Assembly (NCBI GenBank): GCA_002104905.1
Contig: MCFE01000047.1
Coordinates: 133,528 to 197,527 of the forward strand
Reading direction: 5' to 3'
DNA from: Basidiobolus meristosporus CBS 931.73
Taxonomy: Eukaryota > Fungi > Basidiobolomycota
DNA length: 64,000 bases
The stretch's first letter is position 1. Each line of letters begins with the position of its first letter. The notes under the pieces are model-generated. The model saw nothing but the letters and a program-made list of their open reading frames with translations. It ran no database searches and was not told the DNA's origin. A program made the translations under genes and the position numbers. Below are positions 1 to 64,000 of the stretch, piece after piece.

Positions 1-1432
1 GGAAGACACGCCTAAACCTGTTGCTGCCGGTAACGCCAACAAAGGAACCTTAGGAAATCATTTCCCATTCATAGGGTTTACTTTTCACGAGGAGGTGATG
101 CAACGACTGGATACATCAGGCCCTCCTTCGCCTTCGTTAGGAAAGATCAACAACAGTGCTGTTGAAGGAGGCCCCCTCTATGAAGAAAACCTTGAGCTCA
201 AGCAAATAATTGAGAATGGTAAAGCTTCCTACAGTAAGCTCCAAGAAGAGAATGCCAAGCTTAAGTGCGAGCTGGAAAGCAAGAAACGTGAACTCGAAGA
301 TAGAGCCAAAAACAACCTGAATGTCTTGGAAATCAAGCCAGCCATTCCTACGTCCCCAATGTTTGAGCATGAACATTTGAAGAATGAGATAGTACTTTTA
401 AGGTCTTCTTTCGAACAAGCAAGTTGTCAGGTTGAAGAGTTGCAGCATGAGAAAGAACATTTTCTGTCGTTTAAGAAAAACTTGGAAACACAAGTAGCCA
501 AAATAACAGAAGAGAAAGCGATACTTCAAAAGGATTTGGACGGAATTCGTAAGACAATCTTGGAAGAAGAGGATCTGAAGCTAGTACTGGCAGCTGAGAA
601 ACACAAGGTATCGCAACTAGAACTAAAGAACCAGATGCTGGAGAACAACCTGCGAAAATATAAGGACCCTCGGTACAATTCGATCCAGTTTAAATCCGAT
701 CTCAACATCAAGTTCGAGCAGCTGATGTCTGAGAAGATTGAGATCCACAAACATCTGATCCAAGCAAACCATGCCCTAACTCAAGCCCAAGAGAGAAACA
801 GGAAATTGGAAGAGAAGATTGTGGCTGTACAGAAACGCAACAAAAGGGAGCGAGGAGTCAGCTTCACTGCAAAAGAAGATGCAGAAATCGAACAAAAATC
901 CCTTGAAGGCACCATCAAGGCTCTTATGAAGAACAACCAAGAGCTGAATAAGCAACTTGACCGCCACTCGGCAGAGAAGGAATCCTCCAGGCGAGAGTTA
1001 AACGAGCTCCGACAGCAACTTTTGAAGTTGAAAAAGGATAAGCTCTCCATTGAGCAAACGTTTGACCAGCATAAATTTGCAAAGGAGGAGGTTTTAAAGC
1101 TCAAAATTACGGAATCCGTATTAGAAGGCAGCAAAGTTGACTTGGAGCGAAAAATGAGTCAGTTGGTAGAGGAGAACGCGTATGTGCGTAGAAAACTTGT
1201 ACAAACGCAAAAAGAGTTGGAGCAGCGAACGTTCCGGGCGACTGACTTGGAAAGACGATTGCTCCATGCCCAGTTGGACAAGAGTCAGCCTGTAGAGAAA
1301 TGGACGGTCAGAGGCCCCAGACCACCGCCGGCCCCCGAAAAGGACTATCGCAGATACTCCAGCCCGGTCAATTCATTACAAGGCTCCAGGAAAAAGTACG
1401 ATAGAAAGGGAGAGAATTGTAAAGTTTCCTAA
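1..1432 (+). CDS. Partial gene (5' end outside window): C-terminal part of a probable DMPK/ROCK/MRCK-like AGC kinase with long coiled-coil tail
   Basis: The frame of ORF 95..1432 is open back to base 2. It reads EDTPKPVAAGNANKGTLGNHFPFIGFTF, matching the AGC-kinase C-terminal hydrophobic motif (ROCK GNQLPFVGFTY, MRCK GHHLPFVGFTY), followed by about 400 aa of E/K/L/Q-rich heptad sequence. The kinase domain itself is not in the window. Confidence 0.6.
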   Translation, partial: EDTPKPVAAGNANKGTLGNHFPFIGFTFHEEVMQRLDTSGPPSPSLGKINNSAVEGGPLYEENLELKQIIENGKASYSKLQEENAKLKCELESKKRELEDRAKNNLNVLEIKPAIPTSPMFEHEHLKNEIVLLRSSFEQASCQVEELQHEKEHFLSFKKNLETQVAKITEEKAILQKDLDGIRKTILEEEDLKLVLAAEKHKVSQLELKNQMLENNLRKYKDPRYNSIQFKSDLNIKFEQLMSEKIEIHKHLIQANHALTQAQERNRKLEEKIVAVQKRNKRERGVSFTAKEDAEIEQKSLEGTIKALMKNNQELNKQLDRHSAEKESSRRELNELRQQLLKLKKDKLSIEQTFDQHKFAKEEVLKLKITESVLEGSKVDLERKMSQLVEENAYVRRKLVQTQKELEQRTFRATDLERRLLHAQLDKSQPVEKWTVRGPRPPPAPEKDYRRYSSPVNSLQGSRKKYDRKGENCKVS

Positions 1433-1960
1433 ATGTAAACCTGATATTCCGAAATGACTTTAAACCTGCCCACTAACGAATTTTGCTATATCACATATTT
1501 TGTAAACTTCATGAAATCCCATCATCTTCCCAGTCATGATTCCCATCTCGACAAGGAACAAATCCACCGGCGCATCCTCTTTCCCTTCGTAATCCTCACT
1601 GGCCCTATGCTAATTTAAAACCATCACTAAACGCAATAAATATCTTATTTGTAGGGCTGAGAACCAGCAGTGGGATGAATTGATGTTGTCGAGATCACAA
1701 CCAATGAGATTGGTTACTGGTGATCAAAACATTGGATCGGCTGTGAGCAATGGACGGATCGGCGGAAATCACTAGCTGGCATTGGGTGGGCCATCGAGAG
1801 ACAACATTGTTGTTTGTTTATATTTTCCTCGACAAATCCGGGTCCGAAATATCCAAACAATGCATTGATATAACAGTATGTAGGGTGGATGACTGCTCAG
1901 GATTCCCCATTCCCTTTACTCTCTTTTCTTTAGACCACCCACCCGTTTTCTTCCCACAAC

Positions 1961-4310
1961 ATGGCTTCCCTCGGATGGGACAAAGGACAGATTTACTCCA
2001 CCTCGGTTTTGCCTGCAGAGCAACCTGACGAAACCCGCAGCATCCTTGAGGGACAATACAACGATTTCATTCAAAACTTTCGCCTAGACAATGAATACAT
2101 TTATAGGCAAGCGACGCTTCTTTCCATTACTGAGTGTACTCGCAAGCGACCTAACCAGTTGTGCTTTCCCTTACAGAGATCAGCTACGCCAAAACCTCAT
2201 GGTCAAGGAGTACTTCCTTGAAATCGACCTAGGCCACCTGATAAGCTTCAACGAGACCCTGGCCCAGAGCCTTCAGGACGCCCCCACCGAGCATTTGCCC
2301 ATGTTCGAGTCGGCCGTCCGCACTGCCGCCACCAAAATCCTCTATCCCGGAAACGACACCGAGCAACAAGCACCCGAGTGCCAAGTGACCCTGACCTCGA
2401 ACGCAAACATCGTCCATCTTCGTGACCTGAACTCGACGACCATCTCCAAGTTGGTGAGAGTGGCGGGGATCGTCATTGGCGCCTCGACACTGACATCCAA
2501 GGCCACCCACATCCAGATCATGTGTAAAGGGTGTCGCCAGGTCAAGATGCTCCCGGTCAGCGGTGGCTTCTCTGGCGTGACCTTGCCCCGTACATGCGAC
2601 AACCAACCGCCCGAGAACGAGAAAAAGGAATGCCCACTTGACCCCTACGTCATCATCCACGACAAGTCCAAATTCGTGGACCAACAGACACTGAAGCTCC
2701 AGGAGCTTCCCGATCTCGTTCGCGTGGGTGAGCTACCCAGACATACCCTCTTGAGCGCGGACAGGTACCTGACCAACAAGGTCGTCCCTGGTACCCGAGT
2801 GAACATCATTGGCATCTTCTCCATCTTCCAGAGCAAGAATGCCAAGAACGCCGGCGCCGTGGCCATCCGCACACCGTACATCCGTGTGGTTGGCATCCAG
2901 CCCGAGGTGGATGGCCAGCACCGCGGCAACGTCAGCTTCACCGAGAGAGAAGAGGAGGAGTTCATCAAGATGTCCCGCAACCCGAACCTGTACGAGATGT
3001 TTTCAACAAGCATTGCCCCGGCCATTTATGGCAACCAAGGTAACCGGGTCTACGGAAAGAGAATAGCAACCTCATCCACGGCTAACGCATTTGTGTAGAT
3101 ATCAAGAAGGCTATTGCTTGCCTGTTGTTCAGCGGCTCGAAGAAGATCTTGCCAGACGGCATGAAACTCAGAGGAGATATCAACGTCCTGTTGCTGGGTG
3201 ACCCCTCCACCGCCAAGTCCCAGCTGCTCAAGTTTACCGAGAAGGTCGCCCCCATCTCAGTGTACACCTCAGGCAAGGGAAGTAGTGCAGCTGGTTTGAC
3301 CGCGTCCGTCATTCGTGACTCGGGATCCAGCGAGTTCTACCTCGAAGGAGGAGCCATGGTGTTGGCCGACGGTGGAGTTGTGTGTATCGATGAATTCGAT
3401 AAAATGAGAGAGGAAGACAGGGTGGCGATCCACGAAGCCATGGAACAGCAAACCATCTCCATTGCCAAAGCCGGAATCACCACCATCCTCAACTCCCGAA
3501 CCTCCGTCTTGGCAGCCGCCAACCCCATCTTCGGACGGTACAACGACCTCAAGACCCCCAAGGAGAACATCGACTTCCAAACCACCATCCTCTCCAGATT
3601 CGACATGATCTTCATCGTTCGCGACGAGCACAACGAGCAGCGAGACAAAACCATCGCCAGACATGTCATGCACATCCACATGAACAAGGCCGACGAGGAG
3701 ACCGCCGTGGGTGAGATCACCATCGACAAGATGCGAGGCTACATCAGCTACTGCAAAACGTAAGTACACCAACGATTGCCAGTCGCCAAGCCGGCGCTAA
3801 CCAAGCATTCACAGGAAATGTGCCCCCCGCCTGTCGCCGGAGGCCGCGGAACGCTTGAGCAGCTACTTCGTGACCCTACGCAAGGACGTGCATGAGATGG
3901 AGCGTCAAAACAACAGCCGCTCATCCATCCCAATCACGGTGAGACAGCTGGAAGCCATTGTGCGTATTTCCGAATCCCTGGCCAAGATGACCCTCTCCCC
4001 GGTGGCCACCGAGCAACATGTAGAGGAGGCGATTCGTCTGTTCAAATTCTCCACGATGAACGCGGTTCAAGCTGGCAATCTTGAAGGGTTCACCCGAGTA
4101 GAATTGATGAACGAAGTGAAGGCGGTCGAGAAGGACATCCGCCGCCGCATACCCATCGGTAACCAAACCCGATTCCAAACCCTGCGCGACGACTTCTTGA
4201 AGCAGGGCATATCGTACATCGCGTTCATGAAAGCGCTGACCAACCTGACCTCCCGCGACGTATTGCAGTACCGTAACCAAAGAAGAGACATCGTTCGTAT
4301 TGGCATGTAA
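1961..4310 (+). CDS. MCM5: DNA replication licensing factor MCM5 (4 exons)
   Basis: N-terminal [14 protein letters not shown], zinc finger CKGC..C..CPLDPY, Walker [10 protein letters not shown], Walker [11 protein letters not shown], Arg finger SRFD. Introns 2107-2176 (GC-AG), 3040-3098 and 3760-3814 restore one frame. Confidence 0.97.
2107..2176 (+). other. GC-AG intron 1 of MCM5
   Basis: Joining tat ag|a gat cag gives the conserved YRDQLR. The removed 70 nt run GCAAGC...CTAAC...TTACAG, and there is no usable GT donor. Confidence 0.85.
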
Positions 4311-4778
4311 ATAGATTTCTCGATGCTACCCTGCTCTTCCACCAATTACTTCTCTGTATATTGCATATTAATGAAACCGTGGTGAGCCGTGCGCCACAAC
4401 TAAATTAATGCTCGAATGAATGTTTTATGCACGTTGGTTAAGTTGGTTCTGCCACCAATAAACACCCAAGCGAAATGTATGTGTCGAGGAAAAGATCGGT
4501 CATGGCGACGAGGAGGGCGTTTTTTTTCAGCGGAGATTTTTTTTTCACCCAGCGAGATTTTGCGATGGTTGGGTGGATCGGACGCAGTGAATGGGTCGGG
4601 TGGCCAGAAATATATCTAGAATGTTCGCACCAAATTCGGATCTTGCTGATCTGCCCTAGCTAGCCCAGGTAAACTTTGGTAAACCAAAAAAGTTACCCTG
4701 CGAGTTGTCAAAACAGTGTGCTCCACAGGCTTCTCTCTTTTGTTGTCTAGCTTTGTAGTTTTTGTTTGGTAATACGTT

Positions 4779-6683
4779 ATGACCGAAGTTGCTAAAGCCC
4801 CCGCCCCCAACACCAGTTCTGGTTCCAACTCCTCTTTCAAAGATAAATCCAAGCCTATCGAGGTTAGACTCAGCAACATCACTGCTGCTAAAGGTACTTT
4901 TTCTTCCCTTGCGCAATCCAGTGCTCCCAGTGCGCCCGATTCTAATGTTACTATGCAGCTGTTGCTGATGCCGTCAGAACTTCCCTCGGTCCCAAGGGTA
5001 TGGACAAGATGGTAAGTTTGATCCGACCAGCTGCCTGTCATACGTGTGTACTGATCCACTCTTCTCAGATCCAAACCAGCTCCGGCGAGGTTGTTATCAC
5101 CAACGATGGTGCCACCATTCTTAAGCACATGGCTGTCTTGCATCCTGCCGCCAAGATGGTACGAGTCTTTAGTATATGCCACCAATCTTCCAAAACCGTG
5201 ATCTAACTTTAACAATAGTTGGTTGATCTGTCAGCTGCCCAAGACGTCGAAGCTGGTGACGGCACCACCTCTGTTGTGGTTCTTGCTGGTAGCCTGTTGA
5301 CTGCCGCTGAGAAGCTTCTCTCCAAAGGTAATCATCACTCTAACCCTTTTGCTGGAAGCTGAGCTAACCTGTAACGTTAGGCATCCACCCTACCACCATC
5401 GCCGAGTCCTTCCAACGTGCTGCCGCTAAGACCACCGAGATTTTGAGCGAAATGGCCACAAAGATTGATTTGTCTGATAGAGACTCTCTTCTCAAGAGTG
5501 CCAGCACCTCCTTGAACTCCAAGGTAAGCTCAGGTTTTGCGAAGCCATCCTGGCAACTCCCCCTGACCCGATCCTCCTCTAGATTGTCTCCCAATACTCC
5601 AACTTGTTGTCCCCTATTGCCGTCGACGCCGTTATGAAGGTCATCGAGCCATCCACCGCTACCAACGTTGATTTGAAGGACATCCGTATCGTCAAGAAGG
5701 TTGGCGGTACCATCGACGATACCGAGCTCATTGACGGCTTGGTGTTGACCCAGAACGTCATCAAATCCGCCGGTGGCCCTACCCGTGTTGAGAAGGCCAA
5801 GATCGGATTGATCCAATTCCAGCTCTCCCCTCCCAAGCCCGACATGGAGAACCAGATCATCGTTAACGACTACCGTCAAATGGACAAGATCTTGAAGGAA
5901 GAAAGACAATACCTTTTGAACATGTGCAAGAAGATCAAGAAGGCTGGATGTAACGTCGTTCTTATCCAAAAGTCCATCCTCAGAGATGCCGTGAACGATC
6001 TTTCTCTCCATTTCTTGGCCAAGCTCAAGATTTTGGTCATCAAGGATATCGAAAGAGATGAGGTCGAGTTCATCTGCAAGAGCACCGGATGCAAGCCTAT
6101 TGCCGATGTGGACTCCTTCACCGAAGACAAGTTGGGCTATGCCGACCTCTTGGAAGAGGTCAACAATGACGGCACCCGCGTTGTCAAGGTCACTGGTGTC
6201 AAGAACGCCGGCCGCACCGTTTCGGTTCTTTGCCGCGGCGCCAACGGCTTGGTTCTTGAGGAAGCCCACAGATCTTTGCACGATGCCCTCTGCGTCATCA
6301 GATGCTTGGTCAAGAAGAAGGCACTTGTTGCTGGTGGTGGTGCTCCCGAGATTGAAGTCTCCCAGAGCCTTATGGAGTATGCCAAGACCCTCAAGGGCAT
6401 GGAGGCTCACTGCTTCCAAGCATTCGCCGAAGCCTTGGAGGTCATCCCTACCACTTTGGCCGAGAACGCTGGATTGAACCCCATTGGCATCGTCACCGAG
6501 CTCCGCAACAAGCACGCTCAAGGCGAGAAGACTGCGGGGATCAACGTGCGCAAGGGAACCATTACAAACATCCTTGAGGAGAACGTTATCCAGCCCCTTC
6601 TCGTATCCACCAGTGCCATTGAGCTCGCTGCCGAAACCGTCAAGATGATCCTTAAGATTGATGATATTGTTCAAACTCGTTAA
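4779..6683 (+). CDS. CCT4: T-complex protein 1 subunit delta (CCT4), 6 exons
   Basis: [68 protein letters not shown]; canonical GT-AG introns. Confidence 0.96.
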
Positions 6684-6989
6684 AGTCATCAGGAACCCCG
6701 AGTCCCTTGTTCATTCTTGTATTACTAAATTCTGAGTCGAACACCTGCTTGTTAGAGCGAAAGACCCCTCACATTTTATTTCACTACTCTCCTCCTTTTG
6801 CTCTCCCCTTCTCTTTATCTTTCTCTCCCTCTCGTGGCTTCACCATTTCTTTTCATCCCTCAACACACGAAAGGTGGAAAATAAATCATAACTAGACCAA
6901 CAAACACCTCGCCATGGTCAAAGCCAAAGCATTCCATACTTTTTATAAGAAACCGATGAATTCAACCATGCCTGGTCTGGGTATGATGT

Positions 6990-7631
6990 TCATTGCTGTG
7001 AGGAGGTGGCTTCTGGTCTAGGTTTTTCCAACTCCAGCTTCTTGCGGATCTGATGCTCCTTGAGGGTATTTACAATCGTCTCGATCTGGTGGAGCTTCAC
7101 ACGTCGTTGGTATTGGCAGACCTCCCTTGGGAATGGTTTCGGTCAATAAATGCGTGGTGATGGATCGCTTCTTGAACGCTGAACGGTTTCTTACCAGGAT
7201 ATGATCGACACCAAGGCGAAGCCACCAACTGCCCAGTTACAGGCCGACTTGATATTCTCTGTCCAAAGCAAGTTCAGGGTAAATAAGCGCACTGTAGGGG
7301 CGAAGAGAAGGGGTGTACTCTACTTTTGAGGAGGAAATGGCCAACACCGATTCCGGTGCCGCTGCCTATTCCGTACAGCACGCTGTCCCGAAAACAAGGC
7401 ATCTTCGGAGCATGAGAGAAGTCCTTCATGGACAATGTCTAGCACACATACGAACACCAAGTCTTACGGTTAGAGAAACCAGTTGGCTCGCCCGTCACCC
7501 TACTCTGTTCCAAACTATACCTTCATGACGTCCGACACGCTGGCCACCGGTTGCTCAGCGACGTGCTCGGCATTCTGCTGGAAATCCACTATCTTCTCGG
7601 TGGTGGTTGGCTGTTCGCTCTTGTCGCTCAT
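6990..7631 (-). CDS. COX20: Cytochrome c oxidase assembly factor COX20 (4 exons)
   Basis: Manual splicing of three GT-AG introns gives ...MPCFRDSVLYGIGSGTGIGVGHFLLKKNIKSACNWAVGGFALVSIISWEVCQYQRR..., the COX20/FAM36A signature. Confidence 0.85.
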
Positions 7632-7866
7632 AATGTTCGGTTGACTTGACTTGGTTCTGTCTATGTTGTGTTGAAAGGAATCTCTATCCTTATGCTATCA
7701 ATGTTGAGTTGAAGGGAGTCTCTATCTTTATGACTACTAATAAAATTTTAGCCTGACTGCATCCCCCGAGATTCTCGAAAATAAAAATCCTTCAACACAT
7801 GCTGGATGGCTGTTTAGCTCAATGGATCTGGGCGAATTCGGTGATGACGATGAATTTGGATTGAGG

Positions 7867-7894
7867 CTAGGGCTAGGGTTAGGGTTGGGCAGGG
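7867..7894 (+). repeat. Interstitial telomere-like G-tract array
   Basis: CTAGGG CTAGGG TTAGGG TTGGG CAGGG: five GGG runs, same polarity as the terminal telomere, intergenic upstream of COX20. Confidence 0.7.
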
Positions 7895-7913
7895 TTTATT
7901 TGTATGCTATGTA

Positions 7914-10185
7914 TTACAAATTTTCTAGGCGTTTGTGGATCAACCATAGTAGATTCGGGTATAATTCTATTAGTCTAGAGATGGTGGCTTCTCTCTGGAG
8001 AACTGCCAGTGGGCATTCGACTGCCAATTTGTTGATTAGGGAGGCTAGAAGAGAGGAGTGAGATGACATCATATGCTTTTCATAATACTCGTACAGCTTG
8101 GATTAGGCGATTCAAAAGGAGTACAAAATGCTCATCAGTATTGATGCTCACTGAGAGGTTGAAATCCCAGGCCCATATAAATGTCCCGCATGCCATCTTG
8201 AAGTACCTCTCGAATTCAAAGTACTCGCCCAGCTTGTGGAATATGGAGTTCGAGTACTGGATGGAGTGGATCCAAACATCTAGTAGAAGCCTGGACAATT
8301 CTTGGGCCTGCAATGAAGCCTTAGTTTGGACAGAAGCATGGATGACTCGAAGTGACTGCAAGTTACCTTCGCCATGGTGTTGGTGTTGTGCGTCCATTTA
8401 AGCAGGTGGACACTGATCAATCCCAAAGCGCTTAGCAATCTCGTATACATCCTAGGTGAAGCGCATCGTGTTGTTAGTGGCATTTCAGATACATCAGATG
8501 GATAGCATGCACCAACCTAGGGCTTAAAGTGTTGCAGAGCATTTCCCCAATCTCCAACACGCCCAGTCGAAGGTTGGATTCGTCATTGTTCTTGAGAATG
8601 GCTGGATTGGAACCCTCCAACGACCAAATGTTCTGTAGATCCTTGAAGTCTATCCACTAGGAATGGGGTTACTATCTTTGACATACGGCGAACTTCAAGC
8701 AGATGTTCTTACGTTGTCGAAGCCCTCTTCTTCCATTGGTCGCATGCCTGTATCCAAATCGACTTCGAACTTGTTGAGATCGAACGAGCTTGCACAAAAC
8801 TCAGTCAGCCAGTGCGGTGGTTGTAACTGGTGGGAAAGCGCGTTAACAAAAGCCTTCGAAGGGGTTCTTTGAAAAAAGTACCTTCTGAACATCCCTGGTG
8901 CTAAATATTCCCAGGGCCTTCAGATAATTCAACGTGGGCTGTAATTGATCTGGAAACTCGCCAGCATAGTATCGGATCCTAATGAGCCGTTGTTATGGTT
9001 GGGCTCGCGAGTAGATATATGCAAAGATGCTTACAGGAACCTCAATGGAGCACAATCGTGGATATCTTTCGAGGTCAATATCTAGACAAAGAACATCAGC
9101 AGGGGTCACAGTGACGATTGTTTTTGGCTGAGCCAAACCCTTGATAGATGCCACGCGGTTTGCTGTACTCTGGTGGGAGCGTTCACCAACTGCTCGAGCT
9201 CGCTGATACAATCATGAAGTCTATGATGAAAAGTTGGTCAGTATTGAGTACCAATGGATTGCTCCCTTTCATGGTGATACCCACCTGATGCTTAGACTTT
9301 TTTGAATGGTTTTCTGCGCGCAATCTAAAGGTTTGCCTTCATCTACAAGAGCTATACATTGGTCTACCAGGCCCTTGAGCTCAATATTGTCGTATCCACT
9401 GATAAAGCTAATCTAGAAGGAATGTGAGCCTTGATGACTGAGCACAAACCACTTGGCGAACTCTACCCGTTTCAAGCTGATCAGGAATTCCTCACGATCC
9501 TCGTCCGTGCCAGGGAACTCAGCAAAGAATGATGCACAGTTGACTATAATGAAATTCATAATCCAGTTCAAGACCGGGCTCTGTATCCCGCCTGACTTAA
9601 GATGCCCCAAGAAAAAGTCGAAGAGAAGTGGTCGACACACAACTACCAGCAGCCAACGCGAGAATGTTAGTTCTCTGTTCGTGTCAATATAGTTTCTAAG
9701 CAAACCGGTAAGTACATTGCTCTTCCTCGGTTTCAATCTGGTTGATCATACGAAGCAGCGCGGTAAATAAATCGGGCTGTAAGCACTTTCCCAAATTTGA
9801 GCCCAGAGCCTCCAAAGTGAAGCGGCAGTTGAACTACAATATCAAAGAAGCAGTTCAGAAAAGGGCTGGCCAAGCGCGGTGGGTCCGAGTGGCTACCTGG
9901 ATGCTCTCCATTTCTGTGAGCCCATGTTGAGCGGTAGAGCATATAAGTCCAAATAGCACATCAGAATAGGTGGAGAAACTCGAGCTTGACATAACACGAG
10001 AATGTTAGCTTCGCGGAACAATTCGCTGCGCATAAATAAACCATTGTTCACCTGTCCCAGCTGGGCTTTAAAGATGGGATCAGCGGAGCCCAACCGCGTA
10101 GATGAAGATCGGCGAACTTTTTGGAGTATGGATGCAAGCATTCTATATGATTAACGAGCTCCTTGACTAAGCTGGCGAAATCCAT
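7914..10185 (-). CDS. Hypothetical multi-exon (about 12 exons) alpha-helical protein, roughly 550 aa, family not recognised
   Basis: Manual GT-AG splicing yields a continuous frame from MDFASLVKELVNHIECLHPY... to ...LYPNLLWLIHKRLENL*, with AATAAA just downstream. Introns are about 50-75 nt with CTAAC/CTGAC-like branch sites. Confidence 0.7.
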
Positions 10186-10506
10186 CTTCTGGAGCGTTAG
10201 TGGACAGTAGCAACTCTTTGAAAAACTTTGGTACTACCACTAGTCAACTTAAGTGACCAAAAGAAGTCACATCAACGATAAACAACCATGATCTTAACTC
10301 GAAAAGTTTTCGAGTTGATTTATCTGGGCTACTTGGATATGTCAATCGTGATTCCCGAGTAGCGAATGATCGTGCATGATTCTCACCCTCGCGGTTTTTA
10401 AGTTGCCATCGAATTCTTTTCGGAGTTCTTCCTTTTCAGCCATCCTTTGGTGTTGGATATCGTAACGTTTTTACTCGGTCATCCATCTAATTAAAGCTAT
10501 CTAAAC

Positions 10507-11122
10507 ATGCCCCCAAAGGCCGATCCCAACGAAGTCAAGATTAGTAAGTGAGCCTGTACTCCTGGTTATTCGGATGTTGTTGTTAACTGGCGTTTGTAGT
10601 CTACCTCAGAGCTACTGGTGGTGAGGTTGGTGCCTCTTCTGCTCTTGCTCCCAAGATTGGTCCTCTTGGTCTTTCCCCCAAGAAGGTTGGTGAAGATATT
10701 GCCAAGGCTACTCAAGAATGGAAGGGTCTTCGTATCACCGTTCAATTGACCATCCAAAACCGTCAAGCCGCTGTTTCTGTTGTTCCATCTGCCTCTTCCT
10801 TGGTCATCAGAGCTCTCAAGGAGCCTATCCGTGACCGCAAGAAGGAGAAGAACATCAAGCACTCCGGAAACATCACCTTGGACGATGTTATCGAGATCGC
10901 CAGAACCATGCGCTACAAGTCTTTGGCTCGTGAGTTGAGCGGTACCGTCAAGGAAATCCTTGGTACCTGCTTCTCCGTTGGCTGCACCGTCGACGGTCAA
11001 AACCCCAAGGATCTCACCGATGCCATCGATGCTGGTGAAGTCGAGATTCCCGTAAGTTGACCATGGCTGCTGAACTACCTCACCCTGCATCGCACTAACC
11101 TAACGTTCTATAGGAAAACTAA
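10507..11122 (+). CDS. RPL12: 60S ribosomal protein L12 (uL11), 3 exons
   Basis: [48 protein letters not shown]...[10 protein letters not shown]...GTVKEILGT. Confidence 0.97.
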
Positions 11123-11418
11123 ATAATCCTTGGTTTTTATGAGGGCACTCTTGACAATAAACTTTCCATTTTAATACATTTATGCGGTAGTCACCAATGT
11201 TTTGGAACGCGCGCGATATCCGGGTCCATGAGTTGATCGTTTCATGCTTGTCCGGGATATCCAGCACAAGCGCTAGAGGAAGGGTGTTTCGGTGTTTTAG
11301 CTGCCGTATGGTAGAGGTTTATGAGCGGTTTATTGCCAAACATACATGAATAAAATGGTTCTCAACAAGTTCACTTTGTAAGCTTTATTCAACTGTATAA
11401 TTCTAGTGAAGAGGGTGC

Positions 11419-12127
11419 TTAGAATCTGAGCTTAGTGAAGAACCACTTGTTCTTTCCGGTGGTATAACTGGAGGAATCGATTGTTAGCTTGGGCTTAGGG
11501 CGGGTCGTAGAAACATAGGCTTACCGCTCCTCGAAAAGCTTCTTGATGGCCTTCTTGGAAGCGTTTCTTTGGGTAGGCTCCTTGAAAGATTCGGGGGAAA
11601 CAGCCTTCTTGATTTCTTCCAACTCCAAACCATATCTACGACCAGGCGGTTTAGTATTGGCCATTTGGGTGATTCGTCGATTGTCGGCTTACCTGGTGGG
11701 CATGATGTGGTTGTAGTTGACAACCTTGATGAAAGGCTTGACCTTGGAGCGCTTGGAGATGCGCTTCTTGCCCATGGACTTGTTCACCTTAAGAGGATAT
11801 CTTTCGACACCAGCGACGATGGCATGACCGTAAGCACGTTCTTTGGTACCTTCATCAAAATGTACAAACAAAAACAAAAATCAAGGTCATTCAAATCTAT
11901 GTGTGGTTCAGTTGGTAGTGGTGCAAGAACATGACAAGTGCAATATGAATCAGTCAGAAATGATTGGTATTTTTTACAACTACGACTTTCTTGCCAGCGT
12001 AGCGGCCTTGGAGAACGATAGCAACCTAGTGTATTCTCGCGGTTAGCGCCATCTCGTCTGCTTCTGAATGGATGGATGCCACTTGGAAGAATGATATTAC
12101 CTTGCCGGGTTTAATGAATTTGACCAT
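11419..12127 (-). CDS. RPL27: 60S ribosomal protein L27 (eL27), 3 exons
   Basis: [53 protein letters not shown]...[13 protein letters not shown]...[12 protein letters not shown]. Intron 2 must be AT-AC to restore KNFDEG. Confidence 0.97.
11862..11970 (-). other. Non-canonical AT-AC intron (109 nt) in RPL27, candidate minor-spliceosome (U12-type) intron
   Basis: Minus strand: gta aaa a|ATACCAATC...ATGACCTTGATTTTTGTTTTTGTTTGTAC|at ttt gat gaa. CCTTGAT lies 19 nt from the 3' end. None of the GT-AG combinations I tried keeps the frame. Confidence 0.8.
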
Positions 12128-12499
12128 TTTCGTGCGAGGTATCTGCCAAGAGATAGAGGGTTTTTTCCATACACACCATCGTTACCTTTAACTGATTCCC
12201 CGGATCCAGTGGATCGCCTCCTATCCCTCGTTCTGCAAATCAAGCACCCCAAATCACGGATCCCGAGCCAGTCAGTGCAGCGCTTCAAGGGCTTTTAGTT
12301 TAAGATCACGCTATCTCGATCAAGATAACCAGAATGTTGAGCCATGGTATGTGGATGTGATCTTAAAGTTAACTAGAATCCAGATTAATCGCATATTTTT
12401 GTTCCTTTTTTTTTTCGTGACAGGCTCAAGTACCAAGAATACTGCGAAATTTAGAACTCCTTTATTACCTCCTTCGCAGAACGTGATAGAGTGAACAAT

Positions 12500-13823
12500 A
12501 TGGCTATTGACCGTAAGACAGACGAAAAACTCACCTTCGAGACCAGTGAAAGCGTCAAGGTGGTTTCCACCTTTGATCAGCTCGGTTTGAAGGAAGATCT
12601 TCTACGTGGCATCTATGCCTACAGTAAGTCATCACCTCGCACCCATGCGGTTGGCCGTATTGACTTTTCTCGTGGCTAACCAGCTTAACTCCGTAGATTT
12701 CGAAAAGCCCTCCGCCATCCAGCAACGTGCCATTGCTCCTATCATGAAAGGACGCGACGTGATTGCTCAGGCTCAATCTGGTACCGGTAAAACTGCCACC
12801 TTCTCCATCTCCATCCTCCAAACTGTCGACACCTCGATCCGTGAGACACAAGCTTTGGTCCTTGCTCCTACCCGTGAGCTTGCCACCCAGATTCAAAACG
12901 TAGTCTTGGCTTTAGGAGATTACATGAACGTGCAGTGCCACGCCTGCATCGGTGGCACAAGCGTGGGTGAAGACATTCGTAAGCTCGATTATGGACAGCA
13001 CGTAGTTACCGGTACTCCCGGAAGAGTATACGACATGATTCGTAGACGTAACTTGCGCACACGTAACATTAAAATGCTTATCCTCGATGAGGCTGATGAG
13101 CTACTCAATCGTGGGTTCAAAGACCAGATCTATGACGTTTACCGCTACTTGCCACCATCCACCCAAGTGGTATTGCTCAGCGCCACACTCCCACATGACG
13201 TGCTTGAGCTTACCACCAAGTTCATGACCGACCCAATCCGCATTTTGGTCAAACGTGATGAGCTTACCTTGGAAGGGATCAAACAATTTTTCGTAGCCGT
13301 GGAGAAGGAGGAGTGGAAGTTTGATACCCTCTGCGATCTGTACGATACCTTGACCATTACGCAAGCCGTAATCTTTTGCAACACCAGAAGAAAGGTCGAT
13401 TGGTTGACCGAGAAAATGAGAGAAGCCAACTTCACGGTGTCCTCCATGCACGGAGAAATGCCCCAGAAAGAGAGAGACTCCATTATGCAGGAGTTCCGAC
13501 AGGGCGCTAGTCGTGTGCTGATTACCACCGACGTCTGGGCCCGTGGTATTGACGTCCAGCAAGTCTCCCTGGTCATCAACTATGACCTTCCGTCCAATCG
13601 TGAAAACTACATTCATCGGTAAGGTTTCATCCCATCAGACATATCAGAGGCGGATACTAATGAGCATCGTTAATATAGTATTGGTCGTTCCGGAAGATTC
13701 GGTCGTAAGGGTGTGGCCATCAACTTCGTCAAGAACGACGATGTCAAAATCCTACGCGATATAGAACAATACTACAGTACACAGATTGATGAGATGCCAA
13801 TGAACGTCACCGATCTGATCTAA
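12500..13823 (+). CDS. FAL1: DEAD-box helicase eIF4A-III / Fal1 (3 exons)
   Basis: [21 protein letters not shown], and the eIF4A3-type [32 protein letters not shown]. Confidence 0.95.
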
Positions 13824-14038
13824 GTCTTGATCTCTTACTCGCATATCAACCACCCAAGAAATGAACCCCCCTTCCCCCATAATTCTTTGCGTTGGATGGG
13901 CTATGTACATTATTCGAACACAATAAAGAGAACCCCACCCCGATGACACACCGACTCTTTGGCAAGAAAGGTTTATTGATGAGTATGCTGTATATGATGA
14001 TATGGGAATATTGGGTGGAATAGGAAGACCAATTGATC

Positions 14039-15662
14039 CTAGTTTTCTACGATTTCACCAATCTTTTGGCCGACACGGACCACTTGGTCGGGCTTAAGGT
14101 TGAACTTGAAGTTCTTGGGCGCTTCGAACACCAGCACAATGGTGGAACCGAGACGGAATCCGCCAACCTCGTCACCAGCACGGAGTGGATATCCACCCAA
14201 ACGGTTGCTGTAGCTCTCGTACGAAACTTGAGTGTAAGTCCCTTGTGGGATGACCTCCTTCTGGTTGGTGCGAAGTTCCTAATGGCCAATGGTTAGTACC
14301 TGATGCAACGGATCCACACAACACCATCAAGTTACTTTGTCGAAGTTGATCTTGATAGAGCCAACATTGGTGGCTCCAACGGGGGCCATGGCGAAGAAAC
14401 CATGACGCCACTGGCCCATCAGCACTACACGCTCGTTGAGAACGAAGAGGTTGGAGAGGAGCTTAACCATGTACGGGGAAACGGAGAAGAGCTCGCCTGA
14501 AACCCGAAACAAATCAGTTAAATGTTCGTGTTGATTCACACACTACTACCGCTCACCAGCGAAGTGACGTCTGTTCTTCACAACCCAGTTTGTGGGCGAA
14601 TGGAAGCGATGATAGTCCCCGGGGGCAAGATAGATAACACAGAAGAAAAGCTCATTCCCCTCTTTCAACGGTGGAATATGGTACTGCTCGGATTTATCCG
14701 ACTGTAGGGCAACCTCCCCATTTTCACCCAAAAGCTTGTCAAGGGAATACGAGATACCGTTCACATTCGCAAATTCTTCTTCATCGGCGATATTGCTAAC
14801 GTGAGCGTTGTTGATCCACTCGTTACTTTGACCATTACCATTCCCGATAAACGCATCCAAGTTGTATGTGAATCCCTTGATCTGCTCTACTACTCGACCC
14901 TCAACAACACCAAAATGAAGGACCTTTCCATCTGAGGGGCTTACCTGGTTGGTTGTCAAGAATGTGAGCACCAGAAAGCGATGCAAATGTATGTCTACCT
15001 ACCATGATTCCTTCCTCGATTGGTCTGGCTCCCGGTTTCAATGTTCTGTAGAAGAAATCACCCAAGTTCGGGTAGGATTTCAAGTCGGGATTTTCCATCT
15101 CATCCAAATTGCAGCCAAAAACCCAACTGTAGAACTTGTATCCAGGTTCGCGGAGCCATACGGGCAAGGTCACCCCGTTGAATGACCCAAAGAGACGAGA
15201 GAGTGCTTTCAATGGAAGAGCGCCAAAGACATGTACCTTTCGTAGTATCCTTTCTGTTAGGCAAAATAACTGGGAGTAGCAGAAGGAGCTTTATCGAAAT
15301 ACCTGCCAGGGGCCGACCACTACGGGTGCTCTGTGCTCGCCAATTTCGGCTTGCTTTTGGGCCTCTCTTTCACGGACATGGGTATAGTGTTGGAAACCAA
15401 TATACGCTAGACCTAGGCCGACTGGAATTGGTGCCCACTCAATTGGCGTGTCTTTAATCTTTTTTCTTAAAGTTGCTAAACAAGTAACAAGCGGTTTAGT
15501 GGAAGCCCCAAAACATGCATAGCACCAATTTGAAATAATTATACCGAAATTCTGACTAGCGCCATATCTTGAGGCAGTGTAGTGGAATTTGCGACTAGGT
15601 GTCAGCACAGAGTGGGATTTGAAGGCTCGAAGGAGCGGGCTTCTGGTGCTATATCTCAACAT
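14039..15662 (-). CDS. PSD1: Mitochondrial phosphatidylserine decarboxylase (5 exons)
   Basis: Presequence-like N-terminus, [45 protein letters not shown], and the autocleavage motif [16 protein letters not shown]. Confidence 0.95.
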
Positions 15663-16133
15663 TAGGTCTCGTTAACAATTCACCTTCGGACTTTCGAAGA
15701 CCACCTTTTTGACGTGACAACTGCAGGTTTTTTTACAAAAAATTCACATTCCTCTGGGATGATTAAATATCGAAAAGATAAGTCACAACCATCACCACTC
15801 ACGATAATTACGCATTCAGCATAATGTGCATAAGTTAGGAAAGTTGAATAAGCAGTTGACCGGGGTTGATTTACTCGCCTTAAATAGCTATCAAAAATAA
15901 CCCCGTGAATGCGGCAACAGAGAGTATTGCGTCACATCCAAACATATTACTGCTTTATCTTGAGACTTACACAGCATCCACAGTGAAAAAAAAAGAAATT
16001 TTTTTGTCTCCTCTATTCTAAATCGATATAATCCAATCAGATCATTGGGAAAATGTCCTATAAAGTAAAAGCCGCCTAACAACTCACCTCTTGCTTTCTT
16101 CTCAGACATTTCGAAGTAGAGTTATTCTTTATC

Positions 16134-16737
16134 ATGGCTTTCCGTCGTCCAGGTCACAACATTTGCTATAACTGCGGTGGTTCCGGCCATCAAGCCAAGG
16201 ATTGCACCAAGACCGAACCCGTCTGGTAAAATAGTCTCCACCCTTCCTTTTCACCAGCCCACTCTTTAACACCATTCTATAGCTACAACTGCAACCAAAC
16301 TGGCCACATCAGCCGTGAGTGCAAGGAGCCTGCTGCTGCCAAGACTTGTTACAGATGCGGAGAGAGCGATCACCTTGTAAGTATCGTCACTGTGTGGTTT
16401 ATGACTTCTCAGACACTAATCGTTCTTTGTACAGTCTCGTGATTGCCCCAAGACCCTCGCCGAAGGACCCGAATGCTACAAGTGCGGTCAATCTGGACAT
16501 ATGTCTAGAGCCTGCCCTGAAAACGCCAACAGCGGACGCAACGCTGGCAAGAGCTGCTACTCCTGCGGTGGTTACGGCCATATGTCCCGCGATTGCTCCA
16601 AGGGTAGCAAGTGCTATAACTGCGGCAACACTGGCCATATTTCTCGCGACTGTACCGAGAAGTCTAACCAATCATGCTATGCCTGCGGTGGTCAAGGACA
16701 CATCAGCCGTGATTGCCCCGACAGAGCTCAGGCTTAG
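16134..16737 (+). CDS. GIS2: CNBP/Gis2/Byr3-like CCHC zinc-knuckle RNA-binding protein (3 exons)
   Basis: Seven C-x2-C-x4-H-x4-C knuckles after splicing two GT-AG introns. Confidence 0.9.
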
Positions 16738-17176
16738 ATGGACTCGAGATATTTTCAGTATAAAACAGTTGGTGTTGAGATAGGGGAGTAAAAAGTAGTG
16801 GAGTACTGTGGCAGTGGCACTATACCTTAAATGATTAATGTTCTTAATCTCCTACCCTTTATCGTTGAAAAATGTCGTACATATGTACTATACCATTTTC
16901 CTCCTTTTGTAAATTCTCTTTCATCGCCAATTTGCTTATTATTTTACGAAATTTAGTCTGAACCAACAGCAATATAAACCATTAATTCAACCATCTCCTT
17001 GTCTATCATGCTGATAGGGATTTTCCCGGAATGCGCCAATTGTTGTCACTCCATGATGGAAATTCCAGCCACTAAAATGATGTTACGTCCATGCTGGAAT
17101 GTTGGTGAAATATGCCCAAGGAACCAGTGGATGCTTTTTAAGCTGTTGTTTTTCTTTCTGGGAAGTTTTTAGTAGA

Positions 17177-17627
17177 ATGAGTGTTGTCCCGGCAGTGAAG
17201 AAGCTCGTTTCGAAGTATCATTCGGACACCCCGCAGAGTCTGAAGCTCATAGATGCGTACCTAGTTTACATTTTGTTTACCGGCATCTTCCAGTTCGTTT
17301 ACTGTGTAATTGTTGGCACCTACCCATATAATGCTTTCCTCGCTGGCTTCATATCTACTGTGAGCTCTTTCGTGTTGGCAGGTAACCCGGCCTTTTTTAT
17401 CCTAGTTGGCCTTCGATTCCCAAGCTAATTCCAGTTGTTTACAGCCAATCTTCGCATACAAACTAACAAGAAAAACAAAGATTTTCCCGCCGTCTCTAAT
17501 GAAAGGTAATCTTCAAATAATTGCGTATATGCTGTTCATCCTCTAACTGTTCGCCACCAGAGCTTTCGCCGATTTCGTTGTTGGTAGCCTTGTGGTGCAT
17601 TTGATTGTTGCAAACTTCCTTGGTTGA
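17177..17627 (+). CDS. OST2: Oligosaccharyltransferase subunit OST2/DAD1 (3 exons)
   Basis: [53 protein letters not shown]...ERAFADFVVGSLVVHLIVANFLG*. Confidence 0.93.
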
Positions 17628-18066
17628 TCCGATGATATGCTTGCATATATCTTATCACTGATTGCGCTCGAACACATTTATGTTGGATGACCTTTGATTT
17701 TTACAACTGCTTGTTCAATATCCTTGAAAACCTTTTGGGGCATTATTGGTTCCTTCTGAATGTCATCCATAATAAAGCATCCAAGACCCACCCTCCCATT
17801 GACACAAAGTCCCAATATGAGGAATGATCACCTAGTGACGTTCTAGAATTGTTCATTCCCAACATCTCATTCCACATCAGGATGAATCATCAAGTTTTGC
17901 GGCCCCCCCAAATTTTCGAGCAACTCAGCAATGAATTTGGGGGGCACTCGGATGTGACCTGATTCAGATCAGGTTCCCCAGTAAATACGGCTCGACTGAT
18001 AGCAATATTATTTCGCCAGTGTATGTTGTAGCCACTTTCCTTTGAACCTCTGATTCAATAGTTAAA

Positions 18067-18404
18067 ATGGCCTTTGCCTGGAGAGCTGCCAACTTTAGGT
18101 ACCTCTATGAGTTTTCGCCTTCGGAATAGAGTCCAGGATTTTTGACCTCGATTTCTTCACTAGTTACCTTCAATATAGCCAGATTTGCGCCAAAGCCGTG
18201 CGTAGCGCTTTGAAGCAGGAGCAAAGACTTGTTGCACAAAAGCGCGAGGAGCAAGGTCTCAAGTTTGCCAAGTGGGCGAATGGAAAGCAAGGTGAATTGG
18301 TAAGTGTCGAGGAGAAAGGTTTAGGCAGCACCTCGCAGGGATCGATCCAACTTACTTCTTCCCTTTAGACCGCTGTTGCCGCCGAAGTACCCAAATCCGC
18401 ATAA
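18067..18404 (+). CDS. ATP15: Mitochondrial F1 ATP synthase epsilon subunit (3 exons; not in the ORF track)
   Basis: Spliced: MAFAWRAANFSYLQYSQICAKAVRSALKQEQRLVAQKREEQGLKFAKWANGKQGEL..., matching the W-R-x-A...Y...A..VR.ALK epsilon signature. Confidence 0.9.
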
Positions 18405-18732
18405 ATTTTCAACCCTTATTCACTTCAATAAAGCCTACTTGGTGCTTTACTTTCACCGGGTACGATTAAAACGTTATATCTTTGGATTAATATGGTTTAC
18501 GTGAGGTGTTGTACAGTCCTTCGTACATCGGGTTTTCTCGGCGGTTACTATCAGTTCAACGGAAGAGAACACAGTATTATCCTTCAAGGTGGCTTATTAT
18601 GGCTATTTTGTGGGGCACCGCTTTGCCAGTGCGACACTGATTATGCCTCTGTTGCTCCCCGTCAACTACCAACACGAGTCGAAGTCGCATTATTACATCA
18701 AACTTTCAATAATTTTATTATCGAATGGATTT

Positions 18733-19004
18733 TCAATCGAGTTCAGGTTGTTTGTAGTTGGTGGCCAAGGTAGCCTTCATAAGTCCCACCGTCCCTATGC
18801 TAAAGACCGACACGATGACCATAGGCGTGAGCAATCCATGGGGCTTGAATTCTTGCTGCTGAGTATGACCAGTGCTTAGGAAGCGGCGACGAGCAACATT
18901 GCGAGCCAACAACGACTAACAAGGAAGAATCTTTAAGCCTGGGATCAAAGAAGAATCCTAACGATGTGAGTTACCTTCTGGGAAGACAAGGTGCGTAGCA
19001 TCAT
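18733..19004 (-). CDS. Putative small (about 70 aa) mitochondrially targeted single-pass membrane protein
   Basis: One 59-nt GT-AG intron gives MMLRTLSSQKSLLARNVARRRFLSTGHTQQQEFKPHGLLTPMVIVSVFSIGTVGLMKATLATNYKQPELD*: Arg-rich presequence, RxFLS cleavage-like motif and one hydrophobic segment. Confidence 0.5.
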
Positions 19005-19293
19005 GGGAATGGAGAGTTGAGTGTGACTGGCGAGAGGTGCTCCGTAGACTTATATATAGTAGTGGGAACTGCTTCTTCGAACGAATCCCTGTTGATGTGT
19101 TTCACTCCTCAACTCATCTTTAGAACCAGTAGCCATCACTGTTCTGAATGATTCATGCTCATCACACGTGACTGGGTAAATGGGTTTATTGTTGGTAGTT
19201 CAGGTGGTTATGAGGCTTAAGTTATACATTTTGTTGAGTGTTGGTGTGTTTCAATTTAGAACCGCTTTAAGTAGTATGTAAAGCAACCGATTA

Positions 19294-19973
19294 TCATTTG
19301 GTTGATGCGCATTCGATAGAGATTTTCTTTGCGAGAGGCTTGTGAAGATCTACCTTGGGTACGTGGATAAAGAGCACGCCATCCTCATAAACAGCGCGGA
19401 CATCCTCGATCTCTACTTTGACTGGGAATACGAAGGATCTCTGGAAACGAGAATATTTACATTTATCGACTTCAGTCAACGAAGGGAGGCCAGGGTGTGC
19501 ATGGACCAGCTCCTTTGGTTGAGGGCCATCAATCTCTCGAATCCCCAAGAAGCTATCCAAAATCCTTCCGCGTCGTTCGATTGTGCCGTGAACAACCATT
19601 GTTGTTTCGTCTATGAACTCCAGGTTGATGTCTTTCTTTCGGACCCCTGGAAGTTCCACTTCAATGAAATAGGAGCCGTCATTTTCTACCATGTTGGGCT
19701 AGTTAGTTGAGAATGTCAAATATGAGAAGGGTGTGGTAGTTGATGGATACCGGATAGCTCTACTGCAGGCTTGAAATGTTCCTCGCTTTCCAGCTCTTGT
19801 TCAACGGGGCGAAGAATCGTTGGTTTTGTCAAATGGATGGAATGATAGTTGGTCACAGGTCTATAATGAGTATGTCCTGCACGGCGGTGTGCAGTGGCAG
19901 ATAGCGGTTCATCCAGAATGGCCACAGCATGGCGAACACTAGGGGCAACCGAAGAAAACACTCGAGAGAACAT
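19294..19973 (-). CDS. Small heat-shock protein (HSP20/alpha-crystallin), 2 exons
   Basis: Splicing 19686-19750 gives KPAVELSENDGSYFIEVELPGVRKKDI...FQRSFVFP...AVYEDGVLFIHVPK...KKISIE. Confidence 0.88.
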
Positions 19974-20451
19974 CACACCTATTAAACGGACGAACTAATG
20001 GAAAAATAGGAAGAAGCGGAAAAGAAGTTTGTATGGTAAAGGTCTAATTGCATTCCACGTTGAAGTAAAACTATTACGTTTCTCCCGACCTGTAGATATA
20101 TAGGAATTAGAAACCCGGCTCTCTTGATCCCGGTTTCACGCCCGAAACATTAAAATAGAATGGGCCAGAACGACGACCGTTGTGCCTTGTAACCGGCAGT
20201 CGCCTGTTGCTGTGGTACAAATATTCCCGTCATTAAATTGATTTGACAATTGTACATTTTATTGCTCTGCCTCACATGTATCCAATTCAATAGTTTTAAG
20301 AGTGATCTAGAGTGCATAGGATTAATGCCGAAGTCTTCTGCTCTAACTCACCAGCCCACTCCGTCACCCATGTGTTTGGCAAAGAAGCTTTCCAAAGTAT
20401 CAATGAACTATAGGCAAAAGCGATACTTCTAGTATATTTGTGACAGCATCA

Positions 20452-21084
20452 TCATTCATTGGAATGAACGAAATGAAACACTATCACATCTCCGCTTTGC
20501 AATACCCTCAAATCCTCGTCCTCTAGTATTATGGATGCAGTATTCTCTAGAAGTATGGCCTTCACTCTAGACACCTTTCTGTCTTCGTACAATTTCTCAT
20601 AGGCCAAGTCAATCAAGTTGCTTAGGTTCTGTTTAGATATGTCAAAGACCACGGTTCGACGCCAAGGCAACTCGTAATCTTCCACCACTTTTGTGGCATG
20701 TTGTAGTGCTAATCGAATCTCTCCCGACGCGTTGCTTGTAGTGTGAGGTTGTGCCTCGGAATTGTGAGCTTGAATCTCGTGTGTGTCATCCGTGTCCTCT
20801 TGGCTTTCGTCGCCAGAGGGAGCTTCTAGATGAAATGGAGTTGAGTCCACAACACATTAAACGCGGTTAATAAATACTCCTTCACCTTGCGCTTGAAGAA
20901 AATTGCGCTTATGTTTCTCTGTCTTCTCGTGTTTCATAATGGAAAGCGAATCCAACGTATTTCTCAACTTGATGTTCACGTCACATATTTTGCAAGTGAC
21001 GGCGGAGTCTTCTCCGACTTGGAATACCTCGGGTTTCTCTATCACCACTCGTTTCCACCGCTCCTCTGGCGTTAACTTTGGCAT
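20452..21084 (-). CDS. Hypothetical protein with N-terminal C2H2-like zinc finger, acidic linker and small C-terminal domain (2 exons)
   Basis: CKICDVNIKL...KHEKTEKHKRN; the 60-nt GT-AG intron 20826-20885 joins ORFs 20857..21087 and 20452..20850 in frame. Confidence 0.65.
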
Positions 21085-21362
21085 CAAGGAACTACAATGC
21101 AGTAGGCGGTACGGCTATAAATATTGCAGGGAATGACGGAACAACGATTTTTCCAAATGCCAATTTCAAGTGGCTTTTACTCATTTATCAGATAACCTTC
21201 AATCGTTCTAGCTTAAATCATGAGCATTTGGATTTATTATACATTTATACTATGGTACATAACAGCAGAAATATTTGATCTCTAAAAGGCGAGAAATATT
21301 ATTCTTTCTATACGGATGATGTAGATTGAACATGCGGTGAAGTATAGAAGCGGTTGCTGGGA

Positions 21363-22340
21363 TCAGGGTGTCAGATAGACATTGTTGTGAAGAGCCGTGG
21401 CACGGGTATTAGAGATTTCAGGAGAGAAGTGGATCTCCTTGGGAGGGGAGTTGAGCAAGTACGATAGGGAGCACTGAGACTTGCTTTTCTCCGCAAAAAC
21501 CTTGTTTTCATGGCGCTGGGTGTGCTTCTCGAGATGCTTGTGATTTCTAATTGGAGGTGGGGATGTTCTGACTTGATAAGGTGAGAATCGATGAGGATGG
21601 GATGGCTTTTGTTCAGTTTTTGTTGCAATGGGCTCGGTCTTGGAGCGATGGGTACGTATCTGATTCTTTAGGAACTCCTCCCAACGAAGAAATATGGTTT
21701 CTGGGACCAACAGTTGGTAATCAACTAATTTCAAGAAGGTCAGCTCGATACAATTAACTTCCTCGACACTGACTCCCATAATGCTGGCCCAGGTGCGATT
21801 TTTGTAATTCTTGTCTTGGGTGAATTTCGAAGCTGCGATAAGGGAGGCCATAAACATTCGTCTTCCACAACGTGCGAAATCCATAAAACTCTCTTTCTCG
21901 AAACAGGCGTCTTTGGGTTGAAGCTTTAAAAGATACAGCAATCCCAAAGACCAAACCCCCAGAGTCACTTTGGAGCGCTTTGCCGTCTCCATGATAAATT
22001 GTGCAAGTGGGACCATTTGGCCAACGTCTGAGCCAAACTTCCTAGACCACACTCCGTCTATAAGATTCACAGTAACGTCTAAAGAGAAAACCAGTTAGGC
22101 AATGTTCCATATAAGTGATTGTTACGCTAGAGGCGATATGGCTTCTAACAGCAGCTAGGGTTCGTTATGCTTACCAGTCATGCATTCTAAGGTGTACATA
22201 TCCAAAGGTACGGGTAAAGTGTCAAGGGTGGGGAGGGTTTTGGAAGAGTTTTCACATTGGATAGCTAAGCTATTGTCACAACAACAACAAGCAGAATCAG
22301 TACAAGAACAAGAAATTTTGGCTTTCATTGGAGACTCCAT
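21363..22340 (-). CDS. Pho85-type (Pcl/Clg1-like) cyclin, 2 exons
   Basis: Cyclin box AQFIMETAKRSKVTLGVWSLGLLYL...RRMFMASLIAASKFTQDKNYKNRTWA...VNCIELTFLKLVDYQL. Intron 22079-22174 joins the Cys-rich 5' exon. Confidence 0.85.
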
Positions 22341-23399
22341 TTGAGTGTAGATTAAAAGAACTGTACAATATGCTCAAAAGAAGTTGGTTGCTAATATGGG
22401 GGATTGAAGCTGGTAGAGATTTATATACGCCTTGACACCTTGATCAGGTATGAAATAAATGATCGAGATTCTGACGTCTTGGGCAAAAGTCACATCTTCA
22501 TTACAAATTTGAAATATTGCACCTTCTCGCAGCTAGAAATATCGATACAGCAATCACGCTATATATTATCGGGATTATTCATGTTATTCCATGGAAATAC
22601 GTACAGATAGTTCTCCTTGAAGCCCAATTCGTATGTTTGTAGCACCTGACTGTATTTAGCAAATTCTCCTTGCGCGACTGCTCAATCGCAGTGGCAGATG
22701 TGGTTTCCACCAGGATGGCGGGAGTTGAGATGTTGATGATGTGCTCAATTCCAATCTCACGAGGCCAATCACTATGCAAGAGGTCCAAATGGAGTTGGTC
22801 AGACGTGGCCAATCACTCGAATCTTTCAGCCATTTTAGAAGCTTGTTAATACAAACTCATTCAAACAGAAAATCACGCCATTTGTGACCCCCAAATTGAT
22901 GACCAGCCAAATAAGGCATTTCAGGATAAACTATTCGTAGCATGCCATCCTGCCCATCAGTGATGACCTCAAATCACGCAAGATTAGCCTGGGACGCATT
23001 ATTTGAGGTGACTTACCGAAGAAGGGAAAGGAGGTTGAATGTTTTTCCTCAGCAGGATTGTGCACTAGTATAAGGTTAGGATTAGATGCAAGTATATGGA
23101 TGTTGGCTAATATAAGGTTAATATAATATGAGTTGTTGGTGTTGTATAGATTCAGAGTTACTGGCCGAATTTCATGCTGGAATCACGAGATTGCCGCATG
23201 TGGCTCCGAGTGTTTAGGCCATGAACAACCTTATGAACGGGTTTATTGTCTCTGAATGAGTGAAGATACAAGAAATATGACTGGATGGGAGATTAAAATA
23301 CTATTTGCTAAAACATAAAGTAATGACTTCTTGACTATTTTTGGGGGGAGAAGGTCGAGGTTATCTTACATCTCGATGGGTTGCGCATATCCTAGTAGC

Positions 23400-26300
23400 T
23401 TACATTTGTCCTTGTAGTATCATCTCAATGACCCCGTTGATGTAGTCTTTTCGTGGCGTGAGATCTATGTTGAATACGCTGCTCAGTTGCTCTCTGACCT
23501 GCTTCTTTGTGATCCTCATGAGGTTTGCATTCTGAAGAATCCGTTTCGTTTCAGCAACCAATTCGTCATCACCAGGAAATATGACTGATGCATTCTGGGC
23601 CATATATGGCGAGTAGGGATCCATCTCACTCGTGGGTCGGGAGGCTGGAGGAACGTATGGTGAGGCTACTGTGTAGGGCGATATGATCTGCTGGCCATAG
23701 TTATGTGCCCCAGTCATGTAAGAGCTTCTCGGCTCGGACATGGCGTCATGAGGATATGGCGAATAACTTGTGGGATAATACTCAGAGCCCGCTCCATAAC
23801 CGCTAACCACTGATCCGGCATATCCTGGAGGAGCCGGGGATCTTGAGCGTGATGGTGATCTAGCTTGGTGAATGGATTGATGTACAGAGGGAGCGGCCCC
23901 ACGGATTCTGGAATGCTCTCTTGGATACGGGTCTAATTGAGACCCATAGGCCCCATACTGTGAGCCACTGTGGATGGACATTGCATCTATCTGGCTCCCT
24001 CCGAAATGCTGATGTGAGTTGCGAGTACCATATGAGTCTTTGGATATGCTGGAGCCTGCTTCCCAAGCTTCCTGTTCAAATTGACTCCACTTCTTCATTG
24101 GGATCGATTTCGGATCGAATGGCTCTTCATTTGACACAATCTTCTTCTCTCCTTTATCGCCCAGTACAACACGCGTATTTCCCCAGCTGAAGTCATCAAA
24201 GTGCCAGAACGAGTACAAAGGAATGGCAAACGAGAACAGGGGCATGGCTAAGAGATAGATAATCATCCAACCAATATGCTGCCATTGTCGCTTGAGGATG
24301 AAAATCACGGCCTGTAACCCATAAACAACCCCAAACATGATCAAAGCTACTTTGCTCAGGTCACTGATATGGAAGATGGCGGCTATGATCAGGTAGAATA
24401 GATATACAACTGTCGCTGGCATGATCAGTGTTCCGAATAAGTCCAAGAAAACCACAAATCGCATTGAGAAGCAGCAGAAGCCACATAAATCGGGCAGAAA
24501 TAGCAGTTCGAACAGATTATGCACAGTCGAATTGATCCAACGACGACGCTGTGACAGCAGAATCTCCCATTTTTCCGGAGCCACAGTCAAACATACGGCA
24601 TCAGGAGTGAATTTCATCTTATACTGAGGGAAGTGCTTCAACATCAAAGTTGTAAGGTACCGATCTTCGCCCAGAGAGAGCAGGTTTTTCTTGTGAAGCG
24701 TATCTACGTTGTTTTCCGAATACTCCTCAATTACCTGGGTAGCAATAATCAGGGGAGAGCCCTTGGTTGTTCGAATTCGATACATGCAGAAGCAGCCTGG
24801 TAAGCATGTTACACTTCCAAACAGACTCTCGAAGGCTTTCGCCAGATGGTGAGAGATATAGTACTCATAGACCTGAATCATGGTGGCCCAGGAAAATCCT
24901 TCGTTTGCCAACTGTGTCTCTCCACACAAACCGATAAGGCGGGCATCATGTATCATGCAGGCTATCAATCGCGTCATCGAGTCTGGGAGCACCTCAGTAT
25001 CCGCATCAACCATTAAAACGTACTCATAAAAGGCTGGATTGACTCCAATAACGTTTTTGATGTGGTGATAGATTTCGAGATCAAGTGGAGACATTTCAGC
25101 ATCGAAGTGTACACGGTTCAGGAAATTCATCAATATGATTTGCGAGTCTCGTTTTCCACGATTGCCTGGTCTACTGCGCTCGGAAGGCTTACCAACTTTG
25201 GCGACAACAACATAAGGAACAACATGGCCTTCGTACTCGTAGAGGCCAGAGTACACCTTGCCCATGTTATGTTGCGAATTTCCCTCGCCTATACTTTGGA
25301 AGCTAAACGGTTCGGGGTCGTAGTTGGGATCAACTCCGAGAATATCGCAAACAATTTTCGGTGTCGGACGATCGTTACCGCTTCCAATGATCATACCGTC
25401 CGCAATAATAAACAAGAGCTTGCGTTTGTCGTCATAGTCCAGCCCAGCAAGAGAGTCGATGGTCTTTCGCAAAGAGTCTTCTCCCTCGGTATAGCACGGG
25501 ACCTGGCAGATAACAAACTTGTCAAGGTCTTCTGGCCTCCGTTTTGACCCCAGCTGAAGAGCGGCAAGAAACTTGATCACGATCACGGCGCAAAGAATGG
25601 CAGCGAAGCCGACAGGGATCCAATACGCGACCATGCACTGAACACTCTTACGAGTATCTACCACTCCAATATAGAATGCCTTGTTCAAGCAGTTCATCGT
25701 TAGAGCCCTGGTCTGTGCGTCCAACTTCACCTTTTCCTTCCAGATCTTCGTAAGATCCGGGCCCAGCTCGGGATTTTTGAACATCTGGTATACCTGATTA
25801 TCCAGAAAATGAAAGTCGGGTACTCCAGCACTGGAAATCGAGTTCTTGTCAAGTGTAAGGAAGTAGAGGGAGAGATCGTATATTTTGCCATCGATGATGC
25901 CCCATTGACGACTTCCCGTCTTGGCGGCATCGGCTATATCTTTGGTCTCAAAGGCAATATCCCCCTTTTCCATCATCTTCATTTTTGGTAGAGCAACATC
26001 ATAAAACCACGTTGGGCTAGCCAAGTTACTGGTACGATCCGGGGTCTTCTGGCCTGTGACATGTGGCACCAGATCTACAGTTCCGTTGGTGGTCAGTTCC
26101 ATTCTTTGGTCGGTAACAAGCCCCTCGCACATTGTACTCAGGGGGATGGAGAACGCATTTCCAACATCTTGACCTCCGTACGCTTCCATTTGATCATAGC
26201 GAGCACCAGTCGGGTTTTGGATATTCTTGCCATGGTTTTGCATCGAAAAATCCGATATGTCGTAGACTTTCCCCTTCATGTACACGTACAAATCCCCCTT

Positions 26301-29232
26301 GCCCGTGTGGTACCCAACGTCAGTTTCATTGTAATAGTAAACTCTGGGGCATAGCATCAAGCCCAGCCCTATGATGAAGAACATCATGATCCCCCAGAGA
26401 AACATAATGATGAGGCATAGCGCAACCTTTTCTCTCCAAGCTATCTGGATGTCTGGGCGCTTGAGACCACATGCCGAAAGCATAAAGGTAGGAATCCACC
26501 ACGTCAGGGTCCAGGTGGTTCCCAGCCAGCACTTACGAACTCGAGTGACTGGTTTGACTTCAATCACCTGTTCATTTGGCTTTATGCCAGTCTCGGAATG
26601 ATCTACCTTAGTGAGCTCGATACCATTATTGGCATATCTATATAAATGGTTAATATCGAAGTTGCCGCGATTGCTTCAAAGATTTTGCTTACTTGGATAT
26701 TTGGTTCTTGGAATCATACTCGCTGCTCATGATACTGTTATCGTCATCACCATAATGCCCGTAAGCTCCATGATAATTGCGATGGGCCTCGTAAGGATCT
26801 TCGCTGACAAAACTTGCCCCATCGTCGTAGTAGCGAGAATGCAGAGCTGGGTGATTTCCGGCCGTGAGAAACTCACTCCCGTGGCGGTTGTTTAGGCCGG
26901 ACATCAGGGATTCATTATCACCAGAGACGCCGCCCTTTAATGCTGCACGCTGGTCTTTCTCCACACTTCTGAGGCTGTCCTCGAGTCGCTTCCAGGTATT
27001 TTCACTCAGAAAGACCTTACTGCTATTTCCGACCATAACATCAATATCGCTCCAACCGCTTATCGCCTTTACCGCCTCAATTTTCTGAACATTGCTCCGG
27101 TTTTCATCGAGACCAAGTTGCTCAAATATTGGCTGGTACCTGTCGAGGAATTCCGAAAACTCATAACTCGCTGTGAAGTAGAAGCCCAGTCTTTTTGTTA
27201 TATCGGTGAGCGAATAGGATTCGATCTGAGTTCTGACACTCTTGACATCAAAACCGAGATGATCCGGACTCGGATTTATGTGAACGATATGCCAAATCTT
27301 GGTCTCTTCGATTGTGGTGAATAGCTCGTTCAAGGTGGAATTCAGTTGAGCCATGACAGTGGTGGACTTCGTGGGCGTCTTGTTGGCGGGCTTCCTAGGA
27401 TCGTCGGACTTCTTATATCTACGACTTGGCTGCCTCATTGGCTTTGTAGGGTGTTGTGCTGAAATCACAGTGTTTTTGTTACGGGGATGAGTCTCTGTAG
27501 CCACGGCAGCACTACTAAATAGTTCTTTGATGAAGGGGTTTGAGCTTGCGACGTTCCCTCGAAACAAATTGACAAAGTCTGCGGAGAGTACATCTAAATT
27601 TTTCTCGCTGAACGAGCCAGTTGAATATTCTATACGGGCCTGCAAAGTGTCTGATCGCAAAGTGGGTAGCAGGTACGTCTACATGTAGCATGAATGGATG
27701 TCCTCTGAAGGAACTTTGAATAACAGAGCCAAGAGATTCCTTTTCATCTCGTTTTTCATCATGTGCATGTTCGTCTATAAGAGACATCAGGCTTCTGTCT
27801 GCTCCAGGATCCCCTTGGCCACACAACAGCTCAATACATTTGGTGTTATCGCCATAGTTTATCTTGGGTAGGCTGATCCCTTCGCTGGCCATCTCGGCAT
27901 TTATCCCGACGGAGTCATCAAAGATGGACTTCAAAATGAATTGTTCCAATTTTTCATTGGCGAAGTTGATGCAGAATCCCTCAAAATGATTTTCCTTCGA
28001 GTGTTGGAAACCAAACTGATCCAGGACTCCAATGAAGTTCGCTACCTTTTCCTGACATATGCGGCCGTTGATGGCCTCAACCAGCCATGTGAAAAGAAGC
28101 GAGTACAAACCACGAGACAAGGAGTCACGTTGCTCCCTAGCTGCCTTGGCATCTAGAAATACGGTACATATGTCTTTTCCTATCATGACAGACTTGAAAG
28201 TCAAGGTGTCGCTGAGTGATGAGACGGATATTCCCAGGAACTCAGCAATGATCTCCAGAAGATCCTGATTCTTGATGGAGCATGAGTCCTGAGTTTCTTG
28301 GTCAACAAACTCCAAGTTTCCTAGGTGAAGGATAACGGATAGAAGGCGGAAGATTTGGAGTTGTACTTTGGTCTTAAGGCCAAGGGTTTTCATGGATTCC
28401 TTAAGCTCATTGAAACGTGCTTGGTCATCGACATCTGGGATCCGATAACACTGAGTTCTCGATAAATAGTTGAAGTGGGTAGGCTCCTGAAGATGTAGAT
28501 GGGTTTTCTCTTCAGAATTGGCACCAAGCAGTAGATAATAGAATATGTTGAAGCTTCTCTCATCCTTAGCCGCACTCGTAACTCGGGACTTTTCCAAGAG
28601 GTAAGTTAAAGTTTTTGTTCCAATGACTCTACCTCGTTCGTTATACTGAACTTCCTGGAACATCCCATATCTAGATGCGTTGGGATTTTGAAGCGTCTTA
28701 GCGTTACCGAATGCCTCCAGTACATTTTGTGCCACTTGCACCTGTTCGTGAATCCTTGAATCTTTCTTGGAATTGGTAAGGTTACAAAACTGCTTCAAGA
28801 GGAGCTTATATGACTCGGTCTTTCCACTTCCAGTAATTCCACTGGCAAGGATATGTTAGTCAAGGAATCCATCGGCATCATTACGACTTATAGCACTTAC
28901 CTGAGTAATACAGTTTGATCCTGGCCAGTCCTGCGAAGGTGGAGATATGCTTTGGCGGCAAGCTCATATATATGACATGGCAGATTTTGGGCATTCCCGG
29001 TAGTATTTCGATAGCATGCTTCAACGTACTTCTGAGCATTTTCATCAGCATAGATATCCAGCTGTTGCGATGGGTTAACAGAAACCAGAATCGAGCTATT
29101 AATCCTAATATAGGGAGCTTTTAACTCATATTGGTGCTTAAGGGATTCAACCACGATATCATCAGATATATTCTCAAGCAACGTTAGATCTAGGGTATAT
29201 GGTGATTCCGGAGAAGTCTCCGTTGCTGACAT
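23400..29232 (-). CDS. Class V myosin-motor chitin synthase (myosin head, two cytochrome b5-like domains, CHS2 catalytic domain, DEK-C), with a +1 frameshift near 27635
   Basis: P-loop SGITGSGKTE, NASRYG, LDQFGFQ, CINFANEKL; catalytic GEDRYLT and QRRRW; C-terminal DEK-C TKKQVREQL. Two GT-AG introns (about 28.84-28.90 kb and about 26.64-26.69 kb). Confidence 0.93.
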
Positions 29233-30225
29233 TGTATCTATAATTTTCAATCTGGAGGAGTCTATGAGGAGGGGAACAACGACAGGGTATGTGGAAGCGA
29301 GTCAAAATTCAGAAAGAGACTACGAGAACAAAAACGGAAAGCGAGTTAATTATATTCGATCGGGTGGTGTGGAAAAATCTATTGTGGAAAAGAAGGGAAT
29401 TAAGGGTTGTAGTAAATACAAAGAAAGGGAGGACAATGGCTAGTCAGAAAGGAGTAACAGTTTTAACCAAGACAAAAAGGAGTCCCCGAATGGAACAGTA
29501 GAATCGGACAGGTGCAGGTAGAATAAAAATAAGGGTTAAGGAGTGAAGGACATTTGACTACATATGCACATTTTTGTGGTGATTGTCCGGTAACTGACAG
29601 TGGCTTTATTCTCCTTACCTGAAAGCTAGATTGATGGTCTATAAGCACAAACTGTAAGCATATCCATAGGCATTCCAGAGGAAATATCCGAAAGCATGAT
29701 GCTAGCCATACATCTCATGAGCGTTGACCTTTGAGGATAACGAAACATATACCCGATGTGAATGGACCTTTTAATTTGTGTATCCAACAGACCGTTCAAT
29801 AAATGCTGCCAGTATTTTCTTAGCATTAATCTTCGATCTGGCTGTTGGAATAAGAATCTCAGCCAATACAATATCTTACACATGTCCCCTATGCAGATGA
29901 TGTATTTAAAGTAAGAATGACTGAATCCTTTGTCTTATACTGAGGATCATTGAGTGACTTGCGATAAGGGGATTGCTTAGCCGCATATAGTTACATCCAT
30001 TGAATACGCCTGCATTTCACTACTTCGCTAACTCCTTTTTATCAATAGACACATCTGCCAGACTCTTTGACATTGCTCTCTATCTTCTGGCTCTTGAATC
30101 ACCGACGGCAATCTTTCAAAGCAGTTTGGATACCTCTCGCCATACCTTAACTACCCACTGCGAACGGTGATTTCCAGTGAGTTCATTTATTTGCCCAATA
30201 CTGTTGGTTCTGCTATTCATCAAGC

Positions 30226-31357
30226 TTGCTTTGGCTAGTGTCTGCGAAGATTAGCAAAGAGGACTCCTTCCCCCCACAGAACCCAATCACGCCCGTTCGT
30301 ATCGCTCTACTAGTCCTGATTCTTGCCTTTTTCTCGGGGTACACCTTTTTTCTTGTCTTGAAGCGAAGTGACTCGTATTACACCCCGCTGATTCAACGGC
30401 TTGTTTACGAGCCTGAATATTTATCACCGCCCGGTATGAAAGATTTTATTTGTGCTTACATAATGGAATAGTGATCGATTGGTAATCCCGAGGGAGCATT
30501 GTTTGGATATTGGCATTTACTGAATTTTGGTAATTGCTAGATGTACGCATTTGTACGGAGGCCCAAGGCAGCCTGGACCTAAGTGTTAGTTACGGGCCAG
30601 GAGATCTAGGCGTGGGATTTTCGGCGGCCGAGACGATCGAGACCGAGCTAGCTAACGAAACTCAGCCATGGCATCAATGCTACCTCCTTCGACCCAAGGT
30701 TTCGCTACGCCTGGCCAGAGACAATACTGGGAAATCACTGATCCGAATCACCTTGAAACCTCAGTCTCCATCAAATGAACCAGAAATAAATCAGTTTTAC
30801 CTCGGAATAGGAACTGATCGAGTGATACCCACGCCCTTGTCCATGCTTCAGTCTTGGTTGCTGAGCTACTCCCAATCATTGCACACTACCCTTGGTAATA
30901 TCACCACGAATCATTTCTCCTACACGTTGCTACCCGCTGCTACCTCGCAACTCTGTACCTTGGACATTGCACCCCAAACATTCACTCTGGTTCATACAAT
31001 TGAGAGGCCCTCGTTTCTGAACGTGGAGTTTCTTGGTCATGTATTCAGCGGGTTGCTTTTCAGCCTCACCTTATACGTGGTTCTGTTCGGCTTGGGAAGG
31101 TATAGAAGCTGGGGAGTGGTGCAGACCGTTCTAAACAGGAACCCGGTGTCAAATTTGGTGAATTCCGACCCATTGACATTTAGCGAGAATGGTGCAGGTA
31201 AGTAGTGGGCCTTCTTCTGATATACGGTTGCTGATACTTGTCCTTTCCTTTCACAGAGCTATCTCTAGAGCATCGACTGGATGAAGTGGAGAGACTCATG
31301 TGTCTCTATCTCTCTAAAGCTGATAAGGTTGTGAAACCAAATCGAGGTGGATATTGA
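30226..31357 (+). CDS. Hypothetical two-TM membrane protein with large lumenal/extracellular loop (5' end unresolved)
   Basis: TM1 RIALLVLILAFFSGYTFFLVL, about 190 aa loop, TM2 HVFSGLLFSLTLYVVLFGLGRYRSWGVVQ, C-terminal LEHRLDEVERLMCLYL; GT-AG introns join the ORFs in frame. Confidence 0.65.
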
Positions 31358-31625
31358 TCTACCATTATGATTGAATTAAACTACGATCCATTAGTCTTTT
31401 ACTGGTCTTGGGTATGGTAAAGGCACTATGGTGACAATTTTGTATTCTCACCAGCTTTGGTTATGACAGGGATATGGTTTAGTTGGCTTTTCATTTTCTA
31501 TATCGAGTTACTCTAACGTGAACTACTAGGTGATGTTGTTTAGGTTAGGAGAAAACAAACACTGTATTAATATTTAACCAAGATGAACAATTTGAAAAAA
31601 GATTGGGAACATTTCTTCCGCAACT

Positions 31626-34266
31626 CTATATAAAGTCTCCAAAGAGTTCCGGGATTTTGAGCTCACCCTTGTTGACTTTCTCGATGGTTCGCATCAGATC
31701 ATAGTTGATCTCCTGTGACACATGAGAGTCATGCTTGTAGCTTGGGTGAGTTCGAACGAATTGACGGATCCAAGTAGCAGTGGTCATCAAAGTGCCTAAA
31801 TTCAGGGTCAATATTTGAACATATTATCTACTACTTTAGAGCGTTGATCTAGTTTTACCATCAGCACGGCATTTGATGAAATCGAGATAGCGTCCAAGAG
31901 TGCGGCGGGTTTCAATATCAACGTTGAGTGAATTAAGATATGAGTTGACGATAGGAATCAGTCCAGGGAAACCATCATCCTAAAAAAGCATCATTAGAAA
32001 CAGAACTCGTAGAGCTCAAGTCTTAATCCGCTTTACCTTGCCGTTGATAATTTCATTGATAGTCATGAGCTCATATTCATTTTCGACGTTGGTGCTGGCT
32101 TCATTCTGGCTATCATCTTGGAAAACATGCTTTCTGAAGTAGAACTTATGCTCACGAGCAGCGCCTCTCTTATGAGCAGTCTTCATGTTTTCATCCACCT
32201 GAGATAGCGCAAGATTAGAACCGTTGGCTATTATCTCCATCGTTGGAAATATACCTTCGAGATGGGGATGTAGAAGTTCAGACCAAAGCTTAGAATAGCG
32301 CGAGTAAGCAAGACAATGAAAATAGCAAATGCGGCATTTTCAAAGTCAGTGAGCTGAATTTCCATTGACCGGAATTCAACTCTCCATCCAATGGGTGAGT
32401 TTGGTGGAGGAGGCTTGAAACGCATAGTTTGCCAATTAGTGGATTGAAGATTCTGCGGATGAGGAGCATCGATAAGTTAATGACATCACCAAGGAACGCT
32501 GTTATGCAGCAGTGAATACCTCGAAGTGATCAGAGGAGACTTCATCATCTTGATCCAGGAGCTCTTCGAAGATCACCAAAGGATCGCGAATAAACAGATG
32601 GGCCACATGTCTTGCCAATTGCTCATCGACCCCTGCATAACAACGCGATAAAGAATACCTTGATCAGATTGGCTTTAGATCTCGAAATCAAACCAACACA
32701 CTTACCATTATCCATGAGCTCCTGGCAAATCTGTTCGTCAAGTACTAATGGGATATCGTTATATTCGGGCTTGTACATGCTGTCAGTCGAAAGATAGCTA
32801 TCAATGGAGTCGTAGCGTGACTTTGGAATGGCAAATTTGCTGTTTTTCAGTGGCTGCCAACCAGAAAATCTCTTAGTACATCGTGCTAGTAAGCTTTGAT
32901 CCCGATTTAGTTACCTCTAGACCTCTCTCTTCACGAGTACGATCATCGACACTCTGAGCAATGACATTCCAACGGCAGTCAACATCGGCAAGATACCCAC
33001 GATACACCGGGGCTGCGGCAGTCAGAGCAAGCTAGTTGAGAAGTTAGAAAGTTGAATGGTTAGCAATTACTAAACTCTACAAACCATAATGGGGCCCACA
33101 GTTGCAAGGTGATCGTAAAGTCTTCTAGCTTCGTCAATATTGCAAGCTTGGAAAGTGATTTGGAGGCAACAACAACCCATGCCAAAGCACATTGCATCCA
33201 TATAAATATGGTCCGGAAGTGCAGCACCTTCTCCGGCCTCCTTATCTTCAGGGAAGACATCTCTGTCATGAGGGATGGTTGGATCGATGAAAGGTTTTGG
33301 AGTGTTGGTATCATGGAAAATTGGCATATTGATGGCAACTTTAGCTTGACGCCGCTTTCTGATATTGGCAGTAAGAGTGCTAAGGTATTTCCGTTGAAGT
33401 TAGGGGTGTATGTCAGGGAAAACAAGAAGTGTAATCGAGACTCTTACGGGAATCTAGCATGTGGATTGATAATCTCGTCAGGAACAAACATACTTCTAGC
33501 AGCGACTCCCTTAGGCTCATAGTATGGAGTCAGAAACTCACCCGGGCACCCAAGACGAGGGAAGCTGGTGACAGTAAGAGGATACTCGTTCTCTTTCATG
33601 TACTGCATGACTGTATTTCTCCTGTAAAGTTGAAGTGATGTGAATAAATAAACGATCTAGTACTCCTCCCTCCGTATCATTGCCTAAAAACCCACCGGAG
33701 TACCATGTTCTTCTCCACCAACAACAGGTCATCCAAAGTACCTCCGTATGGAGCACCAGGAGTACCTATAAGTCACAGTTAGTTAATCCATATCACCCGA
33801 ATTTTCTCAAAAGATATACCTTCAAGCATATATCGACCATATTCTGGTCTCCAGGAGGTTTCTACGACAATACTTCACAATGCTTCGGATTAATACAAAG
33901 GACGAGGGGATTCCTTGGTACCGAAAATATTACTCTGGGTTGGTTGCTGCCTCAATTTCGCTTTTCTGAAGTTCATTTATCAAGTCAAAAGCGCGAAGAG
34001 AAAGCCGAGCATTCTTGTTTTCGTGGTCGTAATCAACCACCATATACTCAATCTTAACAGATAAAGGCAAGCTAAGCAAATGCTGTAGACACACAACCAC
34101 CAACAATAAAACAAACCTCGTCTCCCCACAGTAGGTGGTCCTTCTTTCTGTCCTTTAGCTTGTGATAGATAGAAAGGAATTGCTTGATTCCATGACTACG
34201 GACGTGATCAGCATATTTCTTTGCTTCGTCCCATTGCATAGGTGTACCGAGTGAAAGAAGACCCAT
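31626..34266 (-). CDS. GSH1: Glutamate-cysteine ligase catalytic subunit (many exons)
   Basis: [79 protein letters not shown]. Confidence 0.96.
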
Positions 34267-35314
34267 CTTATCAAATTCTGGATTGTGGTTCGAGGTTAAC
34301 GGGAATATTAGATAGCACTTTCTCCTGGAGTAGAACTTACACTGAAGGCTGCACTTCAAGGATGCTTGCTCAGTGGAAAGCGGAACAAGGAATAACTTTC
34401 CAAGAATCACTACTTGATTACAAATATCGAGTAGCTAGGAACTAAATCGAACAATTCGGTCTTGATTTGTTATCAAATTTTGAGATCTCCCAGTCTATGG
34501 ATGCTAAATTTGATTTACATTAATAAGCAAGCCTCTCGAGACTGTCAAACCTTGAAATTCATATCCTAGCGAGGAGGGCGCATACTCAAGAACGGGAATG
34601 TTTCATAAAGAGGAGTGATTAGGATACGAAATCCAGTGTTATTTCGAAGACCTCTTTGACCTTCTCGTCAAGGGCGCAAATAGCGCAATAGTCTAGTTTC
34701 TTATCGGAACTTGAAGTACAATATTAGTGAGGATCAATGGTCTGATTATCTATTCTAAGATTAAACCTGTGGCCAATAGCGAGGTCAGTGGGCGATTCCT
34801 AATTAGTGAAACTGCAAAACGGGGATTTTGCATTTCTATAAAGTCACAGCGGTAAGAATTTGTAAGAAAACGAATAGATTGCGACATCTCCAATGCTGCT
34901 TTCAATCCCATCTACATATATACGCGCCAAGTACCAACTTTAGCGAGCGCACTTATCTAACCTCTTGGGAGATGCAGAGTGGCATTCGGTCCATATCACA
35001 ATTCAGTGTCGTTTAGGTGCGGCGCTCAAATTTGGGAGAACCTTCGAGAGTGGCTGTTCTACAATTGAGGGCTATAACACTCATTATGACAGGTTTGGTG
35101 GTTAAATATCTAGAGATGGTGGAAAGACCGAGTTGAAGCTATTCGGCAAAAGACGCTGATTTCGGCACACTGTCGAGACAAAGATCATCATCCCCAGTCT
35201 GATAAGATTTGGGGAACATGATAAGATAAGAAAGATTAGAAAATAAGCTACTATATATTCCGTTAACCAGCAAATTGCTCTGTAAAAAAGTTCTCGTCTT
35301 ACTATTTTCCCACA

Positions 35315-37167
35315 ATGGATAGCCGAACTGTTGGTGTGTTGGGTGGAGGTCAACTAGGACGCATGCTCATTGAAGCAGCTAGTCGTCTCAATATCAATGT
35401 TGGTATTCTTGATTCCCCCGACGACGCTCCTGCCAAACAGATTGCTGCCAACGAGTTCCACGTCAAAGGTGACTTCAAGGATCCCGCCAAAATCTCCGAG
35501 TTGGCCTCGAAGGTTGATGTTCTTACGGTTGAAATAGAGCACGTCAATACCGATATCCTGGAGGCGCTCGAGAAAGAGAAGAACATCATAATCCAGCCTT
35601 CCCCTGCTACCATCCGACTTATTCAAGACAAATATGTTCAGAAAGTTCACCTAAGCAAGTTCGGTATTCCCTTGCCTGGCTTCAAGGAAATCAACTCAGC
35701 AGAAGACCTGAAGGGCGTTGCTCAAGAGTGGGGGTATCCTGTTATGCTCAAATCTAAAACTCTCGCTTATGATGGTCGTGGTAATGCAGTGGTTCGTTCC
35801 GAAGCTGATGTGGACGTAGCCATTGAGAAGCTTGGAGGAATAAGCAAGGGCTTGTATGTCGAACGCTGGGCCTCTTTTGTCAAAGAGCTCGCAGTTATGG
35901 TAACCAGATCCATCGATGGAACCGTAAGCTCATATCCTGTTGTGGAAACTATCCAACGTGACAACATATGCCACCTTGTCATCGCTCCTGCCCAGATCAA
36001 TGGAGCTGCGGCTCAAATGGCCAAGAAGGTTGCTGAAGATGCTATCAAGACTCTTGAAGGAGCTGGCATATTTGGTGTTGAGATGTTCTTAATGGAGGAT
36101 GGTTAGTTGTAGGAGTTTTCTTATTTCCGACTAATTGGCTAATTGGTTGTTCTCTAGGAAGCATCTTGCTAAACGAGATTGCCCCCAGACCCCACAATTC
36201 TGGACATTACACTATTGAGGCGTGTCACACTTCGCAATTTGAAAATCACTTACGTGCCATTCTCGGACTACCCCTAGGATCTACCGAGCTGAAGGTTCCA
36301 GTCGCTGCGATGGTAAACATTCTTGGAGGAAGTACTCTTGAGGAAACCCTCCAACCTTGCGCTGTTTCTCTCTCTACACCAGGTGCCACAGTGCACCTTT
36401 ATGGCAAAAAAGAAAGTAGAAAAGGAAGAAAGATGGGCCATATCACTGTTGTTGCTGATAGCTCTCAACAGCTGAATGAGCGTCTCCAGCCCATTCTTGA
36501 CACCATTCCTGCTGCCGAGGATGGATCCAAGAGTGAGCTTACCACCACTCCTATGGTTGGTGTAATCATGGGGTCTGATTCCGATCTTCCGTCCATGAAG
36601 GCCTGTGCTACCATCCTCCGTGATTTCAATGTTCCCTTCGAGCTGACGATTGTTAGCGCTCATCGTACCCCAGACCGTATGATTGAATACGCCAAAACTG
36701 CTCACGAAAGAGGCATTAAGGTTATCATCGCGGCTGCTGGCGGTGCTGCTCATTTGCCAGGTTAGACACAAGTGAGCCACATTATCTAGGACCGAAACTG
36801 ATCTAGTTCATTACCAATTAGGCATGGTAGCTGCTGTAACCCCACTTCCTGTAATTGGCGTCCCAATCCTGGGCAAAGTATTGGATGGGGTCGACTCCCT
36901 TTACTCCATCGTCCAAATGCCAGTAAGTTTCCGCTGGTCAATCTCAACCACTCATCAATGAAAAGCTAATCATTCCTTTAGAGAGGAGTTCCTGTCGCGA
37001 CTGTTGCTATCGGCAACTCGACTAATGCTGCCCTGTTGGCCATTCGCATGTTGGGTGCCTTTATTCCCAACTACCTTGAGAAGATGATGAATTACCAAAG
37101 AACTATGGAGTCTGAGGTCATGACCAAGGTGGGTCGCCTCGATGAAATTGGTTGGGAGAATTATTAA
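35315..37167 (+). CDS. ADE2: Phosphoribosylaminoimidazole carboxylase (PurK-PurE fusion), 4 exons
   Basis: [59 protein letters not shown]. Confidence 0.97.
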
Positions 37168-37819
37168 GCTGTAGAGCGGGCATATCACATTGATGTTGAA
37201 TTTAAGGCATTCTTGAATATATAGAATAGAACATTAATCCCATTTTTCGTAAATAAACGTCAAAGTATTTATTGAACCATGTTTGCTGCCACCTACACCC
37301 CGATTCCAATGATCTTGGAGGTGGATCTAAGCCACCGGAGATGGAATATTCGATTATTTTCATGACTAATGATTCGAAATAGTTCCAGGCTAGCACTTCT
37401 GGCACCAAGCAGATGACGAAGTATGAACCTGAATAGTGAACATATGCAAGCGCCACATAAAGATGCCTAGGGCTTCGAGCGTTGACCTTAGTCATATTAC
37501 ACCAACTCATAATGTACATTTATGGATGGTCAGATTCTAGATATGGTCGTTTGGTTGAGAAACTCTCGCCAGCTGACTCCAGAAGTTCCAAAACAAGTGA
37601 TTCAATGTAACGTAGGTTATTACCATTTTATGGCGATGACCCAACAATGGTACTCGGATTGCCGATGCATGCGAACAAAGTCGGCCCAATGAGTCATTCG
37701 AGGTCAGTTAGCGTGAGGATATATGGTCAGGTATATATTGAGCTTTATAGCAGCACAGCTTCATATTATCGTTGAGCTTTCTGGCAACACTTCACCTCAC
37801 TTCAGATTATCATCACACT

Positions 37820-38627
37820 ATGAAAGCCTTATCATATCACGCTCGAGTAGGAACTATTCCTAATGAATTTATCGGAGTTCATGATGATTACCGTGTCAAG
37901 AATCACTTCTTGTTCCAATCTCCAACCGAGGCTGGTCGAGCGCTTTCTCAAAGACTGAAAGAATATCAGAAGTGCCCCAACACAGGTACACCTCCGGGAA
38001 AGGCACTATACCATGGATTCCAGCTAACTTCTTGATAGTGGTTGTCACCGTTTCTTCACACCAGTATGCCGTCGAAAGCGAAATAAGTCAGCATTTGGCC
38101 TCTCTTCTAAGCTTACCACAGGAGACTATTTTGGCTAGAAAAGTCGTTCTCCCGCTAAACAAACTGCCTATAGCTACGGTGGTGTCGGGTGATAAGGTTG
38201 TATATGAAAAGGAGGTCATAAAGGGTATGAACCTGCCTGAGGAGCAACTCAAGCAGCTAATTGAGGAGGAGGTATGTTTTTGTTTGATAAAGGAACATGA
38301 CTTGTATTGACATTGTTCATCCAGAAATCCGTGATGAATATGGACCTCGAAAGATACCATCTTTCACCCGGCCAATTTCCCGAGGTATCGGGCAAGACTC
38401 TGATCCTGGTTGCAGACGGATTGTGCTATGGCTTCACTATGCGCTCCGTGATTAAGGCTATCAAAGAGGCCGGTAAACCACATCGTATAATCATCGCTAC
38501 TCCTGTCGCCGGCGCTGATACTGTGAGGCAGATGAACAAATACGTCAACGATGTTGTTGCCTTGGAAATCCCAAAAAATATAGGATCTATCGCCCACTGG
38601 TATCGCCAAAATGTCAATGTAGTTTAG
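37820..38627 (+). CDS. Bacterial-type (COG1926-like) phosphoribosyltransferase homolog with a degenerate PRPP-binding motif, 3 exons
   Basis: FQSPTEAGRALSQRLKEY (cf. FxDRxxAGRxLAxxL), ILARKV, GKTLILVADGLCYGFTM (cf. VDDGLATGxTM), IIIATPVA, NDVVALEIP..SIAHWY. The 3' end is uncertain. Confidence 0.75.
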
Positions 38628-39150
38628 GTCGATCCCGATGCATCTACCCTGTTTCCTAATCTCCCCGATTATCTCATGTAATCACTGTACAAATGACTAT
38701 CAACAATGAATACCTTATGAATTTACTGGAATAGGGTGTTCCCGTATGTGAAAATAGAGGGAGCGGCCTAATTTGTATCGTGAGAAGAATCAACCCCTGT
38801 GCTCTTGCCATTCAAATGCAACTCCACTGTGTAGAAATCCGTGCAATTGGAATGAGGGTAAACATTTGTAATCCCGAACTCTGGAAGAACACAGGTGTTT
38901 GCGAACCGCAAGAAATTTCCTGTGAACAACACCAATTATGGTGGGCTGCCAGGTAAATTGTATCCCATCATTACCAAGTGAATCCGGAAACTCCGTGGGA
39001 TTGGGCCAAGTCCGAAGACCTGACTGAAATGATTAGATGAGCCCGGTGCTCTAAATGTCCATCGATGACGACATCTATAAATCGGGACTAAAGGCATATA
39101 GGTTTGGATGAGAAATCTTTTTTTAACCACTCTCCTTTCTCTTGAGTATA

Positions 39151-40843
39151 ATGGGTGTACCAAAAATCTCTGTCCATACCAACAGCCAAGAAGTGGCCTC
39201 GTCCAGCCATGACGGTTTGATCCTGTTGTTTACCGATGTCAAGAAGCTCTCACCAGAGGTCTTGACCTTCGAGTTTGCCGCCTCCGTCGCTTCCTATGCC
39301 CAAGCTGACAAGAGTGTTACTTCCCAAATCTCTTTCTTGGTCGACTCTAAGGCTCCCGGTGGCAGAGTGATCTTGGCCCCTACCGGCTCTTTGTTCGGTG
39401 ATACCGATGATGCCCGTAAAATCGGAGGTACTTAAGGATTCGCAATAGTAAAATATGGATACAGGCTAACTAATGAGTTTTTGTTGTGCCAATATAGAAA
39501 TTGCCTCCAAAGCTGTTCAACGTGCTCGCCAAGCTGGTTTGACCAACCCTCTTCTTCACTTCGTCGATCCACCCAGAGACCATCCTGATTATAAGCGCTA
39601 CTTGGAAGTTGCTCTTTTGGGAGCGCTCGAGGCTTGTTACGAGTATCTCGAATTCAGAGAGCACAAGGAAAAGATTGGCCAGAGCTCACCTGAAGACGTT
39701 CAAGAGTTCGGTGTTTTGGTAAACGATGCCGACAGCGAAAATGTTGAATCGATTGTCAAGAAGGTCCTCGCTATTGAGGAAGGAAGAAGACTTTGCAGAG
39801 ACACTGGCGGTCCTGATCCTGAGCGTATGAGCCCCATGAATTTCGCCAAATATGTCGTGGAATCCCTCTCTGGCGCCAAGAATACTACTGTTACCGTCAT
39901 TGATGATGTAGATACCCTGCACAAGGAATACCCCCTTCTCCACGCTGTGGCTAGATGCTCTTTGGATGTTGAAAGACACAGACCCTGCGTTGTTCGTATT
40001 GAGTACAAGTCTCCCGAGCCTTCTAAGGTCAAGGAAAACCTTTACTTCGTCGGTAAGGGTGTCACTTACGATACTGGAGGTGCCGATTTGAAGGTAAATG
40101 GTGCTATGAGAGGCATGTCCCGTGATAAATTGGGAGCAGCTGCCGTTGCTGGATTCATGAAGACTGTTGCTGAACAACAACCTACCAATGTAAATATCAT
40201 TGCTGATTTGGGTCTGGTACGTAACAGTATCGGCCCCGATGCCTACCTTAGTGACGAGGTGCTCTACTCCAGAGCTGGAGTCAGAATCCTAGTCGGTAAT
40301 ACTGATGCTGAAGGTCGTATGGTAATGACCGATCTCTTGTGCCACATGCGTGAGCGTGTCTTGGAAGCTCGTGAGAATGGGGACAACACACCTGCCAGAT
40401 TGTTCACTGTAGCCACATTGACTGGTCACGCTATTAGAGCTTGTGGTCCTTATACCTGCTCTCTTGATAACGGGCCAGCTCGTAAAGACAAAATCTCTCA
40501 ACGTCTTTTCAACGCTGGCGCTGAATGGGCTGATCCTTGTGAAATCTCCACCCTGCGTAGAGAAGATATGGCCGCTGTTGCTCCAGGCAGCACCCGCGAA
40601 GATGTAGTTCAAGCCAACGACAAGCCAAGCACTATGACCAATCGTGGACATCAGTTCCCTGCCGCCTTCATGGTTGTTGCATCTGGACTTGATAAGCACG
40701 GTTTGGATGCCGAGCCCAACAAGCAGATTGCTTACACTCATCTTGATATTGCCGGATCCGCTGAAGGAGATTCACACGGCCTCAGCCTTCCCGAGGTCAC
40801 CGGCAGACCAATTCCTTCCTTTGTTGGAGCATTCTTGGAGTAA
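39151..40843 (+). CDS. M17 family leucyl aminopeptidase (2 exons)
   Basis: GKGVTYDTGGADLK, MSRDKLGAA, NTDAEGR, VATLTG, HLDIAGS; metal ligands intact. Confidence 0.93.
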
Positions 40844-41131
40844 TCCAATACGAGCACTTCAATGGAAAGAAGTGATCATACGAGAAACCATTAGAAAATG
40901 TAGAGAAATCGATTTTTCGGTATATTGCTCAACATTAAAATCTCCCTTTTGTCACCCAAGCTTAGTGGTACGTAAGGCTGCTGAAAATCACACTCCTGTC
41001 AACAAGGAACTAGTTGACCGATAGTAGTATTTGGTACAAAAATCCCGAGGGTTTTCGATGTCTAGCTTTTTATTATTAGAGGCAAGGGGAGGGGGCTTTA
41101 AGTAAGGGAAACACTGTCGGAGGTTGGCCAT

Positions 41132-42099
41132 CTATAATTGACAATCCAACAAGATGTTATCAATGAGTCGAGTTCCACCGACCCTAATGGCTCCAGACAA
41201 TATGGCTCCATCCTTGTCGACGGTGTCAAGTTCTTGAAGTTCGTAGGGGTGCGCGATGCTAATGTAATCGAGAGTAGCACGTGGTTCAGAGCGTACAACG
41301 TCTTCGGCAATTTGAATCAGCTTCTTGCAATCCTTGATGCCTGATGCATAAGCATCAGCAGCTGCAGTGAGTGCCTTGTACAAGATAATGGCATAGCTAC
41401 GCTCCTCTGTCGAGAGATATCTGTTACGGCTGCTCAAGGCCATACCGTCTTCTTCACGCTTAATAGGAGCGGCGACCATCTCGATAGGAAGACACAGGTC
41501 AGTGATCATGGTGCGTACAACCACACACTGTTGGGCATCCTTCTGTCCGAAGAATGCCATATCAGGTTGAATGATATTGAAGAGCTTCAATACAACGGTG
41601 GCAACACCACGGAAGAAGTGAGGTCTTATGCTTCCTTCCATTTGAGAGGATTTCCCTAGCACTTCCACAAAAGTACCCTTCTGTTCGTTGATATTCAAGG
41701 AGATTCCGCTGGGGTACATTTCTTTCACAGATGGGACGAGCAGAGCATCGCAACACCCACTTTCACTCAGCAACTTCACGTCAGCCTCCAGAGTTCTGGG
41801 ATATTGGTCAAGGTCTTCGGTGGGGGCAAATTGCGCAGGGTTGACGAAGATGCTCATGGCGACGACATCAGTCTTGGACTTGGCGAGTTCGACAAGGCTG
41901 AGATGGCCAGCATGCAGAGCGCCCATGGTAGGCACAAAGCCCACCTTTTTTCCCTCGCGATTCATCTGCTGTCTCCATGCTCTGTAATCGGCGAAGTTGT
42001 AAAACACCAATGGCTTACTTGCTAAAGTCAAGGAGTTAGACGTCTACAAAAGGCAACGATATACCATGGTCTGCTTAAAGTACCTGTAGTGTTGGTCAT
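41132..42099 (-). CDS. PAN6: Pantoate-beta-alanine ligase (2 exons)
   Basis: GFVPTMGALHAGHLSL, SIFVNPAQF, RPHFFRGVATVV, FFGQKDAQQ, GMALSSRNRYL, RLIDN. The short first exon MTNTT restores the start. Confidence 0.96.
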
Positions 42100-42516
42100 G
42101 GCGCTCACTGTATGCTACTAAGGAACTACTACCAAAGACAAATTGTGGAATATTTTTTCACCAAAAATCCGAAGGTTTAAGTATCGGTCTAACTCGATTA
42201 GATACAACTGCCTACCCGGGTTTATTGTCCCCGAGAAGGCTGTCGAATTGGATGATCGAGGGAGGCAAGTATTGACAAGTAATTCAATGGTATTCTATGC
42301 TCGGCTAAAATGGGCCAATCTGCAGAGTAGATTAGTTACAATTAGAAGGTTGGTTTCTACGAAGAACTTTGAATGTATCGCAAATAGGCTGTTTAATTGT
42401 ATATCACGTGATGATGTATTAATGAACAAATTGCTGCTTAACTCTGTATTATACGAAAGACAAAATGGTTGAAGGGAAATGGAAAGCCAAGATGTAATGG
42501 TAAATGGTACACTTAT

Positions 42517-44678
42517 TTAGGATTCGTGCTTGAGCACAAGGGCGGTACGGCTGGGAATATATACTTGGATATGATTAGGACGGCCGTACCACTCCTCATT
42601 CTTGCTGAAGAACTCTTGCTTGGCATCGATACGATCGTGGCCGCCGAATTCGGGGCTGTCGGAATTCAAGGCAATAGTGTACTTTCCGGGCCATGCTGTA
42701 CCAATCTTGTAATCGCTAAAGCTCTTGCTGGGGTGGAAGTTGAAGATCCAGAGCAAGCCAGCGCGCTCGAATGCAACAATCTTGTCCTCCTCGTGCTTGT
42801 GGGAAACATAGGCTTGTGGGGCCTCCAACCAACGGTACTGGCTCTCCAAATGATTCATCGCGCCATCGAAAGCATTCAGGTGCTTGAAGCGAAGCAAGTC
42901 ATCTTTAACCAGGTTGAATTGGCGTCTGGCATACTGGAAACTGCTGCCATTTCCGTCACGTGGGAAGTCCAGCCATTCTGGGTGACCGAACTCATTGCCT
43001 TCGAAGTTCAGGTAACCCTCACCGCCGAGACCATGGGTGATCAGGCGGATGAGCTTGTGTAGAGCAATACCGCGATCAATGATTGGTGTCAACGGACCGA
43101 GGACTGACATATGGTCGTACATCTCCTTGTCCATCAACCAGAAAGCAATGGTTTTGTCCCCGACCAAGGCTTGATCGTGAGATTCGCAGTATGTGATGGT
43201 TTTTTCCATGTGGCGACGGTTGGTTAGTGTAAACACGATATGGCCCATCTTCCAATCATCATCCCGGACCTCCTTCAAGAGTTTGATCCACATATCGGGA
43301 ACAGCCATGCCCAAGCGATAGTCGAAGCCAACGCCACCTTCGGCAACTGGACGACACAAGCCTGGCATACCCGAGACATCCTCGGCAATGGTGATAATCT
43401 CGGGATATAGCTTGTGCAGCATGAAATTGCTGAGCATTAGGTAAACAACGGCTTCTTCATCTACGTTGTCGTTGAAATACTCGTGATAGCCACCGCTGAA
43501 GCCAGTGCCAATGCCATGGTGGACATACATCATGGAGGTGACACCGTCAAACCGGAACCCGTCGAATCTGTACTCGTTCATGTAAAAGCGAAGGTTGGAA
43601 AGTAAGAAGCGGAGTACTTCGTGACTTCCGTAGTTGAACAAACGACTGTTCCACAGCTCGTGGCGACCCTTGCTGCCTTCATGGAAGTAGCAATGGTCAG
43701 ATCCGTCGAATTGATTCAACCCATCAAGAACATTGTTGGATGCGTGTGAGTGGACCATGTCCAAGAGGACATAAATGCCCATTCCATGGGCGGTATCGAT
43801 CAATCTCTTAAGATCCTCGGGTGTGCCGTAGCGGCTGGAAATGGCGAAGAAGCTGGTGACTTGGTAACCAAAACTGGCGTAGTACGCGTGCTCCATGATT
43901 GCCATCAATTGGATAGCATTGTATCCGAGATTAGCAATGTGCGGTAGGATGTTTTCGGTAAACTCGTTGTAGGTGGCGACCTTAGGCTCGGGGCTAGAAA
44001 TACCAACATGGGCTTCGTAGATCTTAAGATCCAAAGGCTTTGGAGGAGCCTTGTTCTTCCAGACGTATGGCTTTTCAGGATTCCAGAAGCGGGCGTCATA
44101 GACTGGACTAACGTCCAAATCCTGGGTGACGCGCTTTGCCCAAGCAGGAAGACGGTCAATCCTTTCCCCTTGTGGAGTGACCATGGATATCTTGATTCTG
44201 CTGTCATGTGGAATGGCAACGGTGCCGTCAGGCTTGTTGGGAACCAGTACCTCCCATACGCCAAACTCGTCCTTTTTCATAGGATTAGCTTGATGATCCC
44301 AGTTATTGAAATCTCCAACGAGACTAGCGGAAACGGCGTTGGGGGCCCATTCACGGTAAAGAACACCTTTGGGTGTAACGTTTAAACCCATCTTTTCGTA
44401 GCCTCGAGAGAATTTATCGAAACCGCCCTCGTATTGATCAACCTTGTCGCACCACTCTTGGAACTTGGCATATCTGAATTTAACATGGGTGATCGTTAGA
44501 AAGAACAAAGTTGGGGCATTACGTGGCGCACATACCTCTTGGCCAGAGAAGGGGCGAATGGCTCGAGCCAAGGATCCTGCTCAACGAGTCCAGTACCGGG
44601 AAGAGGGGCCTGCTTGACTTCTTCCGCTTTGGGTTGAGTGGAGGGAGCAGATGTTTTATTCATCGAGGTAACAGTCAT
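42517..44678 (-). CDS. GLC3: 1,4-alpha-glucan (glycogen) branching enzyme (2 exons)
   Basis: [83 protein letters not shown]. Confidence 0.97.
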
Positions 44679-45721
44679 AACTATTGGAGAGAATAAGGTT
44701 GACGAAAAGTAATTTGAACGTACACGACTTCATCGCTTATAAACAAGATTGGTGGGGAGCGAGAATCGAATAGCATTGCTCGAAGGTATACGAAATGTTG
44801 GTTAGATCTACCAGATTAACATAGCCGTCACTGAAGGGTATCGATTACATCGTCATTATCCGATACTCGGAAATTGGGGGATTCATGAAAGAGCTTGCTG
44901 GATGTCGACGCTGATTGGTCCAGCAGTGATCACTATTTGGCCAGCAACCTTGGATTCCCTGATCCAGACCCAATCCTTCGAATCCGAATCTAGAAATTTA
45001 CGACACTTCGTAGCTTGTGCTTACGATAACAGAGAAATGACAGAATATGTTTAAATAATGAAGGAAGATATCTCGAAACCACGCTGAAAATACGTCAAGT
45101 TTCGTAAGTTCACGCTTACGTCACTCCACTGTTCAAGGATTGAATCCATGTATTACCCTGGAGACTGATTGTACGAGAGCGAGATGCCGTGGACGACGAC
45201 GAATAGGATTCTGTTCCCAATGGTGGCTTGTTGGAAAATACCGAAATGCTCGAAGGCTTGGGACAGATCCAGTGGGCGATAATAGATGGGGATACATTGT
45301 ACTCTAAGTGCCTGATATGGCTTTATTGCATTAGCTTCTCACCAAGGATAAGCTTGTGGATTGTCGATTAGATAGCAAGGCTCCCCAATAGCTCCCCAAT
45401 GGTTCCCCAATAAGCTGTGGCAACGATCACTTGTGTTGGGTTACACGTTGGCTGGTTGTCTATCAGTTGTTGGCCAAACAGGACAGCCTAGGATGATAAC
45501 CAACAGATCTAGATTACCTCCTGATATCGCCTCAAAAATAAGCTTCCACATTATCCTGGATGCTGGGAACCATTCTCCGTATATAAATAGGATTTAGCAA
45601 AGGTTTGGTTATTTATTTACACTTGCATGTACATTGAAAGTATACTTCTGGCACCACTCTTGACGACAGATCCTAGCGATTGGTCCAGGACGTTGCCAGT
45701 TAGGTTGATGTGTAGGCTGGG

Positions 45722-46805
45722 CTAATATGTCAGCACGCTTGGATGTCCAGATATATCAGCTATCTGCCGGACGCTAGAGAGATAGTCAGGCGGCTGGACT
45801 GGAGTTGCTTCGTATACCGGTAGCGCTTCTTCACTTTCGATCAACTTCTCTGAGAAAATATGTATAGGGATCTGCACCGTCAAATAGCGCTTTTTCCTTG
45901 TCAAATCAACCAGGTTGATCTGAACCTCGATGAAATGCCACAAATGGATGTATCGTGATTTATTGTCGGCTCTCACCGAACTCTGCCCCTTTGGGATCTT
46001 CAAGACAAGCGGCTGCTCCCACCAGCCCGAGACTTTTGGCCTCCATATGCACGATGTTTCGTCGATTCTTTCCTCGTGAGTATCGGACCAGTCCTCGAAA
46101 AATGTACGATATCTGACCGTCTCTTTCAACCGAATGTTCACTTTGAAAACCTTGATGCCGCGGGAGAGTGGCCGGATGCCAAGCATAATAGGGATTTGCT
46201 GCCCAGTTGTGAAGTTGCAGCATGGCAATGCCACCGAGAATTTCATTTGTCCCTGAACATCGCCTGTGCGTATCAACGATGTTTCCAAATCCGTGGGTAG
46301 AGGCCCAAATGATCTCTCAACATGTACAGAGCAGTCACACTCAAGACTTGTGCGAAAACCGGATTTACGAGCAATCGCTTTAAACTGGTAGCTGATATTG
46401 CCCTTCGGTGTATGTATAGACTGCGGTATATTTCCGTGCAACGGCATTTCGAAGTGGTACTCATACTTCCCTTTCTGATAAATACGAGGCTCCTCCGATT
46501 CAGATGCCGAATCTCCGGTAAAGCACCAATTCTTTTCTACTATTGTGCGCTTATAAGGTTTCGTTTCTAATGGAATGAGCTTGATCAGCAAGTCTTTCCT
46601 CAAGGAGGACTCAAAAGACAGTGTGGTTACCTTGAATAAGTGCTTGGCCTATAAAGTTTAGCTCAATGGACTTGATCCGAGTGGGTTGATGTATTTGCAA
46701 CAGTAGGAACCCACGAAGAACGTAGCCGGCGGATTCTTGGCTGGTTCCACGCAAGATTATGTGGTTATTTTCCAAATGAATGGAAAGAGAATTTCTCCCA
46801 AACAT
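45722..46805 (-). CDS. Alpha-arrestin (ART/Rod1-like) protein, 2 exons
   Basis: LRGTSQESAGYVLRG, GKYEYHFEMPLHGNIPQS, GNISYQFKA, C-terminal LPVY and PPDY motifs. Confidence 0.85.
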
Positions 46806-46852
46806 GCTGGTTAATAAGAGGTTCCACCAGTATTAAGCTCAGTGAATTTGTA

Positions 46853-46954
46853 GGATTCAAGGTGTTCGTGTGGGTAGTTTAGTGTTTGCTTTTGGTGCGG
46901 ATTCAGGGTGTTCGTGTGGGTGGTTTGGTGTTTGCTTTTGGTATGGATTCAAGG
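46853..46954. repeat. 46-bp tandem repeat (about 2.2 copies) immediately upstream of the arrestin start
   Basis: ggattcaaggtgttcgtgtgggtagtttagtgtttgcttttggtgc / ggattcagggtgttcgtgtgggtggtttggtgtttgcttttggtat / ggattcaagg. Confidence 0.85.
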
Positions 46955-47968
46955 CTTTAAACACAAAATAGAGGATTCATTGAAGAATTTACCGCGTGGG
47001 ACCAGTGACCAATTTATGTACTTGAAAAAATCAAGTCGGATCGGACTGTTCATCCTTGATCATCGAACATGTCATAATTCATCACGCATACGACCTCCTA
47101 ACCAGATATAGCACGTCGGCCACGGGACTGACCAAATCAACCAACTGCCGTGGGTGAACGATATTGCCGCCCTTTTTGCCATCCAATTCGCTCTTTAGCC
47201 AGGCTCGTATTACATGGACGTTGGGTGCTAACACGAGACAGAGTTTATCCTTCGGGTGATTTCAGTTTCCAGTAACGAATGCCAAATCAGCCAAGAACTG
47301 TTCGGAAATTAAGTAAGCCGTATCCGTTTTGCTGCTTTACTTCAAATCAATTGATATGTATTATGTAATATTTCCATCAAGTCGTTTCTCGATGTTTAAT
47401 CAGCATTTACCCAAATTAAGCTCGTCCACAGGTTAGTGTTGCTATTTCCATCTGAAACCCATCTTCCGTAGTGGATTCTCCCCTTGGTTCATGCCTTTTC
47501 GTGCCAGTATATCCACACTGGGCCCACCTGAAGATTTGATTTTGCTCATTTTCTTGTTGACGGGTTGGGGTTCCTGGGAATATTTGCCAACCTTTACCTC
47601 AGGAGTACGACACCTTCATCAATAGAATCGGCCAACAGCTAGTTCATGTGTTCCTTGTTCGAGCTCACATATTATTACCTCTGGGGTATGCATACAGTGA
47701 AGTGAACAAGTCAATTGGGTAATCTGCAGGAGAGCATTGGGGAAAGTCGAGAGAAACTGAAGATTCGTTAAGCTGCTTGGCACGAATAGGGCTTTTCAGC
47801 ATATGTTATCATACATGCACTAGTCGGGTCGTGAAAACTCGGGTCCCTTGATGTTTTTGATTGATTGCTCCAGGCTACATTCTAGCACATAAAACGATCC
47901 CTGTGAGACGGAAGCTTTATTATTTTATACAAGTTGAATCATTCTAAGCCACCATGGTGGTTGTAAGG

Positions 47969-50012
47969 TTACATAGGAGTTTGGAATTGAAGTAGCTCGT
48001 CCGAGTTGACATTTTTGGCAAGATCCCAATAATGCTCAGCCTTGCCTTTCGATAGCCATTCTCTGGCATGATTCTCGGATTCACATCTTCTGAATCTAAA
48101 TCCTTTGAAGCCTCGCTCCTTGATCTCGCCCTCCCACACGAGAAGACAGTAGTTGTTAGCTTTTTCAGGAACCTCGTCCTCGTCGTCGGACGCATCGGAC
48201 CACTTGATGCGACGAAGCATTAGTTTCTTGTATGCCTTTATACCTTTAGGCCCGCCCTCTACGATCACGAGATTAAAGTCCGGGTTGAAGACGGCGGTCC
48301 CAGTAAGGTATAACTGTTGAGCGTTCATCTCAACCTTGAATTTCTTCTGCGGGTGAGACAAATCCTTGATTCTGATGAATGCAAAATAAACAAATTGGCC
48401 GTCGAAAGAATTTGGTAGCATTAAGGGTAAAGTGCTTACTTGAAAACGGCCACTTGCGATGTTTGACTGGTATCCTCGTTCAATTTTTTAGCTTTCTTTT
48501 CTCTTCTTTGTTCGTCTGTCAACTTCCGCTCGGCATTTTGTCGGAGATGTGCCTGTTGTCGCTTGTCGACCTGTGCTCGCACCTGTGCCTCGATCTTGGA
48601 TGGATCCATGACTGCTTGCTCACCAAGAACTCTCATGAAATTGCTCATTTTGACTGTAAAACGGTGATTCATTAGCAAATCCAAGTCATACGTTGGACAC
48701 TATAAGTAATTACCTTTAGGTTCTTCAGGCGGTAGAAGGCCTAAACGAATCTTGTCCTGTTTTTCTTTCTGAAGTTCGAGGCGTCTTTGTCTTCTCAACT
48801 TCTTACGCTCCTGCAAATATTCCCAATTAGGGTTAATCTTACAATGGCTGAATATACGAGGGTGCCATACCTTCTTTGTAAGCATCAATGGCTTCGGCTT
48901 AGGCGCGTTCAAGTCGACGGGAGGTTCAATCGGAACTGGATGTTGTATGTATTGTGTAATGACGGAACTCTCGCCCTCTACTCTAGCCTCGCCGCTATCA
49001 AGATCTTCGTAAGTGCCGTTTGTTAACAGCTGAGCATCCCACCATTCGATCGTTGGGGGTGGATCACGCTTGATCGCTTTATCTGACATAAGATCAAGTT
49101 CTTCCATTCCTGCCTTTTTGACTCCGGCAGCAATTTGCTCCTTGAGTTTCTCGAGTTGTATCTATGAGCCACGATGTGTCAGTATGAATTGCTGTCCTTA
49201 CTATAGCCGTTCTAGATATACCTGTGCTCTAATGTTTTCTGCCTGAGCAATGAATTTGCCCTTCTCGTTGAACCTAAGTCTCTTTGGTGCGCGCGATTTG
49301 GGTGCTGCGTAGTCTGTACCCAAGCTGGGATCAAAGTACGGATTCTTAGTGACGTCTGAAAACTCGGTCGGGGCACTCAAGAGCTTCAACTCCCTTTTGG
49401 AAGTTTGCGAGGCGACACGTTGGTTCGCCTAGAGCAAATGCGGTTAGAAGAAGAGTTGTTGTAGAAATAACTAATCAAGGATCTACCTTCACAGTGGCAA
49501 AATTCGCTTTAGGAATAAGCTTTGAGCCTTTCTTGAAGTTTCCTAGCTGATCAACCATCAATATCGGATGGGAAGGCACATGTAAGCCGCCCTTCGGCTT
49601 CACTTGCACATCGCCACCCTTGGAAGTAGACGGCTAGACAAAAGGTTTAGGATACTCGAACAGCACTTTTCATGAATATATGCAGCTTACTAGGTAAGGA
49701 TTTCTGGTTTGTGCCGCAATCCGCTCCTTGGTTTCTTGAATCCTACGCTGAAGTTCAGCAGCAGAAAATGGAGTACTAGAAGATGTAGGTGGCGGGGTAG
49801 GCGAGGCGTTTGAGGTATGACCGTTCGAAAAATTTTTAAACTTCTCCGCAACTTCTTTTTGCTTTTTAGCAATCATGGCAGCAATCTGATAAATAACTAA
49901 AGTAAGCATTGAGAATCGTATGTGAAAGTCGAAATCGTAGCCAAATTTCAAAGAATACCTGCTGCGGTGAAGGCGTTGCCGAATTCCCATTGTTATTTCT
50001 TTGATCCGCCAT
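47969..50012 (-). CDS. PRP3: U4/U6 snRNP protein Prp3 (about 7 exons)
   Basis: NPYFDP, PTIEWWD, YIQHPVPIEPP, LTKKERKKLRRQRR, KVKMSNFMRVLGEQAVMDPSKIE, VEGGPKGIKAYKKLMLRRIKW, CLLVWEG. Confidence 0.95.
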
Positions 50013-50313
50013 TTGAGACTATAGAGTGCTTCTCCGTAGTCAAGGTTATTTTACGCGCTTAAAGTTGAATTCGGTTAATTAATGGTACAAAAAGATTTTG
50101 AGGGCTCTAATAAAATTATGGAGAGAACGGCAGCTACTACTGTTTCTCTATCCCAATAAACGATTTTTGTGACTATAATCCCAATACATCGTGATTAAAT
50201 CGCCAATTACCCTTTAGTGGTTTAAATTTTTCAGCTTGATAGACTAGTCAACACCACAACTTGGTCTATTTCACGTAAGCAATACCGTTTGTCCACAACC
50301 AAGTCACATCAAG

Positions 50314-52250
<1,937 letters not shown>

Positions 52251-52415
52251 ATGAGCACCCTCTCCCCCCAGTAATTCCTGTTTGTCCCTAATGATGATGA
52301 GCAATTACCTCGGATCTTGAATGTTTATATTTTCGTATTTCCATTTGTTTCTACAGAGCCCCTCACTTTCTCATATGCGCCCATCTGAATAATACTCTTG
52401 GTTTGTTGATGATGC

Positions 52416-53410
52416 GTGACAGAAGCACCAATTACAAATGAAATAGTAAAGGCTAATGTTGAATATACACTTGCTGGTGGCACCTTGCACGATGGCCAAA
52501 GCTTTGAAATCTTGAGTGGCCGCCTAATTCTAAATGAGGTTTCGGGATTTGCTTATGTGAAACCCGATCAGCCAAATAATGCACTTTGGATGGGATCATT
52601 TATAAATCTAAGATCAGCAAGTGCAAGGTACCGAGGAATCAGGTGACGTCTCCGATCGTGAAAAGCATCACACATTAATTCACTTCCACTGGTCTGAGGA
52701 TAGCGGCAGATCTGAAATCACCACTGCAGTTCTACTGGAAATCTCAAACGCTTCATTGCACTTGGAATCTGCATATTTTCGAGGATTGATGGCATATGTT
52801 GCCAAGGAGCCCGTAATAAACCCGCAGGAAAAGTTGTACGATAGCGTATTGGGAATCAAAAGCCTTCAAAAACTCTTTCCAGATGTATATATTTACTCAT
52901 GAGGCACCTAGCGGTTCAATACTACATGCATAAGGACCTTCCACAAAAAAAACACGGCTGTTTGCTGCGCTATAATCTCAGCATCCTCCCTGAGCCCGAG
53001 GCCTTCATCCAGATAGATATATCCCTTCTGAAGAAGCAAGGAAATCACAATGCATTCGGTTTCCATCCTCCTCGGTTGCATTGGTATAATTTCGTGTGAA
53101 TGAGAGTTCCTACGATGGTTAACAAGCTGGCCCACTGCATTTCTTCTATGATTACCGTAAGGCTTGAAAATAGGTTCATCAAGGTCACTCCTGGAAGCAA
53201 TCTTGCAATCACTCTCAAGCTGAGCTATTTGTTCTGTTAGGCGCGGGGAAACTTCGTCCATCCAGAATTCCGATTTCTGTCGGGCTCAAATATGGGCTTT
53301 GAAGAACATTCAAATGGGGCGATTGATGAGACTTTGAGCAGGAAATGTACAGATTGGTCGGAGTGGACCAGCAAAATGCATATCTCTATATTGCACGATT
53401 AAGGAACAAA
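52416..53410 (+). other. Unresolved possible gene or pseudogene (chained + strand ORFs; competing - strand ORF 52908..53261)
   Basis: Consecutive + ORFs (52416-52646, 52621-52902, 52899-53099) and one good GT-AG junction (ITAR) are present, but there is no clear start, one TGA is hard to splice out, and no family is recognised. Confidence 0.3.
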
Positions 53411-55336
53411 AGGCTCGGGGTTAGTCTTTCGAACACGACTTTTCAAAAGCCTATTACTGGTGTATCGTATAGGACCCCTAGGACCCGTATACTCACAAAT
53501 ATGGAACTCCAGCGCTTTAGGAAATACCGCCGTAGCAATCTAACTCCCCAAAGATATTAGATCCCGCATAGGAAGCATCACCTGAAAATGAAGCTGGTTT
53601 AGTTGAAAAAAGGGTCATTCCATATGCCTATGCACCAGATGTAGTAATTGAGGTAATTCTCAGTAGCTCCACGCAAATCGCTCGATGGTTATCAGTATTC
53701 ATTAATGAGCCAAGTCTCATTAAAAACGCGCTTTCCTATTAAGCTCTCAGTATTTTCACCCCTATTGCAGTTTTCTATTTCTCGTAGAGCGGCGCTAGAG
53801 TGGCCATCGGGCTAGCAAAAAGTGGCAAAGCTATTACTCATTTATCCCTTAGATGCTGCGCTCCTGAGCATTTATCAAGAGGAGCCCGAAGGTTTTGTTA
53901 ATGATAGCACACTTTATGGGTTAAATCGCATCTACTCTCAAATTGGCAATCCCGGAAAGTACGTGTGACATGAGCTACTTTGTGATTTGGTATCGTTTGC
54001 AACATAAAAAGGAGCATTCTGCGTTTACGGATCTGTTTCCGAAATGACCAGTGATGTCGCAAATTGGTAAGATAGAGGATCAAGAAGCTCGCGAGGATTA
54101 CAGCAAATGCAATGAGGATGTATGGGGCTAGAATCTGATTCAATTGTAAATCACAACATATCTTCATATCAGCAGCAAACCCATTGTCCGGCAACGCATT
54201 GCGGTGAATGTAGTAAACGTTGCTGAGCATTCTCAACCAACCCATTAAAGAAAAACTCATGAATGCGCAATGATTGGCCACTGATTCCGGTTAGGACTGT
54301 CTAATGCGCACCATATCTGGAACCAGGGATTTCGAGTCTAATTACCGACTAATCGAGAACATTGAATAGTGTGTTTCAGATAAGAGCTTATTTGACAACC
54401 TCTCCTATGTCAGTGTTTCGAGTCGGGGGAGGAGCATTAGCGTGGATACATGTGTTTTTGTCACGGCCCCAACAACCAATACCTGCCCTTATCGACACCG
54501 ATGGTTGGCCTTGGGGTTGGCGCCCCAATAAGGCAATTCAATTGATTGCCAATGTTGTTGCCATCGTTACAGCATCCAGATAGCTGTCTACAAATTTCCG
54601 GATACCACGCACCTTCGCGCCTGAGTTACACCACAACCCTACATGCGCTTGTTACATTGGAAGAGAGCAATGCCAATCTTGTGCTCAGATTTGATGTCAG
54701 TGTGATTCAGATTAACTGTAGTATCAGTAGCCATCTGATACTTCGTTTATGCAAGTCTACCTCGGATTGTCACCGCTTAATATAGATCAATTCCATACGA
54801 ATCTAGTACTTGTTGAGCTCCACATTGCTATTTTGCGCTGGAGCACATGGTTTCATTATCGGGCCATCTCCGAATTATGGGGCTGGATTATATCATGTCT
54901 GATCGGCATTTGTGGTAACGGAGTAGACTAAAGCAGCAATGAAGAAAATTTATCGGAGATCACTTATATGGAAGTCTAGTCTCCTATAAGGCAGACCCAA
55001 GGGGCCAAATTTAGCAGGTTTTCATCGATAGATAGATGTGATATACAGACACGCTCTCAGCCAGCCAATTTTATTTGACGGGAGCGCAAATTGTTTTGCA
55101 AAGTCCTGGATGAATTAGGCAATTGGAAATCGCTCTCCCTAACCAATACTCCAATCCTGGCTAGTAATATTGGTGGTGTAGGCATGATAGCGTGCGGATA
55201 AATTGTCAGTAATGAAAACTTGGAAAGCTGAGTTGATCGTTTAGGAAAGAACTAATCTGGCTTTTGTGTATATAAGTGACAATGGGCTGCTGGGTTTCCT
55301 CGTCACCCAAAGACTTCCTAGCTCTATTCCCTCAAA

Positions 55337-56347
55337 ATGAGTCCCAAGCTTCAAATCCAGTTGGATCAAGATACATTTTACAAGAGAGAGTACGAGGAAG
55401 GTGGCGCTTCCTCCATGCTCAAAGGGAAGCTCGTCTTTTGCCCATCTTCTTCCATCAAAGTCGTGTACATAAACCTAAGCTTCCGTGGTAAGCTGACCAT
55501 GGCCAAAGGCTTCCAAACCACCAGAAAGACCTTTTTTGAGCACACCTGGACGTTTCATCACGACGTTGGTTCTACACTATTCGATGCCCAACAGTACACA
55601 TACGATTTCGACCTCCCATTGCCTAGTGATCTTCCAGAATCATGCGTCGCGGACTATGCCAGGGTGGAATACAGCCTGAAAGCTACTGTGGAAACCCCGT
55701 TGTTTTACTCCAATATCAGGACTGACAAAGCAGTGTTTATTCACAAGAACAACAGCCAATTATTGTCAGTGGCGTACAACACACACATCCAGAATTCCTG
55801 GAAAGATATGATTGACTACGAGGTAGTCATCCCCAGCCACGAGTACATTCCAGGAGATAGTTTCCCCGTCACGTTGAAGCACGTGATATTGGACCCGAGA
55901 TGCAAGCTTGTGAATGTGTGGGCTGGATTGAATGAGAAAACCATCTACAACAAGGCCGATGGCAGTCCCGGTGATGATGCCAGTTGTGTCAAAAAGTGGT
56001 TGCATACTACAACCACCGAGATTCTCGAAGGAAGTGAACAAAGTTACTTGTCGCTGACCGTTCCGAAATCCAGTAAAAATGTCCACTTCGACTCTAGTAC
56101 GCCATATGTGGAGGTGTTACATAGCCTTTATACAAGGATCGAAGTGGAGGTGGATGGAAAAATCGAACAGATTCGATCGATCCTTCCAGTCTGCGTAGTC
56201 CGTCATACAGTTGGCTCAGAGGAGACTCAGATGTACGAGCCATTGCCTACATATGAAATCATCAAGCTGGACTGCCCACCAACATACGCCACAAGCAAAT
56301 GTGTGGCGATCCCTCAAGCTGAAGCGCCACCGGCCTATATTCAATAG
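55337..56347 (+). CDS. Alpha-arrestin (ART-like) protein, intronless; last intact gene before the subtelomere
   Basis: LKGKLVF, YTYDFDLPLPSDLPES, VEYSLKATVE, and C-terminal LPTY, PPTY and PPAY motifs. Confidence 0.87.
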   Translation: MSPKLQIQLDQDTFYKREYEEGGASSMLKGKLVFCPSSSIKVVYINLSFRGKLTMAKGFQTTRKTFFEHTWTFHHDVGSTLFDAQQYTYDFDLPLPSDLPESCVADYARVEYSLKATVETPLFYSNIRTDKAVFIHKNNSQLLSVAYNTHIQNSWKDMIDYEVVIPSHEYIPGDSFPVTLKHVILDPRCKLVNVWAGLNEKTIYNKADGSPGDDASCVKKWLHTTTTEILEGSEQSYLSLTVPKSSKNVHFDSSTPYVEVLHSLYTRIEVEVDGKIEQIRSILPVCVVRHTVGSEETQMYEPLPTYEIIKLDCPPTYATSKCVAIPQAEAPPAYIQ

Positions 56348-56579
56348 AAAGTCGTCTTTGTGTTGAGCAATGTAAATTCTAATCACCTCCGTACATATGG
56401 ATCTAAAGTACACTCACTAGATTAATCAAACCCAATAAAACTGGTTATGTAAATTCTTATTAGATCGTTGAAATGTGTTTTTGATTGCCTACCTAAGTAA
56501 TTTTCGCTGTCTCAAGAATTTTACATTTTGTTCAATGAATCCTTGGTGGTTGGGTTTACAATAAAATTCGTGATTTGAG

Positions 56580-57872
56580 TTAAAAAACTGGATAAAAGCC
56601 ATACCAAGTGAAATGATGAAAATCCAATACATATGGCCTAGATGGAATTCAATTTGTTTCTAGATTGCAAATGATGTGCCAAGAAGCAGCAAGAAATATG
56701 TAGCCAACAAACTGTCAATTACCTGATAGCACTACCTAAAATAAGTCTTAAGTTGGTTTTTTGGGAATACTGTGATGCTATTTGTCTAATTGTGCTATCA
56801 GCAGCAAAGCATTGACTGGAAATGTAAGATTCTAACCTTGTTTGAGCCTATAGCATTAATTCCCTGAAGTTTCCTGATGCTGATGCCCACAAAGGTGCAA
56901 TCAGTTACCACTCCAGGGCCCTAGGCACCTCAACTGCCAGTGAAGCACTCAGCCACTACCTCTGAGATCACAAAGCGGTTGCCCAAAACAGAATGGATAC
57001 AAGAGCATTCTACTACTGCCAAGGTGATTGAAGTTGCACTTGAGGTGTCTGGCCATGCAGAGGCAGCCAAAGTCATGGCAGCACTTATTGCAACTTTTGA
57101 GTGCTTTAAATTTCAGTCTGTATCCCTACTGGATTGCACATTCATAATGAACAACCCTAATGGAACCTCTTGGAATGAAAATATTGGCTTTCTTGGTCAT
57201 GCCAGCATCAAGATCCTAAGCACTCAATCAAAAAGGAAAAAACCCAGAAAAAGGCAATTTCCCAAAAAGAAAAACCACCATGTACAAGGTCAAGATAATG
57301 ATGGCAAGCAGCACTCTCCTCCTCAGGCTGCAATAGTAGCTCAAGTAGCCACAGGCGTATGCAATAATAAGTGCGGCAACTCTTCAAGTGTTGATACACA
57401 TTTGTATACAAATGTGCCAATATGGCTCATGAAAGGCTGAAGACATTGCTCAGAGTATCATTGTGTGTTGCTATTTATTGAGGATGTTAGTGAGCTTGCT
57501 ACTAGTAAAAAATAAACTTCACCACCTGCAGAAATAAGTACTCTTTATCCTGCTGCATTCAAGCAAAAAAGCTGAAGATATACAATTTGCATTTGTTGCC
57601 ATCAAATCTTGTAGACTCCATGCTGCAACTTGGGACAAGTATTGGCCAACTGAGCTGCTTAGGAGATATGGTTGCACACTATTCAAATGGGTACCATTAT
57701 AACCTGTACTGCTGCTATGCAAGCTTTGCTCAAGTAACACTAAAGCAAAGTTGCTACCACTTGGTAAAAACAGCAATAGAGTAGTTCTCAAGGAGCTCCA
57801 AGTTAGAATATGTGAGCATAGCAAAAGTTTCAATTACAACCAGTTTCAGCACCAATTTACATGCTTTCAAAT
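56580..57872. pseudogene. CpG-depleted degenerate relic (unidentified decayed coding or repeat sequence)
   Basis: About 3 CG dinucleotides in about 1.3 kb by eye; broken ORFs on both strands; no recognisable motif. Confidence 0.4.
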
Positions 57873-58221
57873 TGTTGTAAGAGTCTTGGAGATATTGGAA
57901 GTGATTGGGAGGACAAGTAGATTATGTGGTTTTCACATAATGATTTATTGAATGTAAAAGTAGAATTTACACTTTTACCTGGTCTTGGCATTAAAAGCAT
58001 GTAGAATAGATTTAGGAAGGTCTCAAGAACATGTGTGCAAAGTTTGGGGCTGTTTGGACAACTTTGAGAATTTTCATGTTCTGGGTACCTGGTATTGTGG
58101 TGAAAATATTCTAATTAAATCCCGACAAGGAATTTGGTCAGTATTCTCTAGGATTTAAGGGTAATGATCTAAGTGACTAAGTTAGGTGAATATTTAGGTG
58201 GAATTACAAATTTTTACAACA
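57873..58221 (-). repeat. 3' LTR of the copia element (349 bp)
   Basis: TGTTGTAA...TTACAACA perfect 8-bp inverted termini, directly after the PPT GAGTGGGAG (58222-58230); contains AATAAA. Confidence 0.9.
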
Positions 58222-61200
58222 CTCCCACTCAGCTAAATGTTCATACTGACTAGTCCTAATTTTGACCTAAGATATTCAAACTTGTCTCTAGCTAATGGTT
58301 TGGTAAATATGTCTGCAATCATTTCATCTGTAGGACGGTAAACTAAGCTAACTAAGTTATTCTCTATAGCTTCTTGTATGAAATGTTGTCTAATATCTAT
58401 GTGCTTGGTTCTAGCATGAAAAGTTGGATTTCTACCTAATTGTATACATCCTTGATTATCTTGAAATAAAGTAATAGGCGTTTTTTGACATAGACCTAAA
58501 TCTGTAAAGAGCTTTCTTAACCACATTGCTTCTTTTGTAGCTTCACAGGCTGCCATATACTCTGCCTCTGTAGTAGAAAGTGCTACAGTTGGTTGCTTTC
58601 TTGAATTCCATGAAATTGCTCCTTTACAGTAAAGAAAGGTGTATCCTGTGGTGGATCTTCTGTCTTCCAAATTTTGTCCCCAGTCAGCATCAGAGTATCC
58701 CACAAGATCCTGTTCTGAATCATTATAAGTGTATCTTAAGCAGATATCAGCAGTTCCTTTTAGGTATCTAAAAATCCGCTTAACTGCTGCAATATGATCA
58801 GATCCATAGTTCTGATTATGTTGGCTGACAACTCCCAATGAATATGAGATATCTGGACGTGTTCCAAGCATGATATACATCAGACTGCCAACCATAGATT
58901 GATAAGGAAAGTCAGGGCTTTCAGATGGCACCAAGCTCTCTTGATTTGGTTGAGTTTTGACCAAGTCAAGGTTTGTCTCCATTGGGGTAGCTGCCGGTTT
59001 ACAGTCTTCCATTTTGTACTTCTTTAGTATATCTTGAATATACTTGGATTGACTTAGGGTGATAGTCTGGGTACTTCTGTCTATGGAGAACTTAATCCCT
59101 AAGTAGTAACTAAGTTCTCCTAGATTGGACATCTTGAACTCCTTAGATAGGCTGGATTTAGTCTCTTCCAATGTTTCTAGGTTATTGGCGGCTATAATAA
59201 GATCATCCACATATAGAGCTAATAGAACTGGATTTGCTCTATCTGGCTTATAGTATATACTATAGTCAGCATTACTCCTTTTGAAACTCAAAGATTCCAA
59301 ATAAGAATCTATCTTGCAATTCCAGGCTCTTGGTGATTGTTTGAGACCATATAGTGACTTTTTGAGCTTGCAGACCAAATGGGGGTTATTTTGGTCAACA
59401 AACCCATCAGGCTGGTCCATATACATGTCCTCATCAAGTTCTCCATTCAAAAATGCAGCTTTTACATCCATTTGATGAATAAAAAACTTATATTTGGCTG
59501 CAATAGCCAATATTAATCTGATAGAATTAAACTTGGCTACTGGTGCAAAGGTCTCAGTATAGTCAAGTCCTTTTGTTTGAGAGTATCCTTTGGCTACAAG
59601 TCTTGCTTTGTATCTTTCAATTGTACCATCAGCCTTGTATTTTGTCTTGAAGACCCATCTGCATCCAATTGACTTTTGGTTGATTGGTAATTTGACTAAG
59701 TCCCAAGTTTGATTTTCCATCAGGGCCTGATATTCCTCAGTCATTGCAGATCTCCAAAACTTTGTCTGAGGGCTATTTAGGGCCTCTTTTACAGTCTGGG
59801 GTTCATCAATATGGACTGAATAGGCATAGGCTAAGTTTGTACCCTTGTTGATATAGTAATTTGGGCTATTTCTTGTCCGATTGGATCTCTGGGCATTTGA
59901 TACTGGAATGATCACTTCTGGGATATTCCTGGGCACTGATTCTGGCTGAACCATGGTTGTAGAGTCCTCTGGAGTGAAAAAATTTTCATTGTTTTGCTCT
60001 GATTCAATCCTGACAATTGGTGGACTTGAGATCAAATTTTTGTCATCATCTGATGTCATTTTTGGTGAAAATTTTGAATTTTCATCAAACAACACATCCC
60101 TGGACTTGATAAGCTTCTTTGCTTTGGTATTGTAGAGTCTGTATGCCTTACTCTCATTGCAGTAGCCCAAAAATATGCATTTTACACTTTTTGGCTTAAA
60201 TTTTGACTGATTTCCGGCCAGTTTTTTGGCATATGCTGTGCACCCAAATATTCTTAGATGTTCTGCACTTGGTCTGTATCCATACCATGCTTCAAATGGA
60301 GTAGAATCACAAAGTATTCTGTTATAACTCCTATTTTTAAGGTATACAGCAGTGGCAGCTGATTCCGCCCAAAAATCATAGGATATTTTTGATCATGGAT
60401 CATAGATCTTGCCATATCAATTATTGATCTGTTAGCTTGTTCTGCTACTCCATTTTGCTGTGGGGAGTATGGTACAGTAGTCTCTTGCTTTATCCCATGA
60501 ATTTTGCAGAAGTGGGTGAAGAGTTTTGAGGTATATTCTCCACAATTGTCAGAGTGTATTTTCTTAATTTTTTCACCAGTTTCTCTCTCCACCATGGCTT
60601 TAAACTCCCTGAACTTAGACAGAGCTTCTTCCTTTCTCTCCATGAAGTAGACCCATGTGTATCTTGTATAATCATCAATAAAAGTGATTAAATACTTCAT
60701 CCGCCTAAGGATAAATTTTGCATAGGTCCGCACAGATCTGAGTGAATTAGATCTAATTTTTTCTTAGTTTTGATTAACCCAGAGCTCTTGAACAGTTGTC
60801 TGGCTTGTTTCCCATATATGCAGGCTTCACAGTGCTCCAAATTAGCTGGGGGATCAATTTTCACTCCAGAAATTAGCTGATCTTTGATCATTTTACGCAA
60901 ATAATCAAAATTGATGTGCCCAAATCTCCTGTGCCAAAGCATTGGTGTTTCTTCATTGAAGTTACTTATATTGGCTTCCAGATATGATGGAATATAAGTC
61001 AACTTGTATAGATTTTGATCTCTGATGCCCAAAGCAATATGGGCACCATTTTGATCAGTGATCCTGCATCCAGAATTGTCAAAACTGAAACTGAGTCCTT
61101 CTGCTGTGGCCTTGCTTACAGAGAGTAGGTTCTTGGCTATTTCTGGTACATAGAGTACTTCTTTAAAGGTCAGTGTATGGCTTCCTTCACTGCTTCTAAG

Positions 61201-61595
61201 GTTTACTTGGATAGTTCCTTCTCCCACTGCATCAAGTGTTCTATCGTCACCCATGAAAACCTTCTTAATTGGAATTTCTTGAAATTGTGTAAAAAGTTCT
61301 TTTTGGTGTGTAAAGTGTTGAGAAGCTCCAGAGTCAATGTACCACATCTGAGAATCCTTGTTTGTGGTCATATTTAGTGCAGATATGAGTAGTCTATCTT
61401 CAGTTGTTGCAGCATTTCCATATTCAGGCTTCTTTTGCTAATAATCTCTCTTTTTGAGACACAGGTCTGATGTGTGTCCTTTCCTTTTGCAGTAGTTGCA
61501 AAATAGGTTGCTATTGCCTTTGTAGGCTCTTGGGTACCTCCTTTGTTGGTTATCATTGCTTATTAAAGCATTTTCTTCTTCCTTCTTATTGGCAC
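57873..61595 (-). mobile_element. 5'-truncated, disrupted Ty1/copia LTR retrotransposon (end of gag, PR, GAG-pre/INT, RT, RNase H, PPT, 3' LTR)
   Basis: Zinc knuckle CNYCKRKGHTSDLC, PR WYIDSGASQHF, WHRRFGH..CEAC, INT FIDDYTRY/DNCGEY/PQQNGVAE, RT YKARLVAKG/QMDVKAAFL/YVDD, RH YSDADW/TEAEY/ADIFTK. One-nt frameshifts near 60700 and 60390, and an in-frame TAG at 61438-61440. No 5' LTR. Confidence 0.95.
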
Positions 61596-62107
61596 TGTAG
61601 TGGGGTGACAGTGACACCCACTGACAGATGTGCTCATTCCCTTATTTTCTACTTCCCTATATCTCTACTACACTTATTTTAGTTTTATCCCATTTGTCTT
61701 ACCCAATCAGTACTATCCCATAAGCCGGTTGACTATCACACCTGCCTACCTTATTGCATAAGTTACCCCTCACTTTATGTAAGATTACTAGCTATAAGTG
61801 CTTCTATATTAGGCAAGTGCCTGTGACAAATGATCAACCCGTGTCACCATCCCTACCATTTTCATACCATATATGGTATCCCCATGTTACACAGGTTTCA
61901 GAATACTGATTCCTGATTGGTTGGATGTGCTGTGCCTCTTAGAACCTTCCAGCACCTACTTAGAACATTCTTAGATCATTCTGATGTCATTAAGATTTCT
62001 ATTGATATCCGGAACCTTCTGGAACACCATGATTAGTAATCACTTAGCCGGTAAGAAAAGTATATAAGGGAGGCTATCCCTCAACAATAAATCATCATCC
62101 CTTTTAT
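61596..62107 (+). mobile_element. LTR-like fragment(s) interrupting copia gag and cut off by the telomeric retroelement
   Basis: Gag homology stops at TGTAGTGGGG (61596). An imperfect inverted end CCCCATGTTACA lies at 61880-61891. From about 61885 come TGTTAC..., repeated (T/G)GAACCTTC/TAGAACATTC motifs, TATATAAG (62061) and AATAAA (62086), with no terminal CA or TSD. Confidence 0.5.
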
Positions 62108-63056
62108 TTAGGGGGGGAGACAGTCACCAACAGGTGAAATCTTTATTTCAGTTGAAACAAAGAAGCCAGCGCTACTGTTGTAGCTTTGATACAAGAGTGT
62201 GTAGCTGAGGGGAATTTGTAGGTAAGATAATATGAAGTGATGATAGTTCTTCAGTGCTCAAGACACTGTTCAGTGGGAAGGGGGGTAGCAAGAGAGGTAA
62301 GAATGACTTGTGAACAACATTAATGAGGGGAATGTGATAAGGATTGATATTCATCATAAAGGGAGTGTGCTGCTGCAGATATTGCTGCCAAAGGTCTGTC
62401 AAGTACTTCAGGTAGGCCAGCTTGGGTTTTTCTGACTGCAGAATATAGTGAGCAAACTTCTTGACTTCAGGATCTCCAAGTATAGTTCTCCAGCAGGAGC
62501 CAGGTGTTGTGTGGTGTGTTCTCTTCCAGGCCTTAATCAGTGGGTTGTTGCAGTTGTGAAGTCTGAGGTATAATCTGGTTCTAAGGTAGAGAAGTCTGAT
62601 CGTATAGGGCATAAACCCAAAAGCACCAAGAATGGCATGTCTGTAGGGGCATTCAGGCAAATGAGGCACCAAGGAGGTAATGCACCATACTGCAAACTTG
62701 TCAAGCTTAGTGCAGTCTCTAGAAGTAAGAGAGAGAAGTGGTAAGCCAAATTCCAGGACAGGGAAGACAAACTGCTTGAGTAGAAGAAGGCAGCTGGGAG
62801 CTGAAGTTGTAGGAGGAGTAACAGCCAGTAGCTTGTGGAGTGCCTGTCTTGCTAGGATAATTCTCTTCTTCAGGTGTGCTCCAGAGTCTAGTCCAGTAGG
62901 AAGGAAAGGAAAGCCAAGATATGTAGCAGAAACCTGAGCAGGTAGAGTGGAGTTCTCCAAGTTGATGGGAGAGCCCAAAGGTACTGTCTTTGCAATGGAA
63001 AGCTGGAGATTATTCTTCTGCAGATACTGGTGGATGGTCTGGGAGTCTTGTTGCAC
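62108..63056 (-). mobile_element. Telomere-associated LINE-type retroelement, copy 1 (949 bp, 5'-truncated just after the expected YADD motif)
   Basis: Open 294-codon frame: QQDSQTIHQYLQKNNLQLSIAKT (RT motif 6), TYLGFPF (motif 7), LKQFVFPVLEFG (LINE thumb PxLxYG-like). The 64-nt 3' UTR ends in CCCCCCCTAA. Confidence 0.85.
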
Positions 63057-63774
63057 TTAGGGGGGGAGACAGTCACCAACAGGTGAAATCTTTATTTCAG
63101 TTGAAACAAAGAAGCCAGCGCTACTGTTGTAGCTTTGATACAATAGTGTGTAGCTGAGGGGAATTTGTAGGTAAGTTAATAAGAAGTGATGATAGTTCTT
63201 CAGTGCTCAAGACACTGTTCAGTGGGAAGGGGGGTAGCAAGAGAGGTAAGAATGACTTGTGAACAACATTAATGAGGGGAATGTGATAAGGATTGATATT
63301 CATCATAAAGGGAGTGTGCTGCTGCAGATATTGCTGCCAAAGGTCTGTCAAGTACTTCAGGTAGGCCAGCTTGGGTTTTTCTGACTGCGGAATATAGTGA
63401 GCAAACTTCTTGACTTCAGGATCTCCAAGTATAGTTCTCCAGCAGGAGCCAGGTGTTGTGTGGTGTGTTCTCTTCCAGGCCTTAATCAGTGGGTTGTTGC
63501 AGTTGTGAAGTCTGAGGTATAATCTGGTTCTAAGGTAGAGAAGTCTGATCTTATAGGGCATAAACCCAAAAGCACCAAGAATAGCATGTCTGTAGGGGCA
63601 TTCAGGCAAATGAGGCACCAAGGAGGTAATGCACCATACTGCAAACTTGTCAAGCTTAGTGCAGTCTCTAGAAGTAAGAGAGAGAAGTGGTAAGCCAAAT
63701 TCCAGGACAGGGAAGACAAACTGCTTGAGTAGAAGAAGGCAGCTGGGAGCTGAAGTTGTAGGAGGAGTAACAGC
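63057..63774 (-). mobile_element. Telomere-associated LINE-type retroelement, copy 2 (718 bp, more deeply 5'-truncated), directly capped by telomere
   Basis: Same 3' end (TTAGGGGGGGAGACAGTCACC on +); 6 substitutions versus copy 1 over 718 bp. The sequence switches from ...GTAACAGC (copy 1 continues CAGTAGC) straight to TTAGGG. Confidence 0.87.
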
Positions 63775-64000
63775 TTAGGGTTAGGGTTAGGGTTAGGGTT
63801 AGGGTTAGGGTTAGGGTTAGGGTTAGGGTTAGGGTTAGGGTTAGGGTTAGGGTTAGGGTTAGGGTTAGGGTTAGGGTTAGGGTTAGGGTTAGGGTTAGGG
63901 TTAGGGTTAGGGTTAGGGTTAGGGTTAGGGTTAGGGTTAGGGTTAGGGTTAGGGTTAGGGTTAGGGTTAGGGTTAGGGTTAGGGTTAGGGTTAGGTTAGG
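63775..64000 (+). repeat. Telomere: (TTAGGG)36 + TTAGG TTAGG
   Basis: Perfect TTAGGG array at the end of the window with the G-rich strand running toward the end. Confidence 0.98.

Follow-up and report, generated by a model that had tools for sequence, protein, structure and literature searches.

An AT-AC intron with an atypical donor in a ribosomal protein eL27 gene of Basidiobolus meristosporus, with counterparts in Mortierellomycota-like contigs

The minus strand of the window (the whole 64,000-nt stretch of Basidiobolus meristosporus CBS 931.73 DNA that was analyzed) carries, between the start codon at 12127 and the stop codon at 11419, a five-exon gene for the ribosomal protein eL27 (RPL27). 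The exons (12127-12101, 12025-11971, 11861-11693, 11635-11525 and 11467-11419) were searched and aligned separately, and candidate splices were joined locally for translation only. The translation of exon 3 (...MPTR) matched the Pfam family Ribosomal_L27e (PF01777) at 3e-15, and the exon translations, with Asn28 across the second junction, were identical residue for residue and over the full length to the annotated 136-aa eL27 model ORY03384.1 (P0163), found by profile search and encoded on a contig (197,527 bp) equal in length to that of the neighbouring FAL1 protein. Three of the four introns are ordinary, with GTAATA or GTAAGC donors, CTAAC or ACTAAA branch words and YAG acceptors: intron 1 (12026-12100, minus strand; GT-AG, 75 nt, CTAAC branch word), intron 3 (11636-11692, minus strand; GTAAGC...TAG, 57 nt) and intron 4 (11468-11524, minus strand; GTAAGC...CAG, 57 nt, CTAAC branch word).

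The genome of B. meristosporus contains at least four eL27 genes (ORY03384.1, ORX85490.1, ORX96444.1 and ORX98001.1), 90-94% identical, which fits the known paralogue richness of this genome. The peptide VKNFDEGT is read in the protein models of all four, as well as in three eL27 models of B. ranarum; one model of the latter species, KAK9729183.1, located on the contig that bears FAL1, is partial (93 aa).

The plus-strand neighbour of the eL27 gene (exon 12699-13619) encodes a sequence that matches eIF4A-III/FAL1 from B. meristosporus CBS 931.73 (P0001) at 100% identity, and the two genes are transcribed divergently from a 372-bp spacer (window positions 12128-12499). The public model of this FAL1 gene has 407 aa and that of its paralogue 396 aa. 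An upstream ATG (approx. position 12334) is followed by an intron-like GTATGT...ACAG stretch, and the N-terminus of the model may be questionable.

The second intron of the eL27 gene (11862-11970, minus strand) is 109 nt long, begins with ATACCAATC, ends with TTTGTAC, and lies in phase 1 within the codon for Asn28 (A|AT). In order to define its borders, we used a local script to enumerate every GT-AG, GC-AG, AT-AC, GT-AC and AT-AG pair between exons 2 and 3 that left the reading frame open and free of stop codons. Among the 72 solutions, only the 11970/11862 pair yielded the eL27 sequence (...VVVVKNFDEGT...). Each of the GT-AG and GC-AG alternatives deletes at least 12 conserved residues, and AT-AC donors at 11964 or 11961 add two to three residues found in no homologue. 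Nested or two-step splicing was rejected by reasoning, as the final junction would still have AT-AC ends. The position of the border is ambiguous by 2 nt (A|AT...AC|AT), and AT-AC is the sole recognized class among the three resulting registers; those that are compatible with the orthologous introns described below as well are only AT-AC and TA-CA. The fact that a single splice restores eL27, and that this splice gives ORY03384.1, confirmed that the AT-AC intron is a genuine spliceosomal intron. It was already implied by the public annotation.

The first-pass annotation, which had placed an AT-AC intron here on the grounds that its removal restores VVVKNFDEGT, had the coordinates, the length and the TTTGTAC end exactly right. 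Two further features that it listed were also borne out: no CTRAC is present near the acceptor, and the intron is longer than the local norm (median of 59 nt for the nine stringent GTAAGY..CTRAC..YAG introns of the window).

Several candidate properties of the intron RNA were discarded. A self-clamping fold was rejected, since the intron folds less well than its own shuffled versions (z +1.59), and the duplexes found between the 5′ and 3′ parts of the orthologous introns of loci L002 and L003 (see below) use different partners. No Rfam family matched in the window, in the eL27 gene region or in loci L001-L006, which disposes of a hosted snoRNA or other known RNA family within intron 2; no snRNA genes were found within the window.

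Orthologous introns were sought in metagenome contigs, which were scanned by means of the exon 3 alignment; exons 2 and 3 were then located in each of the 80 eL27 loci recovered. Two of these (L002 and L003) contain an intron at the same codon and in the same phase, AAA A|ATAGCA[A/T]ACCAACAGCTG ... TATTAC|AT GTC GAT, with a length of 634 and 648 nt, respectively, while a third (L001) shows the same 3′ end before the contig stops. The exon 3 translations of L002 and L003 are identical (54/54 aa) to two Benniella proteins, and that of L001 is closest to Gamsiella (Mortierellaceae-like); these three loci are therefore referred to as Mortierellomycota-like. Two other loci (L005 and L006), whose exon 3 is 53/54 identical to that of Umbelopsis, also have an intron here, but of the ordinary U2-type GT-AG kind: its donor is GTATGY and its branch word CTAAC. 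Most of the remaining loci have no intron at this site or have one elsewhere, and exon 2 could not be placed in a minority of them. The comparison of intron positions proposed in the first-pass annotation thus revealed a new case, namely a same-site, same-phase AT-AC intron with a similarly odd donor in Mortierellomycota-like contigs.

Public protein models point to the same junction. The 136-aa models of Lobosporangium, Gamsiella, Linnemannia, M. alpina and Benniella read VKN[IV]D[ED]G at this position. In at least eight other Mortierellomycota models, translation continues past the donor and gives KN[SN][KN][PS]T..., and a further two lack VKNVDE; the read-through models back-translate to /ATA[AG]CAA[AC]CCNAC in at least five Mortierellomycota genera. 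These mis-predictions indicate that gene predictors find no canonical splice there. In all, this intron is wrongly predicted in at least 12 public eL27 models of Mortierellomycota (P0186, P0188, P0193, P0194, P0199, P0212, P0215, P0230, P0237, P0187, P0228 and P0249), with read-through insertions of 4-50 residues at the AT donor or with VKNVDE skipped.

The possibility that the Basidiobolus intron is an artefact, i.e. an assembly error or an unspliceable intron in a dead gene copy, is very improbable. The organism could perhaps dispense with one of its four eL27 copies, but this one has an undamaged reading frame that gives the annotated protein, which also speaks against the unspliced pseudogene considered in the first-pass annotation; in addition, identical AT-AC ends recur in independently assembled metagenome contigs from another phylum. 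The best explanation of the shared site, phase and ends is that the AT-AC intron was probably inherited from before the split between Basidiobolus and Mortierellomycota. The similarity between the Basidiobolus and Mortierellomycota-like introns themselves is marginal (best gapped local score, p ~0.05).

The donor word ATACCAATC (11962-11970, minus strand) matches neither RTATCCTT nor GTAAGT, and was correctly described at the outset as non-consensus. According to the published rule, a U12-type 5′ splice site reads /RTATCCTT and tolerates no more than a single C-to-T change at +5/+6 (PMC2846911). The Basidiobolus donor /ATACCAAT departs from RTATCCTT at +4, +6 and +7, and the donors of L002 and L003 (/ATAGCAAA and /ATAGCATA) do not obey the rule either. 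Unlike U12-type AT-AC introns, the eL27 intron lacks the near-invariant ATATCCTT. By definition, U2-type AT-AC introns have a donor that, position +1 excepted, fits the U2 consensus well (PMC1557818); positions +4 to +6 of the eL27 introns read CCA or GCA in place of the consensus AGT, which places them outside this definition too. Judged by its sequence, the donor fits neither published class, U12-type or U2-type class II.

We also computed duplex energies between the donors and short boxes of the U1, U6, U11 and U6atac snRNAs. This complementarity check, suggested in the first-pass annotation, gave no useful pairing with any of these boxes: the values ranged from −1.6 to −2.7 kcal/mol for the Basidiobolus AT-AC donor and from −1.6 to −3.0 kcal/mol for all three AT-AC donors. 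With the U1 box, the AT-AC donors gave −1.6 to −2.0 kcal/mol (Basidiobolus, −1.6), as against −6.6 to −11.3 kcal/mol for the other three donors of the eL27 gene.

The donor word itself is similar in the two phyla: A|ATAGCAAACCAAC in the Mortierellomycota-like introns and A|ATACCAATC in Basidiobolus are alike at 7/9 positions. It may be asked whether AUANCAANC (or ACCAAY) is a signal in its own right, which would mark a small AT-AC class in early-diverging fungi. Instead of U1/U6 or U11/U6atac, its reader would then be a variant snRNA, or else a dedicated RNA-binding protein, in conjunction with one of the spliceosomes. The conservation of the word in at least five Mortierellomycota genera and its 7/9 match to Basidiobolus are consistent with such a reader, as is the failure of all four snRNA boxes to pair with it; moreover, efficient splicing is required in a gene whose ribosomal protein product is expressed at a high level. 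However, beyond the initial ATA the cross-phylum match amounts to only 4/6 positions (p ~0.04). We consider this explanation, including the existence of a distinct class, rather unlikely.

Two sequences adjacent to the donor could influence its choice. The first is GTAAAA (11972-11977, minus strand), which encodes Val-Lys in frame; situated 7 nt before the donor, it resembles a U1 site more closely than any other sequence in the vicinity and may act as a pseudo-donor. L002 and L003 likewise have GTAAAA or GTGAAA. The second is a U-rich word just 3′ of the donor, CAATCATTTCT (11956-11966, minus strand), an exact copy of which occurs inside the intron of L001. The significance of this 11-mer shared by Basidiobolus and L001 is marginal, and it is suggestive only; the Umbelopsis-like GT-AG introns have related words after their donors.

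The upstream GTAAAA could alternatively serve as the donor of an unproductive splice. A candidate GT-AG intron of 81 nt (11897-11977, minus strand), predicted from sequence, overlaps the AT-AC intron and has the structure GTAAAA...ACTGAAC (11912-11906)...CATAG; the 11977/11897 splice would join GTT to ATT TGA, thus creating a stop codon. Competition between the productive AT-AC splice and this canonical-looking GT(11977)...AG(11897) splice could be a means of feedback regulation of eL27 output, and might operate with any splicing machinery. The elements fit together, since the GUAAAA donor is accompanied by ACUGAAC placed 10 nt before CAUAG and by a stop after the join; a YAG precedes the conserved block (see below) in L001 and L003, and two Mortierellomycota models (P0228 and P0249) are consistent with the use of GTAAAA as a donor. 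On the other hand, L002 has ATG in place of the YAG, so that the arrangement is not conserved in that locus, and GTAAAA is forced by the Val-Lys codons. A regulatory role of this kind seems unlikely to us. It would resemble the autoregulatory introns of ribosomal protein genes (yeast RPL30 and Xenopus L1; PMC2846911) in combining a suboptimal intron with a possible competing unproductive splice.

The 3′ part of the Basidiobolus intron contains three overlapping or adjacent elements on the minus strand. The block AGATTTGAATGACCT (11884-11898) includes AATGAC, a candidate U2-type branch word whose A lies at a distance of 25 nt from the 3′ end. Overlapping with this block is the U12-like branch word CCTTGAT (11880-11886), the A of which is located 20 nt from the 3′ end, so that the first-pass annotation was right as to the presence of this motif close to the acceptor. 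Finally, a T-rich tract (11864-11883; 75% T over 20 nt) reaches the terminal AC and contains no AG and no other AC. This tract is an outlier: its T fraction is 0.75, and in the 79 putative introns that a loose definition gave for the window the median is 0.30 and no value exceeds 0.55.

U12-type introns have the branch sequence TCCTTRAY approx. 10-26 nt from the 3′ splice site, and a branch-to-3′ distance of 20 nt is near the upper limit for this type. With 48 occurrences of CCTTRAY in 128,000 strand positions, about 1% of random 30-nt windows would contain this motif. The Basidiobolus intron has CCTTGAT with its A at −20, and none of the introns of L001-L003 has such a word in the last 45 nt. 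The first-pass annotation had taken the AT-AC ends together with CCTTGAT as the mark of the minor spliceosome. This does not hold for the orthologous introns, which keep the odd donor without CCTTRAY; their sole conserved branch-like word is 37-69 nt from the 3′ end, with a polypyrimidine tract between. That word forms part of the block AGATTCGTATGACCT, which is invariant among the three Mortierellomycota-like introns and agrees with AGATTTGAATGACCT at 13/15 positions. As proof of homology, the agreement between the two blocks was rejected, since it is not significant as a free search, and we treat it as a hint only.

All four AT-AC introns share a common arrangement: ATGAC is followed by an A-poor tail (24, 36, 51 or 68 nt) that has no AG and in which AC occurs only at the very end. 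This corresponds in all four orthologues to the layout of class II introns, with a branch word, a polypyrimidine tract and the first AC as the 3′ end, and departs from that of U12-type introns, which have no polypyrimidine tract (75% T in Basidiobolus; A-poor tails of 36-68 nt in the orthologues). As read from the sequences, ATGAC with an A-poor, T-rich tail lacking AG and ending at the first AC is a U2-type layout. Furthermore, the block-to-end distance of 37-69 nt in the Mortierellomycota-like introns is far outside the U12 range, which argues against U12-dependent splicing.

The host genome runs a minor spliceosome. B. meristosporus has 249 minor introns, the highest density known in fungi (PMC10639083), a number given as 237 in another study (PMC11347168). 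Within the window there are five matches to RTATCCTT, none with a fitting branch word and acceptor downstream, so no textbook U12-type intron was found in it; the match at 28854 (minus strand) is, by eye, probably coding sequence. For Mortierellomycota, a literature search on the minor spliceosome returned no usable statement.

Against this background, intron 2 could be a U12-dependent intron with a degenerate donor, in which the U11/U12 di-snRNP would be held mainly by CCUUGAU; splicing would be slow and possibly rate-limiting for this eL27 copy. The AT-AC ends, the CCTTGAT whose A is less than 25 nt from the 3′ end and which would be met by chance in only about 1% of cases, and the abundance of U12-type introns in the host (PMC10639083) are all in keeping with this, and U12 introns are known in ribosomal protein genes of other zygomycetes (S13; PMC2846911). 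Several features speak against it. The donor deviates from RTATCCTT at three positions and has no complementarity to the U11 and U6atac boxes, the branch word is missing from all three Mortierellomycota-like orthologues, and their block is too far from the 3′ end. A strong T-tract is likewise not a U12 feature. U12-dependent splicing in Basidiobolus is a serious though less probable alternative, and intron 2 is in any case not a canonical, textbook U12-type intron as far as its sequence features go.

Our tentative preference, with slightly less than even probability, is that intron 2 is an ancient AT-AC intron with a degenerate donor that is spliced by the major (U2-type) spliceosome. This preference is based on the layout of branch word, tract and first AC, on the U2-type intron of the Umbelopsis-like orthologues, and on the lack of the U12-like word in the Mortierellomycota-like ones. 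We infer that the major spliceosome would remove the intron as an AG-independent intron. A weak branch word (AAUGAC or UUGAU) together with the strong uridine tract would recruit U2, the first AC after the branch would be taken as the 3′ end, and the pair formed by A(+1) and the last C would stand in for the usual G/G contact in the second step. Because the donor has almost no complementarity to the snRNAs, it would probably be fixed by its context, that is by GUAAAA 7 nt upstream, by the all-A exon end facing loop I of U5, and by the U-rich word that follows. Among the mechanistic ideas of the first-pass annotation, a transition from U12-type to U2-type, or a U2-like state, fits best with these data, while a divergent specificity of U11/U6atac is unlikely.

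The U2-dependent class II introns (human SCN4A and SCN5A; PMC1557818) are a close parallel to this preferred reading. Both they and the eL27 intron combine AT-AC ends with a polypyrimidine tract and no U12 donor, and at the eL27 site an orthologous U2-type GT-AG intron exists in another lineage. Unlike them, the eL27 intron has a donor that is also off at +4 to +6 (ACCA or AGCA, not AAGT). This is an argument against U2-type splicing, since the donor, with +4, +5 and +6 all wrong, is equally far from the U2 consensus. The low chance expectation of CCTTGAT, the active minor spliceosome of the genome and the marginal cross-phylum similarity of the introns also count against it. So does the general predominance of the U12 type among the AT-AC introns of organisms that have a minor spliceosome.

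AT-AC introns are usually sorted by their donor into U12-type or U2-type class II, a scheme into which the eL27 intron does not fit. Its host gene is essential and strongly expressed, and the intron site shows AT-AC ends and a comparable donor word in two phyla of fungi. The intron is a natural test case for how a 5′ splice site is chosen when hardly any pairing with snRNAs is available, and for the route along which U12-type and U2-type introns interconvert. In practical terms, many Mortierellomycota eL27 models are wrong at this point, and pipelines that detect minor introns by donor score will miss the eL27 intron.

Two minor observations concern the orthologous introns. In all three Mortierellomycota-like loci (L002:1383-1407, L003:800-824 and L001:~385-410), a small hairpin precedes the conserved GATTCGTATGACCTG block by 6-9 nt. 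Its sequence is GTTTCC-TCGCATT-GGAAAC, and in L001, where both sides of the stem are changed, TTTCCC-TCGCTTT-GGGAAA; in Basidiobolus there is only a weak counterpart (GTTC...GAAC). In addition, the Umbelopsis-like GT-AG intron of L005 contains an internal ATAGCAACCATTCACCAGATTCGT (L005:630-660, intron positions ~199-230), which consists of the Mortierellomycota donor word and the GATTCGT of the conserved block; by chance, such a 9-mer match would be expected approx. 0.01 times.
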